Translations under genes and position numbers: made by a program
The notes under the pieces: generated by a model
Databases searched by the model: none
The model's input: only the letters and a program-made list of their open reading frames with translations
Told to the model about the DNA's origin: nothing
Shown here: positions 1 to 64,000 of the stretch, one piece after another
How positions within the stretch are numbered: the stretch's first letter is position 1
How the letters are laid out: the number at the start of each line of letters is the position of its first letter
Origin: Octopus sinensis
Lineage: Eukaryota
Reading direction: 5' to 3'
Length of the DNA: 64,000 nt
NCBI RefSeq assembly: GCF_006345805.1
Contig: NC_042998.1
Span: 31,558,001-31,622,000, forward strand

Positions 1-60
1 ACCGTATACAAATGGAGGGTAAATACCTGATGCACAAATTTTAAGCCAGCATCTGTATAA

Positions 61-100
<40 letters not shown>

Positions 101-817
101 TATATACATATATATATGTATACATACACATATATATATGTATACATACGATGGCATTTAAATTTATATATTTTCTTTTGTGTTTTTAAGAACAACTGAA
201 GGCGTTTTAGTAGTTTAAATTCTTAATAACCTAAATGTATATATATTTTATCGTTGTTTATATGATATTTTATTAATCGCATTGAGCAACTCTAAGACGA
301 GATTCCTTTCTTTTCAAGTTAAATACATTTTACTTTACTATTCTACTGTAACTTTAGACGAAGTTAAAATTAACTAAATTAGAGGCATTTCCCCCATAAA
401 CTTCTGTTAACGTTGATACGACCTTATCACTTGTCTTCAGTATAATGCCAAGTTTTCAGCTGATAGCAACGTCCATTCAATAGAATGTTAATTCCCTTTC
501 CTCTGATAAAATCCATTCTATAGGACTAATTTATTTAGTTTATCTTCGGAAAGGTTTGCAGCAAGATAAGAAACTGAATTGCGTATAAGTTAAAAAGAAA
601 ATAAGACCGTTTTAGTGTTGCCAAATGCGATAGATGATATGGTACTTAAAATAGAATAAAAGGGGCTTGGAACTATTGAAATTTAAAGCAATGAAACTTC
701 TTAAATAATTGTTAAGAAGTTTAAGAAAATTAATAAAGAAACGAACTCACATATACACACACACAGAGGCAGGCATATGTATGTATGTATATATGTATGT
801 GGGCAAGGGTATATGCA

Positions 818-882
818 TCTACCTACCTACCCACCTACCCATCTACCTACCTACCCTCCTACCTACCTACCTACCTACCTAC

Positions 883-928
<46 letters not shown>

Positions 929-954
929 GTCTGTCTGTCTGTCTATCTATCTAC

Positions 955-1028
<74 letters not shown>

Positions 1029-1073
1029 GCCTAACTGTCTGCTTGTCTGTCTGTCAGTCAGTCTGTCTGTCTG
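818..1073. repeat. Compound tetranucleotide microsatellite (CTAC)n/(CTAT)n/(CTGT)n
   Basis: Directly visible; explains the low-complexity ORFs 709-1150. Confidence 0.95.
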
Positions 1074-1077
1074 CATA

Positions 1078-1303
1078 CAGTAACCTCTCGCCATATCACG
1101 GTTCACCTATCACGGTTTATTATTTAAGCTTAACATCGAGTCTGCCGTAGTGTTGTTTGACATTTATAATAAAATAAATACATATAAATTATAAAAATAG
1201 TAAAAAAAACATACAGGACAGTACTGCTTCTATTTTGCGGATTTTCAACTATCGCTGGGGGTAGGTTTGGAACGTAATACCCGCGATAGTCAGGGGATTA
1301 CTA
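1078..1303. mobile_element. pogo/Tigger-like MITE
   Basis: TA|CAGTAACCTCTCGCCATATCACGG at the left end and CCGCGATAGTCAGGGGATTACTA|TA at the right end form imperfect TIRs flanked by TA. Confidence 0.55.
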
Positions 1304-1884
1304 TATATGTATATATGGGCGCGCGTGTTGGTGTAGACGCAATATAGAAAGAAAGGGAAGACAGAAAACCATCTAAGAAGTCAATAATCGGTGGTGCCTA
1401 ACCAGCAGTTGTATATTGTGTCTATAGCTAAAACATTTAACCTTCTATCATTCATCTTGAAGTTACAGCAAATAAAGAAAACAGCATACGAAAATTTATA
1501 AATGCGAGTCGCAGCGTCTGTTAAAAACGACAAGGATTATGTGGGTTTCTACTTGAACTTAAATCTTCACAACAAGATTACTTGATGCAATTCTCGTCTG
1601 CAGCCAATGGCTTTATTTCATATCGATAAATGAATAAACAAAAACAAATTACAATTATAAAACTTCAAGTAGGATTTTTTTGATCATCTGATACCAGACT
1701 TTGCCTATGGAATATGAATGTATAGAAATCTATAAACGGTTATGAATTCCTACACATATTAAGTTTTGTGGAGATGGAACAGTTGAGAAGAGCGATGTGA
1801 ACGCTTCCTATCGATCTGCCGGGTGTAAGCAGACTAGTGTGCATAACATTGGACCAAATTTGCTAGACAGATATCAAATATCGG

Positions 1885-2512
1885 TTTTAAATTTTGGTAC
1901 AAGGCCAGCAATTTCAGGAGAGGCGGTCAGTCGATTACATCGAACCCAGTGTTCAACTGGTACTTATTTTAACGACCCCGAATGGATGAAAGGTAAGGAC
2001 GATCTCAGCGGAATTTGAATTCAGAATGTAAAGACGGACGAAATACAGCTTAACAATTTGTCCCGCATGATAACGATTCTTTTTTACTCTAGGCACAAGG
2101 CCCGAAATTTGCGGGGAGGGCGCCAGTCGATTAGATCGACCTCAGTACGCAAATGGTACTTAATTTAACGACCCCGAAAGGATGAAAGGCAGAGTCGACC
2201 TCGGCGGAATTTGAACACAGAACGTATTGGCAGACGAAATACCGCTAAGCATTTCGCCGAGGCGTGGTAACGATTCTTATTTCTTTATTGCCCACAAGGG
2301 ACTAAACATAGAGGGGGCAAAGAAGGACAGACAAACGGATTAAGTCAATTATATCGACCCCAGGGCGTAACTAGATACTTAATTTATCGCCCCCGAAAGG
2401 ATGAAAGGCAAAGTCGACCTCGGCGGAATTTGAACTCAGAACGTAGCGGCAGACGAAATACCGCTAAGCATTTCGCCGAGGCGTGGTAACGATTCTGCCA
2501 GCTCGCCGCCTT
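1885..2512 (-). mobile_element. Three tandem copies of a tRNA-derived SINE (family A)
   Basis: Repeated GACCCCGAAAGGATGAAAGGCAAAGTCGACCTCGGCGGAATTTGAAC core; minus-strand head AAGGCGGCGAGCTGGCAGAATCG with A-box and GTTCAAATT B-box-like motif; the same family recurs across the window. Confidence 0.85.
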
Positions 2513-3534
2513 AGACAAATGCCAAATATCAAATTTTCATAATATATTGCATATTTAGATTCGTAATTTCATCGGTCACTGACAGAAATACAAGGAGATT
2601 GAAGCACTATAAAATGTTAATCTTTAATTACGTTCAAATATTAAATAATTCTATACTCCCACATGAGTCGTTGATAGGTTAGCTTAGTTTTTCTGAACTA
2701 TTTATCTCACATGTTGTATTACTAGTAACTTTCACTGAGAGTTCGTTTGTTTTATTCTTACGTAACTACACAGATTTAATGCAGGTATCAATATGGAAGT
2801 ATATCTCCAATGCAAGCTGTCAACCAGCTAAACTTATATACGTATCAACGAAATCTGAATTGTAAATAATGTCTGGATTTTCCGGTAGCTGAACTATATC
2901 CCGTAAAGAGAGCCATGTTACGGCGAAGTTGAAATTGAGTTTCCAAAAGCTTGGTTGTCAGGTATTTAACTGAATAAAACCGAAAAGTCATGTTGTGCTA
3001 AGATGACAGAAGTTATAATTTTGTCTACAAATTTGACAATTTGCCAATAACTATAACGAAATCAAATAAACGAACAAGCTGAAATCAGTAACAAATATCG
3101 AAACAAACGCACACAGTTAACAGCATATAATGCTCGCCAAATATATGTGTTATATGTAAAGTTCAATAAAAGTAGCTAAAAATACATGAAAAATTGCTGT
3201 CCAAATATTTTCGCTTCAAATTATTTCTCTGTATTGATTAATGTAATTATAGGAGAAACATTATCTAATATATTTATTGTAATAATAAGACAGTAATGTG
3301 ATATGGTTTTATGATTGTTTCTGTGCAAATTTATTCAAAATTTATGCATATTTTCTAATCATCTTTGAACTTATAAACGCTTACTCACATGCGTGTAAAC
3401 CGGTTACACATTTTTAATCATGCATAAACACACACGGTTATGCATAAACACACACGCACACATACATAAATGATCATTCTGTAACGTTCGTATTTTACGC
3501 TTACATCTCTCTCTCTCTTTCTCTCTCTCTCTAT

Positions 3535-3580
<46 letters not shown>

Positions 3581-3584
3581 GTAT

Positions 3585-3825
3585 AAATTAGAGATAAAAT
3601 TAGAGATAAAACCAATATTAGGCAACTCCACCGTTGGCGATTTTTATTCCTCCGTCTTCCCTTCTCTGGATCTTTCCTTTTCCTATGTTTCTGACGAAGA
3701 GCTCCGCTCGAAACGTTAAACCCTCCTTCATCCCTTCCTTCTTGAGTGTCTAATAATACTATATTTGTTCCACGTCCTCGCGTTGTTGTGTTTTCTCTTT
3801 GTGTTTTCATGTTTGGATTAACTAT
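3585..3825 (+). mobile_element. Short Penelope-like (pLTR-type) repeat with a minimal type I hammerhead motif
   Basis: GTTT-CTGACGA-A-GAGC(TCC)GCTC-GAAA-CG-TT-AAAC at 3687-3721; flanked by (TA)n. Confidence 0.6.
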
Positions 3826-4118
3826 ATATATATATGGTTGAAAAGGAACACACGGGTTGATATGTATATGGAAAAAAACTCAAGGTAGAAAATGCTAAAA
3901 TTATTTTTTAAAAAACATTTCAGTACCAGTTTCAGTCATTGACACTTTTTCAACTGTAAGCATAGAAGAACAATTAAATTTTGGAAAAATTAAAAGAAAA
4001 GTTTTTTAAAAGAATATTTGCATAGTATTCAAATGCAATGGGTATGTTACTTGTTTCTGCCTGTCTCTGTCTCTCTTGTTTACTCTTGTTGGTTCGAACT
4101 CGTTGTGAATTCTTGGCA

Positions 4119-4188
4119 GAGAAGAAGAAGAAGAAGAAGAAGAAGAAGAAGAAGAAGAAGAAGAAGAAGGAAGAGAAGGAGAATAATA
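4119..4188. repeat. (GAA)n trinucleotide repeat
   Basis: Directly visible. Confidence 0.95.
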
Positions 4189-4619
4189 ATGCGGGAATGC
4201 TATGATAGTAGTAGGATGTTAAATAGTCAAGTGCCCTGAATGTGATCCGTTGTGGATGGTAGTAGTGATTGAATTTATGAGACATCTCTTTTGGCTTTAT
4301 TGTATATAATATTTGCGTAGGTGTTATTCTAAACAGTAGTAGTAGTAAAGTAAGGAAAGAGGTGGCGAAGAAAAGGAAGACATGCTAATATCCGGATAGA
4401 GTGATGTCGGTATGATGAGCTTCTTTTATGTTAGTTGTTGTAAAGTTTTAATTCGTTATAGAGTGTTGTAAAGTGGAATATGTCAAAAGGAAAATTTACT
4501 AAATCTCAAACAGTTGTTGGGTTTAAATATACCGAACGTAAGTACGAGACTGCTGATAATATATATAAATATATATATATATATATAACTTATTATCCGT
4601 GCAAATTCATCTACACAAA

Positions 4620-6180
4620 TAACTCTCTCCAACTAAATATTTATTGTCACAGATAAAAGTATTAATTCAAATGTTCTGAAAGAAACCGTACGAACGTAAA
4701 ATGTTAAGTCATCGAATTTAGAGCTAATTGGATAGAATTGTAAATTTTGCAAATTCGATGAATCCGTAAGACAACACAATTGATCTTTGATGAAAATTAT
4801 ATAACTTTAGAATGAGAAAAAGTTGAAGTCAAATGATTTATAAATGTTCATGTCAATCTGATGATCGGTTACATGAACCTGAGAGTACGAATTTGTGAAG
4901 TTTTTCAGCTCCAGCAGAAGGCTGTATAGTGTCAGAAGACTATTTTCTCCACTTTTTTGAATCAATGTACTCACAAGTGTTCATGAGTTTCCTCTTTATG
5001 TTAGAGCACTATTTACAGGAAGAAGAAAGAGCAAATGGAAAATAGAATTATACTCACTGAATTTTCAATTAAGAATATTTCTATACTGCTGACTAATCAA
5101 TATTTAAAGAACATGTCTGAGAAAACCGAAGATTTCATATGCAGAATCAGGTGCTGAAAGAGTAAGTTTTCATTGACGAAGAGAATGGCTGCATAATAGC
5201 ACGGAAAATAAATACGGATTTAAATCAAAGAATGTCCCACCAGCTATTAAAGATCAAGAAACATTTGGAGAGAACTGTTTAGTTTGATAAGGAAAATGAA
5301 ATCCCCTTAAGCATATGATAACTTACAAAGAACCTTTAACGATAATTGTAATTTCGTACGGTATGCAAAGAAAATCCGCAAGACTATATTAATAATAATT
5401 CTATCCACACACCTTGTATCCTTAAGAATATATTTTGCAATATAGATAAGCGAATCTCCTGTTTGTAAGTGTCAAACCTGTTATGCTAGCAATGAAAATA
5501 GCCACAGGATAACACGCAGGATTATTTCCAGGAAGAATTTATAGTTCAATCCAATATATACTACGAATTTCAAAACTAATATAGCTAGGGAATCCTCAAA
5601 TTTAGTATCAAGGTTGTTTTCCCAGGTGGGTATAACTATTATGGAATTTAAAGCAGTTAGCTGTTAGCAACAAGTTGATTAAGCAACATATTGTGAGAGG
5701 ACTCGCTGAAGCCAAATCAAAAAGGGAACTAAGTGTAACTGTATAAACTCTAGTAACCGCCTCCTTCATGGTAATTTTCCGATCAAAGCAGTAATATATA
5801 AACATAATGTTCAAGTCGATACCAGCGCTGTGGAAAAAGAAAGCCTTACATGAACTTACATAGGAACAACAGAAAACAGATTCAGAACGAGCACCAAAAT
5901 CCTTTGAGAATTTGTTCTCAAGAAATCTATGCAAAATGTACAGCAATTAAAAGAAGCCGGTTCAACCCCCCCCCCCAAAATCAGGTGGCTAACTTACTAA
6001 TAAAATCCCATACAGACATAGGTTCTAACACCATTGTATGGAGTGCCCGTAATTTTTGTGTGAGAAGTATTGTATCCTGATTCGGGGTAAATTATTTTTA
6101 GAACAAAAATGTGATATACTGAACTGTTGCAAAGAAACAACGAAATTTTGAGTTTCGAGGCTCCTTCAGCTGCATGACTA
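4620..6180 (+). pseudogene. Decayed Penelope-like retroelement (N-terminal region, linker and GIY-YIG endonuclease; RT core apparently deleted)
   Basis: Manual translation gives KNISIL..YLKNMSEKTEDFICRIR (~5070), YGFKSKNVPPAI (~5212), FNPIYTTNFKTNIARE (~5545), KCNC..VIYK..TYIGTTENRF (GIY-YIG, ~5730-5885), LLQRNNEILS (~6125); many stops and frameshifts; left boundary uncertain. Confidence 0.7.
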
Positions 6181-6219
6181 ATGCATATAACGATTTTAAT
6201 CTCTCGCATATTGTTACAA

Positions 6220-7690
6220 TTGTTGTTGTTGTTGTTGTTAGTTTTGTTTTACTTCTCAGAACGTTCGGTCTTGTTTGATCTGGTAGATTCTGTGAGAGCG
6301 GACAGCAGGTTGCTTTCGGCTCAGAGGTCTCCCAGGGTCTCTTTCCGCACATTATAAGCTTTGATATTTGATTTTTAATTATCGTGGGAGACATTCAACA
6401 TCCAAGTACTAATCTGAAAATCCTAGCTGTCCTCAGCAGAACAGATTTTTTGGCTTGCTCTGCTCTCATGGCAATTCCGATTTCAATGACATATTTCTCA
6501 GATTTAGTTGTTAGTGCTTCGAATACCCCTGGAATGACAGACACTCTCCTCATAGTCCACATTCTTGCGATTTCATCTTTTAGAAGTCTGTACTTTTCAA
6601 TCTCTTCTAGTTCTCTGTCACGCGTGCATCTCCGGGTATTGCAATATCTATAATCTTGGCTTCCTTTTTTCTTCTATCTACCACAACAATATCTGGTCTC
6701 CGAGCCTAAATTAGGGAGTCACATTAGACTGTAAAATCCCACAGTATCTTATGTTCCTTGTTCTCGGTGACTTCTTGTATTTCATGTTCGTACCATTTCC
6801 GTACTTTTTACATGGCCTCCAGAGGACGGACTTAGCCACATTATCGCGCCTCGTTTTGTAGTACTTTTGGGCCAGCTTGCTACACTCACTCACAATATGT
6901 GAGATTGTTTCCTTTCTGCTGCCACACATCCTACAAAGGGGCGATTGGCTACTCTATCTATTTGGAAATTGGTGTAAATAGTTCTTAGAACTTGTTCCTG
7001 GGCGCTGCATGTCAACTCCTCACTGCATCCTTTCACATCAGTTTTTCGTAGCCATCTTCAAGTGTTGATCTAGCCTTTTCCTTCGATTTCTCTGAGGTAT
7101 TGCATATACAGTTGTTTCCTTTTCCAGTTGTATGCTCCTTCTTCTTCATCTTGCTTCTTAAATGCTTGTAGGTTCAGGAAATTTTCGATATGTATTATAT
7201 TGTTAATTCTAACAGCGGCAAGCAAAGAATCACTCAGCCGTGTGATGTACATTTCCAGAATGTTCCCGTTGACAACACAGAACTTGCATTTTATGAAACT
7301 TCTTCTATCCCTGCTTCTTGGCACATACAGTCTGTCATTATCGCTTTTAGGGAATAGTTCCTTGTTAATTGTCACCACGTTTATTGTTTTCTTGTTCAAT
7401 TCCTCAAGCGCATTCTTTCTCCACTTAAACACACATGCACCATATTGCATTAAGCAAACAACCCTGATGTCCATTGCCCTGATCTTGATTTTTCCATTGA
7501 GTCTACTTCCCATAATTGACTTGGTTCTTCTGAGATATTCTCGCCTAAAGTTTTCCTTCATATCACTTTCCTTGATTTTGTCGTATTCTGAAATCCCCAG
7601 ATATTTATATCCATTAGTCTTATAAATCCTTGATTTCCTCACCGTTGAGTACCTCTACACCATCAGATGACACTACTTTGCCACTTTGAA
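6220..7690 (-). mobile_element. Decayed R4/Dong-like non-LTR retrotransposon 3' portion (RT thumb, CCHC, restriction-like endonuclease)
   Basis: ORF 7070-7642 YKYLGI..LYVPRSR; ORF 6711-6929 CGSRKETISHIVSECSKLAQKYYKTRRDNVAK; RPDIVVVD-like motif near 6690; (AAC)n-type tail near 6221. Confidence 0.8.
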
Positions 7691-7699
7691 TTATAAGCA

Positions 7700-7716
7700 T
7701 TCTTCTTCTTCTTCTT

Positions 7717-7777
<61 letters not shown>

Positions 7778-7832
7778 TATCATTATTATTATCATTATTA
7801 TTATTATTATTATTATTGTTATTATTATTATT
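7700..7832. repeat. (TTC)n(TTA)n microsatellite
   Basis: Directly visible. Confidence 0.95.
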
Positions 7833-8248
7833 GTTTCAGATGTGCTGCTTATCTCCTTGTCCTATCATGGATTCCTAAAGATCATCGCATTTCATTCTTA
7901 CACAGTTCTTTCTTTTACATAACATATTCATAATGTTTTCGCAACACCTTTTGCTTTCTCCGCTGGTCATATAAGGTTATACCTACGCTTTTTACTTTTA
8001 AGAGAGTTTTATCTCATTACACCTGCTTAAAATTATTGTTCCTGCGTTTTTTCCATGTCGTTTCAACTTTTAGAAATCTACTTTCGCCCGTTTAATTTTG
8101 ATTAAATTTTAGGCCTGTGTTATCATTGCAGCCTGTATTTTTCTTTTGTTATTGCAGCCTGCACGTGAAGTGTAACATTGCGTCTTTCTCCATCTAATTC
8201 CTTTAATCATCAAGCATGCTTTTCGAAACTCTTACTTTCTTACCTCTG

Positions 8249-8249
<1 letters not shown>

Positions 8250-8279
<30 letters not shown>

Positions 8280-9230
8280 TGTATGTATGTATGTATGTAT
8301 GTATGTATGTATGTATGTATGTATGTATGTATGCATGTATGTATGTATATTTGTATGTCATTATTCAGTTTTACTTCAAGATTTCTTGCCAATACAGAAA
8401 CAGCCGGTTTCTAATCTAGATCCAAGGCCCTTTCATTGGAATTTCAACATCAACAGAGTATTTTTGTTTGTATGTATGTGTACGAGCAGATTTGTATGTT
8501 TTGTTTTATGTATGTATTCTCATGCATATAGTTGCATATCTAGACATGCTCATATATATTTAAATGACAAACTTCCGGAAAGTTTTACAGATGTTTACAG
8601 TTCCAGTGATGGATTAGATATGTAGTCTTTGAATTAGCATTCTCCTTTCTGGTTTTCAGAAGCCTAATTTCTCAATTTTGGTATTTAGACTGTGTGTTAC
8701 ATATTCCAGGGCCCCAATAATTACAGGTATAAACCTGAACTTGTAATCTGCATAGAGTAACTCTAGATTTCTCAGTAGTTCAGCGTAGGTGTTCTCTTTC
8801 TCACTGATCTTCAGCTTTATATTAACATCCAGTTTCCACAACTGTACACTTTCTCTTCTTCATCTCAAACCATTATATCAAGTCTATTGTGTTAACATTT
8901 TATAGAGGTCTTCACTGGGACATTCCACCGGTACTCCTCTTTATTATGAGTGGCTATGTTTTCCACTATTCTGGGGGTTCTTATTCCTTTGTCCTCCGGA
9001 TTATCCTTCCGACGGATCTCGTTATATGGTATCCTAGCTACAACATCATGTTTCATCTGTAGATATTATCATGATGGCATTTTCGGACAACTTCTTATGA
9101 TGTGGGTGATATCTTCGGTGTTAACTCCACAAAGTCTGCATCGGTTGTCACATTTTGCTGCTGTTCCTGCATCTCTATCCCTTTTGTGTATCAGGTATTT
9201 GGTTATTAATAAGGATTGCAAACGCATATC
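8250..9230 (-). mobile_element. RLE-type (R4/Dong-like) LINE 3' fragment with (CATA)n tail
   Basis: ORF 9069-9302 CRLCGVNTEDITHIIRSCPKM (CCHC); ORF 8656-8841 EKENTYAELL..FIPVIIGAL (RLE end); tail repeat at 8250-8345. Confidence 0.75.
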
Positions 9231-9359
9231 CTTCAAAGTGAGGGGTAATAATCCGGTTGTTGCTCCATGATAGAATGATTTGATGATCAATGTTACTACC
9301 ATAGTTCAGCGTAGGCATTTTCTTTTCGCTGACACGAACGTATGTATAAAAAATTATGA

Positions 9360-9715
9360 AAGAATTTGTTATATACCGTGCTCAACTATACTACAATGAA
9401 GAAAAAAGCCTTCAGGTGAACTGACGGCGGATTTCATAAAGCATGGAAGTTTTGAAGGTTTTAGTGTCCCGACAGCTAACGACTGATGCGGGCAGTTTAT
9501 TCCTTGCTTCAACAATTCTGAGCGTGAATGCTTACGAGAGTAATGGGTGCTGTGGTGTTTTGTTTTGGATTTTGTAAGCATGCCCAAGAGTGTTTGTCAT
9601 ATGAAATTCAAAACGTTGGTCAAGTTTAATGTTGGAAAGATGGTGGATAATATTATGGATGTCTACCAAATCAGTTGACATACATCTGAGCTTCAATGTA
9701 TCCATTGTTTGCATG
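9360..9715 (-). mobile_element. CR1-like LINE ORF2 3' fragment
   Basis: [20 protein letters not shown] in ORF 9532-9714, followed in another frame by VEARNKLPASVVSC..FKTSML, typical of the CR1 C-terminus. Confidence 0.65.
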
Positions 9716-9747
9716 TATGCATGTATGTATGCATGTATGCATGTATG

Positions 9748-9815
<68 letters not shown>

Positions 9816-9864
9816 CATATATAAATATATAAGTGTATATATATATGTGTGTATGTATTAAGTG

Positions 9865-10075
9865 TGTATTTGTGTGAGTCTGTAATTGCCCCCATCACCG
9901 CTTGACAACCGGTGTTGATGTCTTTACGTCCCGTAAAGACATCAACGCTTCTGCAAGAGAAACGATAGAATTAAGTATTAGGCTTAAAAAATATGTCATC
10001 GGATCGATTTTTTTGACTAAAATCTTTCATGGCTGCGTTCCAGCATGGGCGCAGTCAAATGACTGAAAGAAATGA
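9865..10075 (+). mobile_element. SINE family B 3' fragment
   Basis: CCGCTTGACAACCGGTGTTG...CCAGCATGG..GCAGTCAAATGACTGAAA is the reverse complement of copies at 32345 and 43660. Confidence 0.65.
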
Positions 10076-10567
10076 GAGAATGTAAAAACAGCCCCAAATA
10101 ATTAAAGACAATAAAAATGTTTAGAAACAAAAAGAAATAATAAAACGTAGAAGGAATAAGGGAAAGGAATCCTGATGCTCTTCTGATAAATAAACTGAAA
10201 ACAAATAAGACAAGAAATACATACAAATCCATGAATCTTCTTTAACTGAAAATTTAGGCGGTAAAGGTTACAAATTTATAAACCTATACATTCGTAAAGT
10301 CGAATCGTATATTACAAATGACAACGGAAATATAAATATACAGGTTTTCATTTGTAAACAGTGGATAAAATGGAAGTGTAGTAACTTTAAAGATACTTAC
10401 TCAGTTAATGCAGAATCTTTATGTATTATGTTGCTAAATTATGTATTCAGTTACCTTAAATCATTTATATTCTGTTGAATTGTGATATTTGAATATCAGT
10501 GTCATTGCCCGTTGATTCTGAATGAAATGGCAACGCACACACACGCACACACACACACACGCACACA

Positions 10568-10633
<66 letters not shown>

Positions 10634-11759
10634 ACACGCACACACATTGCACAGTAGAAAAATTGCAATGAAGTGAGTTATGCAAAGTTGCGGACAATTT
10701 TTATTCTGGGTTAAGAAACGGGAAAAATTAAAAGACATCAGAATTTACATAATCTGCTTGAGTAATTGGCTGCAACTGACGTTCAAGACAACGTGAGCTT
10801 GCATACGTGGACAGGAAAAACTAGGAAGGAGAAACCCAGTGGAAGAGAGTAGAAAAGGGAACTGAATTTAAAATAGGAATAGAAGCGAGTGAAGATTAGA
10901 GAGGAGTAAAACATGAAGACGAGAGGAGAGCTGAATAATAAAAATCAGATTACTGAACTAAAGAAAGAAGGAGGGATTAGCAAAGAACATTCATTTAAAC
11001 CCGTTGGTGCTATGGTTCTGAGTTTGAATACGAAACGATGTTTGTTCCGTTTCTTTGAGTGTCCGCATCCATGATGTGTAGGGATACCACACGATTATAG
11101 ATGAGTAAATGAGTGACTACTTGTATTGGTGGAGGGCAGCAACAGGTTGGTCAAGTAAGCGTAGAAGTATGCCTTGTATGTATTTTCAAAAGCGATTAGC
11201 AAAGCGTAGGCTTGTTCCTCTCTTTAAAACCAATCAGCCGCTCGTCTTCCAAATATAACGCGCACTCATTCGTGACTTCCATTTTCTACTCTTTGATATC
11301 AGAACCACTTTGAATTTTACCGCTCTACCTCTCGTTGCATTGAAAGATGTCAATCTCAACAACCTCGCAGTAAAAGGTTTCAAAGCGATGATCCATACTC
11401 AACCAGAGACTTTTAAATACACTCAACGACGATATATGTCTTTTACAATAACAATACTAGAGCCATCACTGGGCCTATTCACCGTACAAAGTTTTCCAAA
11501 GCTCCTACTGCATATATTCTACTCCATGTAGTAGTTCTTCAAACTTTTCCGCTGCACTTTACACTGAAGAAAAAGGCGGTTACCTTGGCGATTGCTTTCG
11601 TGAATACATTCGAAGCACATTCTTTCCCTACCGTCATCTTACAGTAGAATCACTGCATTCTTTCTCTCGATTTCTACAACAATGCAAGCCTGGCCGACAC
11701 AAACAACCACCAGTATACTTGGGTGCTGTTTAGTATGTATATGTATATATATATACGCT

Positions 11760-11994
11760 ATGTTGGATCGTTAGCCCCTACACGCATTTTTTCTCTCCTT
11801 GTTTCTCTCCTAGTTCTTTTTCTGTGTATCTTTCTCTCGAAAGATACACAGGCTCGAAACGTAAAAGACTTGTTTTATTTCTATTCCTGAGCGCCATACT
11901 AATACATTATTTGTTTGTACTCCACCTCCCTTCGTCTTTTGTTTATTTTCGTAAACCTGCCTTCGTCCTTTGTTTATTTCCGTAAACCTTCCCG

Positions 11995-11995
<1 letters not shown>
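11760..11995 (+). mobile_element. Short Penelope-derived repeat (same family as 63140-63320)
   Basis: Shares GGCTCGAAAC(G/A)TAAAAGACT..CCTGAGCG..ATACTAATACA..CACCT..CTTCGTCTTTT with 63140-63320. Confidence 0.6.
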
Positions 11996-12039
<44 letters not shown>

Positions 12040-12043
12040 ATAT

Positions 12044-12290
12044 ATGGATTGTGTTTCACTACAGCTGTTTCAAAGGTGTTTTTTATTCATGAATACAAGT
12101 GTTATACCACGCTCAGTTGTTTGGTCGGTAGAGTAAAAAATGCCAGTTTTTACTTGTTATTGAGATGCCCAAAAGGTTTAATTCTTACATGCATTCACCA
12201 GATGAAAACGTATTTCTTGCATGGGGTAACAAATCAATTCATGACTAAAACAATACACGTCTGAAACAGCTGTAATGGACCACAATCCAT
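12044..12290 (+). mobile_element. Penelope pLTR-like repeat with hammerhead-like motif and an inverted partial copy
   Basis: TTCAC-CAGATGA-[long stem II]-GAAA-CAGCTG-TA at 12194-12279; 12044-12080 is an inverted copy of 12255-12290. Confidence 0.5.
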
Positions 12291-12546
12291 CTGTTGTTAT
12301 TTACATGATATTCACCAAACTGGGAACCTGCAATTCGATTGGATCTGGAGTCTATTGAGTGTAGTACAATGGGTGCAGTGTTTGTACCGATGTGCCACCT
12401 TGAGGACGCGTTGTATGTTCAGCCGGCAATTTTTGATTCTCTGCAAAAAGGGTGTATAAAGTCGTTTTTATTTTAGTAAGCGAAATCACCGATCCAACCT
12501 TGGCGCTTTACTATTTAAATACCTGATTCGCTTGAATCTTGAAATT

Positions 12547-12595
<49 letters not shown>

Positions 12596-12662
12596 CGTAA
12601 TACATATATATATATATATATATACGTAATACATAATACATATATACATACATGCATACACG

Positions 12663-12706
<44 letters not shown>

Positions 12707-13386
12707 CATACGTAATACACAATATATATATATACGCACAAGCACATTTATAGATATATAGAGATATACATATATATATATATATATATACACATACATA
12801 CATATGCACATATATCTACATATGAAAGTGGGATGACTGTGCGTGAGTGTATGCGTCTGTATATGTATACGTATATCTAAGTGTGTATATGTGAGTGAAT
12901 ATATATGTGTACATGTACATATAGGCACATCCTGCTAATATTTAACGCTCAAAATAATTAAGAGTACAATGTAATCATTGATTTACATGTTTAATTGAAT
13001 AATGACTGATATTCAGGAAATACATTTTCCTTGATGACGGTCAGGCTTTTATAGAAAATGTATAATTTTCAGTTACGGTATATTCATACCTGTCGATCGG
13101 AGAAATCAATAAGCAAAATAATATAATTTGTTCATATAAGTACATTTATAAACTATTGAACGTCAATTATCATTGCAATGTTAATTTACAATTTTATTAT
13201 ATATTTTTTGTATTTTTGCAAATAATACGACTGGAAGCAACTCTGTCTTTATACATTTTAATCATGTCTTTTGATGGAATAGTTTGTAGTCTGTCACGTG
13301 AAACTTTTTTTTCTGTTTTGGAATATGTATACATTAATGTATGTATGTATTAATATATATATATATATATATATGTATACTTATGA

Positions 13387-13426
<40 letters not shown>

Positions 13427-14083
13427 GTGTATAGGTATGTATGCATATATATACATATATGTATATACACTTATGAATATGTATATATATATATATATGT
13501 ATATACATATGTCTATAGGTATATATACATACATATATATATATGCATATATATGTGTATGTATACTATGTACTTGCATATATATATATATGTATACATG
13601 CATATATATAGATTTTTACACACATATATGTGTATGTATACATGCTTATATATATATATATACATATATATATATGGAGATGTGTATGCATCGTGTAAAT
13701 GTGATTGTAAACATGTGAACACAGTTTATAAATGATATACATATATACATGCGCTTATGAGTTCATAACCAATTTATATAAATATGCAATGATTACATAC
13801 CTAACAGTACATTCATATTTATATTAACAGTAATGTGTGTAAATATATAATTATGTGTAAAGTCGTTAACAGATCATTCATGTAGAAATTCAAGTTTTCT
13901 GTCTTACACTGTTTTGATTCTGTTTTATATATTTACGGAACCTTTCATTATCTCATTCACGAGTTCGACACATAGGGAGATACCTCTCTAGTGGACAAAC
14001 TCGAAATTCAATTTCTTTTTATGAAAATGTTATTTCAAAGAGGTATTTTTTTATTTGGCTTATCTCCACGTGCTTTTATCGTC

Positions 14084-15379
14084 TTACAGTTTATATGGAA
14101 CGGTACGGTCAACAGTGCTCACTGTAAAGCTTGTACTAGTATTGTTATCATTAGCCGTTTGGCGACGAATGACACCATATTTAGGACAACAGATAAAAAT
14201 AATCTTTGAAAATGCACGTCTGAAATCTCGCATCGATAGAGCATATATGATTGGATTCATTCCTGAATTAATATATCCGAACCAAGTGAAAACTGGAAAG
14301 AGTACTTCTGGATAAACGACGCACGTTTTGCACAGTGCTAATAGGAGATTAGTTATAAAGAAAGGGAGCCAACAGAGAATGAAAACGCCTACAACAATGC
14401 CAAGTGTTTTTGCTGCCTTCTGTTCTTTGGCAATCTTACTTAGTTTTTTACTAATTGCAAAATGTCTAAGGCGCTTTGTGATAAATTTTGTTGGCCGTTC
14501 TCCTGCTTGAGCACGAACTAAGTGAGCAGGACTGCCACTATCACTGTCACTTGCATTTCGTTCAGCGCTTGTGTCATTTTCATGTGTTGTCCGCTTCCGA
14601 CCTCCTCTGTGCATCCGAAGTGTCATTGCCTCTCCATCCATGCTACTTGACATCATTACTTTGCATCCCATTTTGATACTTCGCGTTTGAGCCACTGCAG
14701 CTTTGTAGATTTTATAATAAACGAATAGCATGATAATGAGGGGACAGTAAAACGATACACACGATGAAAATATTAAATACCCCGTGTCTTCAGTGAATAT
14801 ACACTGGTTACTCGGCAAGTCTGGGGGTGTTACAGCTCGCCACCAAGCAATAGCTGGGAAGGATATCGTTGCCGAGCATAACCAAACTCCAGTTATAAGA
14901 AGGCTTACCTTACTCGAAGACATTCTAATTGGATAAGAAATTGGATCATTAATCGCCCAGTATCGGTCGAGTGAAATTACACATAAATTCATGATGGAAG
15001 CAGTACTTGCCAGTACGTCAAACGAATGCCACAAATCACACCAAACAGGTCCATACAGCCAAACATTGTTGGTCATTTCGTGACTAATACTGAACGGCAT
15101 TACAATACCTCCTACCATAAGATCAGCTACAGCCAGAGACACAATGAAATAATTTGTCACTGTCCTTAAATATATTTCCCGAGTAACTGCCACAATAACT
15201 AGAATGTTTCCTACAATAGTAATTAAAGAAAAAACGGAAAGCAGTATGCCAATACTAGGGTGTTTTAGTTCGTAGGTGAAACCCTGTTTTGTAAAGGATG
15301 TGTCATTGAATGCAACATCATAATACTCGAGCAATGACGTGTTTCCTGTATCATTGTAGGCTCCTGCGTGATTCAGCAT
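14084..15379 (-). CDS. Dop1R2: Invertebrate-type dopamine receptor (Dop1R2/DAMB/INDR-like class A GPCR), 431 aa, intronless CDS
   Basis: Seven hydrophobic segments; GN (TM1), LAVADL (TM2), WCDLWHSFDVLASTASIMNLCVISLDRYWAI (TM3 Asp3.32 + DRY), ISFPAIAWWRA (TM4), FSSCVSFY (TM5 serines), KEQKAAKTLGIVVGVFILCWLPFF (TM6), NPIIY (TM7), DFRRAF helix 8, CC palmitoylation site; these motifs match Dop1R2 better than octopamine receptors. Confidence 0.9.
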   Translation of the reverse strand: MLNHAGAYNDTGNTSLLEYYDVAFNDTSFTKQGFTYELKHPSIGILLSVFSLITIVGNILVIVAVTREIYLRTVTNYFIVSLAVADLMVGGIVMPFSISHEMTNNVWLYGPVWCDLWHSFDVLASTASIMNLCVISLDRYWAINDPISYPIRMSSSKVSLLITGVWLCSATISFPAIAWWRAVTPPDLPSNQCIFTEDTGYLIFSSCVSFYCPLIIMLFVYYKIYKAAVAQTRSIKMGCKVMMSSSMDGEAMTLRMHRGGRKRTTHENDTSAERNASDSDSGSPAHLVRAQAGERPTKFITKRLRHFAISKKLSKIAKEQKAAKTLGIVVGVFILCWLPFFITNLLLALCKTCVVYPEVLFPVFTWFGYINSGMNPIIYALSMRDFRRAFSKIIFICCPKYGVIRRQTANDNNTSTSFTVSTVDRTVPYKL

Positions 15380-18319
15380 GAATGGTCACTCCCACTGTCT
15401 TCGGATTACGACGGAACAGAGCAGGTGACACTTGGTTTTCAGCGGAGAGCTTTATATTCTCCTTCAGCTTTTATATGGCGGCATGGAACAAAATGAAGAT
15501 ACATAAATGTTTATGCTTGTGAATAAATAAGTTACAATTAATCCTCTTTACTGTTATTGGCCTGCTTTATCAATGTATTTTAAACAGATTTAGATCTCAT
15601 TTTAACTTCTTTGCAAGGATATGTGTAAATATATAAATATAACAGTATGATATAAAGGCCTGTAAATTATAAATATATATTATTTATTAAATAAATTATA
15701 TAATTAATATTCACTCTTAATATATATGGAAAATAAAATGAATTTCTCTATCTAAATAGATAATGCTACAATAACGGAATGCCGACTACTATATCACAGG
15801 AAATAGAATGAGCCTAGTCATAGCGAGTTGTAGGTTTGATTGCTTTGCTTTTCCACTTCATAGGCCTTTGTTATTTAGCCAGAGAAGATTATCATTTAGC
15901 CATAGAAGCTTATTGTTTCATTGAAGCATTTCTATTTTAACTCAGAAAAATTAGAGATCTAATAATATTTCAAATAAAAGAGAATCTCAAGTAACTTTGT
16001 AAACATTGTATTGTCATAGCGGAATATTGAATAAAATGCCGTTTTGACTATTTTGTGAAATACGCCTTTAATTGATGGTAATAATTATGATATAACACAG
16101 AAAAATACATTTATGAGAGGACGTAAGCATTATTATGACAAAATGCTTTCATAATACGAATTATTGTCTGTGTATTTAACTATTAGTGAAATTTATTTCG
16201 TAATGAAAATCGAGATTTAATAGATACTATTAATAATAGATACTACATAAGTAATATGTAGCAAACTTCTCTTGATATATATACATGTGTGTGCGTGTGT
16301 GTGTATTATTTTAAAATAATGCTCGGGATATAGTGGACAGGCTTCTGTAAGAAATATTATGCAATGAAATTGATAGATATAATTAATCGATATTCACTTT
16401 TTCTGTTTGTTTTAGATGCTTATTTAAAACAAAGCTCCTAAGTGACTATGTGCATCCTCTTCTGGAATGTGTATTTTACTTGTTTCACCAAGTAATTGAG
16501 GTAATTCGATATGGAGAGTCGAGGATATAAGAAAGTGTGTTTTAAATCTGATTTCCACTTTTTGTTTTTATCAAATGAAGATATTTATACAGTTTCGGTG
16601 CATGCCACTATTCAAAATATAAATGTTGATTCGAGTATATTTCATTATCGCGTGTTGCATGGAAAGCGAGCAACGTTCCTTTGTAATTTGATATATATTC
16701 CATGAAATTATGAAAATTTAAAATAACTGATCCCATTTATTCTTGTTGTTCTTCCTTTTATTATTATTATTGTTGTTGTTGGTGGTGGTGTTGATATATT
16801 TGTTGTTGTTATTCTTACAGCTGCTGTTTATTCTGTTGAATTGGTGATTCTGAAGATGATGAGATTGATGAAAATTGCGCTACTTTGACGATTCTTGTTT
16901 CTTTTTGTTACTTCTCTTCCAACACATTCAGTGTTTTTTTTCTTGACATTTTTTGTAAACAATGCAAGTTTAATCAATACAAGTTATTACTTCCGTTGCA
17001 TTAGAAGAGTCGTATTTGCATTTTAACTACATGTTGAGGATATTTTTTTGGTCGGTTCATCTGCAACATCATTTGATGATTTCCACTGATGTGTTCGTAT
17101 AACTTTATTATTCGATGTGCTTTATATTTTACACAAGTGTTTTTATAAACAATAAATAGTAACCATTTCGCAGTTCTCCTATTTTAATGGCTTCCAAAGC
17201 ATTTTACTGTGTTTGGCGAGTACGTTTTGATGAGAGCGTGTTGTAAAATAGTGACTTTTCTGCTTCAATGCCTCCGTTAATTTTCCACACGTTCAGGAAG
17301 CTACAAAAGTTAAATGAAAAAAGATTACAGAAAAGGCGTACAAAATTTAATTTATACATTTTGTAATTCATAAATCACGAGAACAAACGGCACGAATATA
17401 AATTATCAGTGATCGAGAGAAACACAGAAAGTCAAAACAGATTTTTGTTAAAAATTCATTTCTGATTCAAAGATTAAAAAAAAATGGCTCATATGGACTG
17501 AATTTGTTAATGGCACTTTCAAAACACTGGAATTGTTAAACGAATTTCTAAAACATAGCACAGTGAGAATCTACTATATGTATGGCAAGCTAACTAGGAA
17601 ATTTCTATGAATTCAGTCAACCTTTCAGAAATCCCACAATATTGTTTTACGAAATGAAGCACACAGCAAATATTTTACTATTAACCGCATTATATTTAAA
17701 ACATAGGCTGGTGACGACTGTAATACTGTTGGTGAAATCTTATTTAATCAGAGCTGGGCCTGAACAGTTAAATAAGAAAATGGGAACAAAGGCATGTATG
17801 AGTAAATGAAAGATGGTGTAACAGAATGGGTTCATGTAAGAGGAGCTGTATTAGGTGCATACGTATTCTGCCGTTTCTATATGATTTTATATAATATTTT
17901 AATTTATATATCATAAATATAAAATGATTTTTTCATAGCACGACAGAAATGCAAATCGGGATTTCTTTTAGAATAGTTTAGAACTTGGCTTGAGGCTTTT
18001 ATTGTAAAAATGAACAGCTTTGTCTTGTATTAGTGAAGGCCTTGGAAAAGGTACGCGAGAAAAAAAAAACACAAACTAGATAAAGATTCACAGAACAACA
18101 TTAAAGAGAAATGATAAAGTGTCGAAAAAATTAAAGGCCAATATAAAATTAGTTTCTACGAATTTAGCTTCTGCGAAATTAGTTTATATAAAATTAGTTT
18201 ATATAAAATTAGTTTATATATTTATAAAAGTTATAGATATGATCACAAAGTAACTCCATCTCTATTCTATTAATATAATTGAACTAAAATAATTGCTTGT
18301 AGCATCCATTTGAGATATG

Positions 18320-18510
18320 CATTTGCAAAGGTCAGCGGTATTTCGGCTATCCTTATGTTCTGAGCTCGAATACCTCCGATGTGGACTTTGCGTTTCATTC
18401 TATCGGAGGACGATAAATTAAGTACCTGTTGGGCATAGATGTAATCGATTTGTTCCCCCTAAGCCTAACCTCTGCCGAAACGTCTGGCCTTGTGCCAAAA
18501 TCAGAAGCCA
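18320..18510 (+). mobile_element. SINE family A, degenerate copy
   Basis: GCGGTATTTCG..GTTCTGAGCTCGAA..GACTTTGCGTTTCATTC..GATAAATTAAGTACC. Confidence 0.55.
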
Positions 18511-18710
18511 TAATATCTGTGCAGAAAGCTGACTATTTCTCTTCGTCTCTATTGTACACATTCACTGCGGCCACTGTTCCTATTTTGTGTTTCTTTATTG
18601 AAGCTTAAGTTCATAGTAGTTTAACTTAACGCTATTTTACCAGTTCAAATCTTTTTAAAAGCTTAAACGTTATAAAATGCTCTGAAATTAATTCCATATA
18701 TAGCTTCATC

Positions 18711-18925
18711 AAGGCGGCGAGCTGGCAGAAACGTTAGCACACCTGGCGAAATGCTTAGCTGTATTTCGTCTGACTTTACGTTCTAAGTTCAAATTCCGCC
18801 GAGGTCGACTTAGCCTTTCATCCTTTCGGGGTCGATAAGTTAAATACCAGTTGCGTCCTGGAGTCGATCCAATCGACTGCCTCCTCCCCCAAAATGTCAG
18901 ACCTTGTCCCTCGAGTAGAAAAGAA
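18711..18925 (+). mobile_element. SINE family A, full length
   Basis: AAGGCGGCGAGCTGGCAGAAACGTTAGC..GTTCAAATTCCGCCGAGGTCGAC..CCTTTCATCCTTTCGGGGTCGATAA..GTAGAAAAGAA. Confidence 0.85.
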
Positions 18926-19392
18926 TATATAGCTTCTTCGATTTTTCTTATAATTGCATAAAAAAATATTCCACTAAACTTTTCATTTCCTATTCATATA
19001 TCACTATATTATATGTTTCGATCTTTAAAAGGTATCAAACGACACTATGGCCAATGTAATCTCCCATTCTAAAATAAGCTGAGTAATGTCGCAGAAACTG
19101 TTCGGATTTTAGTGCTTTACATAATTTATATAATAAAAATGTAATTGTGTATTTATTAATTCTTTAATTATTCATCTTGCGATCTCGGTTTAGCGGTTAT
19201 CAAGAAAATAAAGTACTATATTTTTCGATATACAAGTGCGTTGTCAAATTTGAAATGTAACTGTTTAAATAAAGAAAAGGCTATAGACCAGCGGAGTATA
19301 TTTTGTCTTCAAGCCTATTTATATCGAATGCACACACACAAACACACCGATACACAAACATCCACAAGCGTGTGTGTGTGTATATTTGCTTC

Positions 19393-19426
<34 letters not shown>

Positions 19427-19717
19427 TGTATGTATGTATGTATGTATGTATGTATGTATGTATGTATTTATCTTTCCAAACTGGAGGCGAACAACTTTCT
19501 CCTGTGATCGGGTAGAAAAATTGTTAAGATACTAGGATATTTTCCTAATTTTTCTTAACATGAAACCAATGGTAGCTTTACTTCACAAATAAAGAAATTA
19601 TATCCACCAATGCGGTGTCAAGCACTCATTTTCATCGTTCGACATTCTTACGTATACATACATATGTACATACATACATACATACATATATATATATATG
19701 CATACATAAATCAATTT

Positions 19718-19775
<58 letters not shown>

Positions 19776-21010
19776 GCATAGATAAATTTATATATGAATA
19801 TGGACATGTGATTATATTTGTATAAATATTTATGTAAATATATTCCTAGAGATAGAAAAAACCTGAGTGGATTCTCGTCTTTGACTATTAACCTATTAAC
19901 AAATACACACACACACACACACGCATACACACACACACACAAATACATGTCCACTCATATATATATATATACGCATATCCGGACACACACAAGCACACAC
20001 ACACACACACAAATACATGTCCACTCTTGTATATATGCATGTCCGGACATACAAAAGCACACAAAAAATATACACACACACACGCACGCACATGGATATG
20101 CACACATTTGTACAGACGACTGCGCATTGGAATCACTGAAAATTCACTATCTTTTTTTAGCAAGGTTAACTGAGCATTTCTGAAGATAAAAGAAAGCAAA
20201 ATTCATGTCGTATTTCATCATATGTTCATATATTCACCATGGACTACAAAAATGTTTCGTAAAATCTTACCTAAATCCACACACACATGTGAATACATAT
20301 ATTTCTAAACAGCGCACATATACATGCCAGGATGCAAAAAGTGCTAAGGAAAGAAAATCCAGAGATAAATCTAATCTATGTTAATAATAAATAATTAAAG
20401 AAATAAAACCGTTTGCTGTCATATAACTGATAGTGACTTCTGAGACTTGTCAGAGTGAAGACGTATATTTTTAGACGAGAGAATGAAAGAGAAAGTAGTG
20501 TGGACGCGGGAAGCAGTCTACTATTCGTTAGTCTAAAATTATCTTTCTCTCCCATTAATTCTGGAGCGATTAGCACGTAATAGACACGTATTATATATTT
20601 ATATCTAGAAACAAAGTCGTTTGTTCAAATGTTTAACCTTCTTAACATCTTCGAACAGGCATATACAAACACTTAGATAAATGCCAGCCACACATTCACA
20701 CGCACACACAGAGATACGCAGAGAGAGAGAGATAGAGAGAGAGAGAGATAAAAACACATTCACACACACAGGCGTGGGTCTATGTGCGCATGCGCATAAT
20801 CTCTCAAATGTAACTGTACACAAAATAACACCTAAGCGCTCGTAGTTTTTATAAAATACTAGCGTAAGACAGACGAACATTAAAATCTACGAAGTAAAAC
20901 AAAGCACAAGTCCCTATCGTGTCAGTCCCTATCTCTGCCTTTATTTGTTCTCTCTTTACGCGCTTGGCTGCGTGCACACACACACACACACACACACGCA
21001 CACACACACA

Positions 21011-21046
<36 letters not shown>

Positions 21047-21093
21047 CACATATCGGTGTAGGTGTGCGTGTACGTGTATACGTATTTATTTTA

Positions 21094-21630
21094 TTGGGTT
21101 GTCCGGAAAGTACGTGCCGATTTTTAAAGGAAAGAAAAAGTTCAATAAATACTTGCCCATCACATTTTTAATCAACCAGATATAAACCATTTTGTTGCAC
21201 AATGCGTCTCCATCTTTCCTTTAACTTGAAAATACCCTCCACCCAGAATTGAGGTGGTTTCATGGCAAAGAATTCATCAAGGTATCTTTTTACGTCATCC
21301 AAGAAATTGAAATTTTTACCATTAAGACTATTCTGCAGAGACCTGAATAAGTGGAAATCCAAAGGAGCAATATCTGGTGAATATGGAGGGTGGGGTAACA
21401 CATCCCAACCGAGCTGCATCAATTTTTGTCTGGTTCTCAAAGCATCAAGTGCCGAAAATGAACTTTGTCATCTTCCATTTTAAAAGGTTACAGAATTAAC
21501 ACAGGTTATAGGAACATAAAACTTCTTCCACGAAAACATAGCTTAAACTGTGCTCTAAAAGGAGGTGTAATCAAATTCTATTTTATGGACTCAACTATGT
21601 TCTAAAATAAGTCAAAATGTAAGCTACCCT
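21094..21630 (-). mobile_element. Internally deleted mariner DNA transposon
   Basis: TA|TTGGGTTGTCCGGAAAG TIR at 21094; C-terminal transposase HPPYSPDIAPLDFHLFRSLQN..GIFKLKERW (21168-21440) joined directly to N-terminal MEDDKVHFRHLML (ATG at 21478). Confidence 0.85.
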
Positions 21631-23239
21631 TCAGTCTATCCTTCAGGCTTCTTAAAGTTGCAGTTTCGTCACCATAAATCATACGATTTGGTCGGAGATT
21701 TATGTTAAGAGTACACGTGTCAGTGGAAACCTCGACCATCTCGAACGTCAATTAATAAATGAATAGATTTCATATGTGTGCATGGATTTATACGCATATG
21801 TATTAGTAACTTGAAATTCATTAAATTTATATCACCCCTCGATGGATTTTCAGGTAATGACTCGCAATCCAAATTCACATATTGATTATTGAAATGAGAG
21901 TTGCAATAAATACTTTCTTGTGTTGTATTATAAATCAAATATTTATTACAATTTGTTTCCGTTCCTTTCTGCTTTTCTATTCTATTGTCTCTCTACGTTC
22001 ATATGCAAGATGTTTCTATAAACTTCATGATACGTACGTGCGTGCTTGTTTGGGTATGCTTCTCTAGGTTATGGTATTTACTTTAATAATTTATCATTTG
22101 AAATGTCCTTGTATACATATGTATATATATATATATGTTTGGATACAGAGTGTCAGAACTTTCCCATTCGGTATATTCTCACATGCGAATGTAGCTACAA
22201 ATGTTTAGTCGCTGAATAGAAAGGAATATTACTAGAATTTGGTTTCTTACTTTCGTTGATTTAGTCATTGAAGAGGGGGGGGGGAATAAAATCTAGACAC
22301 AGAAAATAGATGTGGCACTGAATGCGAAAGAGAAACATGTTATCATAAGGCTCCGCAATAATGATTGCTGTATTCATTCAATATTAATTAAATTAGAACA
22401 TTTATGCGTATTATTAAATTAAGACATCTATTGTAACAAGAACTAGGTCCCTCGACAGAACATTAGATACAGGTTGGACGAAGAGGGGAAGTAATTAACA
22501 GACCGGGATTTAGTCTAAATACTTGTAGTCAGTGAACTTCAGTAAAAACACACCAAGAAAATAGGAACTGAGGGGTTTATGGCTGACTGGAATGTTTAGT
22601 AGAAAACAATGGTAAATATGAAAACGTGTTTGGTATCACATTAGAGAATCGTTACTTTAACAAGGCTGATAAACGAGTTTATCAGATATTGAAATAAATG
22701 GGGAACTTTATTCACACATTGGAATGAAGTGTGTGGATATCTTAGAGAAAGCAAATATGCTACTATTGACTCGATAGTAATCAAAATTGCTCTAGATTTC
22801 TCTGGTTATGCCCAATAACGGACTGCAAAATTCTTTTATCTCCAATAGTAAATAGTTTCACTTTTAGAGATTAACACGCACGTTTCTATATTATGTTTAC
22901 ACAAACACACAGGCATATGCTTGTAATGGGGCAAAAACGCACAAATAAAAATAATAAAGTTATGAATATAACACTATATGCAATCAGATAAAAGCTACAA
23001 TCACTCAGCCATGTAGAGCAATGAAACAGGACACATACACACACATGCAGGTACATTTACACGTAGGCAGATATATCAGTAAAAATGGGGCAGATATGAG
23101 ATATATTCAAATTATTTAGTAATGAATCATTTTTGTGGGTTTGGCCTGCCTCAGGAATAATCAAATTGTGCTGCCTACTAATTTCTATAAAGAAAATGAC
23201 AAGAACAGCTGAATTTGATTTTTTAGATTTCGTTATACT

Positions 23240-23460
23240 AAGCCGGCGAGTTGGCAAAATCGTTAGGGCGCTGGACGAAATGCCTAACGATATTTCGCCC
23301 GTCGCTACGTTCTGAGTTCAAATTCCGCCGACGTCGACTTTGCCTTTCATCCTTTCGGGGTCGATAAATTAAATATCAGTTGCTTACTGGGATCGATCTA
23401 ATTCAATGCCCCCACTCCGCTTCCCCAGAATTTCAGGCCTTGCACCTATGGTAGAGATGT
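23240..23460 (+). mobile_element. SINE family A
   Basis: Same head and core as 18711. Confidence 0.85.
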
Positions 23461-23956
23461 TATTCTAAAATTCTTCTTGACGGTTGCAATACTTTAGAAA
23501 TCACTTGACAATCTATTTATTTCAATTCAGCTTAAACTTCATCTGTTCTCATAATAAACCTGACCCAAGGATTTCCAACTATATTCTCTTGCCTAATTAT
23601 TCAAAGGTATGATTGGGGGAAGACTTGGCTCTTTTTTAAACAGATATAAGAAATGCGTAAGAAAGCCCCCAATGGTTTCCATTCTCACAATATTCTTTTA
23701 CATAAATTCAGATCTCCAGCATAATTGCAGCTGAATAATACAGACGTTAAGATAATCAATGATATTTTGTTTCTAGAGCGACATTATCCAACTTGCCAAA
23801 AATCACAGCATAATAAAATTACGATTTCCATTTTCCACCATGTCGTAAAAATCTATATGATGCTATCTGCAGATGCCTATCTAATTGTTCTCGAAGAAAA
23901 TACATGATTGGAATTCAATTTTTATATGAAATTTTCACAAATCATACTTCGTAAAT

Positions 23957-24310
23957 TCTTTTCTGCTCTAAGCACAAGGCTCGAAATTTTTGGGGAGGGG
24001 ACCAGTCGATTAGATCGACCCCAGTACGTGATTGGTACTTAATTTATAAACCCCGAAAGGATGAAAGGCAAAGTAGACCTCAGAGGAACTTGAACTCAGA
24101 ACATCGCTAAACATTTCACGCGGCATGGTAACGATTCTGCCAGCTTGCCACCTAATATATCTAGTAAATTAAGGCAACTAGTTGGCCGTATTGTTAGCAC
24201 ACTGGGCAAAATGCTTAGCGCATTACGCCCGTCTTTACGTTCGAATTCAACCAGGTTGAATTTGCATTTCATCCTTTTGGATTCAATATTAGTATCAGTT
24301 GAGTATTGGG
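23957..24310. mobile_element. Two SINE family A copies, head-to-head (23957-24152 minus; 24170-24310 plus, degenerate)
   Basis: Family core and head motifs in opposite orientations. Confidence 0.7.
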
Positions 24311-24513
24311 CTAAATATACTCCACATGTGTAATGATGGAGTTGTCTTCTGCATGTGTTTACCTCGTGTTTTCGGTATATATTACAGCTATATAACTATG
24401 CATTCTCTAGCGATCCTACTGACGAACAAAATTAATTTATTTCGTCATTAACAGCGAAGCTCGAGTATAGGATTAACTAATTTTTTATTCACTCTGGTGC
24501 CTACGAGCAGCGT

Positions 24514-24741
24514 GCTAATCTTATGCCATTTTGAATTTGAATGAAAGTAGTTGATTGTTATTACCGTAACGAGGGCTGCGATTGGTCGAGGAAGTTAGTT
24601 TTCCTACTAACTACCATCACTGATACATGGTTGTACTAACATCAAATCACGACACCACTTAACTTTCCTCGATCAATCGCACCCTACCTTACGGTAATAA
24701 TCAATTTCTTTCATTCAAATTCAAAATGGCTGAAGATTAGC
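24514..24741. repeat. Long inverted repeat (~80-bp arms), probable MITE core
   Basis: GCTAATCTT..GCCATTTTGAATTTGAATGAAAG..TTATTACCGTAA..GCGATTGGTCGAGGAAGTTA is mirrored by TAACTTTCCTCGATCAATCGC..TTACGGTAATAA..CTTTCATTCAAATTCAAAATGGC..AAGATTAGC. Confidence 0.8.
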
Positions 24742-24841
24742 TTGAAACTCTCGAGTTTGAATCAAACTGTTTTGCTTCATACATTTTATTTCCAATAAAT
24801 GTGTTGAGTCTACTTCTTTCGTTTGTCCACTCACTCGTATG

Positions 24842-24878
<37 letters not shown>

Positions 24879-24951
24879 TTATCATTAAATATGTGTACGC
24901 ATATGTAGGCATGTATGCGTGTGTGTATATATATATGTATATGCACATATG

Positions 24952-24990
<39 letters not shown>

Positions 24991-25116
24991 TGAGAGAGAG
25001 AGGAAGAGAGGGAGTTTCTAATGTAAAACATTTTTCACATATGCACAGTCACAGATGCAGGTGTACACAGTGTGTGTATACATGTAATACGCACGCACAC
25101 ACACACACACACACAT

Positions 25117-25171
<55 letters not shown>

Positions 25172-26007
25172 GATATGCACCCGTTGTTTTGAGAAGTACG
25201 TTTGATGTGTACGAATATTGGACGTTCCATGAAATTTCCATTTCGAATGGAATGACTTAATGGCATGAACCATCTTTCTCCTGCTGTTTGATTCATTCTC
25301 TTTTTTTTTTTAGTTTTACGTCATCACTTGAAGCCGAACTTAATCACCAACCCCTACACTACTTTTTGCTTTTCACAATCTGATAACTTTTCTATCAATT
25401 CTTTTTTTAAAACACACAATAAAAACATGTACGTGACACTGAAAAACTATGCCAAAAAGAAATCAAAGGAAGCGAGTAACACCTTTATGAAAAATAAAAT
25501 AAAATTTCTTTACTACCAATAACAGAATAACGTATAAAAATATTACAGAATGTAATTGCAATTGGACGTTATAAAACTCCGGATTTGATATCATTTGTTT
25601 TTATAATATAATTACAAATGTTGCTGTAATATTCTATCCTGCTAACATATCCGTGATATTTAGATCTCTCCATTTATCTAGTTTTAATTTTATTGTTTTT
25701 CAAATACTGCGTTACGGTTGTCCCTATCCTTTCTTTCTTTGTTTTATTCTTTTGGTCGTTCACTTCTTCAGTAATATTTTAGTATTTCGTTTTTTACTTT
25801 ATTCCCTCCATTTTTTTCATATTCTTCGCTTCCTTGCTAAAGTGCAATTTTTCTCTGTCTTTGTGCAAATCTTGGCTTCGTTCATTTGTTTCTCTTTCCA
25901 AAAGTTATCTCGTGTTTCTATTTCATTCTCATTTTACTAACGTTTTTTGGTTTCTGTGTAAATCTCAGTAATTCATAATTTTTATGTGGATTTTTCATAT
26001 CGCATCA

Positions 26008-26143
26008 TATCTATCTATCCATCTATCTATCTACCAATCCTTCTATCTATCTTAATATCTATCTATCTATCTATCTACCAATCCTTCTATCTATCTTAAT
26101 ATCTATCTATCTATCTATCTACCAATCCTTCTATCTATCTTAA

Positions 26144-26189
<46 letters not shown>

Positions 26190-26200
26190 CCTATCTACCA

Positions 26201-26241
<41 letters not shown>

Positions 26242-26381
26242 CCCATCTATCTATCTATCTATCTATCTACCCATCTATATATCTATCTATCTATCTACCC
26301 ATCTATATATCTATCTATCTATCTACCCATCTATATATCTATCTATCTATCTACCCATCTATATATCTATCTATCTATCTA

Positions 26382-26449
<68 letters not shown>

Positions 26450-26622
26450 CCTATCTACCAATCTATCTATCTATCTATCTATCATCTATCTATCTATCTA
26501 CCCATCTATCTATCTATCTATCTATCTACCCATCTATATATCTATCTATCTATCTACCCATCTATATATCTATCTATCTATCTACCCATCTATATATCTA
26601 TCTATCTATCTACCCATCTATA

Positions 26623-26685
<63 letters not shown>

Positions 26686-26690
26686 GTATC
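26008..26690. repeat. (TCTA)n microsatellite with higher-order variant units
   Basis: Directly visible; ..CTACCAATCCTTCTATCTATCTTAATAT.. unit occurs three times at the start. Confidence 0.95.
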
Positions 26691-28041
26691 CATCCATCGA
26701 TCTATCTCTTCTTTTCCCTATCTCTCTAGCTGTTTATTTGCCTGCTTGTTTGTTTAATTCATGTCGCCGCCTCTTCTCCTCCGTTCACCTAGTTATCAGG
26801 CGTTCGCTCTTTCTCTCTTTTCTTCCATTCCTATCTTCAATCTGCCATTTTCATTTCATAACTATACTTCAAACTCCCTTTGTTCTTTCTAGTTCTTCCG
26901 TTCATTTTTTATCCGTTGATTTTTCATTTCTCATTCTTTCAAATCAGTAATTTTATACCCTTGAGTGATACCCAGCAATATACATATTTCATTTCAATAT
27001 AACTGAAAGAATTATATTCAACAGGTGATTCATATTGTAAGAGCCAGTTCCCAGCAGCATCGACATTGCTGTTGATGGAAACTGACATAGGACATATTTC
27101 ATAAAAGAAACAACACGGAAACCTTGCTTGAAAACTGAGTTAAGAAGAGATAAAAAGGAAAAGAAAAACAGTGATACCTGGCAACAATAGACAAATTACA
27201 TAGTGTCAAATATATACAATCGAACGAGAAAATCAATCGGAAAGGATTTTCTCCAGAGTAAATATAAATTCTCTGTCTCTCTCCACACACACACATACAC
27301 ACACACACACGCCCACACACACATTAATACATACGATACACAAAAGGACATCCGCACAAGCACTACAATATGAATAAATGATTCGATGGAGAAGTTCCTA
27401 TCTTTTAATGCGTAGGTATGTCAAAAGATTTGAGATTCTCATAAAATGAGTGGATTTGAAAATTATGCAATTAAGAACGAGGATCAATTATTTCCATTTC
27501 CGAAATCTATTTGAAGTGATGGTTTGTTGCCAGCTTAATGTGGGAGTCCCAGGAAAGGGAGGAATGCTACTGCTATTTAGCCACAGGAAACACTGTTTCC
27601 AGTTCACTATGTGACACAAACGTTTTGTGTCCTTTTTTTCGAACAGAGGAGATAAGCACATCCACCCAGCAAAGCCAGCATCCAGAGACTAGTTTCAGAG
27701 TCATTGCTCATCATCAGTCTGGAGGAGCTTGGCTTGCTAGCTGTCGATGCTTCTTCACTTTTGAAAACATAAAATTTCAAGTAAAATAAATTCACTGATC
27801 TATTTAGTTATACAGGAAAGGGTTCTGGATGTCAAGGAACCCTAAGTTAGTAAAATCAACCCCGAACGATCATTAGGTATCGTTATGAAAAACATGGAAG
27901 AAATAGTACTAACAATAGGCGTGTATTTTTATTTTTATACACAGACACGCGCACACACGCGTTGTTGTTTTTTGTGGTTTTTCTTCGTTTTCTTTTTGAG
28001 GGGATTTACTATAGATAGATATACATATACATATATATTAA

Positions 28042-28150
<109 letters not shown>

Positions 28151-29149
28151 CGTGTGTGCGTGCGTTATGTGTGGTGTACAGAAATTTAATATTGAGAAAA
28201 GTCGTCAGAATTTTGGAAAAAAAAAATCTTTTTATTTCTTCATTATTATTGACAAGTTCGAAAAACGACGAGAGAGAAAGAGAGTGAAAAGAGAGAAAGA
28301 GATAGAGAGAAGGAGAAAGGGGGGAGAGAGAGAGAATCTGGTACCCATATATATATATGTATATAGATTTATATATATATTTATGCAGACAATTTTCCAG
28401 CTTTATATATATATATATATATATACAATCATACATAATATGATTATACGAAGGAGAAACTTGGGAATATATTGCAAATACTTGCAATTGAAATGTCGTA
28501 GTTGTAGTTGAAATCGATGTCACGAAATTTGGAACAATTTTTATTATCATAACGTGTAATTAATTATGATACGTCGTGTATATTACATTAATTAGCCAAT
28601 AGGGAAGCCATTTTCGCACATTTGTTTCAATTAGATATTGATTTGCTTCTTAATAGTAATAAGACACTCACGAAAGTATTGATGATCATAACTTACGATA
28701 TCTTATACGTCATAATTATAAAGTAATATGCATTTCTAATTAGATATTATAATTTATTTCTGTCAGTTTGATGATCGTAATTTTGTTCCAGTTTTTAAAC
28801 TAAATTCTCTGCGCAACAGTAATAATTATGATTTATGTCACAGAATATTTGAAACGAATTTATGTCACAGAATTAGAAACGAATACCAATATTCTTAAAA
28901 GATATGTTTACGTATGATTTTTTTGTGATTTAATTTTAAACCTTGAATATATTTATCATTTTCGTTTAAATATCCTGAATTGTAGATGTGACCATCTTGA
29001 TTTTTTATTTTTAAGCCAATGAACAGATGATAGACTTCCAATGAAAGCTGACGTTCAAAGTGTTTACTACGAAGGGGTAAAAGCGAAAAGCAATGCTTTT
29101 TACTACTATTTCAGATATTTCCTTCTATTTATGAAAGAATATAATATTG

Positions 29150-29255
29150 GTTTGAAAATCTAGCACAAGGCCAGCAATTTCAAGGGATGGATTAAGTCGA
29201 TTACATCGACCCCAGTATTTGATTGGTACTTATTTTATTGACCCCTGAAAGGATC
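29150..29255 (-). mobile_element. SINE family A 3' fragment
   Basis: GCACAAGGCCAGCAATTTC..GTCGATTACATCGACCCCAGT..GGTACTTATTTTATTGACCCC. Confidence 0.6.
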
Positions 29256-31428
29256 GAGCCGGGCAGTTTGAAACAATTCGAAATGCAATAAGAAAACATT
29301 TACTTCTGTCGGCAAAAGTGAAATAACATCAACTATGTCGTAATATGATATTCATGGGAATAGAATTTCAATTATAGGAATTTAAAATATTACAATTTAG
29401 TATTAATTCTCTTAACCTTCTTAAAATATGGAAACAGTATTTTTCCGATATAGTGTTGCAATCAAACCTAAGTTACAATTTGCTGCGCACATAAATTCAT
29501 CGGTAATTTTATTCTCACGAAATTATGGAATTGTACAAGGAGAGTGCAAATTAGGCTAAATTCTTCGATCATTTTAAAATTGCTGCCAGATATTTAAGTG
29601 ACTTTCTCAGAGTTTACTTTGTTGTAAGGATTCGGGCCAAATCTCTGGCATGAAGGTAGCTTCCGCAAGTTATTTTACCGATCTACGGAGCTTTGAAAAT
29701 CCCTACTGTCTAAGCCACTAAAACAACACAGAAAAAAAAAAAAAAAATTTGGTTGCAACTGCTTGCAATTTTTCCAATTTAGATTCGGAAGGGTTCCCTA
29801 AATTTATGCAATGTGTCTCTGTTCCACTGAACAAGTGAGTTGTATGTGTATGGTTGCGTGTGAACTAGCAAATATTTTTAATGTTTGAATTCGAAAAGAT
29901 ATATATGAATAAAGGAACGTAATATATTTCGCATGCTGTTCAGTTGAAATGGAATAACAGATTAGTGAATTGAGATCTGATGTTCGTATGAAGCTATAAT
30001 GAATATATTGATATTTTCGTATCCTTTTCCATTGAACAAGAGAACCATGACAGCACGTGTTACCAATCTATGCTGTAAAGATATATCTACTCGTGCACCA
30101 CTATTATAAGTATGGGAAAGGTCTCTATACCCAATTTAATCCCAATTTAATTTCCTATCCTTTTGTGTGTAAGAACAATAGCAAAAATATATCCGCTTCC
30201 TTTTTTTTGAGGTGCCTATGGTACATGTAAACTCTCTGCAAATTTATTTTTTGAACAGTTGTCTGTTTACAGACTTTTCACTTCAATTTTATCATTATTT
30301 TGAAGAAATACTTTACCTGTGTAAAAATCGATATTTATAGCGACTTGTAATTAAATTACAGACGTTTTATTTTCTTTTTAATTTCAAAATATTTGCAACA
30401 AATGATAAAATAGCCGGCAATATGAATGCACTATTTATGAGTTCTCCATATCTTGAAATACTTAAATTAAAGGTAATAATTTTCCAGACATTTCCTAATT
30501 AGAAAGAATTCAAAATGGAGAAATATAGCTATCCAATTCATTTCGCTTTCAATAGAAACACTCAGTCAGAAGTGAGATATTTAGTTGTAATTTAACTTCG
30601 TCTATTAGCTATTGTCACACAAAGTACAAGCATTTATTAAACCCAATAATCAAACAATTGCTATCTCTACAATCTTTTTGTTCATTTTTTTGTTTTCTCT
30701 GTTTATTGTTTTTTCCTAGTCTTCTTCTAATTTACATTAGATGTTCCCCATACAAAACATTCCATTACTTCCTAAAATATGTCATATTGATTACTCTTTT
30801 GCTCTTTATTATTTTCTCCTCATTTCGTTCTCCATGCTCCAAAATATTTCTTCCTCTCTGTCTTCCTCTCTTTTCCTCCTCAATGAAATGACTGAAACAT
30901 TATCTCATTTAGAAATAAATAAAGAAAGAAACTGAAATGCGAAGGGAAGAGATAGTGTAATATCAATATATTTAAAATACAACGGAGTTGGAAGGGAACA
31001 TTTACCACTTTCGTAGTTGCCAACTAAAATGGATAGAAATCTAACACTAATCGTGCCACGTGGTTGAGAATGGAGACCCCTATAGAAAACGATAATATTG
31101 ATCGATCTGGGATGGTAAAAGGTGTTAATTCTTGTAACAAGATCTGTCATTCAGTTGCAAGCTTTCTTCATTGGAATTAACGATCGTTTCGAGTGAAGAA
31201 AATGTGATGAAAACGAAAAAGAACTCTTGCTATATCCAATTCTTGCTTAACTAACAAGAAATCCATTGAGGGAATATAATAAGCTGATTCGCAAATGAAA
31301 TAATTTAATGGTTTCCCAGAGTAGTTACCCATGTGGCATGTCTTGAATAATTTCTACTGTCATACATACACGCACGCATGCACATAAACACACACAAACG
31401 CACAAAAATATATACGTGTATATATATA

Positions 31429-31459
<31 letters not shown>

Positions 31460-31470
31460 CGTATATATAT

Positions 31471-31523
<53 letters not shown>

Positions 31524-31597
31524 GAAATATTAAAATTACTAAGTCTCTCTAAAAGAGATTACGGCAGCGTTACTGGAAATTAATTGTTATCGCCATA

Positions 31598-31651
<54 letters not shown>

Positions 31652-32344
31652 CTATATATATATGTGAGCGTGTGTGTGTATATATATGTGTGCGTGTGTA
31701 TGTGTGTGTGCGTGTGTATATGTGTGTAAGTATGTATGTACGCTTGCATGTCTGTCTGTAGGTATGTTCGCGTGCGTGTGTCTCATCGGGTAAATAAATG
31801 TAGAGATTATCTCTGTATATGTTTATATATATATATATATATTATGTATGTATGTATGTATGTATGTATGTATGTATGTATGTATGTATGTATGTATGTA
31901 TGTATGTGTGTGTGTGTGTGTGTATGTGTGTGGGCACGTGAGCTGCCCGCGCGCCCGAGCGTATTGTGTGTATGCATATATTTTTATATATACACGCATC
32001 TTTTATCGTTTACTTGCTTCAGTAATTAAACTACCGTAATGTAGGGGTTTAGTCGAGCAAAATCAACTCCGGCACTTTACCATTTTTTATTTAAACAGTC
32101 GGACACTGTTTCAATCGGGTTAATTTGCTGAACTGCTTAGTTATGAGGACGCAAACAACCCAACAATGGTTATCAAGTGGTATGTGACAACAAACACAAA
32201 AACAAAGAAACACACAGACACACGAGCACGTGCGCGCATGCACAGGAGCATTTCTTCGTGTTTCCGGCGAACGCATTCATGTACTTAACTGGCAATCTTT
32301 AGTTCCTTTTCACGTCCTATGTTGTCTTGTTTAAAATCATACAC

Positions 32345-32751
32345 TTTTACTCTTTACTCTTTTACTTGTTTCAGTCAGTTGACTGCGGCCATGCTGGAGC
32401 ACCGCCTTTAGTCGAGCAAATCGACCCCATGACTTATTCTTTTAAGTCTAGTACTTATTCTATCGGTCTGTTTTGTCGAACCGCTAAGTTACGGGGACGT
32501 AAACACACCAGCATCGGTTGTCAAGTGATGTTGGGGGGACAAACATAGACACACAAACACACAAATATATATACATATACATATATACGACGGGCTTCTT
32601 TCAGTTTCCATCTACCAAATCCACTCACAAGGTTTTGGTCGGCCCAAGGCTATAGTAGAAGGCACTTGCCCAAGGTGCCATGCAGTGGGACTGAACCCGG
32701 AACTATGTGGTTGGTGAGAAAGCTACTTACCACACAGCCACTCATGCGCCC
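32345..32751 (-). mobile_element. tRNA-derived CORE-type SINE (family B)
   Basis: Minus-strand head GGCGCATGAGTGGCTGTGTGGTAAG..GGTTCAGTCCC (A/B-box-like) followed by CACCTTGGGCAAGT (CORE-like); recurs at 36210, 41250, 43660, 45515. Confidence 0.85.
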
Positions 32752-34265
32752 ATACCTCGATATCTATTTCCTGTCTGCTGCATCACGCCATCTGGTGACA
32801 ATTACACTCCTCTCTATGCCTCCACTGATAGAATCATGCCAACCTAAAGTACGCTCTTTGAAATTCGCCCCAAGATGAAACTCATATTGTGTTTAGTATG
32901 GAATGGAAAAACTTTTAGCCGGCGAGTACAATACAAAAGGAAAGAATGTCGATGTATTTTTAATCTTTCCTAATCCTTTCAGATCGCCATCTTGTCTTTC
33001 ACATTTTGTGTCATTATTTTGAGGTAACGGAATATCTATTCATATCACCTGGCCAAATGCGTCAGTTTTCCACGATTCTTCAGAACACTTGGACGTCATG
33101 CATGTTGGATGAAAAGAGAATTATATTTCAGAAAAGAATTAAATTTCAAGAAAAAAAAGTCTTAGTTACCAGGTATTTATTAACTGGGGTTTCTATTGAT
33201 CGGAGCAATGTGTAATTTTCAGAGGGGATTAAACTATATAAATAACGTTTTAAAATAAAAAAAAAAATTGCAGCAATTATCTTTTTCAAAAAGGACATTT
33301 TAAATTAAAAAATATTTTCATCTGCTCTTTGGTGCTTGTTTAGCATTAAATTCATTTACACACGCGCATAGACGCACATGCGAGCGTGACTTCTGTTCCA
33401 TTGAGAAACGCCACATCATTGAAACTAATCCATTCTAGCTATAAACTAAGGATTATAACTAATTTCCATTCTATATTTAAGTAGTTGATGATTATTGATC
33501 CACCGGGGTTATACGACGAAGGGAGCGCACGTTCGCTATAAGTGAGTCAACGATGTGATCAACCATGTATCAAAAAAAAGAAAGAAAACAAAAACAAAAA
33601 TAGCTGCATTGTTACACAGAACCTCATTCAACTGCCCATGAATGGCATTAACTACTCAACAGATAATAAAAGGAGCCTGATCCATTTTAAATGAGTATTT
33701 CTGTTAATTTACGTTGGATGTGTACATTTGTCACAGGACACATCCATTGGCAAGAATCAAATCTTTAGATATCACGAATTAATTTTGTTTACCAGCACGC
33801 TCTTATCCATATATATGCACACATGTACACTCAGTGTTGTGTGGAAGCCCCCAGACGATAAAGTAGACTAGCCCAATACGTAGAGGGAAAAATCTAGACG
33901 TCGTGTAAGAGGAACACAGTTGAGTAGTAGTCGGAGAACAGAGAACAGTTGAGTAATAGCGGTGAGTAGAGTTGAGTAGTAAAGGCATCCGAATGTGCGA
34001 CATAACACACAGACACACAAATTTCATACACACACACACATACATATATTTATAAAAAAGAAGTTTGAAAATCCCACTATATAAGATAAATTTTAATTTT
34101 CTGAGAGATTTTACATGTTTCGGTTCTTCTTGAAAAAGCGAACCTTATCAAAAATATTTTTAAAAGTTAAGTAATAAAAAAGTTCATAATTGTTTCTTAC
34201 TAGTCTCAACAGAGTCCACGTGGTGGTGTTTTGTGGGGGAGCATAATGGCTGTCTTGCGCGTTGA

Positions 34266-34361
<96 letters not shown>

Positions 34362-34373
34362 TATATATATACA

Positions 34374-34415
<42 letters not shown>

Positions 34416-34444
34416 TGTATATATACATATATATATACATATGT

Positions 34445-34590
34445 TTTTTGTCAACCCAGGTTCGAAATTTCCCCCAAGATACCTGATGAAGGCTGGAGGG
34501 TATATCAGTCGAAACCTATTCTTACCAACAAACAAGATGAGGACAAATGTCTCTCAAATATAAATAATGTAAATAATGTAAATAATATGC
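34445..34590 (+). mobile_element. Penelope-derived repeat with a degenerate hammerhead motif
   Basis: CTGATGA-A-GGCTG(GAGGGTATAT)CAGTC-GAAAC at ~34483-34515; stems I and III are degenerate; ends in (AAATAATGT)n. Confidence 0.5.
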
Positions 34591-34739
34591 ACACAATGTT
34601 GATTCGTTGAAGAGTTTGAGCTCACGTACAGCACACGCATTTAATCACTATAAACAAATCATTTGCGCAGAGTATTTTAGTGTATATAATTAAGATTTAC
34701 ATATGGATATGCATAGAAGATCTTCAAGAATAAAAAAAA

Positions 34740-35100
34740 AAATCACGCAGACATCATCAATAAGAGTGACTTAAGACCGGATATTGTATTCACTTTCATA
34801 AAAAGAACTGACTTTGATTGCAATTCTGTGACATATTAAAGAAGACTGGATGAATCCCGCGTCTACAAGACTGAAACATATGACGGTTTAGCCATGAAAC
34901 TTAGAGAATCTGAATTCAAAACCAAAGTCCTCACCATATAGGTCGGTGCCAGAGGGTTTACGGTTATATTTACATTTGGTTTCATGAAAGGCTTTGAATT
35001 ACTGAGAGAAAGAGGACGATAGCTCTTAAGGCAATGGCAGAAGCAACTGAAAAAAGTTCCAATTCACTCTGGTCAAGAACAGAAGTGAATTTTAAAAAGC
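34740..35100 (+). mobile_element. Decayed RLE-domain LINE fragment (HERO/NeSL-like)
   Basis: Manual translation: LRPDIVF...RLDESRVYKTETYDGLAMKLRESEFKTKVLTI*VGARGF, matching the PD-(D/E)xK RLE and 'VEVGxRGF' motifs. Confidence 0.6.
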
Positions 35101-36209
35101 ATAATTTATCCTAGAGTCAACAGGCGTTTCAAACTGAATTTGTTACTACACCCTTGTGACTGACCCGGGTGTACCTTGACCATCCAGGTGAGTAGCAATG
35201 ACTGTTGCAACATAAGGTGATCCGGGAGTCATGACCTACAAGTGGTCCCGTCCCACTAGGGTGTAAGAAGTTAAGAGCCGAGACACTTGCAGAAGCAGGA
35301 GAATTCTCTAAAGATCTTCTGCTGTTCACGTCTCCATGTTTTTTCTTGCTACCTAAAATTGATACCCGAGGAAGTAATTGAAGAAAATGAAAACATCAAT
35401 TAACAAAACGCAAAGATTAGGAGCGGTAATTTGTTTTCAGTGTATCAGAAAACATCCATTCTCTCTTTCACAACATGAGATTATCTTAATCTTTCTGTGT
35501 CACTGGGGCTAATAAAATGTATTTATGTTTTTATATTTTCTCCCCAAATATCAAACCAACTTCAATTTCGGTATCGAAATATCTAAGTAAATATCAACGT
35601 AAAGTATATTCTTTTTTAATTACTTTGAACCTGCATTCAGCCCAGACACCAAACACAGAGGGATACATCTAATATAAACATTAAACATGCATCACATATC
35701 ACATCTTTCAAAAAATAATTAGTCAGAGTCAGAGATTGAGAAGGAAAATAAACCGTCTGAATAAATATTTATTTTATTCCGATCTCAGGTATCATTTGTT
35801 GACTGTCCTATCTTCATTTTGAATCGCATAATCTTTTTAATACCTTCTTATTTGCCATGTTTCCTGATAACATAAACAAATCGCAATCCTAAATTACTGT
35901 TTAAATTTCCCTGGCTCAGTCAAGTACACGACAACACTGACAACCATGACAACGAAAACTCCTCCACCTCCTCTTCCTCCTCCTCCTCCTCCTCCTACTA
36001 CTACTACTACTACCCCCATACATACTTGCACAAACCACACTACCACTACTCTCCCACTACCCTCCCACTGCCACTACCTCTACCACTGACCCCACACCAA
36101 CAGCAACGACGCTACCACCATCACCATCATCACCACTACTAGCATCATCATACTAATGATTATAACCATATACAAGAGACATATACACTGAAGTCTCACA
36201 TGCTATACA

Positions 36210-36442
36210 GAGTCAAGCGATGTTCGGGGTGGGGGACAAACACAGACACACAAACATATACACACACATGCATATACGACGGGCTTCTTTTAGTTTCCGT
36301 CTGCCAAATCCACTCACAAAGCTTTGGTCGGCCCGATGCTATATTAGAAGACACTTGCTCAAGGTGCCACGTAGTGGGACTGAACCTGGAACCATATGTG
36401 GTTCGTAAGCAAGCTACTCACCACACAGTACTTACTACGCCT
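36210..36442 (-). mobile_element. SINE family B, partial
   Basis: Same sequence blocks as 32520-32751. Confidence 0.8.
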
Positions 36443-36446
36443 ATAT

Positions 36447-36477
<31 letters not shown>

Positions 36478-36609
36478 TATATATATATTTACACAAGTAA
36501 GGTGAAAAGAAACAGTACTCGAATACCGAAGGTAGAGTAATGTTCTTTTTTATTTAAGCTGTAATGGCAGTGTTTTGTGATGTTTTTGCAGGTTTAATAA
36601 AAAACGTGC

Positions 36610-36655
<46 letters not shown>

Positions 36656-37093
36656 TATATAAAATATTATTAGAGACAAGTTTAACTTTTTATTGTTTTA
36701 ATATATATATAGCGAGAGAGAGAGAGAAAGAGAGAGAAAGAGATAGATAGATAGATATATAAAAAGAGAGATGATAACAAAAATTTATTATGTATATGTA
36801 TATATATATATATAGACAAATATACACGAGAGACAAATATACACGAGGCGTCTGTATAGATGCCTACGGGATATCTGACTTAAAATTTATCGCTGGTTGC
36901 GATAAATTTCTATTGAATTTTTTGCTACCCTAAATTGACTAATTGATAATTTTCTGAATAATTCTGAGATTGAATCGGCAGTTTATATTTACTGTTGATA
37001 AGTTTGGCGCGAATACGTCAGTCTTGAAAATTTTAAGTCAGATATCCCGTAGGCATCTATACAGACGCCTCGTGTATATTTGTCTCTCCCAGG

Positions 37094-37195
37094 TCTTTTA
37101 CTGATGAAGTGTAACCTATGGTAGATTGGCTTAATTTAATTTAATTAAGCTAATTTAATCATTAATGACACAGAAACGTTGCAACGTCTAAAAGA
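37094..37195 (+). ncRNA. Type I hammerhead ribozyme motif, copy 1
   Basis: Stem I TCTTTTA/TAAAAGA; CTGATGA; long stem II (GTGT..ACAC with an inner AU-rich hairpin); GAAA; stem III CGT-TGCA-ACG; predicted GUC cleavage after 37188. Confidence 0.75.
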
Positions 37196-37566
37196 AGAAT
37201 TAGGGTAAATGTTTTTAAATTTTCACCTAATTTCTGAATTGCTAATGCTTGGCGGTGTGAGTTATGGCTGCTCTTTCTGGTGGACGAGTGACCTGTTGGG
37301 GTCACTCCTAAATCGTTATATTTATATATTTAGTCGATGACTATTTTCTCTTTTTCACCAGGCCGCTGGTTGCGATAAATTTCTATTGAATTTTTTGCTA
37401 CCCTAAATTGACTAATTGATAATTTTCTGAATAATTCTGAGATTGAATCGGCAGTTTATATTTACTGTTGATAAGTTTGGCGCGAATACGTCAGTCTTGA
37501 AAATTTTAAGTCAGATATCCCGTAGGCATCTATACAGACGCCTCGTGTATATTTGTCTCTCCCAGG

Positions 37567-37667
37567 TCTTTTACTGATGAAGTGTAACCTATGGTAGATT
37601 GGCTTAATTAATTTAATTAAGCTAATTTAATCATTAATGACACAGAAACGTTGCAACGTCTAAAAGA
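37567..37667 (+). ncRNA. Type I hammerhead ribozyme motif, copy 2
   Basis: As copy 1; predicted cleavage after 37660. Confidence 0.75.
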
Positions 37668-38038
37668 AGAATTAGGGTAAATGTTTTTAAATTTTCACCT
37701 AATTTCTGAATTGCTAATGCTTGGCGGTGTGAGTTATGGCTGCTCTTTCTGGTGGACGAGTGACCTGTTGGGGTCACTCCTAAATCGTTATATTTATATA
37801 TTTAGTCGATGACTATTTTCTCTTTTTCACCAGGCCGCTGGTTGCGATAAATTTCTATTGAATTTTTTGCTACCCTAAATTGACTAATTGATAATTTTCT
37901 GAATAATTCTGAGATTGAATCGGCAGTTTATATTTACTGTTGATAAGTTTGGCGCGAATACGTCAGTCTTGAAAATTTTAAGTCAGATATCCCGTAGGCA
38001 TCTATACAGACGCCTCGTGTATATTTGTCTCTCCCAGG

Positions 38039-38140
38039 TCTTTTACTGATGAAGTGTAACCTATGGTAGATTGGCTTAATTTAATTTAATTAAGCTAATT
38101 TAATCATTAATGACACAGAAACGTTGCAACGTCTAAAAGA
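38039..38140 (+). ncRNA. Type I hammerhead ribozyme motif, copy 3
   Basis: As copy 1; predicted cleavage after 38133. Confidence 0.75.
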
Positions 38141-38260
38141 AGAATTAGGGTAAATGTTTTTAAATTTTCACCTAATTTCTGAATTGCTAATGCTTGGCGG
38201 TGTGAGTTATGGCTGCTCTTTCTGGTGGACGAGTGACCTGTTGGGGTCACTCCTAAATCG

Positions 38261-38345
<85 letters not shown>

Positions 38346-40114
38346 GAGGGAGCGAGAGAGATAAATAAATATATGTATATATACATATATATAAATATAT
38401 ATAGCGATATATAGATAAATATATATATATATGTGTGTGTGTGTGTGTCATGTATATAAGCTTTTATTTCCTTCTCCATAGAAAAGTCAATATAATCGAA
38501 CGTTTTTCACCTACGCAACATGTATGTACCAGCCTCTAAAATATGCCCTCATAAGACACACAAATGCAGACACGCAAACGTAGGCAGCTACAATCAACCA
38601 CATACCAAGTAAATTAGAATGTTCTAAATAAGATTCCCAGTGTTCGAACATCTGTTGCGTGTAATGCAAAGCATTTAACTTCAATAATTTTTTATACAAT
38701 TTCTAGAACGAACATGACACTTAAATATAAGTTGCGTCGTTTTCAGCAACAAGAACGAAGCATCTGTCATATATTGAAAGAACCATACATAGGAAGGGAA
38801 TGATATTTTTTCATGAAATTTTAGGCTCTTATATTTTCATGTTAATCTCCGTTGATACAAATATTGAGAAGAAATAAATTTCGAAAACATGGATATGGAT
38901 TGTGAAGAAATCTATTTATTTGTCCTTTGGCTTGTTAAAATATAACTAAGCCAATGTTAGCATCATTATTTTTATACAAAACGCATTGTGTGCAGTTTTA
39001 TAAACCAACGTTGTCGTTTAAAAAAACCCTCTAATTATTGTTCAGTCAGAACTTACTATGCAACTCTTAAATTTCAATGAAATAAATTAAATGCAGAAAT
39101 AAATTTTAAATGAGAAAACAGGACATGTATGAACCTTGTGCAGCATTTATGCAGCGTATAAATGCAAATAATGTAATGTTCGGAAGCCAGAGAAGCTGAA
39201 CATTCATTTATACATTGAATGAGAAAATAATCAGCAATTTGAAAAGCTAGCTATTGGAAATACAGTGATAGCATACATATATACTCATGTTACTTGTATA
39301 TGTAAATAGATACATACATATATATAAATATAAATATATGCATATGTGTATGTGTGTGAGTACTAATCAATCATTTGCCAAGCAAAATGTTGAAGGGATA
39401 TTTCTTGATTTTTTTGAACATCTGTCGCTTGTCGCGTATGTAACTATAATACATTTACTAAAATTCATCGGTGAATGAAACACTTAAATAAAAATTGTCT
39501 CATTGTCAAGAATTGCAATGCAACATCTGTCAAATATTCCGTTTTAACTCCGAGCAAATTCTGTTCTTTGTGTAACGATATTTTCATTATAAACTCAGGT
39601 TAGCTTTTCATAAGCGTTGTATTCTTGTATATTATTTCTGATGATAAGATAGTAAGTTACATATTTGAAAAAAAATCTAAATCAGGAATTTGGAGATATC
39701 CGTCCGATTGTTCCTATTACTAAATCAAATATAATCCAAACAATTTATACCATTGTCATACAGTCTATAAAAGGCACTGGCCAACAGTTTTAGAGGCTGT
39801 GGCCCTTAGAGAACCGATATTCAAAAATCTCATTATTGAAATGGTCAATATAATAATACTTCGTGTTACGGAGTAAGTGAGAATATGAATTTTCCCGGGA
39901 AAATATAAATGATACGTAAGGAAAGTCGATGTGAGAAGTTTTGTAAATAATTGTTAACTGTTTGAATAATATGAAGTTTGATATTGTATTATTTAGCGGT
40001 CTATAGAAAGCATTTTGCATTCTTGGATTTATACGAGTATAACAAATTCTGCATATGTTAAACGTAAATATCAAATACCTAAATTCGGTGTGTTTAAACC
40101 ATAATTAAATATGT

Positions 40115-40248
40115 TATTTCTTTATTACCCACCAGGGGCTACGAAGAATGGCGGACATAACAAAACATGGGGGACATAGAACAATATGATTAAATTTATG
40201 AGCAAATGAAAATGAAAAAATGATAATATGAAAGCGATGCTAACGGCC
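40115..40248 (-). mobile_element. 5'-truncated 3' end of the ORF1-only element family, with a 16-bp TSD
   Basis: Reverse complement aligns to 57022-57150 (GGGGCCGTTAGCATC..GTGGGTAATAAAGAA); CCATAATTAAATATGT occurs at 40099-40114 and 40249-40264. Confidence 0.85.
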
Positions 40249-40680
40249 CCATAATTAAATATGTGTAAATGTGTTTGGAGAGTTTTATCAAAAGCTTTTC
40301 AGTAGATGCGAATTAAGCTATTGTTGAATGCGACGATTCCAAAGTAATTTTTGTTTGTTAAAAATGTATTATTTCGTGAAAACAAATTTCAATAAATTTT
40401 ATAATAATATCTGAAACCATGGTAGCAATGTTTTAAGAATATCAGTTATATTTAATGTTAAAATAAAATGTGTAACTTTGTTATGCAAATTCTTTCTATT
40501 TTAATTTGTACATATATCAATAAATTCGGAGCAAACTTTACTAGATTTAGCTTGTAAACACTACAGAAAAATTTAAATATCATTCACTTTCTTTTTCTCA
40601 TGCATAACCTGCTCTCTTCTATTTATGACTTTGATATTTTATCAAGTTCGTTTTAATGAAGTCTCAGGAATAGTGATTCC

Positions 40681-41050
40681 GTGGAGGCGCAATAGCCAAG
40701 TGGTTAGGGCAGTGGACTCGCGGTTTCGATTCCCAGCCTGGGCGTTGCGAGTGTTTATTGAGCGAAAACACCTAAAGTTCTACGAAGCTCCGGCAGGGGA
40801 TAGTAGGGAACCTTAATGTACTCTTTTACCACAACTTTCTCTCACTCTTTCTTCCTGTTTCTGCTGTACCTATATTTCAAAGGGCCAGCCTTGTCACACT
40901 CTGTGTCACGCTGAATCTCCTCGAGAACTACGTTAAGGGTACACGTGCCTGCTGAGTGCTCAGCCACTTGCACGTTAATTTCACGAGCTGACTGTTCCGT
41001 TGATCAGATGAACTGGAACCCTCGTCGTCGTAACCGGCAGAGTGCCAGGA
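40681..41050 (+). mobile_element. tRNA-derived SINE (family C)
   Basis: GTGGAGGCGCAATAGCCAAGTGGTTAGGGCAG..GGTTTCGATTCCC (A/B boxes); related copy at 41700-42000 on the minus strand. Confidence 0.8.
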
Positions 41051-41249
41051 CAAGTGAGTCCATTTGCAAATGGCTTTATAGAATGCTTCCAGTCTTTTTT
41101 ATTGGGTCTTTTATATTACATCGTAATCTGAAGAATATGACAAAGATGGCATAAACAGTCTTAATGCTTACACTACGAAGTACATTCATTGGCAGAAGCA
41201 TGTATCAGATATTTGAATTCACCGTATTTCGAAAAATTCTGCCTTAAGC

Positions 41250-41596
41250 TTTGTTTCAGTCAGTTGACTGCGGCCATGCTGGAACACCGCCTGTAGTCGA
41301 AAAAATCGACTTATTCTTTGTAAGCCTAGTACTTATCCTATCGGTGTCTTTTGCCGAACCGCTAAGTTACGGGGGCGTAAACACACCAACATCGGTTGTC
41401 AAGCGATGGTGGTGGGGGACAAACACAGACACACAGACACACACATATATGTGTATATATATATACATTTATATATATATATACGACGGGATTCTTACAG
41501 TTTCAGTCTAAGAAATCCACTCACAAGGGTTTGATCAGCTCAAGGCTGTAGTAAAAGATACGTGTTCAAGATACCACACAGTGGGACTGATCACGA
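41250..41596 (-). mobile_element. SINE family B
   Basis: Matches the 32345 copy. Confidence 0.8.
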
Positions 41597-41699
41597 ATTA
41601 TTGTTTATAATCGGAAGACAGATGATATAACATATAATCGTAATCTAAAGGATTAAAATTTTGTGTCAAGAAACTAATAGTGTAGATAAGTATGTGATC

Positions 41700-42000
41700 A
41701 CGTAATCATGTGACCGACCAGGCTATCAGATGTTGCTATACATCGCTGGTCACAATGCGCTTCGCATTGTTTTAGCTTTCAAATGACCCCACCCCGCTAG
41801 CTAAGCGAGCAGGTCAACAGAAGAAAGAGTGAGAGAAAGTTGTGGCGAAAGAGTACAGCAGGGATCGCCACTACCCCTGCCTCGTGGAGCTTTAGGTGTT
41901 TTCACTCCATAAACACACACAACGCCCGGTCTTGGAATCGAAACCGCGATCCTACGTCCGCGAGTCCGCTGCCCTATCCACTGGGCCATTGCGCCTCCAC
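41700..42000 (-). mobile_element. tRNA-derived SINE (family C)
   Basis: Minus-strand head GTGGAGGCGCAATGGCCCAGTGGATAGGGCAGCGGACTCGCGG..GGTTTCGATTCC. Confidence 0.8.
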
Positions 42001-43659
42001 ACTTATATGTATGTATGTATGCTCTTTAATACATATTTCACAATAAACTTTTAAATATGTTACATGAGGCTGAATAGTAATAAATTTCCTGTATTTCTCT
42101 CTTCCTCATTCTCTCCCTCTCTCTCTCTCTCTCTCTCAAGCGCGCGCTCACATATTTCTTTATATAACATTTTTCTAATGGAAAGAGAAACGAAACAAGA
42201 AATGATATCGAACATAAATGTAAAAGAATGGGTGCTTGAATGAAAGGGTGTGGATAAAACAAAAAAAAAAGGGATGAATAGAAAAACCTAGAAGGGATTG
42301 CGATGCTAATGCCTTTATAACATGATACTCTGTATACATATACCGAGATATTTGATAAGATCGCGAGCAGTGAAGATATTACATATCTAATTATAAGAAA
42401 ATCTCACTTACAATATAGTATAAACAAATGCTTCCTTTTATCAATCTTTGAAGATCTTTAAGATTGATAAACCACAATGCCTTTGTTAATAAATATCCAA
42501 GGAATTTATTTACAAAAATCAAACGTAATAAAATGTCAATATCTCACCGAAGCCTGCCACAATATATTGGGCCCTGCTATCCCGGAAATGCGTTTAATGA
42601 AGCAAATCCAGAATGCTACTGCATTTCATGCTTTAATACTCACTAACCGGAGAAAATTCCCAGAAATTGTTTATCTGCTCAATGAAGTATCGTACAATCC
42701 AGTGCTATTAAAGTGCTTAGAGGAAAATAAGGTTTGGATACAAGGGCAAGAGTTTTATTTCGTTTACTTTTCCTGCAAATAATTATTCAATATTGATGCA
42801 AGACTTTGGGGATTAATAAAACTGGCGATTTTTTTTCTGTTTGAGTGATGTAGTCCTAAAATTCTGTTTAATATTCGTATCCCTGCTCTAAGAAACTGGA
42901 TGTCAAAAAGAAAACCTAATTATCAACACATTATCGTCGGATGAAGATTTTGAACTTCATAGAAATGAGTTTATTTGTTATTTGTTACAGCGCCTGCTGT
43001 AGGCCACAAAAACAGAGAGATTTTATTGGTTTCTTTTCTTGGTAGATTTTGCTTCTTGTGTAACATTACCTTTGACTTAAATTTTTTTTCTTTTATATGT
43101 TTAAAATTATAGAATACCATTTCGTTCAATTTCAATCAAAGGAGCACATAGCAAAATAATGCATTTGATATATGGTTAAATATTATAGTTTCCCAATATA
43201 AACCTAAATTATACGAAAAGCAAAATTGGGAATACTATTATTTAATATTCAATGACAAGACTTTGTTATTCATTTTATATTCGGAATGAGTTCAGTCAGT
43301 ACTTATTGATTGAAATACTGATTAATGACCCTGAAATACTTAGAAAACAGGTTTTCGATATTCAAACAGCTTGGAATAGAATGTCACTTGTTTCTTTAAA
43401 TACTTTAGAAGTTATTTTTGTTTCATCAACGTCTATAAAATGTCAACATATAACCTTGTTAATCAATAATTCAGTATTACTAACAAGCATCTAAGATGGA
43501 ACTAATATTAATATTTTGATTTCTGTTTTAGGGATAATGTCCGAGGTTTTTTATGTGAATAGCAGAATCGATTAAATCAACTTTTATTTGGTTGAAGAAA
43601 CTAGAGCTTTGGCCATAAAAGTTGTCCTGTATTTATTTCACTGATATCTGCAGTTATTT

Positions 43660-44026
43660 TCTTTTACTTGTTTCAGTCATTGAACTGTAGCCATGCTGGA
43701 GCACCGCCTTTAGTCAAGCAAATCGATCCCAGGACTCAGTCTTTGTATGCCTATCGGTCTTTTTGCCGAACCGCTAAGTTATGGGGACTTAAACACACCA
43801 CCATCGGTTGTCAAGCGATGTTAGGAGGACAAACACAGACACACAAACACACACACACATACGACGGGCTTCTTTCAGTTTCCATATACCAAATCCACTC
43901 ACAAGGCTTTGGTCGGCCCGAGGCTATACTAAAAGACCCTTTCCCAAGGTGCCACGCAGTGGGACTGAACCCGGAACCATGTGGTTGGTAAGCAAGGTAT
44001 TTACCACACATCCACTCCTACGCCTA
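43660..44026 (-). mobile_element. SINE family B, near full length
   Basis: Matches the 32345 copy. Confidence 0.85.
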
Positions 44027-45514
44027 TTATATGCATACATACATATTCTTCCTCGGTTTGACTCAATACTTGGTCAAGAGGATATTTTATATATATAGAA
44101 CCACCAAGTATATTTCCTAGTATAAGAGATTTAATTTTTATCAAAAGCATTTAGCACAGAATCCCCTCAAGATATGGAAATTATACATAAAAATCTACTT
44201 TCCTCTCCACAACTAGACTTATTAATCATTGATAGTTCTCCACATACACTATACAGAAGCATTAGATTTTCTTCTTCCGAGACAGAGCATATATTTACTA
44301 AGAATGTTCTACGGAAAATTATGAGCATAGAAAATCATGTACAGAAATATACCTCAAAATTGTGTTACTACATCTTAAAAAACGAAGTTTTACATCGCCA
44401 AGTATAATGTAGCTGGCATTTATAATTTTGGAAGTATTTTGGCCAGAAAGTTGTACCATCATAAATAATTTGGAGTGACTCAACAGCGACACACGCCTAG
44501 ACATTACAATACGTTCAAGATACTAACGATCAAATGAAGTTCTCTATTTTGTTCTCTCTCTCTGGACCATATTTGTTTCTGCTTTTTGAAAATTTTAAGG
44601 TAGAAAAATTCATTACAGTAACACCACCACTACTAACAAAAGCTACAGCAATAACACTAGTACTACTGCTATTGCTACTGCTGCTGCTGCTACTACTACT
44701 ACTACTACTACTACTGCTACGACTATTACTACCACCACCACCACTTGAGTAGACAGAAATAAATATAAATTAAATTGAGCCTTATAGTTAACCCTGTAAG
44801 ATGTGTACGATACAGTAATATAAGCCCGAAATTTAATATCTGAATATTTTTTTGAAAGTTTCAATGAGTTTTGAGTCATATCATTGCATTTTCATTCATG
44901 TAACAACAAAAAAAAGAAAAAAATAATAATGATGAAGCATTCCATAACGGCAAAAGAGTTGTCGAATGATTGCAACAGTTTCGATCGGAATTCATGTAGA
45001 GTATAAGTATCTAAGAAGACAAAAAAAAAAGCTCTCACACATGCGCACAACGCATGTATACACATACAAATACACTTGTACATATATTGAATAGAAAGAA
45101 GTACATGATATAACTCCTGGCATCAAGTGGTACTTCAACAATTTCTATTTTTTTGCGCTCTTTCAAATCTAGAGGTAAAGAACAATGGCCTTACTCTTAT
45201 CATAAAAGAAATACATAACTTCCGTTTTCATCCCCTAAGCATTTATTTTAAGCGTAAAAATCTCTGACAAATTTCACATTCAAATGCAAAATTTTCTGAA
45301 TATCGAATATAAAATACTGTTTTATACAATTTTTGTAAAAATATTAAAATAACAACTCTATGTAAAAAAAATACAATGAAAATAATGACCGTAAGTCATT
45401 GAGAATGAATGAGATAAGCATGAATACCAAACGTAGCCATAGCAATTATATGAAGCAGCATAAAGCTAAATAATGTAGATGCTGGAATAAAACAAAACCT
45501 TCTGTTTTTTTTTA

Positions 45515-45719
45515 TCTTTTACTTGTTTCAATCAGTAGACTGCGGCCATGCTGGGGTACTGCCTTGAAGAATGCTTAATCGAATGGATCGACTCTAGAAC
45601 TTTTCTTATGCCCGGTACTTGTTCTAGCTTTTTTGTTTTGCCGAACCGCTAAGTTACGGGGACGAAGGCACATCAACACTAGTTGTGAAGCTGTGGTGGG
45701 GGACAAAAACAGACACACA

Positions 45720-45769
<50 letters not shown>

Positions 45770-45775
45770 CACACA
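45515..45775 (-). mobile_element. SINE family B 3' part
   Basis: GACTGCGGCCATGCTGG..GCCGAACCGCTAAGTTACGGGGACG. Confidence 0.75.
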
Positions 45776-46299
45776 TTACACTCACATAGCCACAGAATAC
45801 CCTTAGCGCCTCACCCCTATTTTTATGTATAAATAAATATTTTATATTTTACTAATTTATATTTACTATGAATCATTTGATATTTAATATAATATATAAT
45901 TTATATACAATACTATAATAATATTACAATAAATTGATAGCGTCCCCCCTAATCCACTGCATTCCTCCCAACGCTTCATTTTTCTCTACCGCCACAACCC
46001 CACCACCCCATTAGGCACCACCACCCATCTGGACCAGCACTCCATGCCCACCGGGGGCCGGTAGCACCCACTTTGAGAACCTATGCATTATAGTGACTAT
46101 ACCAACAGAAACAATTAAAATGGTTACACTAAGAAAGTATCATTTATCAATTCAGACGAGGATTGTAGTGGATGTACCGCATGACGTGTTTACTTCAGAA
46201 TTCATTGAAGATAATCGTGCCTTAAATGAAATCGAACGAAGGAATGTACTACCCGCCCCTGAGTTCTGCAGACTGAATATCAAAGTAAGACTAACATCA

Positions 46300-46712
46300 T
46301 TTTCTTTACTACCCACGAGGGGCTAAACACAGAGAGGATAAACAAGGACTGACAAACGGATTAAGTCGATTACATCGACCCCAGTGCGTAATTGGTACTT
46401 AATTTATCGAACCCGAAAGGATGAAAGGCAAAGTCGACCTCGGCGGAATTTGAACTCAGAACGTAACGGCAGACGAAATACCTATTTTTTTACTACCCAC
46501 AAGGGGCTAAACACAGAGAGGACAAGCAAGGACAGACAAACGGATTAAGTCGATTATATCGACTCCAGTGCGTAACTGGTACTTATTTAATCGACCCCGA
46601 AAGGATGAAAGGCAAAGTCGACCTCGGTGGAGTTTGAACTCAGAACGTAGCGGCAGACGAAATACCGCTAAGCATTTCGTCCGGCGTGCTAACGATTTTG
46701 CCAACTCGCCCC
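46300..46712 (-). mobile_element. Two tandem SINE family A copies with the LINE-type 3' tail; apparent TSD TAAGACTAACATCA
   Basis: Family core twice; each ends (minus strand) in TAGCCCCT(T/C)GTGGGTAGTAAA; TAAGACTAACATCA occurs at ~46286 and ~46721. Confidence 0.85.
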
Positions 46713-47392
46713 CTTTTAATTAAGACTAACATCACCACACACATCTCCGTCCCCCGTAAACTACCACTCCTTCCTCTCTTTTCATTCCCTTCCTGTCCAC
46801 CAAATACACACAGAAATACCCATGTAACTCAATCAACCTTCTCACTAGTCAAAAGGGAGAAAACAATCCTCTGTCAAACATCCTCTAATTTTATGTCGTC
46901 TGAAGAAATGAATCCAAGAAGCTGATCTAACTGATGCGCACGGATACTATGGACTTCACTGTAATCTTCCCAGGAAAACGGACTGTGATCTTAAGAGACA
47001 TGTGACTCGTGGAAACGCGCGTAGCGATGCATTAAATACTTATAAATCCCAGTGTGTGTACAGTGATCACAGGTTGTGGACAATCACATCTAGAATTTAT
47101 ACTGTAGAAGTTTAATTGAGCTGCTTAGCATACTTGATAAGAAATCGTGTCCATAGTTAATACTCTCTCCTCGTAAACTAGACACTTCATATCATTATCC
47201 GGTAGCGGCTGTGTGTGTTTTATTAATAGTCAACAAATTTTAACAGAAATATAGATTTTCTTCTCCGATATTAGATATATGCACAGAAATGGGCGGATAG
47301 CTGTTTACTACCGAAAGCCAAAAGCCCCGCAAAGAAATATCATCACAATGAAAGCGTTCTGAGTATCTGAAGTTGAAAACAAACTTAATATG

Positions 47393-47434
<42 letters not shown>

Positions 47435-48005
47435 AATATATATATATATATAGTAAATACGAATTTTTATTGGAACTGCTGTGGAAGAGAAAAATTGAAT
47501 GTTATTCAGCCAATTTCCTTTTTCTATTATATGTGTATTTCGTTTGCACCTGAAGAAATCTAAATCGGTAGTCTTTGTTATGTATAATAACTTTTGTTAT
47601 CTCCAGCGGCGCAGCTGTTTATTTCCTATAACAGTGTAATATATTTCATCTATTTTGCTGAGGTTAAGGAAAAATGAGTGTAAAATATCTCGTAGATTGA
47701 TCTCCGGTGTGTCTTATGAATCATTTCCTGCGCAATGTAACCATAGCCGATTGTGCAATTAAATTCAACTCTACAAGTCACACTTGCAGTCTTACTGCTG
47801 GCTGCAGACAACTGCAATTTACTTTGATATTTCTTTTCCGACTTTCGATCTAAAGGGCCTTCATGGATACTCTGTATGTGTTGACATTATTAGACTTCAA
47901 ATATCTAAAGTGGCTGCCCTTAGGGTTTCTAGTCAGTCATACATATTTTCAAGGAATTCACTCCCGAGAAATTATATACTTTACATTCTTGCTTCTCTCT
48001 ACTCG

Positions 48006-49200
48006 GTTTCTTTATTAGCCACAAGGGCCCAAACATAGATGGGGACAAACAAGGACACCACAGAGGGGACAATACATAGAACGAATATAATGAGATGATT
48101 ATACAATAATGGGGTTCTGAATGGCTGCATGCGCCCCTCATCACACGCATTACCATTAATCTTTTTAAACTGTCCGTTTTTATCATGTACTAGCAGTATC
48201 GCCCGGCGTTGCTCGGGTTTGTAAGGGAAATAACTATAAAAGCATTTTTAGAGAGTTATAGCCAAAAAATAGCAAAAAATGCATTAAAAATGGAAAAAAA
48301 TTATGGTAATATTTTTTTAAATCGTTGACTCATCGTAGACATTTTTAGAGAGTTACTTCCCTTATATAATAGCGAAAAAATGCATTAAAATGGAAAAAAA
48401 TTATGGTAATTTTTTAAAAAAATCGTAGACTCATCGTAGACGCGCGCTAATACCCAGAAGGGCTAGATATGAATCACGACTATAAGATTCCCGGTTTTTG
48501 TTAAGCTGCACCGCAAAATGTGGGAGTAGTTAGGAATCTAAATCGTAGGAGACAGACAAACAACTTCACTTTTATATATAAAGATTTGCATAACAATTAA
48601 TTATCGTCTACCATTACCATAATTTGAACCGTTATACGTTCTCTAAAATTGTTCTTCTATTTTCCGATATTATTTAACATAACATAAACACTCTTTTTCC
48701 TTTTTTTTCCTCCTTTTTCTTTTTTCCTGTCGATTTGACATATTTATTTATTATTTTTTTAGTAATATTTCATTAGTGGTTCGATTTCTACTAAATCCTC
48801 TACTGGTGGCAATTCTTTGAATTCCGCCCTTATTCCTGATGGGTCAATATTATCTCCACGCATTTCTTGTAGTCTCTTATAACTTTCCTCCTCAATTACT
48901 ATCGCCTTCATATCCTCTGCATATATGTATGCTGGTACCTTTACTCTTACTATTTGGTTGAAATATTCATTCACAATTATATCCGACATTTATGCTATGT
49001 CTGATTTTAGCAATATCATAGGTTAGCCCATATATATGAATCTATTATCGCGCATTCATATCAGTGCGTTCACTTCAATGTGACCCCTCTTTTTGGATTC
49101 AGTTCCATTTTTTACTTTTAATATCTGATCTGGTGATTCTTTACTATCATCCTGCGGTATTTACCTAGCCAAATATTTTTTCTTCCAATTTTCGAAAACC
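48006..49200 (-). mobile_element. Third, decayed member of the ORF1-only element family, interrupted by a Helitron
   Basis: ORF 48759-48989 ends in IVIEEE..RGDNIDPSGIRAEFKELP..LMKYY, resembling the C-terminus of the 466-aa ORF; 3' UTR has a GGGG hairpin and the GTCCCC..GGCCCTTGTGGCTAATAAAGAAA tail; 5' boundary uncertain. Confidence 0.55.
48190..48584 (-). mobile_element. Non-autonomous Helitron
   Basis: Minus strand begins TC(TTTATATATAAAAG) and ends in hairpin CCCGAGCAACGCCGGG + CTAG; inserted between A and T; contains an internal ~110-bp tandem duplication. Confidence 0.85.
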
Positions 49201-49521
49201 GTTCATAAAAACAAACAGTGTGTTTTTAACTTTCAGAAATTTCATTTGTACACGTTTCACGCCAATATTACATAATTGTACACCAAATATATTATGAACC
49301 AGAACAGGATACAAATATATTCAGATTTAAACAAATGCGAAAATATTCGCTCGGCAAGATATAATTTTCTCAAATACTTCAATGTATTCTTCACTATGTT
49401 AATTGTAACTCCAATTGTTGCAACATCAATTACTACTAAACAACAGAATCTGTCTATATTTCCTCAACAGAAAGCTATCAAAGCACAGCATAAGTATTAG
49501 TAATTGACGACTACGTCAGCA

Positions 49522-52930
<3,409 letters not shown>

Positions 52931-53699
52931 TCATATTCAAGCATACTCACACACCCTCATCCTAACAGACGCTTATTTATGGGGCTGAATCAATTTAGTG
53001 CAAATGAAAAGCTGTTAGGAAGGCGGCGAAGAACTAAAGCAGATTTGCTAGTAATTGCGTTATCATTACTATTTATTATTATTACATGGTCACTCCGAAT
53101 AATCTGGAACAAATATGTCAAGTGTTTGCTTTTAGTATCATATCTATAATGATTACATTCTGCAAAGCAATTCTCAATGGAACACTCAGTAAACTACCGC
53201 GCAGAATTTTCTTTTGTTATGCGGTTTAATCATCGCTTGTTACTTCGCCTCCATTGTGTTTCCGTATAAATATTTGAGGTGAGGTTCGCTTTAGTATCTT
53301 CTATATTTTAACTTCAGCACACGAGCAAAAGATAGCTAACTAAAAGGCTATATAGATCGCTGTATCCATTTCGCTTACTCTGCATCATAATAAAACTCAT
53401 GAATGTATGAACGTCATGCGTCTTAGTTTGCCTCTTTCTAATATGTAGCATATTGCTGCAAAATTATAAACGGGGGCTCAACACTTACTTTCACTGACCT
53501 ATATCTGCTGAACCACGAAACCACAGTTGTCCATAATAGAAACACATATGGAACAGGATTCCACTTCGCTTGACTCCACCTGTAAATATATAGTTGTGTG
53601 TCAACACAAGATCTAATGAATAGAATATGTGAGAGAAACGGTTGTGTATAAGCGTTGTGATTTTGCTGGATTCAAACCTGTTAGTTGGAGCGTTGTATC

Positions 53700-55447
53700 A
53701 CTCTACATAGCAGGAATTTTTGTTGTGTAAATTGATAATTATCGCGCGAGGCGTTTGCCTCCACGTGTGGAAACCTTCCGAAGAAGGTGAATTGACCCTC
53801 TAGTCATGGCGACTTACGCGGGGGTCACGGGAAAGAAAAATAATGATTACTCGATAATCGTGAAGGATGTTTTCTTTGAGAAGAGTAAACTCAAAGAATA
53901 TGAAAAGCTATTCAAAAGGGAGGGTGATAGCGTGAAGCTAATCCCCCCCGCGAAAGCAAAAGAGGACAAAGAAAACAAGACTGTAACATATAGAACCCAA
54001 GACAAAAATACAAAGAAACTGGCAAGAGTGGAGATAGCAGAAATCGAAAAATGTCTGGGAGACATAATGCAGAAATCGACCTACGTGAGTAGAGGCAAGA
54101 AATTTGGTACGGTGGAGGTGAGATGTGCAACGGAAGAAGTTGCAGCCTCACTGGCTACCACTGTACTAAGAGCGGAAACATTTACAATGTGGCCCTCATA
54201 CAAGGGAAGAAGAGGGGTCCGGGTTAAAATCCCGAATATACCCCCGGAAGTGAAAACAGAATGGCTGGCAACAGCTATTCTAGGAGCAGCAGAAGAGGAA
54301 GTGGAGGTGGAATCCTTTAAGGAGTCCAACGCGATTAACTGGAGAGGATATGGGGTAGAACTGTGTTTGATGGCCACAAAAGAGGACATTGAAAGGTTCC
54401 CCTACAGAATAGAAATAGAAGACGAGAAAACCCTCAGTGTAATTGTAGAGGGAAGAAAGCCAAACTGCTACTTGTGCGGGACAAGGGGGCACATTAAAAA
54501 AGAGTGCCCGTTATACGAATTCATAACGGAGTACGAGCAGGAGCTTGAAGAAAGGAGGAGTACGGTAAATGAAAAAGAAAACATAGAAAAGGAGACAAAA
54601 CAACAAGAGAAAGGAAATAATAAGTCAACGAAGGAAAAAGAAATAAAAGAAAAGAAAGAAATAGAACCAAAACAGAGTCAGGAAAAGAAAAAGGAAAAAG
54701 AAACAACAGGAAAAAAACAAGAGAGAGATCAGAACCAAACGAAAAGAAAAGACGGCACACAAAAAGAAAAAGAAAAGGAACATAAAACACGAGAGAAAGA
54801 GAGAACAGACAAAGAACCAAAAAGACAAGAGAAGGAAGAAGAAAGAAAAGAAGGCAAAAAGAGAGAAAGAGAGAAACAAAGAGAGGAGAACAAGGAAGAA
54901 ATAAGCCCGAAAAGAAAAACGAGGGAAAACGTAGGACGGAAACAAGATTACTACAAGTTAATAACCTTCCATTTCTGCCCTGAAATGAAGGAATTGACAT
55001 GTAGTACGGAGGGACATGTGTGGGTCAACAGGATGACTGATCAGTGGCAGGAGACTGCTCTGATCCCCGAAGAAAGAGTCGCTGAGTTCCTCAGAGCTGC
55101 CGGAGAGAGTGTAATTTTTTACACGGGTGTTCGAATGAAAGAGCGGCTGCCTGAGGGCTCAGTGATTGACTTTAGAGACTTGAAAGGTATTATGGAATAC
55201 GTATAAAATTGTGAGAAGAGAGAGAAGAAAGAAGAGAAAAAAGAAAACATTGTGAAATATATGTGACGAAAATGTAACCTCTCGATTCCGGGGATCGAGT
55301 GGGCATTTACATCTCATTGTAAATATTCTTTCATATGTCATTTTTTATTTTTATTTTTTCCTTTTCTTGTCATTTCGCTTTCTTATTTTAAGTTCCCCGA
55401 TTGTATTGTCCCCTCTATGTTCGCCCCTTGTGGGTAGTAATAAAATC
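53700..55447 (+). mobile_element. ORF1-only (HAL1-like) non-LTR element, copy 1
   Basis: Structured 5' leader, single ORF1-like CDS, 3' UTR hairpin (55272-55312) and LINE-type tail GTCCCCTCTATGTTCGCCCCTTGTGGGTAGTAATAAAA; no ORF2 between the ORF and the tail; 5' boundary uncertain. Confidence 0.7.
53806..55206 (+). CDS. L1/Tx1-type ORF1-like protein (RRM-like region, CCHC zinc knuckle, K/E-rich linker, C-terminal domain), 466 aa
   Basis: Intact ORF; KFGTVEVRC and VRVKIPNIPP RRM-like segments; VEGRKPNCYLCGTRGHIKKEC = C-x2-C-x4-H-x4-C. Confidence 0.8.
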   Translation: MATYAGVTGKKNNDYSIIVKDVFFEKSKLKEYEKLFKREGDSVKLIPPAKAKEDKENKTVTYRTQDKNTKKLARVEIAEIEKCLGDIMQKSTYVSRGKKFGTVEVRCATEEVAASLATTVLRAETFTMWPSYKGRRGVRVKIPNIPPEVKTEWLATAILGAAEEEVEVESFKESNAINWRGYGVELCLMATKEDIERFPYRIEIEDEKTLSVIVEGRKPNCYLCGTRGHIKKECPLYEFITEYEQELEERRSTVNEKENIEKETKQQEKGNNKSTKEKEIKEKKEIEPKQSQEKKKEKETTGKKQERDQNQTKRKDGTQKEKEKEHKTREKERTDKEPKRQEKEEERKEGKKREREKQREENKEEISPKRKTRENVGRKQDYYKLITFHFCPEMKELTCSTEGHVWVNRMTDQWQETALIPEERVAEFLRAAGESVIFYTGVRMKERLPEGSVIDFRDLKGIMEYV

Positions 55448-55685
55448 ACATGTATGTATAAATTACTTTTTTTTTTTGTTTTTATCTTATTTCGATGACG
55501 GGTGTCGAAAACGTAAGACAGATTTTTGGTCGGTTATATAGGTAAATCTGCGACCCACGAGGAAGTGGCGTCGTGAGTTAAATTTTGTTACTGCGTTACA
55601 CGTTAATTTTGTTAAACGTTTTTGTTGTACGGACGCGCGGGGTTTTTCTGTCTGTGTTCAGACAGACAAGGACGGCCCCTCCCTG

Positions 55686-56744
55686 ATGGGAGAGACGGCA
55701 AGAGTTTTTGAGTCTCTATCAGACTTGTCTACGTCTGAGGAGGAACTAGAAGAAGCAGTGAGGAAAATGGACCAGAAACTGGGTTATACCTATGCCGGAA
55801 TGACTAAGAAGGCGGAGGAGCTGCCAAGTTTCCAGAAGTATATTAAGAAGGACAGCGGTGAGGTGGAACTGGCACCGCCACCAAAGAGAAAAGAATGGTA
55901 CGAGAAAAGGACCATCATATCCAGGGTATACGCAAGCGGAAAGAAAAAGATAGAAGTGGTCAATATGGAGTGGATAGAGGAGGCGCTAAGAAGAACGGAA
56001 GAGGAAATTAATTTTCTGACGAGAGGTTCAAAATATGGTACTGTAGTAGTGCAGTTCAAAAGAGAGAATGCAGCAAGGAAGATGGCGGTGAAATCCGAGA
56101 AGGTAATACTTTTGCCTACATATTTAAATAGAAAAATTACAAGAGTAAGAGTCGAGGGAATACCCCCAAACGTCGAAGCCGAGTGGATTGTGGCGGCTAT
56201 AATCAGCGGCCACGAGGATGAAGTGGACATCCTCCATGCCTCGGTTAAGACCGAGGGCTGGAGAGGCGTGACAGTGGAACTAAATGTGCAGGCAGAGGAT
56301 GATGTACTGGTGGACCTTGCAGAGAACATCAGATTGGGAGACGTAATCATGAGAGTGTGGGTGGAGGGCAGAGCTCCACGTTGTTACAAGTGTGGCCTGC
56401 GGGGTCACATAAGAGCCTACTGCCCTCCCCCAGTGAAAGAAATGGATGCCGAACCACAAAGAGAGGCAGAAAAAGAACAGAAACCAGAGGAGAAGGAGAC
56501 AGTAGAAGAGGAAGAGAATTCACAAGAATGGAAAGAAGCTGGGAAGAAGAGGAAGGGGAGAACAAGAGGAAAAGGAAACAACATGGAACACCAATCCACC
56601 CAAACACCACCCACACCCTCTGAGTCCCACCGTATCCCTGCAGACAGTGAACCCACCCGCTCCCCTCCAACAAGAAAACAAAAAAAAATAATACAGACAG
56701 ACAAGAGACTGAATTCGAACCCAGGCCGAACATTTGTACTATGA
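55686..56744 (+). CDS. L1/Tx1-type ORF1-like CCHC protein, 352 aa (N-terminal part; probably continues by -1 shift into 56741-57010)
   Basis: Collinear with the 466-aa ORF: TYAGMTKK, VELAPPPKRKE, RGSKYGTVVVQF, VRVEGIPPNVEAEW, WRGVTVEL, VEGRAPRCYKCGLRGHIRAYC. Confidence 0.75.
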   Translation: MGETARVFESLSDLSTSEEELEEAVRKMDQKLGYTYAGMTKKAEELPSFQKYIKKDSGEVELAPPPKRKEWYEKRTIISRVYASGKKKIEVVNMEWIEEALRRTEEEINFLTRGSKYGTVVVQFKRENAARKMAVKSEKVILLPTYLNRKITRVRVEGIPPNVEAEWIVAAIISGHEDEVDILHASVKTEGWRGVTVELNVQAEDDVLVDLAENIRLGDVIMRVWVEGRAPRCYKCGLRGHIRAYCPPPVKEMDAEPQREAEKEQKPEEKETVEEEENSQEWKEAGKKRKGRTRGKGNNMEHQSTQTPPTPSESHRIPADSEPTRSPPTRKQKKIIQTDKRLNSNPGRTFVL

Positions 56745-57010
56745 CAGAACAGAAAGAAGTTAAAAGGGTAATGGAAGAGTATAAATGGTATGAAATAGGT
56801 GAGACCAGGTATGCAGTGATTGAAAAGGAGAGAATAGATGAGTTTATGACAAGGTGTGAAAGGAAGAATTGGGAGGTGAAAGAGACAAGAACGAGTGATG
56901 AATCCGTGGAAAATATGGAGGAGTATTTTGAAGTAAGAATAGAGAAGAATGGTTTTATTATTGGGAATGAACATCTGAGTGAAAGTGAAAACCAAAGGAC
57001 AGGTAAGTGA
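56741..57010 (+). CDS. C-terminal domain of the copy-2 ORF1-like protein (89-aa ORF in the -1 frame)
   Basis: YAVIEKERIDEFM resembles TALIPEERVAEFL of copy 1; this frame is open back through the A9 run at 56680-56688; ATGA overlap with the upstream stop. Confidence 0.6.
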   Translation: MTEQKEVKRVMEEYKWYEIGETRYAVIEKERIDEFMTRCERKNWEVKETRTSDESVENMEEYFEVRIEKNGFIIGNEHLSESENQRTGK

Positions 57011-57159
57011 TGCTAACGGTTGGGGCCGTTAGCATCACTTTCATATCATTTTTTCATGTAAAAATTCATTCTTCATAAATTTAATTATGTTCTATGTCTC
57101 CAATGTTTTGTAATGTCCCCTCTGCGTCGCCCCTCGTGGGTAATAAAGAATCAAGTGGC

Positions 57160-57478
57160 GCCATTACTTTATCGCTTCACTGTGACGGCGTACTCGGATG
57201 AGATCACCATCATAGTATCGAAGGCGAGTCACCTACAGTGGGTAGGTGAAGCCGTTAAAGAATACGAGGCGGTGGCAGCAGCATTAGTTAACCGTGAAAA
57301 GTCGGTCGCTTTGCAGCTTGGCACCTGGGGAGGCAAGTCGATGCCGTCCAACAGCGTCGTGGGACGTTGGACAGAGGTCCGGTGAAAGGGGTCTGGTTTG
57401 GGCCAGACCTCCAGTTAGAGAAAAATTGGAGCGAGGTCACGAACAGAGTGGCCTATCTAATCCAGACCTGGTCTGGGC
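57160..57478 (+). pseudogene. Tx1/L1-like reverse transcriptase fragment
   Basis: VTAYSDEITIIV (degenerate YADD), EYEAVAAALVNREKSVAL, then a frameshift to GVWFGPDLQLEKNWSEVTNRV; typical RT domains 5-7 of the L1/Tx1 group. Confidence 0.75.
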
Positions 57479-57562
57479 AATTATCGTCGAATTACATCTT
57501 TATAGCATTTAAAATCGCAGATTTCAGGTCTTTAACGGTGTCAACCGCCTCTTTAGACAGTG

Positions 57563-57742
57563 GAAAAATAGCAGTGTTAGCGGTCGTATTTGGTGTGAAA
57601 AGCGCAGAACTCGTTTCGAATAGTACGCAAATAATCCCAAAATACGTGAGAGAGACTTTGGTTTTTGGTATTATTTGCGTACTATTCGAAATGGGTTCCG
57701 CGCTTTTCACACCGAATATGATCGCTAACACTGCTATTTTTC
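57563..57742. repeat. Long inverted repeat (~80-bp arms, ~20-bp spacer), foldback/MITE-like
   Basis: GAAAAATAGCAGTGTTAGCG..TTTCGAATAGTACGCAAATAAT is mirrored by ATTATTTGCGTACTATTCGAAA..CGCTAACACTGCTATTTTTC. Confidence 0.9.
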
Positions 57743-58179
57743 TGTAGACGATGTAAAAAAAAAATGTTAATTACCCGGTGTTCTACTCGCCTAAAATAAT
57801 ACTCTTTAAAATGCATAATTTATACATACATCTGGCGCAGGCCAATACACTTGACAGTGTCCACTTGATATAAATTATCATATTCACCTGCTATGTAGAG
57901 TGATACAACACTCCACATAACGAGTTCAAATCCAGCAAAATCACAACAAGTATGGCTCTAGCGATTCTGTCATCGGTTTAAATTCCTAACTGAAGGTGTT
58001 TCATTCTTCAGATGGAAAATTCTCTCTGAAATCATAGAAAATCTTGAAGGTCACATTAATAGAAAACATTTTCATGAAAATAATTCCTTTCATTGCTTTG
58101 GTTATAACACTAACGATGGCTATTCTTTACTTCTTAATCCAACATTTCAATCTATCGAAATAATCAATTAATGCTCAAC

Positions 58180-58387
58180 AAGGCGGCAAGCTGGCAGAAA
58201 CGTTAACACGCCGGGCGAAATGCTTAGCCGTATTTCGTCTGCCGTTACGTTCTGAGTTAAAATTCCGCTGACGTCGACTTTGCCTTTCATCCTTTCGGGG
58301 TCGATAAATTAAGTACAAGTTACGCACTGGGGTCGATGTAATAGACTTAATTCTTTTGTCTGTCCTTGTTTGTCCCCTCTATGTTCC
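58180..58387 (+). mobile_element. SINE family A with a partial LINE-type tail
   Basis: AAGGCGGCAAGCTGGCAGAAACG head, family core, GTCCTTGTTTGTCCCCTCTATGTT tail. Confidence 0.85.
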
Positions 58388-60055
58388 ACTGTTCATGTTG
58401 CTTTGAAGTTTTTGCATGATGCACGTCTTCGGCTGGTCTCATAACTCGATAGTTTATGCACTTAGTCGGCTGTGCTTCCATGATATACAGTGCAACATCT
58501 ATATTTAAGAATGGATGACAGTGAATCAATATTGTAGTCGATTAGGACAATTTAAATATATTAAGGAAAATTAAAGGATTTAAGAATATAACACTAGATT
58601 AAGTGTTATAAGATCAGTAAGGAATAGGTGTATATAATTTCCATCACAAGGAAATTTAAACTTTCCGAAAGATACGGACGTTTTATATTAATTTGAATCA
58701 CAAAATTTGCGAAATTGGGGGCCAATCACTGAATTTGACATCATTTGAAAGGCATATATCCAGAATCACAAGATTAAAACACAATGAACCTATTATTTTT
58801 ACCAACTGAAAGAAGCTAAGTGAACAAGAGATATAGCTTATCTAGTCATTATGAGAAGTCCGTTCATCGCCTGCACATAACTACGGCTGGAGTTCAAGAG
58901 TGTAAATATCAGGGGCAATGTATAAATGGCACTTGCACCTTCAGCTGCAATCATTTTGTTACATTTTTCCTTATTCTTGCTTAATCATGCATTTGTATTC
59001 TCATGTAGACGGAAATATGTCTCCATACAACCGAGATAATTTCAAGTTATACAAAATCTATTCAGTGGATAAAAGAAAAACAGTGCAAATTAAATAAACG
59101 ACATTCGTTCTAGAAGCGCATTATATACACATTTCAGACTGTTTGGTAGAATTCCGACTGCACTCTCTGCCATTGTTGACATCACATGGATTTCTGGGAA
59201 ACATCAATACCATGCGCATAATGACTGCTCATGATATTAATATCGATAATCGTATTACTTTAAAAGAATTATAGAATGAGACATCCTAAAACTATATTGT
59301 AATGTGAATAATGTTTCCTCAGTAAATTTTGTCAGATTTTCTATTGCTGTGTTATCAACGTTTCTCCGTTTTCAGGCCAAATTCACAGATCAGTTGTCAT
59401 CTGACAATGAACTTAATGCCAGTCGTCTAATATTTTTACTGACCATGTCGTATGAATGTATTGCATCGGTAATGCATTAGACATGGACACGATATATCTG
59501 TCAAACAGTAATTAGATAAAATGCCACTTGCTAAAAGAAATATAGTTTTCACCAAGTTAGTCCAACCGTTAATTACAGAAAATTATTTTGTTCTATTTTG
59601 CCTCGTGAAGGTGCAGAATTGTAATTTAGAATAAGTTAATTTCATTTGTCTTCAGCTTGGTATTCTATTTCACATTTTACACGATGCTGTCTGGTAATGT
59701 ACAAGACAAGTGTCGCGGATATTCTGTATTAATAAATGTAGTTCATTGCTTAAAGAAAAAAAAAACAGTCGCTTTTTTTTATTCTTCGATTTAACTATTT
59801 TCACGTTTCTATATGAGTTCAAATTCCGCCGCAGCATATTATGCTTTGAATCTTTTCATTTTTTAGATCGTTACAAGCAAACTAATAAATATATCTGACT
59901 CTAAACCAGTTTAACCAATCCCAATTGTCGACTAATGCTTAATATTATCGATCTTTGATCGATAAACATCAAAGCTGCCCTCGGCGGGATTCAAACTGAA
60001 GCATAAATTTTAGCCGAAACAAATCATTCAAGGTAGTTTGTACAATGATCTAAGT

Positions 60056-60256
60056 CAGCAACTCTCAACCACGGTTCTCAGAGCCGCATGCAGTCCTCAA
60101 GCATCCTTCAGGAGGGCCCCAGAGGCCATCCCTCTGTATATATAATAAGGGTTTCTGTAATTGACTTATATGTAACTTTCTTTTAGGAGCGCCTCCCCAC
60201 TTAAAAATCCAGTGTTTCGATCTGACCTGGATATTAAGAAAAGTTGAGAACCACAG
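60056..60256. mobile_element. hAT-like MITE, degenerate
   Basis: CAGCAACTCTCAACC...AAGTTGAGAACCACAG imperfect TIRs resembling CAGTGGTTCTCAAC. Confidence 0.45.
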
Positions 60257-61645
60257 ATTAAACATCCCGCCACTATTCTCTCGGATAGTCGAGCAAATTG
60301 CTGCTGAAAGGCAGTAAATATCTGCCCCAGCTCGTTTCAGCCTGTACTCGACTGAAGTGCGGCTTTGTTACCCCGCCCCCTTGAACTCCAAAAATCGATA
60401 CCATCAAACGGCTTTCGTTTTAGTTCACGACCCTTGCCTTTGACAAGACAACGTTGAGGAAAAGGCTGAGTTCCATCCTCGACACTAGCACGCTTGTTGC
60501 AGTTGCTTTTTTTAATCACCACTTCTAGCTTGCTAACAAGTCCTTCTCCCATCTATTTCATTTGTCTTCGCCATAAACTTGTTATTAAACACGGTCGATC
60601 TGGTTCCAGCTGATTAGTTGAGAGCACCCCCACTTCTGAATGTTAAGGATTGCTTCCGTCAACTTCTGCTTGATTAATTCACAAATCCTGTCCCTGTAGT
60701 CTTTGTGAACTGCGGAAGACGCGAGCTCAATAATATTAATAATAATAATAGTAATAATAGTAATAATAATAATAATGATTTAAAGAAGAGAAAGTGAAAC
60801 AGAATTACCAGCACCCAACATAGGAATTATTCAGTTAATCTAAATGTATAAATGACGGAAATTAGATATTTTCAGATACTTAATGATATTCAGATGGCTG
60901 TGAAGAGCATGTGTGTGTGTGCGTTTGCGCAGTGTGTGTTTTCGTATGTGTGTGTTTATGTTACTTTGTGTGAGAGACTCTCACAAGGCAATACACCATC
61001 CATCAATAAATGGTTATGAAGTATTTACTTCAAATAAAGTAATAATTCCCCGATAATTATGTATTGATCTATTAATTAATCTAATCGATGTTTTCAAATC
61101 CTCGTAAATATATCTATATAATCCTTCAAAGTTTAGCAAATATCGTAGCCGTTAGTTAATTATCTGTGATTCTATGTAGGCCTACGAGACAGCAGTTATG
61201 TCAATAATATGTTATATGTCTCCAGAGAATAACCGATAAGTATTCAGATTTTAATGCAAGCAACACGTCAGTTTATTAAATATTGGTGTATTTGACTTTG
61301 ACTGTCCCAGTGAGAATCAACCCAACTGATTATCTCCAGGTTGACACAGCACGAGGTGACCTAAATTCAAAAGCATTCATTCCGTCACCATCCCATCTAG
61401 GAGTACATTCTGTGTACTTTAGGAGTACATTCTCAGTGTACTTTCTTCTTCTTCAGGTTATGATTTGAAGATGATTTTGTATTGCTTTCTTGCAGATCGA
61501 TAATTCCCACATAATACTTTTTCCTTCTTTAAAACCAGCTTACATGTTGCTCCAGACTAGCTTGAATGGACAAAGGCGTTTTCATTAAAGACCATCGCAT
61601 TTTTTAATCTAGACTGCAATATTCGAAAAGTCTCTTTAGATAATA

Positions 61646-62015
61646 CTAGCAGTATCACCCGGCGTTGCTCGGGTTTGTTTCGACCCTTTAGAATTGGAAT
61701 TTTTGGAAAGTAAAAATTCTGCATTATGTAGCTTGTTATATTCTTTAAGTGAACAGTTTTTTCGTTGAAATACACCGGAAAATGGCGACACAGCAGTCAA
61801 AAAATCATTAAAAATAGGGATTTTCATAGAAAAAAAGTATCTTTTTGATGTAAATAATTTTTGGTGTTAATATGGTCCGATTTGAATTTTTTCTTCTAGG
61901 GAAGGAAGAACAAGCCTTCTTCTATCATACTCTCAATTTTGGTCAACTTGTGCCGCAGGGTCTCGGAGGAGATAGTGTTAGTTGAAGGCTACCAAACCTG
62001 CCGTACACAGACAAC
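61646..62015 (-). mobile_element. Non-autonomous Helitron, related 3' terminus
   Basis: CTAGCAGTATCACCCGGCGTTGCTCGGGTTTG is nearly identical to the terminus at 48190; the internal sequence differs. Confidence 0.7.
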
Positions 62016-62622
62016 TTTGGCTGCTAAATTTTAAGAAGTTACCTCGTTAATTCTTCCATATTAGTTGTTATTACTGCTACGAGACAGAATATTTCTTGGA
62101 AGCGGGTGGCGAACAAGACTGAAGGCTGATTGCAACAAATACTTAAATCTGTAAAATTTATCCATTTATATTTCTATTTTACAAAATAATGATCGCTTTT
62201 ATAAATCTTATGTTTTGTATAGTTTTTCATTTTGCAGTGTAATTATAGGAAATCATTTTCTGTAACCAAGAACAAGAATAACACAGACCAAAACGAAAGT
62301 TTTTTATAACATGTAGAAATCATTTGCAATATAACTGATTACTTATACTAAGGGAACTTATGCAAGTATATCTATGTATGTAACCGAAACACTGCTAGAA
62401 TTTCATCTCTAAAGCTACTTTAAGCAGCTCATGCCTTATATCTACCAGTTGTTTGAAGAACGAACTAGAAGTAACACTTATCACGCATCACCTAACGCAC
62501 TGCTCAATACACTGAAGCGAGGAAATAGTAGATCATAGATAAAGGTCACCTACAAGAACTGCCTCCTTAAAGAATTGAAAATGATAGTATGATATATATA
62601 TATTTATATATATATATATATA

Positions 62623-62653
<31 letters not shown>

Positions 62654-62852
62654 ATAGATATATATATAGATATGTGTGTGTGTGTAGGAGTATGCGTATG
62701 TTTGTATAGTAAGAGAGAGGGGGGAAGGGTTGTCTTTTTTCCAGACGAGAATATTATCTAGCTTGCCTGTTGTTATCCATCAATTGTACACCATGTGCAA
62801 TGTCAAGATATATAGCTTGGTCTTAGTATTCAAGAAGGGTGCTGCTACATTT

Positions 62853-62883
<31 letters not shown>

Positions 62884-63139
62884 TTATGCAAAAGTGCCGT
62901 AAGTCCAAAACTTTGCTGTTTTCAGAAAACGAAAAAATAGCTTCACTACTCCATAGCAAAACCGTTGTCCTACACTTTGACAATTTTTGTTATCTTGGCA
63001 TCTGAAGCAGCTGGAGATACGATAGTTTTACCAAAAGAACCGACTATTGCAAGTATAAATAAATATTGGAAAAAAACGCATTTGGCGAAATTTGGACATA
63101 CGACAGTTTAACAGAATAGCAACAATATATATATCATGA

Positions 63140-63320
63140 TAGATCGATAGTCACTACACATTTTTTTCTCTCCTTGTTTTTTTCTGTGTCCCTTTCTGTA
63201 GAAGAGCGTAGGCTCGAAACATAAAAGACTTTTTCAATTCCTGAGCGATATACTAATACATCTGTTTGTTTTGTACACCACCTGTCTTCGTCTTTTGTTT
63301 TTTTCGTGAACTCTCCCTAT
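63140..63320 (+). mobile_element. Short Penelope-derived repeat with a variant hammerhead core
   Basis: CTTT-CTGTAGA-A-GAGC(GTAG)GCTC-GAAA-CATA-AAAG at 63192-63227. Confidence 0.5.
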
Positions 63321-63599
63321 AAATATATATGTATATTAATGCTTGTTTTTATAATTAGTTTAAAAACGAAGAATTTTACATTAAAATGTTACCCTATAAT
63401 ACTTTTGTAGAGTAAAAAATTATTATTCTTCAAGAAGGCAATTACTGTCAATGACTTCAAAGCTTCAGTTTGCAAGGCTTAGAGGTTCGAATCTTCGAAG
63501 TCACTATCAATTCTTGTATAAGAATAATGTATATGTTAATATATGTGTATAAAGTGTCAGTTAACTGGCCGAGATTATTGAGAACGTCTTAAAACGTTC

Positions 63600-63960
63600 A
63601 CTCTTTATTCTCCCCATCGTCACCGTGAGCGCTAAACCGTTTGCATAACGTGGAGAATATACCACGAGTTTAACATAAGATTCTGAATTCTTCCAAGGCT
63701 TGGTCCACGTGCCACACGCTCCCTACACAATTCAGGCTCACCACACAATTTCTTGTCCTCGACAAGTGCTGCTCTATTTAGCATTTTCCCAATACAAATC
63801 AAAGAAGAAGAAAAAAATCTCCTATCACCTTCAAAGGAATCCCGGACAAATTTCTTCAAACGATACCAGATAAGCGACCTATCCCTGTGTATGTTTCACT
63901 CGATAGGAATACTCCTACTTGAATGGGCCCAAGTACCACAAAACTCGTCTTTAAAATGAC
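63600..63960 (+). mobile_element. CR1-like LINE ORF2 3' fragment
   Basis: AALFSIFPIQIK followed in another frame by FKGIPDKFLQTIPDK, resembling the CR1-group C-terminal 'FKxxLDKFLxxIPDxP' motif. Confidence 0.5.
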
Positions 63961-64000
63961 TCAAATAGATCCGACCTTCCGCTGCTAACAAGTTAAACAT

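What the first reader, a model, noticed from the sequence alone, without database searches (positions are those of the whole stretch)
53700..57152. Tandem ORF1-only retroelements: a candidate cephalopod 'half-LINE' system sharing its 3' tail with a SINE
Seen: two head-to-tail ~1.6-1.75-kb units, each with a structured leader, one ORF (TYAG motif, RRM-like region, CCHC knuckle, charged linker, conserved C-terminal domain), a GGGG hairpin and a GTCCCCTCT..GCCCCT(T/C)GTGGGTA.TAA tail, with no ORF2 in between. The proteins are collinear but strongly diverged while the frames stay open (one frameshift in copy 2), which suggests purifying selection in a window where nearly all other TEs are decayed. 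The same tail ends a SINE subfamily and a TSD-flanked truncated insertion. Established: HAL1 elements are ORF1-only non-autonomous L1/Tx1 derivatives; I am not aware of a description in cephalopods. Inference: a three-party system of an autonomous LINE, ORF1-encoding parasites or helpers, and a SINE, all using one 3' recognition signal; domestication as a tandem gene pair is the alternative.
Basis: partly seen in the sequence, partly recalled or inferred. Interest (0 to 1): 0.85.

Follow-up and report, generated by a model that had tools for sequence, protein, structure and literature searches.

The report
Octopus half-LINEs that inherit target sites
The two units belong to large octopus families of jumping elements that encode only an RNA-binding protein, share their tail with full-length LINEs (their likely helpers) and a SINE, pile up head-to-tail at a few recurrent sites, and carry bits of an earlier landing site at their 5' ends, which likely steers where the next copy lands.

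Summary
Both units are real ORF1-only retroelements, from two different dispersed families (at least 96 and 115 matches). They are not a gene pair. ORF1 (two RRM folds plus a CCHC knuckle) evolves under purifying selection (dN/dS mostly 0.1-0.25). None of 103 ORFs is followed by an endonuclease; four EN-RT LINE families and a SINE share the tail.

There are 88 exact junctions at one position of a Helitron-like repeat, and others in the SINE head and a Mariner-like repeat. Their 5' ends carry earlier target sequence. One copy made from A-to-G hyper-edited RNA has its upstream 'target duplication' edited too, so that flank was on the RNA. Seven of 192 copies carry such ADAR-type scars.

ORF1-only LINE derivatives and transposon-targeting Tx1 with tandems are known (HAL1, HeT-A, crocodilian Tx1-Mar/SINEU). 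Target choice steered by inherited RNA ends is inferred, about even odds against endonuclease specificity. The 'structured leader' and 'conserved C-terminal domain' were not confirmed.

The parts
53711..55450 (+). U1: ORF1-only non-LTR element, family U1; about 40 nt shorter at the 5' end than full-length relatives; 95-98% identical to its nearest copies
53806..55206 (+). U1 ORF1, 466 aa: RRM fold (aa 48-135), second RRM fold (136-216), CCHC knuckle (220-235), helix, disordered charged linker, small alpha/beta C-terminal domain
55270..55312 (+). 3' UTR hairpin with GGGG, z -2.3
55399..55451 (+). U1 tail with AATAAA; 96% identical over 53 nt to the tail of autonomous LINE-A, 88% over 41 nt to the SINE tail
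55448..55452 (+). ACATG at the U1/U2 junction: the first five bases of the site at which this family usually ends
55453..57153 (+). U2: ORF1-only element of the second lineage, older (nearest copies about 84-89% at DNA level); 5' limit approximate
55686..56744 (+). U2 ORF1, first frame, 352 aa; leaves the family's frame in the A-run near 56680-56688
56741..57010 (+). U2 ORF1 C-terminal part, second frame, 89 aa
57002..57042 (+). 3' UTR hairpin with GGGG loop, z -7.8
57108..57153 (+). U2 tail with AATAAA; 90% over 31 nt to LINE-B, 83% over 48 nt to LINE-A and U1
57182..57478 (+). decayed fragment of the RT region of a related LINE (86% to its closest copies), behind the U2 tail
46302..46722 (-). 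SINE dimer ending in the shared tail, flanked by a 14-nt duplication
40118..40250 (-). 5'-truncated copy of the U2 lineage (U4 type), 16-nt TSD that begins with ACAT, as its lineage's usual site does

Best explanation
U1 and U2 are ORF1-only non-LTR elements of two dispersed families that end in the same tail as four EN-RT LINE families and a SINE, are likely copied in trans by those LINEs' ORF2 protein, and carry earlier target sequence at their 5' ends, which, with a likely short read-through at the 3' end, likely steers each new copy to a matching site. Steps. (1) Shown: RNA intermediate (TSDs of 12-22 nt, 5' truncation, A-to-G edited copies). (2) Inferred: ORF1p is kept because it packages the element's own RNA; ORF2p is borrowed through the shared tail. 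(3) Shown: the RNA begins in the upstream flank, so part of the old target travels with the head. (4) Inferred: cleavage some bases behind the AATAAA in the tail leaves a few bases of downstream flank on the RNA; these pair with the nicked strand to prime reverse transcription, and the cDNA end pairs with the other overhang. Sites that resemble the donor's site are therefore completed best. (5) Consequence, seen: a lineage that sits in a high-copy repeat keeps returning to the same position in other copies, and each TSD is a fresh target, so mixed arrays grow. Unequal exchange likely adds near-identical units. The window pair is such a two-member mixed array: a young U1 copy landed in front of an older U2 copy.
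For: Dispersed families with open frames. No endonuclease motif within 1.5 kb of 103 of 103 U-class ORFs, tail 113-861 nt behind the stop in 93 of them; the same test found the motif behind 15 of 22 LINE ORF1s. dN/dS 0.10-0.25 in 20 of 22 computable U-class pairs, 0.29 and 0.48 in two edited copies. ORF2s have APE endonuclease, RT and zf-RVT. Mixed arrays share one junction word across families. 88 exact tail junctions at one position of the Helitron-like repeat, beside 336 intact empty sites and 535 tails of that class; 13 of 155 U2 tails join the SINE head; 4 join the Mariner-like site. 21 filled hosts are interspersed with 30 empty ones, 93.7% alike among themselves. Flank on the RNA: the edited copy C10182:44480 has four A-to-G changes in its 5' host-derived 11-mer while its 3' copy and 30 empty sites do not show this; a variant junction word is at 7 of 21 filled left junctions, in three families, with 0 exact empty sites; whole foreign target words sit outside the TSD at C9:1.88M and C2:110.2M, and unlinked copies share head variants that their own targets lack. 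Bodies with dS 0.013 sit at different target classes. New sites begin like the lineage's usual site: summed prefix 69 against 22.3, 0 of 20,000 shuffles. No clear motif upstream of the nick in 20 TSD-proven sites.
Against: At non-recurrent sites the lineage match is weak under the stricter test (47.2 against 24.8, p 0.019, confined to the first two bases), and positions 3-5 are A-rich in all lineages, which an endonuclease preference could give. No copied 3' extension was proven as directly as the 5' one. Kojima 2015 (PMC4494074) attributes Tx1 target choice mainly to the endonuclease and explains two dissimilar sites by different helper families; only four or five LINE families were examined here. 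Only 4 exact junctions were found at 2,077 Mariner-like sites. Some arrays are nearly homogeneous (0-8 substitutions per 1.6 kb) or recur whole at two loci, so recombination, segmental duplication or assembly error contribute. Trans-mobilisation and the role of ORF1p were not tested.
Confidence: 0.6

Rival explanations
1. Same elements, but target choice comes from the endonucleases of several helper LINEs, each with its own site, as held for Tx1L and Tx1-Mar. Carried flanks are by-products (5' transduction) that at most sharpen the junction. Arrays arise by double insertion into TSDs.
For: PMC4494074 (passages and parts 2-4 of 5): Tx1 families target transposons and microsatellites, target choice mainly by the endonuclease, SINEU tandems sandwich a TSD, 5' extensions come from the Mariner target. 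LINE-A and U1 share tail and site. LINE-C ends in TC repeats in 5 of 5 copies read, like Kibi. A-rich positions 3-5. Double insertion explains tandems in flies (10.1101/158386, passages).
Against: One ORF1-only lineage uses at least four unlike sites and switches among near-identical bodies. Insertion points walk over about 40 nt of the host. No upstream motif. No LINE family was seen that prefers the SINE-head or Mariner-like site, though the search was small.
Confidence: 0.3
2. The recurrent sites and arrays are mostly DNA-level products: a few founder insertions were spread by the host repeat's own transposition, unequal exchange, segmental duplication or mis-assembly.
For: Homogeneous arrays, identical truncated units repeated, arrays that recur whole at C7:96.72/96.84M and C3:72.27M/C24:4.67M, many homopolymer frameshifts.
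Against: Filled hosts are interspersed with empty ones and are less alike (93.7%) than the LINE-A copies in them (97-99%). Arrays differ in family make-up. Single hyper-edited units sit in arrays of unedited ones, so they arrived by separate RNA-mediated events. Three unrelated hosts are used.
Confidence: 0.07
3. The window pair is a domesticated tandem gene pair, like L1TD1.
For: Open frames and low dN/dS; database gene models in Octopus vulgaris.
Against: Hundreds of dispersed copies with TSDs and truncations; the two units belong to different lineages; U2 is frameshifted and U1 is 5'-truncated; low dN/dS is expected of active source lineages.
Confidence: 0.02

Closest known systems
HAL1, HeT-A and Ag-Sponge: ORF1-encoding non-autonomous LINEs (PMC5786205 and PMC5753468, passages)
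   Same: Only ORF1 is encoded; mobility depends on an autonomous partner; several independent origins.
   Different: Derived from a Tx1-like group in an octopus; the U1 tail matches LINE-A while its ORF1 does not group with LINE-A (AU p 0.0015), so it is not a simple internal deletion; interstitial, target-recurrent arrays rather than dispersed (HAL1) or telomeric (HeT-A) copies.
Crocodilian Tx1-Mar with SINEU (Kojima 2015, PMC4494074, passages and parts 2-4 of 5)
   Same: Tx1-type LINEs and a SINE prefer fixed positions in a high-copy DNA transposon; 16-nt TSD; tandems sandwich a TSD; some copies carry a 5' extension from the target.
   Different: No ORF1-only partners reported in the parts read; SINEU has a poly(A) tail and no shared LINE tail; targeting is ascribed to endonucleases; here one lineage switches among several unlike targets and long mixed arrays form.
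R2 and R1 rDNA elements with co-transcribed target sequence (PMC13580325 and PMC4494074, passages)
   Same: Target sequence on the RNA 5' end becomes a cDNA end that anneals to the upstream target; co-transcription strengthens specific integration; R1 forms TSD-separated tandems.
   Different: There a sequence-specific endonuclease fixes one site; here the flank is renewed at each landing and differs between sister lineages.
Kibi and Koshi (Tx1 families in TC and TTC repeats; PMC4494074, passage)
   Same: LINE-C of this group ends in TC repeats (5 of 5 read).
   Different: LINE-C carries the same tail motif as the LINEs that use other targets; relationship by RT tree not tested.

Membership tests
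ORF1-encoding non-autonomous LINE (HAL1-like kind) | encodes ORF1 only, no ORF2 | tested here: met
   0 of 103 U-class ORFs have an endonuclease motif within 1.5 kb; tail follows in 93
ORF1-encoding non-autonomous LINE (HAL1-like kind) | multiplied as a family by retrotransposition (dispersed, TSDs, 5' truncation) | tested here: met
   RNA-edited copies
ORF1-encoding non-autonomous LINE (HAL1-like kind) | ORF1 homologous to that of autonomous LINEs and under purifying selection | tested here: met
   two RRM folds and CCHC
ORF1-encoding non-autonomous LINE (HAL1-like kind) | 3' end shared with an autonomous partner | tested here: met
   53 nt at 96% with LINE-A; 31 nt at 90% with LINE-B
ORF1-encoding non-autonomous LINE (HAL1-like kind) | mobilised in trans by the partner's ORF2p | not testable with these tools
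   inferred from shared tail, shared sites and mixed arrays
HAL1 in the strict sense | internal-deletion derivative of the L1 element whose ends it shares | tested here: not met
   U1 ORF1 with LINE-A ORF1 as one clade is rejected, AU p 0.0015, although the tails match; Bao and Jurka 2010 was not held, the definition is taken from citing papers
Tx1 clade (partner LINEs) | two ORFs; APE endonuclease, RT and zf-RVT in ORF2 | tested here: met
Tx1 clade (partner LINEs) | RT phylogeny places it with Tx1 rather than L1 | tested here: inconclusive
   no named reference set; one hit named 'Transposon TX1 uncharacterized 149 kDa protein' at 38%; the label Tx1 is otherwise from recall
Tx1-Mar/SINEU-type system | over 20% of copies flanked by one repeat type (the paper's criterion) | tested here: met
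   9 of the first 30 U1/LINE-A tails end in the Helitron-like host and 13 more in array neighbours; genome-wide exact count 88 against 535 (patterns not strictly nested)
Tx1-Mar/SINEU-type system | target set by the endonuclease | not testable with these tools
   needs a cleavage or retargeting assay
HeT-A | Jockey-clade gag, arrays at chromosome ends | tested here: not met
   arrays lie inside contigs between the two halves of a host repeat; ORF1 groups with the EN-RT LINEs found here
Domesticated ORF1 gene (L1TD1 kind) | single-copy, syntenic, not mobile | tested here: not met
   synteny itself could not be tested
ADAR hyper-editing fixed in DNA | dense A-to-G on the sense strand only | tested here: met
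   105-148 A>G against 0-3 T>C in 4 of 103 full-length copies; 7 of 192 in the wider screen, none of T>C type
ADAR hyper-editing fixed in DNA | G depleted 5' of the edited A | tested here: met
   1.8% of As after G changed, 31.5% after A (U1 copies); motif as in PMC5625713 (passages). The 3' neighbour here favours G, whereas that paper reports A for invertebrates
Helitron (host repeat) | 5' TC, 3' hairpin and CTAG, no TSD | tested here: inconclusive
   hairpin and CTAG seen in 29 of 30 empty copies; label from recall, no library of repeats on hand

The most novel reading that the evidence does not exclude
An octopus LINE group whose target site is written in its RNA ends and rewritten at each landing: a low-specificity endonuclease nicks, inherited flanks choose, so target preference is a heritable, switchable trait shared by LINEs, ORF1-only satellites and a SINE. 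This would explain why Tx1 families keep acquiring new multicopy targets, and would be a natural retargetable insertion system. Germline ADAR hyper-editing leaves dated marks on the copies.
Probability: 0.4. Interest if true: 0.9.

Novelty: new variant of a known kind. Interest (0 to 1): 0.74.

Why it matters
Tx1-type elements have acquired many unrelated targets (snRNA genes, microsatellites, other transposons), usually ascribed to endonuclease change. Here young, intact LINEs and 1.75-kb satellites with different flanks exist side by side, so swapping 15-20 terminal bases tests directly whether RNA ends choose the site. A positive result bears on RNA-templated gene insertion without a guide nuclease. 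The ORF1-only families give a young system in which to ask why ORF1p is kept in cis. The hyper-edited copies show that in an octopus, an animal known for heavy RNA editing, edited transposon RNA reaches the germline genome; they serve as a label for which bases were RNA.

Tried and rejected
Expression: no RNA holder listed; no read-level result was obtained, so transcript ends remain unseen. The C-terminal domain folded alone gave pLDDT 42 and was not searched; its fold is untested. Profile comparison found no link between the C-terminal domains of U1, U2 and the LINEs. Leader structure is not above shuffles. Protein searches found relatives of the ORF1 only in Octopus vulgaris; these searches need shared exact words, so this does not show absence elsewhere; ORF2 relatives include Argonauta at 63%. 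A script count of the U2 frameshift matched only 5 copies and was replaced by a count of ORF ends. Hitchhiking on the host repeat was tested and rejected as the main cause. The scan's earlier notes held nothing. Ten literature searches listed no paper on octopus Tx1 or ORF1-only elements, on inherited target flanks in Tx1, or on ADAR-edited LINE copies fixed in a genome; Petrosino 2022 (PMC9115989) has 0 occurrences of Tx1, HAL1 or tandem. Repbase and Dfam could not be searched, Bao and Jurka 2010 was not held, subscription papers are missing, and I opened no supplements (those of PMC4494074 may show junction detail).
Full report
Observation. The window holds two same-strand units, U1 (53711-55450) and U2 (about 55453-57153), each with one ORF, a hairpin and a tail, and no ORF2. 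U1 encodes 466 aa; U2 encodes 352 aa and, after a shift in an A-run, 89 aa more. The proteins are 34% identical over 235 aa. The tail pattern occurs twice and never in 100 shuffles; looser versions find the SINE dimer at 46.3-46.7 kb and the truncated insertion at 40.1 kb, both TSD-flanked. Hairpins fold well (z -2.3, -7.8); leaders do not stand out (z -1.0, -0.9, -2.2). The C-terminal domains of the two units are not detectably related. The U2 frameshift is not special: 13 of 55 U2-class ORFs end the same way, 25 are complete, so the A-run is a slip or assembly hot spot.

Families. P0001 gives 96 matches and P0002 115 in the own genome G000, both lower bounds, on more than 20 multi-megabase contigs, many with open frames. 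Database relatives are gene models of Octopus vulgaris at up to 95-99%. Among 125 knuckle-bearing ORFs in the DNA held, 103 belong to U-class families (U1, U1b; U2, U2b, U3, U4). None has an endonuclease motif within 1.5 kb and 93 have the tail 113-861 nt behind the stop; the other 10 lie at locus edges or have variant tails. The same test found the motif behind 15 of 22 LINE ORF1s. dN/dS over the N-terminal 218 codons is 0.10-0.25 in 20 of 22 computable U-class pairs; the C-terminal 85 codons are less constrained, 0.27-1.04. The model (mean pLDDT 65) shows two RRM folds, the knuckle and a disordered linker (best Z 9.2 over 80 residues, rmsd 2.6).

Partners. The RT fragment behind U2 led to at least four two-ORF LINE families, A-D, with APE endonuclease, RT and zf-RVT. 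All end in a version of the tail. U1 shares 53 nt at 96% with LINE-A, U2 31 nt at 90% with LINE-B, the SINE 41 nt at 83-88% with LINE-A and U1. In ORF1 trees U1 and U2 are separate deep clades; holding them together is weakly rejected (p 0.033) and U1 with LINE-A is rejected (p 0.0015). So ORF1-only elements probably arose twice and U1 took its tail from another LINE. That these LINEs are Tx1 rests on domain order, one named hit and recall.

Arrays and targets. Copies stand head to tail in arrays of up to 11 held units that mix U1, U1b, U2-class and LINE-A or -B, often with one junction word throughout. Of 188 catalogued ORF1-only copies, 125 are followed by another element, 10 by the host half described next (one of these is a low-complexity mis-call), 8 by a SINE head, 2 by a Mariner-like repeat and 43 by other DNA; I fetched arrays on purpose, so this is biased. 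In position-ordered samples, 9 of 30 U1/LINE-A tails end in the host, 13 in another element, 8 elsewhere; for U2 tails 3 in the SINE, 13 in another element, 14 elsewhere. The array ends are the two halves of a 1.2-kb repeat with a 3' hairpin and CTAG, which I call Helitron-like from recall; it holds a decayed ORF1 fragment. The intact site occurs 336 times and the tail joins it exactly 88 times, against 535 tails of that class. 13 of 155 U2 tails join the SINE head and 4 join the Mariner-like site, of which 2,077 are empty. LINE-C ends in TC repeats. Filled hosts are interspersed with empty ones and 93.7% alike, less than the LINE-A copies in them, so they were filled one by one. TSDs at new sites are 12-22 nt and start 2-3 nt behind the constant core in 20 of 22 cases.

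The flank travels on the RNA. Four lines. First, hyper-edited copies: 3 of 62 U1 and 1 of 41 U2 full-length copies carry 105-148 A-to-G changes on the sense strand and 0-3 T-to-C; As after G are spared (1.8% against 31.5% after A). A wider screen gives 7 of 192. G depletion upstream is the ADAR mark (PMC5625713, passages); the 3' preference here is G, while that paper gives A for invertebrates. In the edited copy C10182:44480 the host-derived stretch at the 5' junction has four A-to-G changes; its own 3' duplicate has none, nor do 30 empty sites show this pattern. That stretch was therefore RNA. Second, a variant of the host word is at 7 of 21 filled left junctions, in U1, U2 and LINE-A, with no exact empty site. 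Third, at C16:52.6M and C5:8.1M the 5' 'duplicate' differs from the 3' one by variants shared with unlinked copies. Fourth, at C9:1.88M and C2:110.2M a whole Mariner-type or SINE-type target word sits inside a true, site-specific TSD.

Does the flank steer? U2 clades keep to one target class, and classes recur in separate clades; bodies with dS 0.013 sit at different classes. For 34 copies at non-recurrent sites (three junctions dropped by hand because they join other elements, the window's U2 added) the site begins like that of the nearest relative in a recurrent site: summed prefix 69 against 22.3, no shuffle of 20,000 as high; 46 against 13.1 for the 20 TSD-proven ones. The stricter version (35 copies, all loci as references, three junction bases left out) gives 47.2 against 24.8, p 0.019, with the excess in the first two bases only; positions 3-5 are A-rich everywhere and no motif lies upstream. 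This fits short pairing at the primer but does not exclude endonuclease preference. In the window, U1 joins at ACATG and the 40.1-kb copy's TSD begins ACAT, both as their lineages' usual site does. Edited units are first in arrays of 11, 5 and 7 held units, so arrays gain units by separate RNA-mediated events. Other arrays differ by 0-8 substitutions per unit or recur whole, which points to unequal exchange, duplication or assembly error as well.

Mechanism. Shown: ORF1-only structure, RNA intermediate, shared tails, recurrent sites, 5' flank carry-over. Inferred: trans use of ORF2p, cis role of ORF1p, a short 3' read-through behind AATAAA, and pairing of both ends as the selector of sites. 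I give this 0.6, endonuclease-only targeting 0.3, DNA-level spread 0.07, domestication 0.02.

Comparison. ORF1-encoding non-autonomous LINEs are known: HeT-A, HAL1, Ag-Sponge (PMC5786205, PMC5753468; passages). The closest system is crocodilian Tx1-Mar with SINEU: fixed sites in a Mariner element, TSD-sandwiched tandems, a 5' extension from the target, and the remark that co-transcription can strengthen targeting (PMC4494074; passages and parts 2-4 of 5). Annealing of co-transcribed target at the R2 5' junction (PMC13580325, passages) and tandems by double insertion (10.1101/158386, passages) are established. The kind is therefore known. New, within ten searches (Repbase and Dfam not searchable): ORF1-only Tx1-type families in a cephalopod, target switching within one lineage with direct proof of flank carry-over, and ADAR-type edited copies fixed in the genome.

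Verdict. Real, larger than the window shows; a new variant of a known kind; interest 0.74. If RNA ends prove to choose the site, 0.9.

Noticed in passing
G000 C6:95025951, C10072:32536, C11:75874200, C10182:44480, C9:480247, C24:25472806 and 25474457 (L029, L023, L019, L074, L078, L049): Seven of 192 copies carry 30-148 sense-strand A-to-G changes with G spared upstream: likely ADAR hyper-editing of the RNA fixed by reverse transcription. A-to-G makes no stop from a sense codon, so these frames stay open and look like diverged intact genes.
   Followed up: partly
L113-L142, around position 1501: A 1.2-kb non-coding repeat with hairpin and CTAG end (Helitron-like by recall) carries a decayed 350-nt fragment of a related ORF1; the insertion hot spot lies inside that fragment.
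   Followed up: partly
L098-L102 (C5:65.24M, C14:64.82M, C3:75.18M, C6:112.87M): LINE-C ends in TC repeats in 5 of 5 copies read and forms 5.5-kb tandems, as Kibi is reported to target TC repeats.
   Followed up: partly
window 46302-46722 (-), 2281-2512 (-); L037, L179: The SINE joins other SINE copies at two fixed positions (near 24 and near 57 of the unit) in 10 of 23 catalogued copies.
   Followed up: partly
window 53654-53714 and 57887-57947; 57563-57742: A 61-nt stretch at U1's 5' junction recurs inverted 4.2 kb downstream (89%), and 57563-57742 is a self-inverted repeat; U1 has no TSD here, so the locus may be rearranged.
   Followed up: no
window 48008-48140 (-): A further tail variant with a doubled GTCCCC motif that matched none of my reference families.
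   Followed up: no
window 58170-58390 (+): SINE copy whose tail breaks off after the GTCCCCTCT motif.
   Followed up: no
window 15385 downwards (-): An open frame of 433 codons beginning with what looks like a membrane receptor N-terminus (by eye).
   Followed up: no
G000 C7:96.72M and 96.84M; C3:72.27M and C24:4.67M: Whole arrays recur with the same order and junction words: segmental duplication, transport by the host repeat, or assembly duplicates.
   Followed up: no
L094-L095 (C6:112.83M): Three LINE-B copies truncated at the same base stand in tandem with the same TSD.
   Followed up: no
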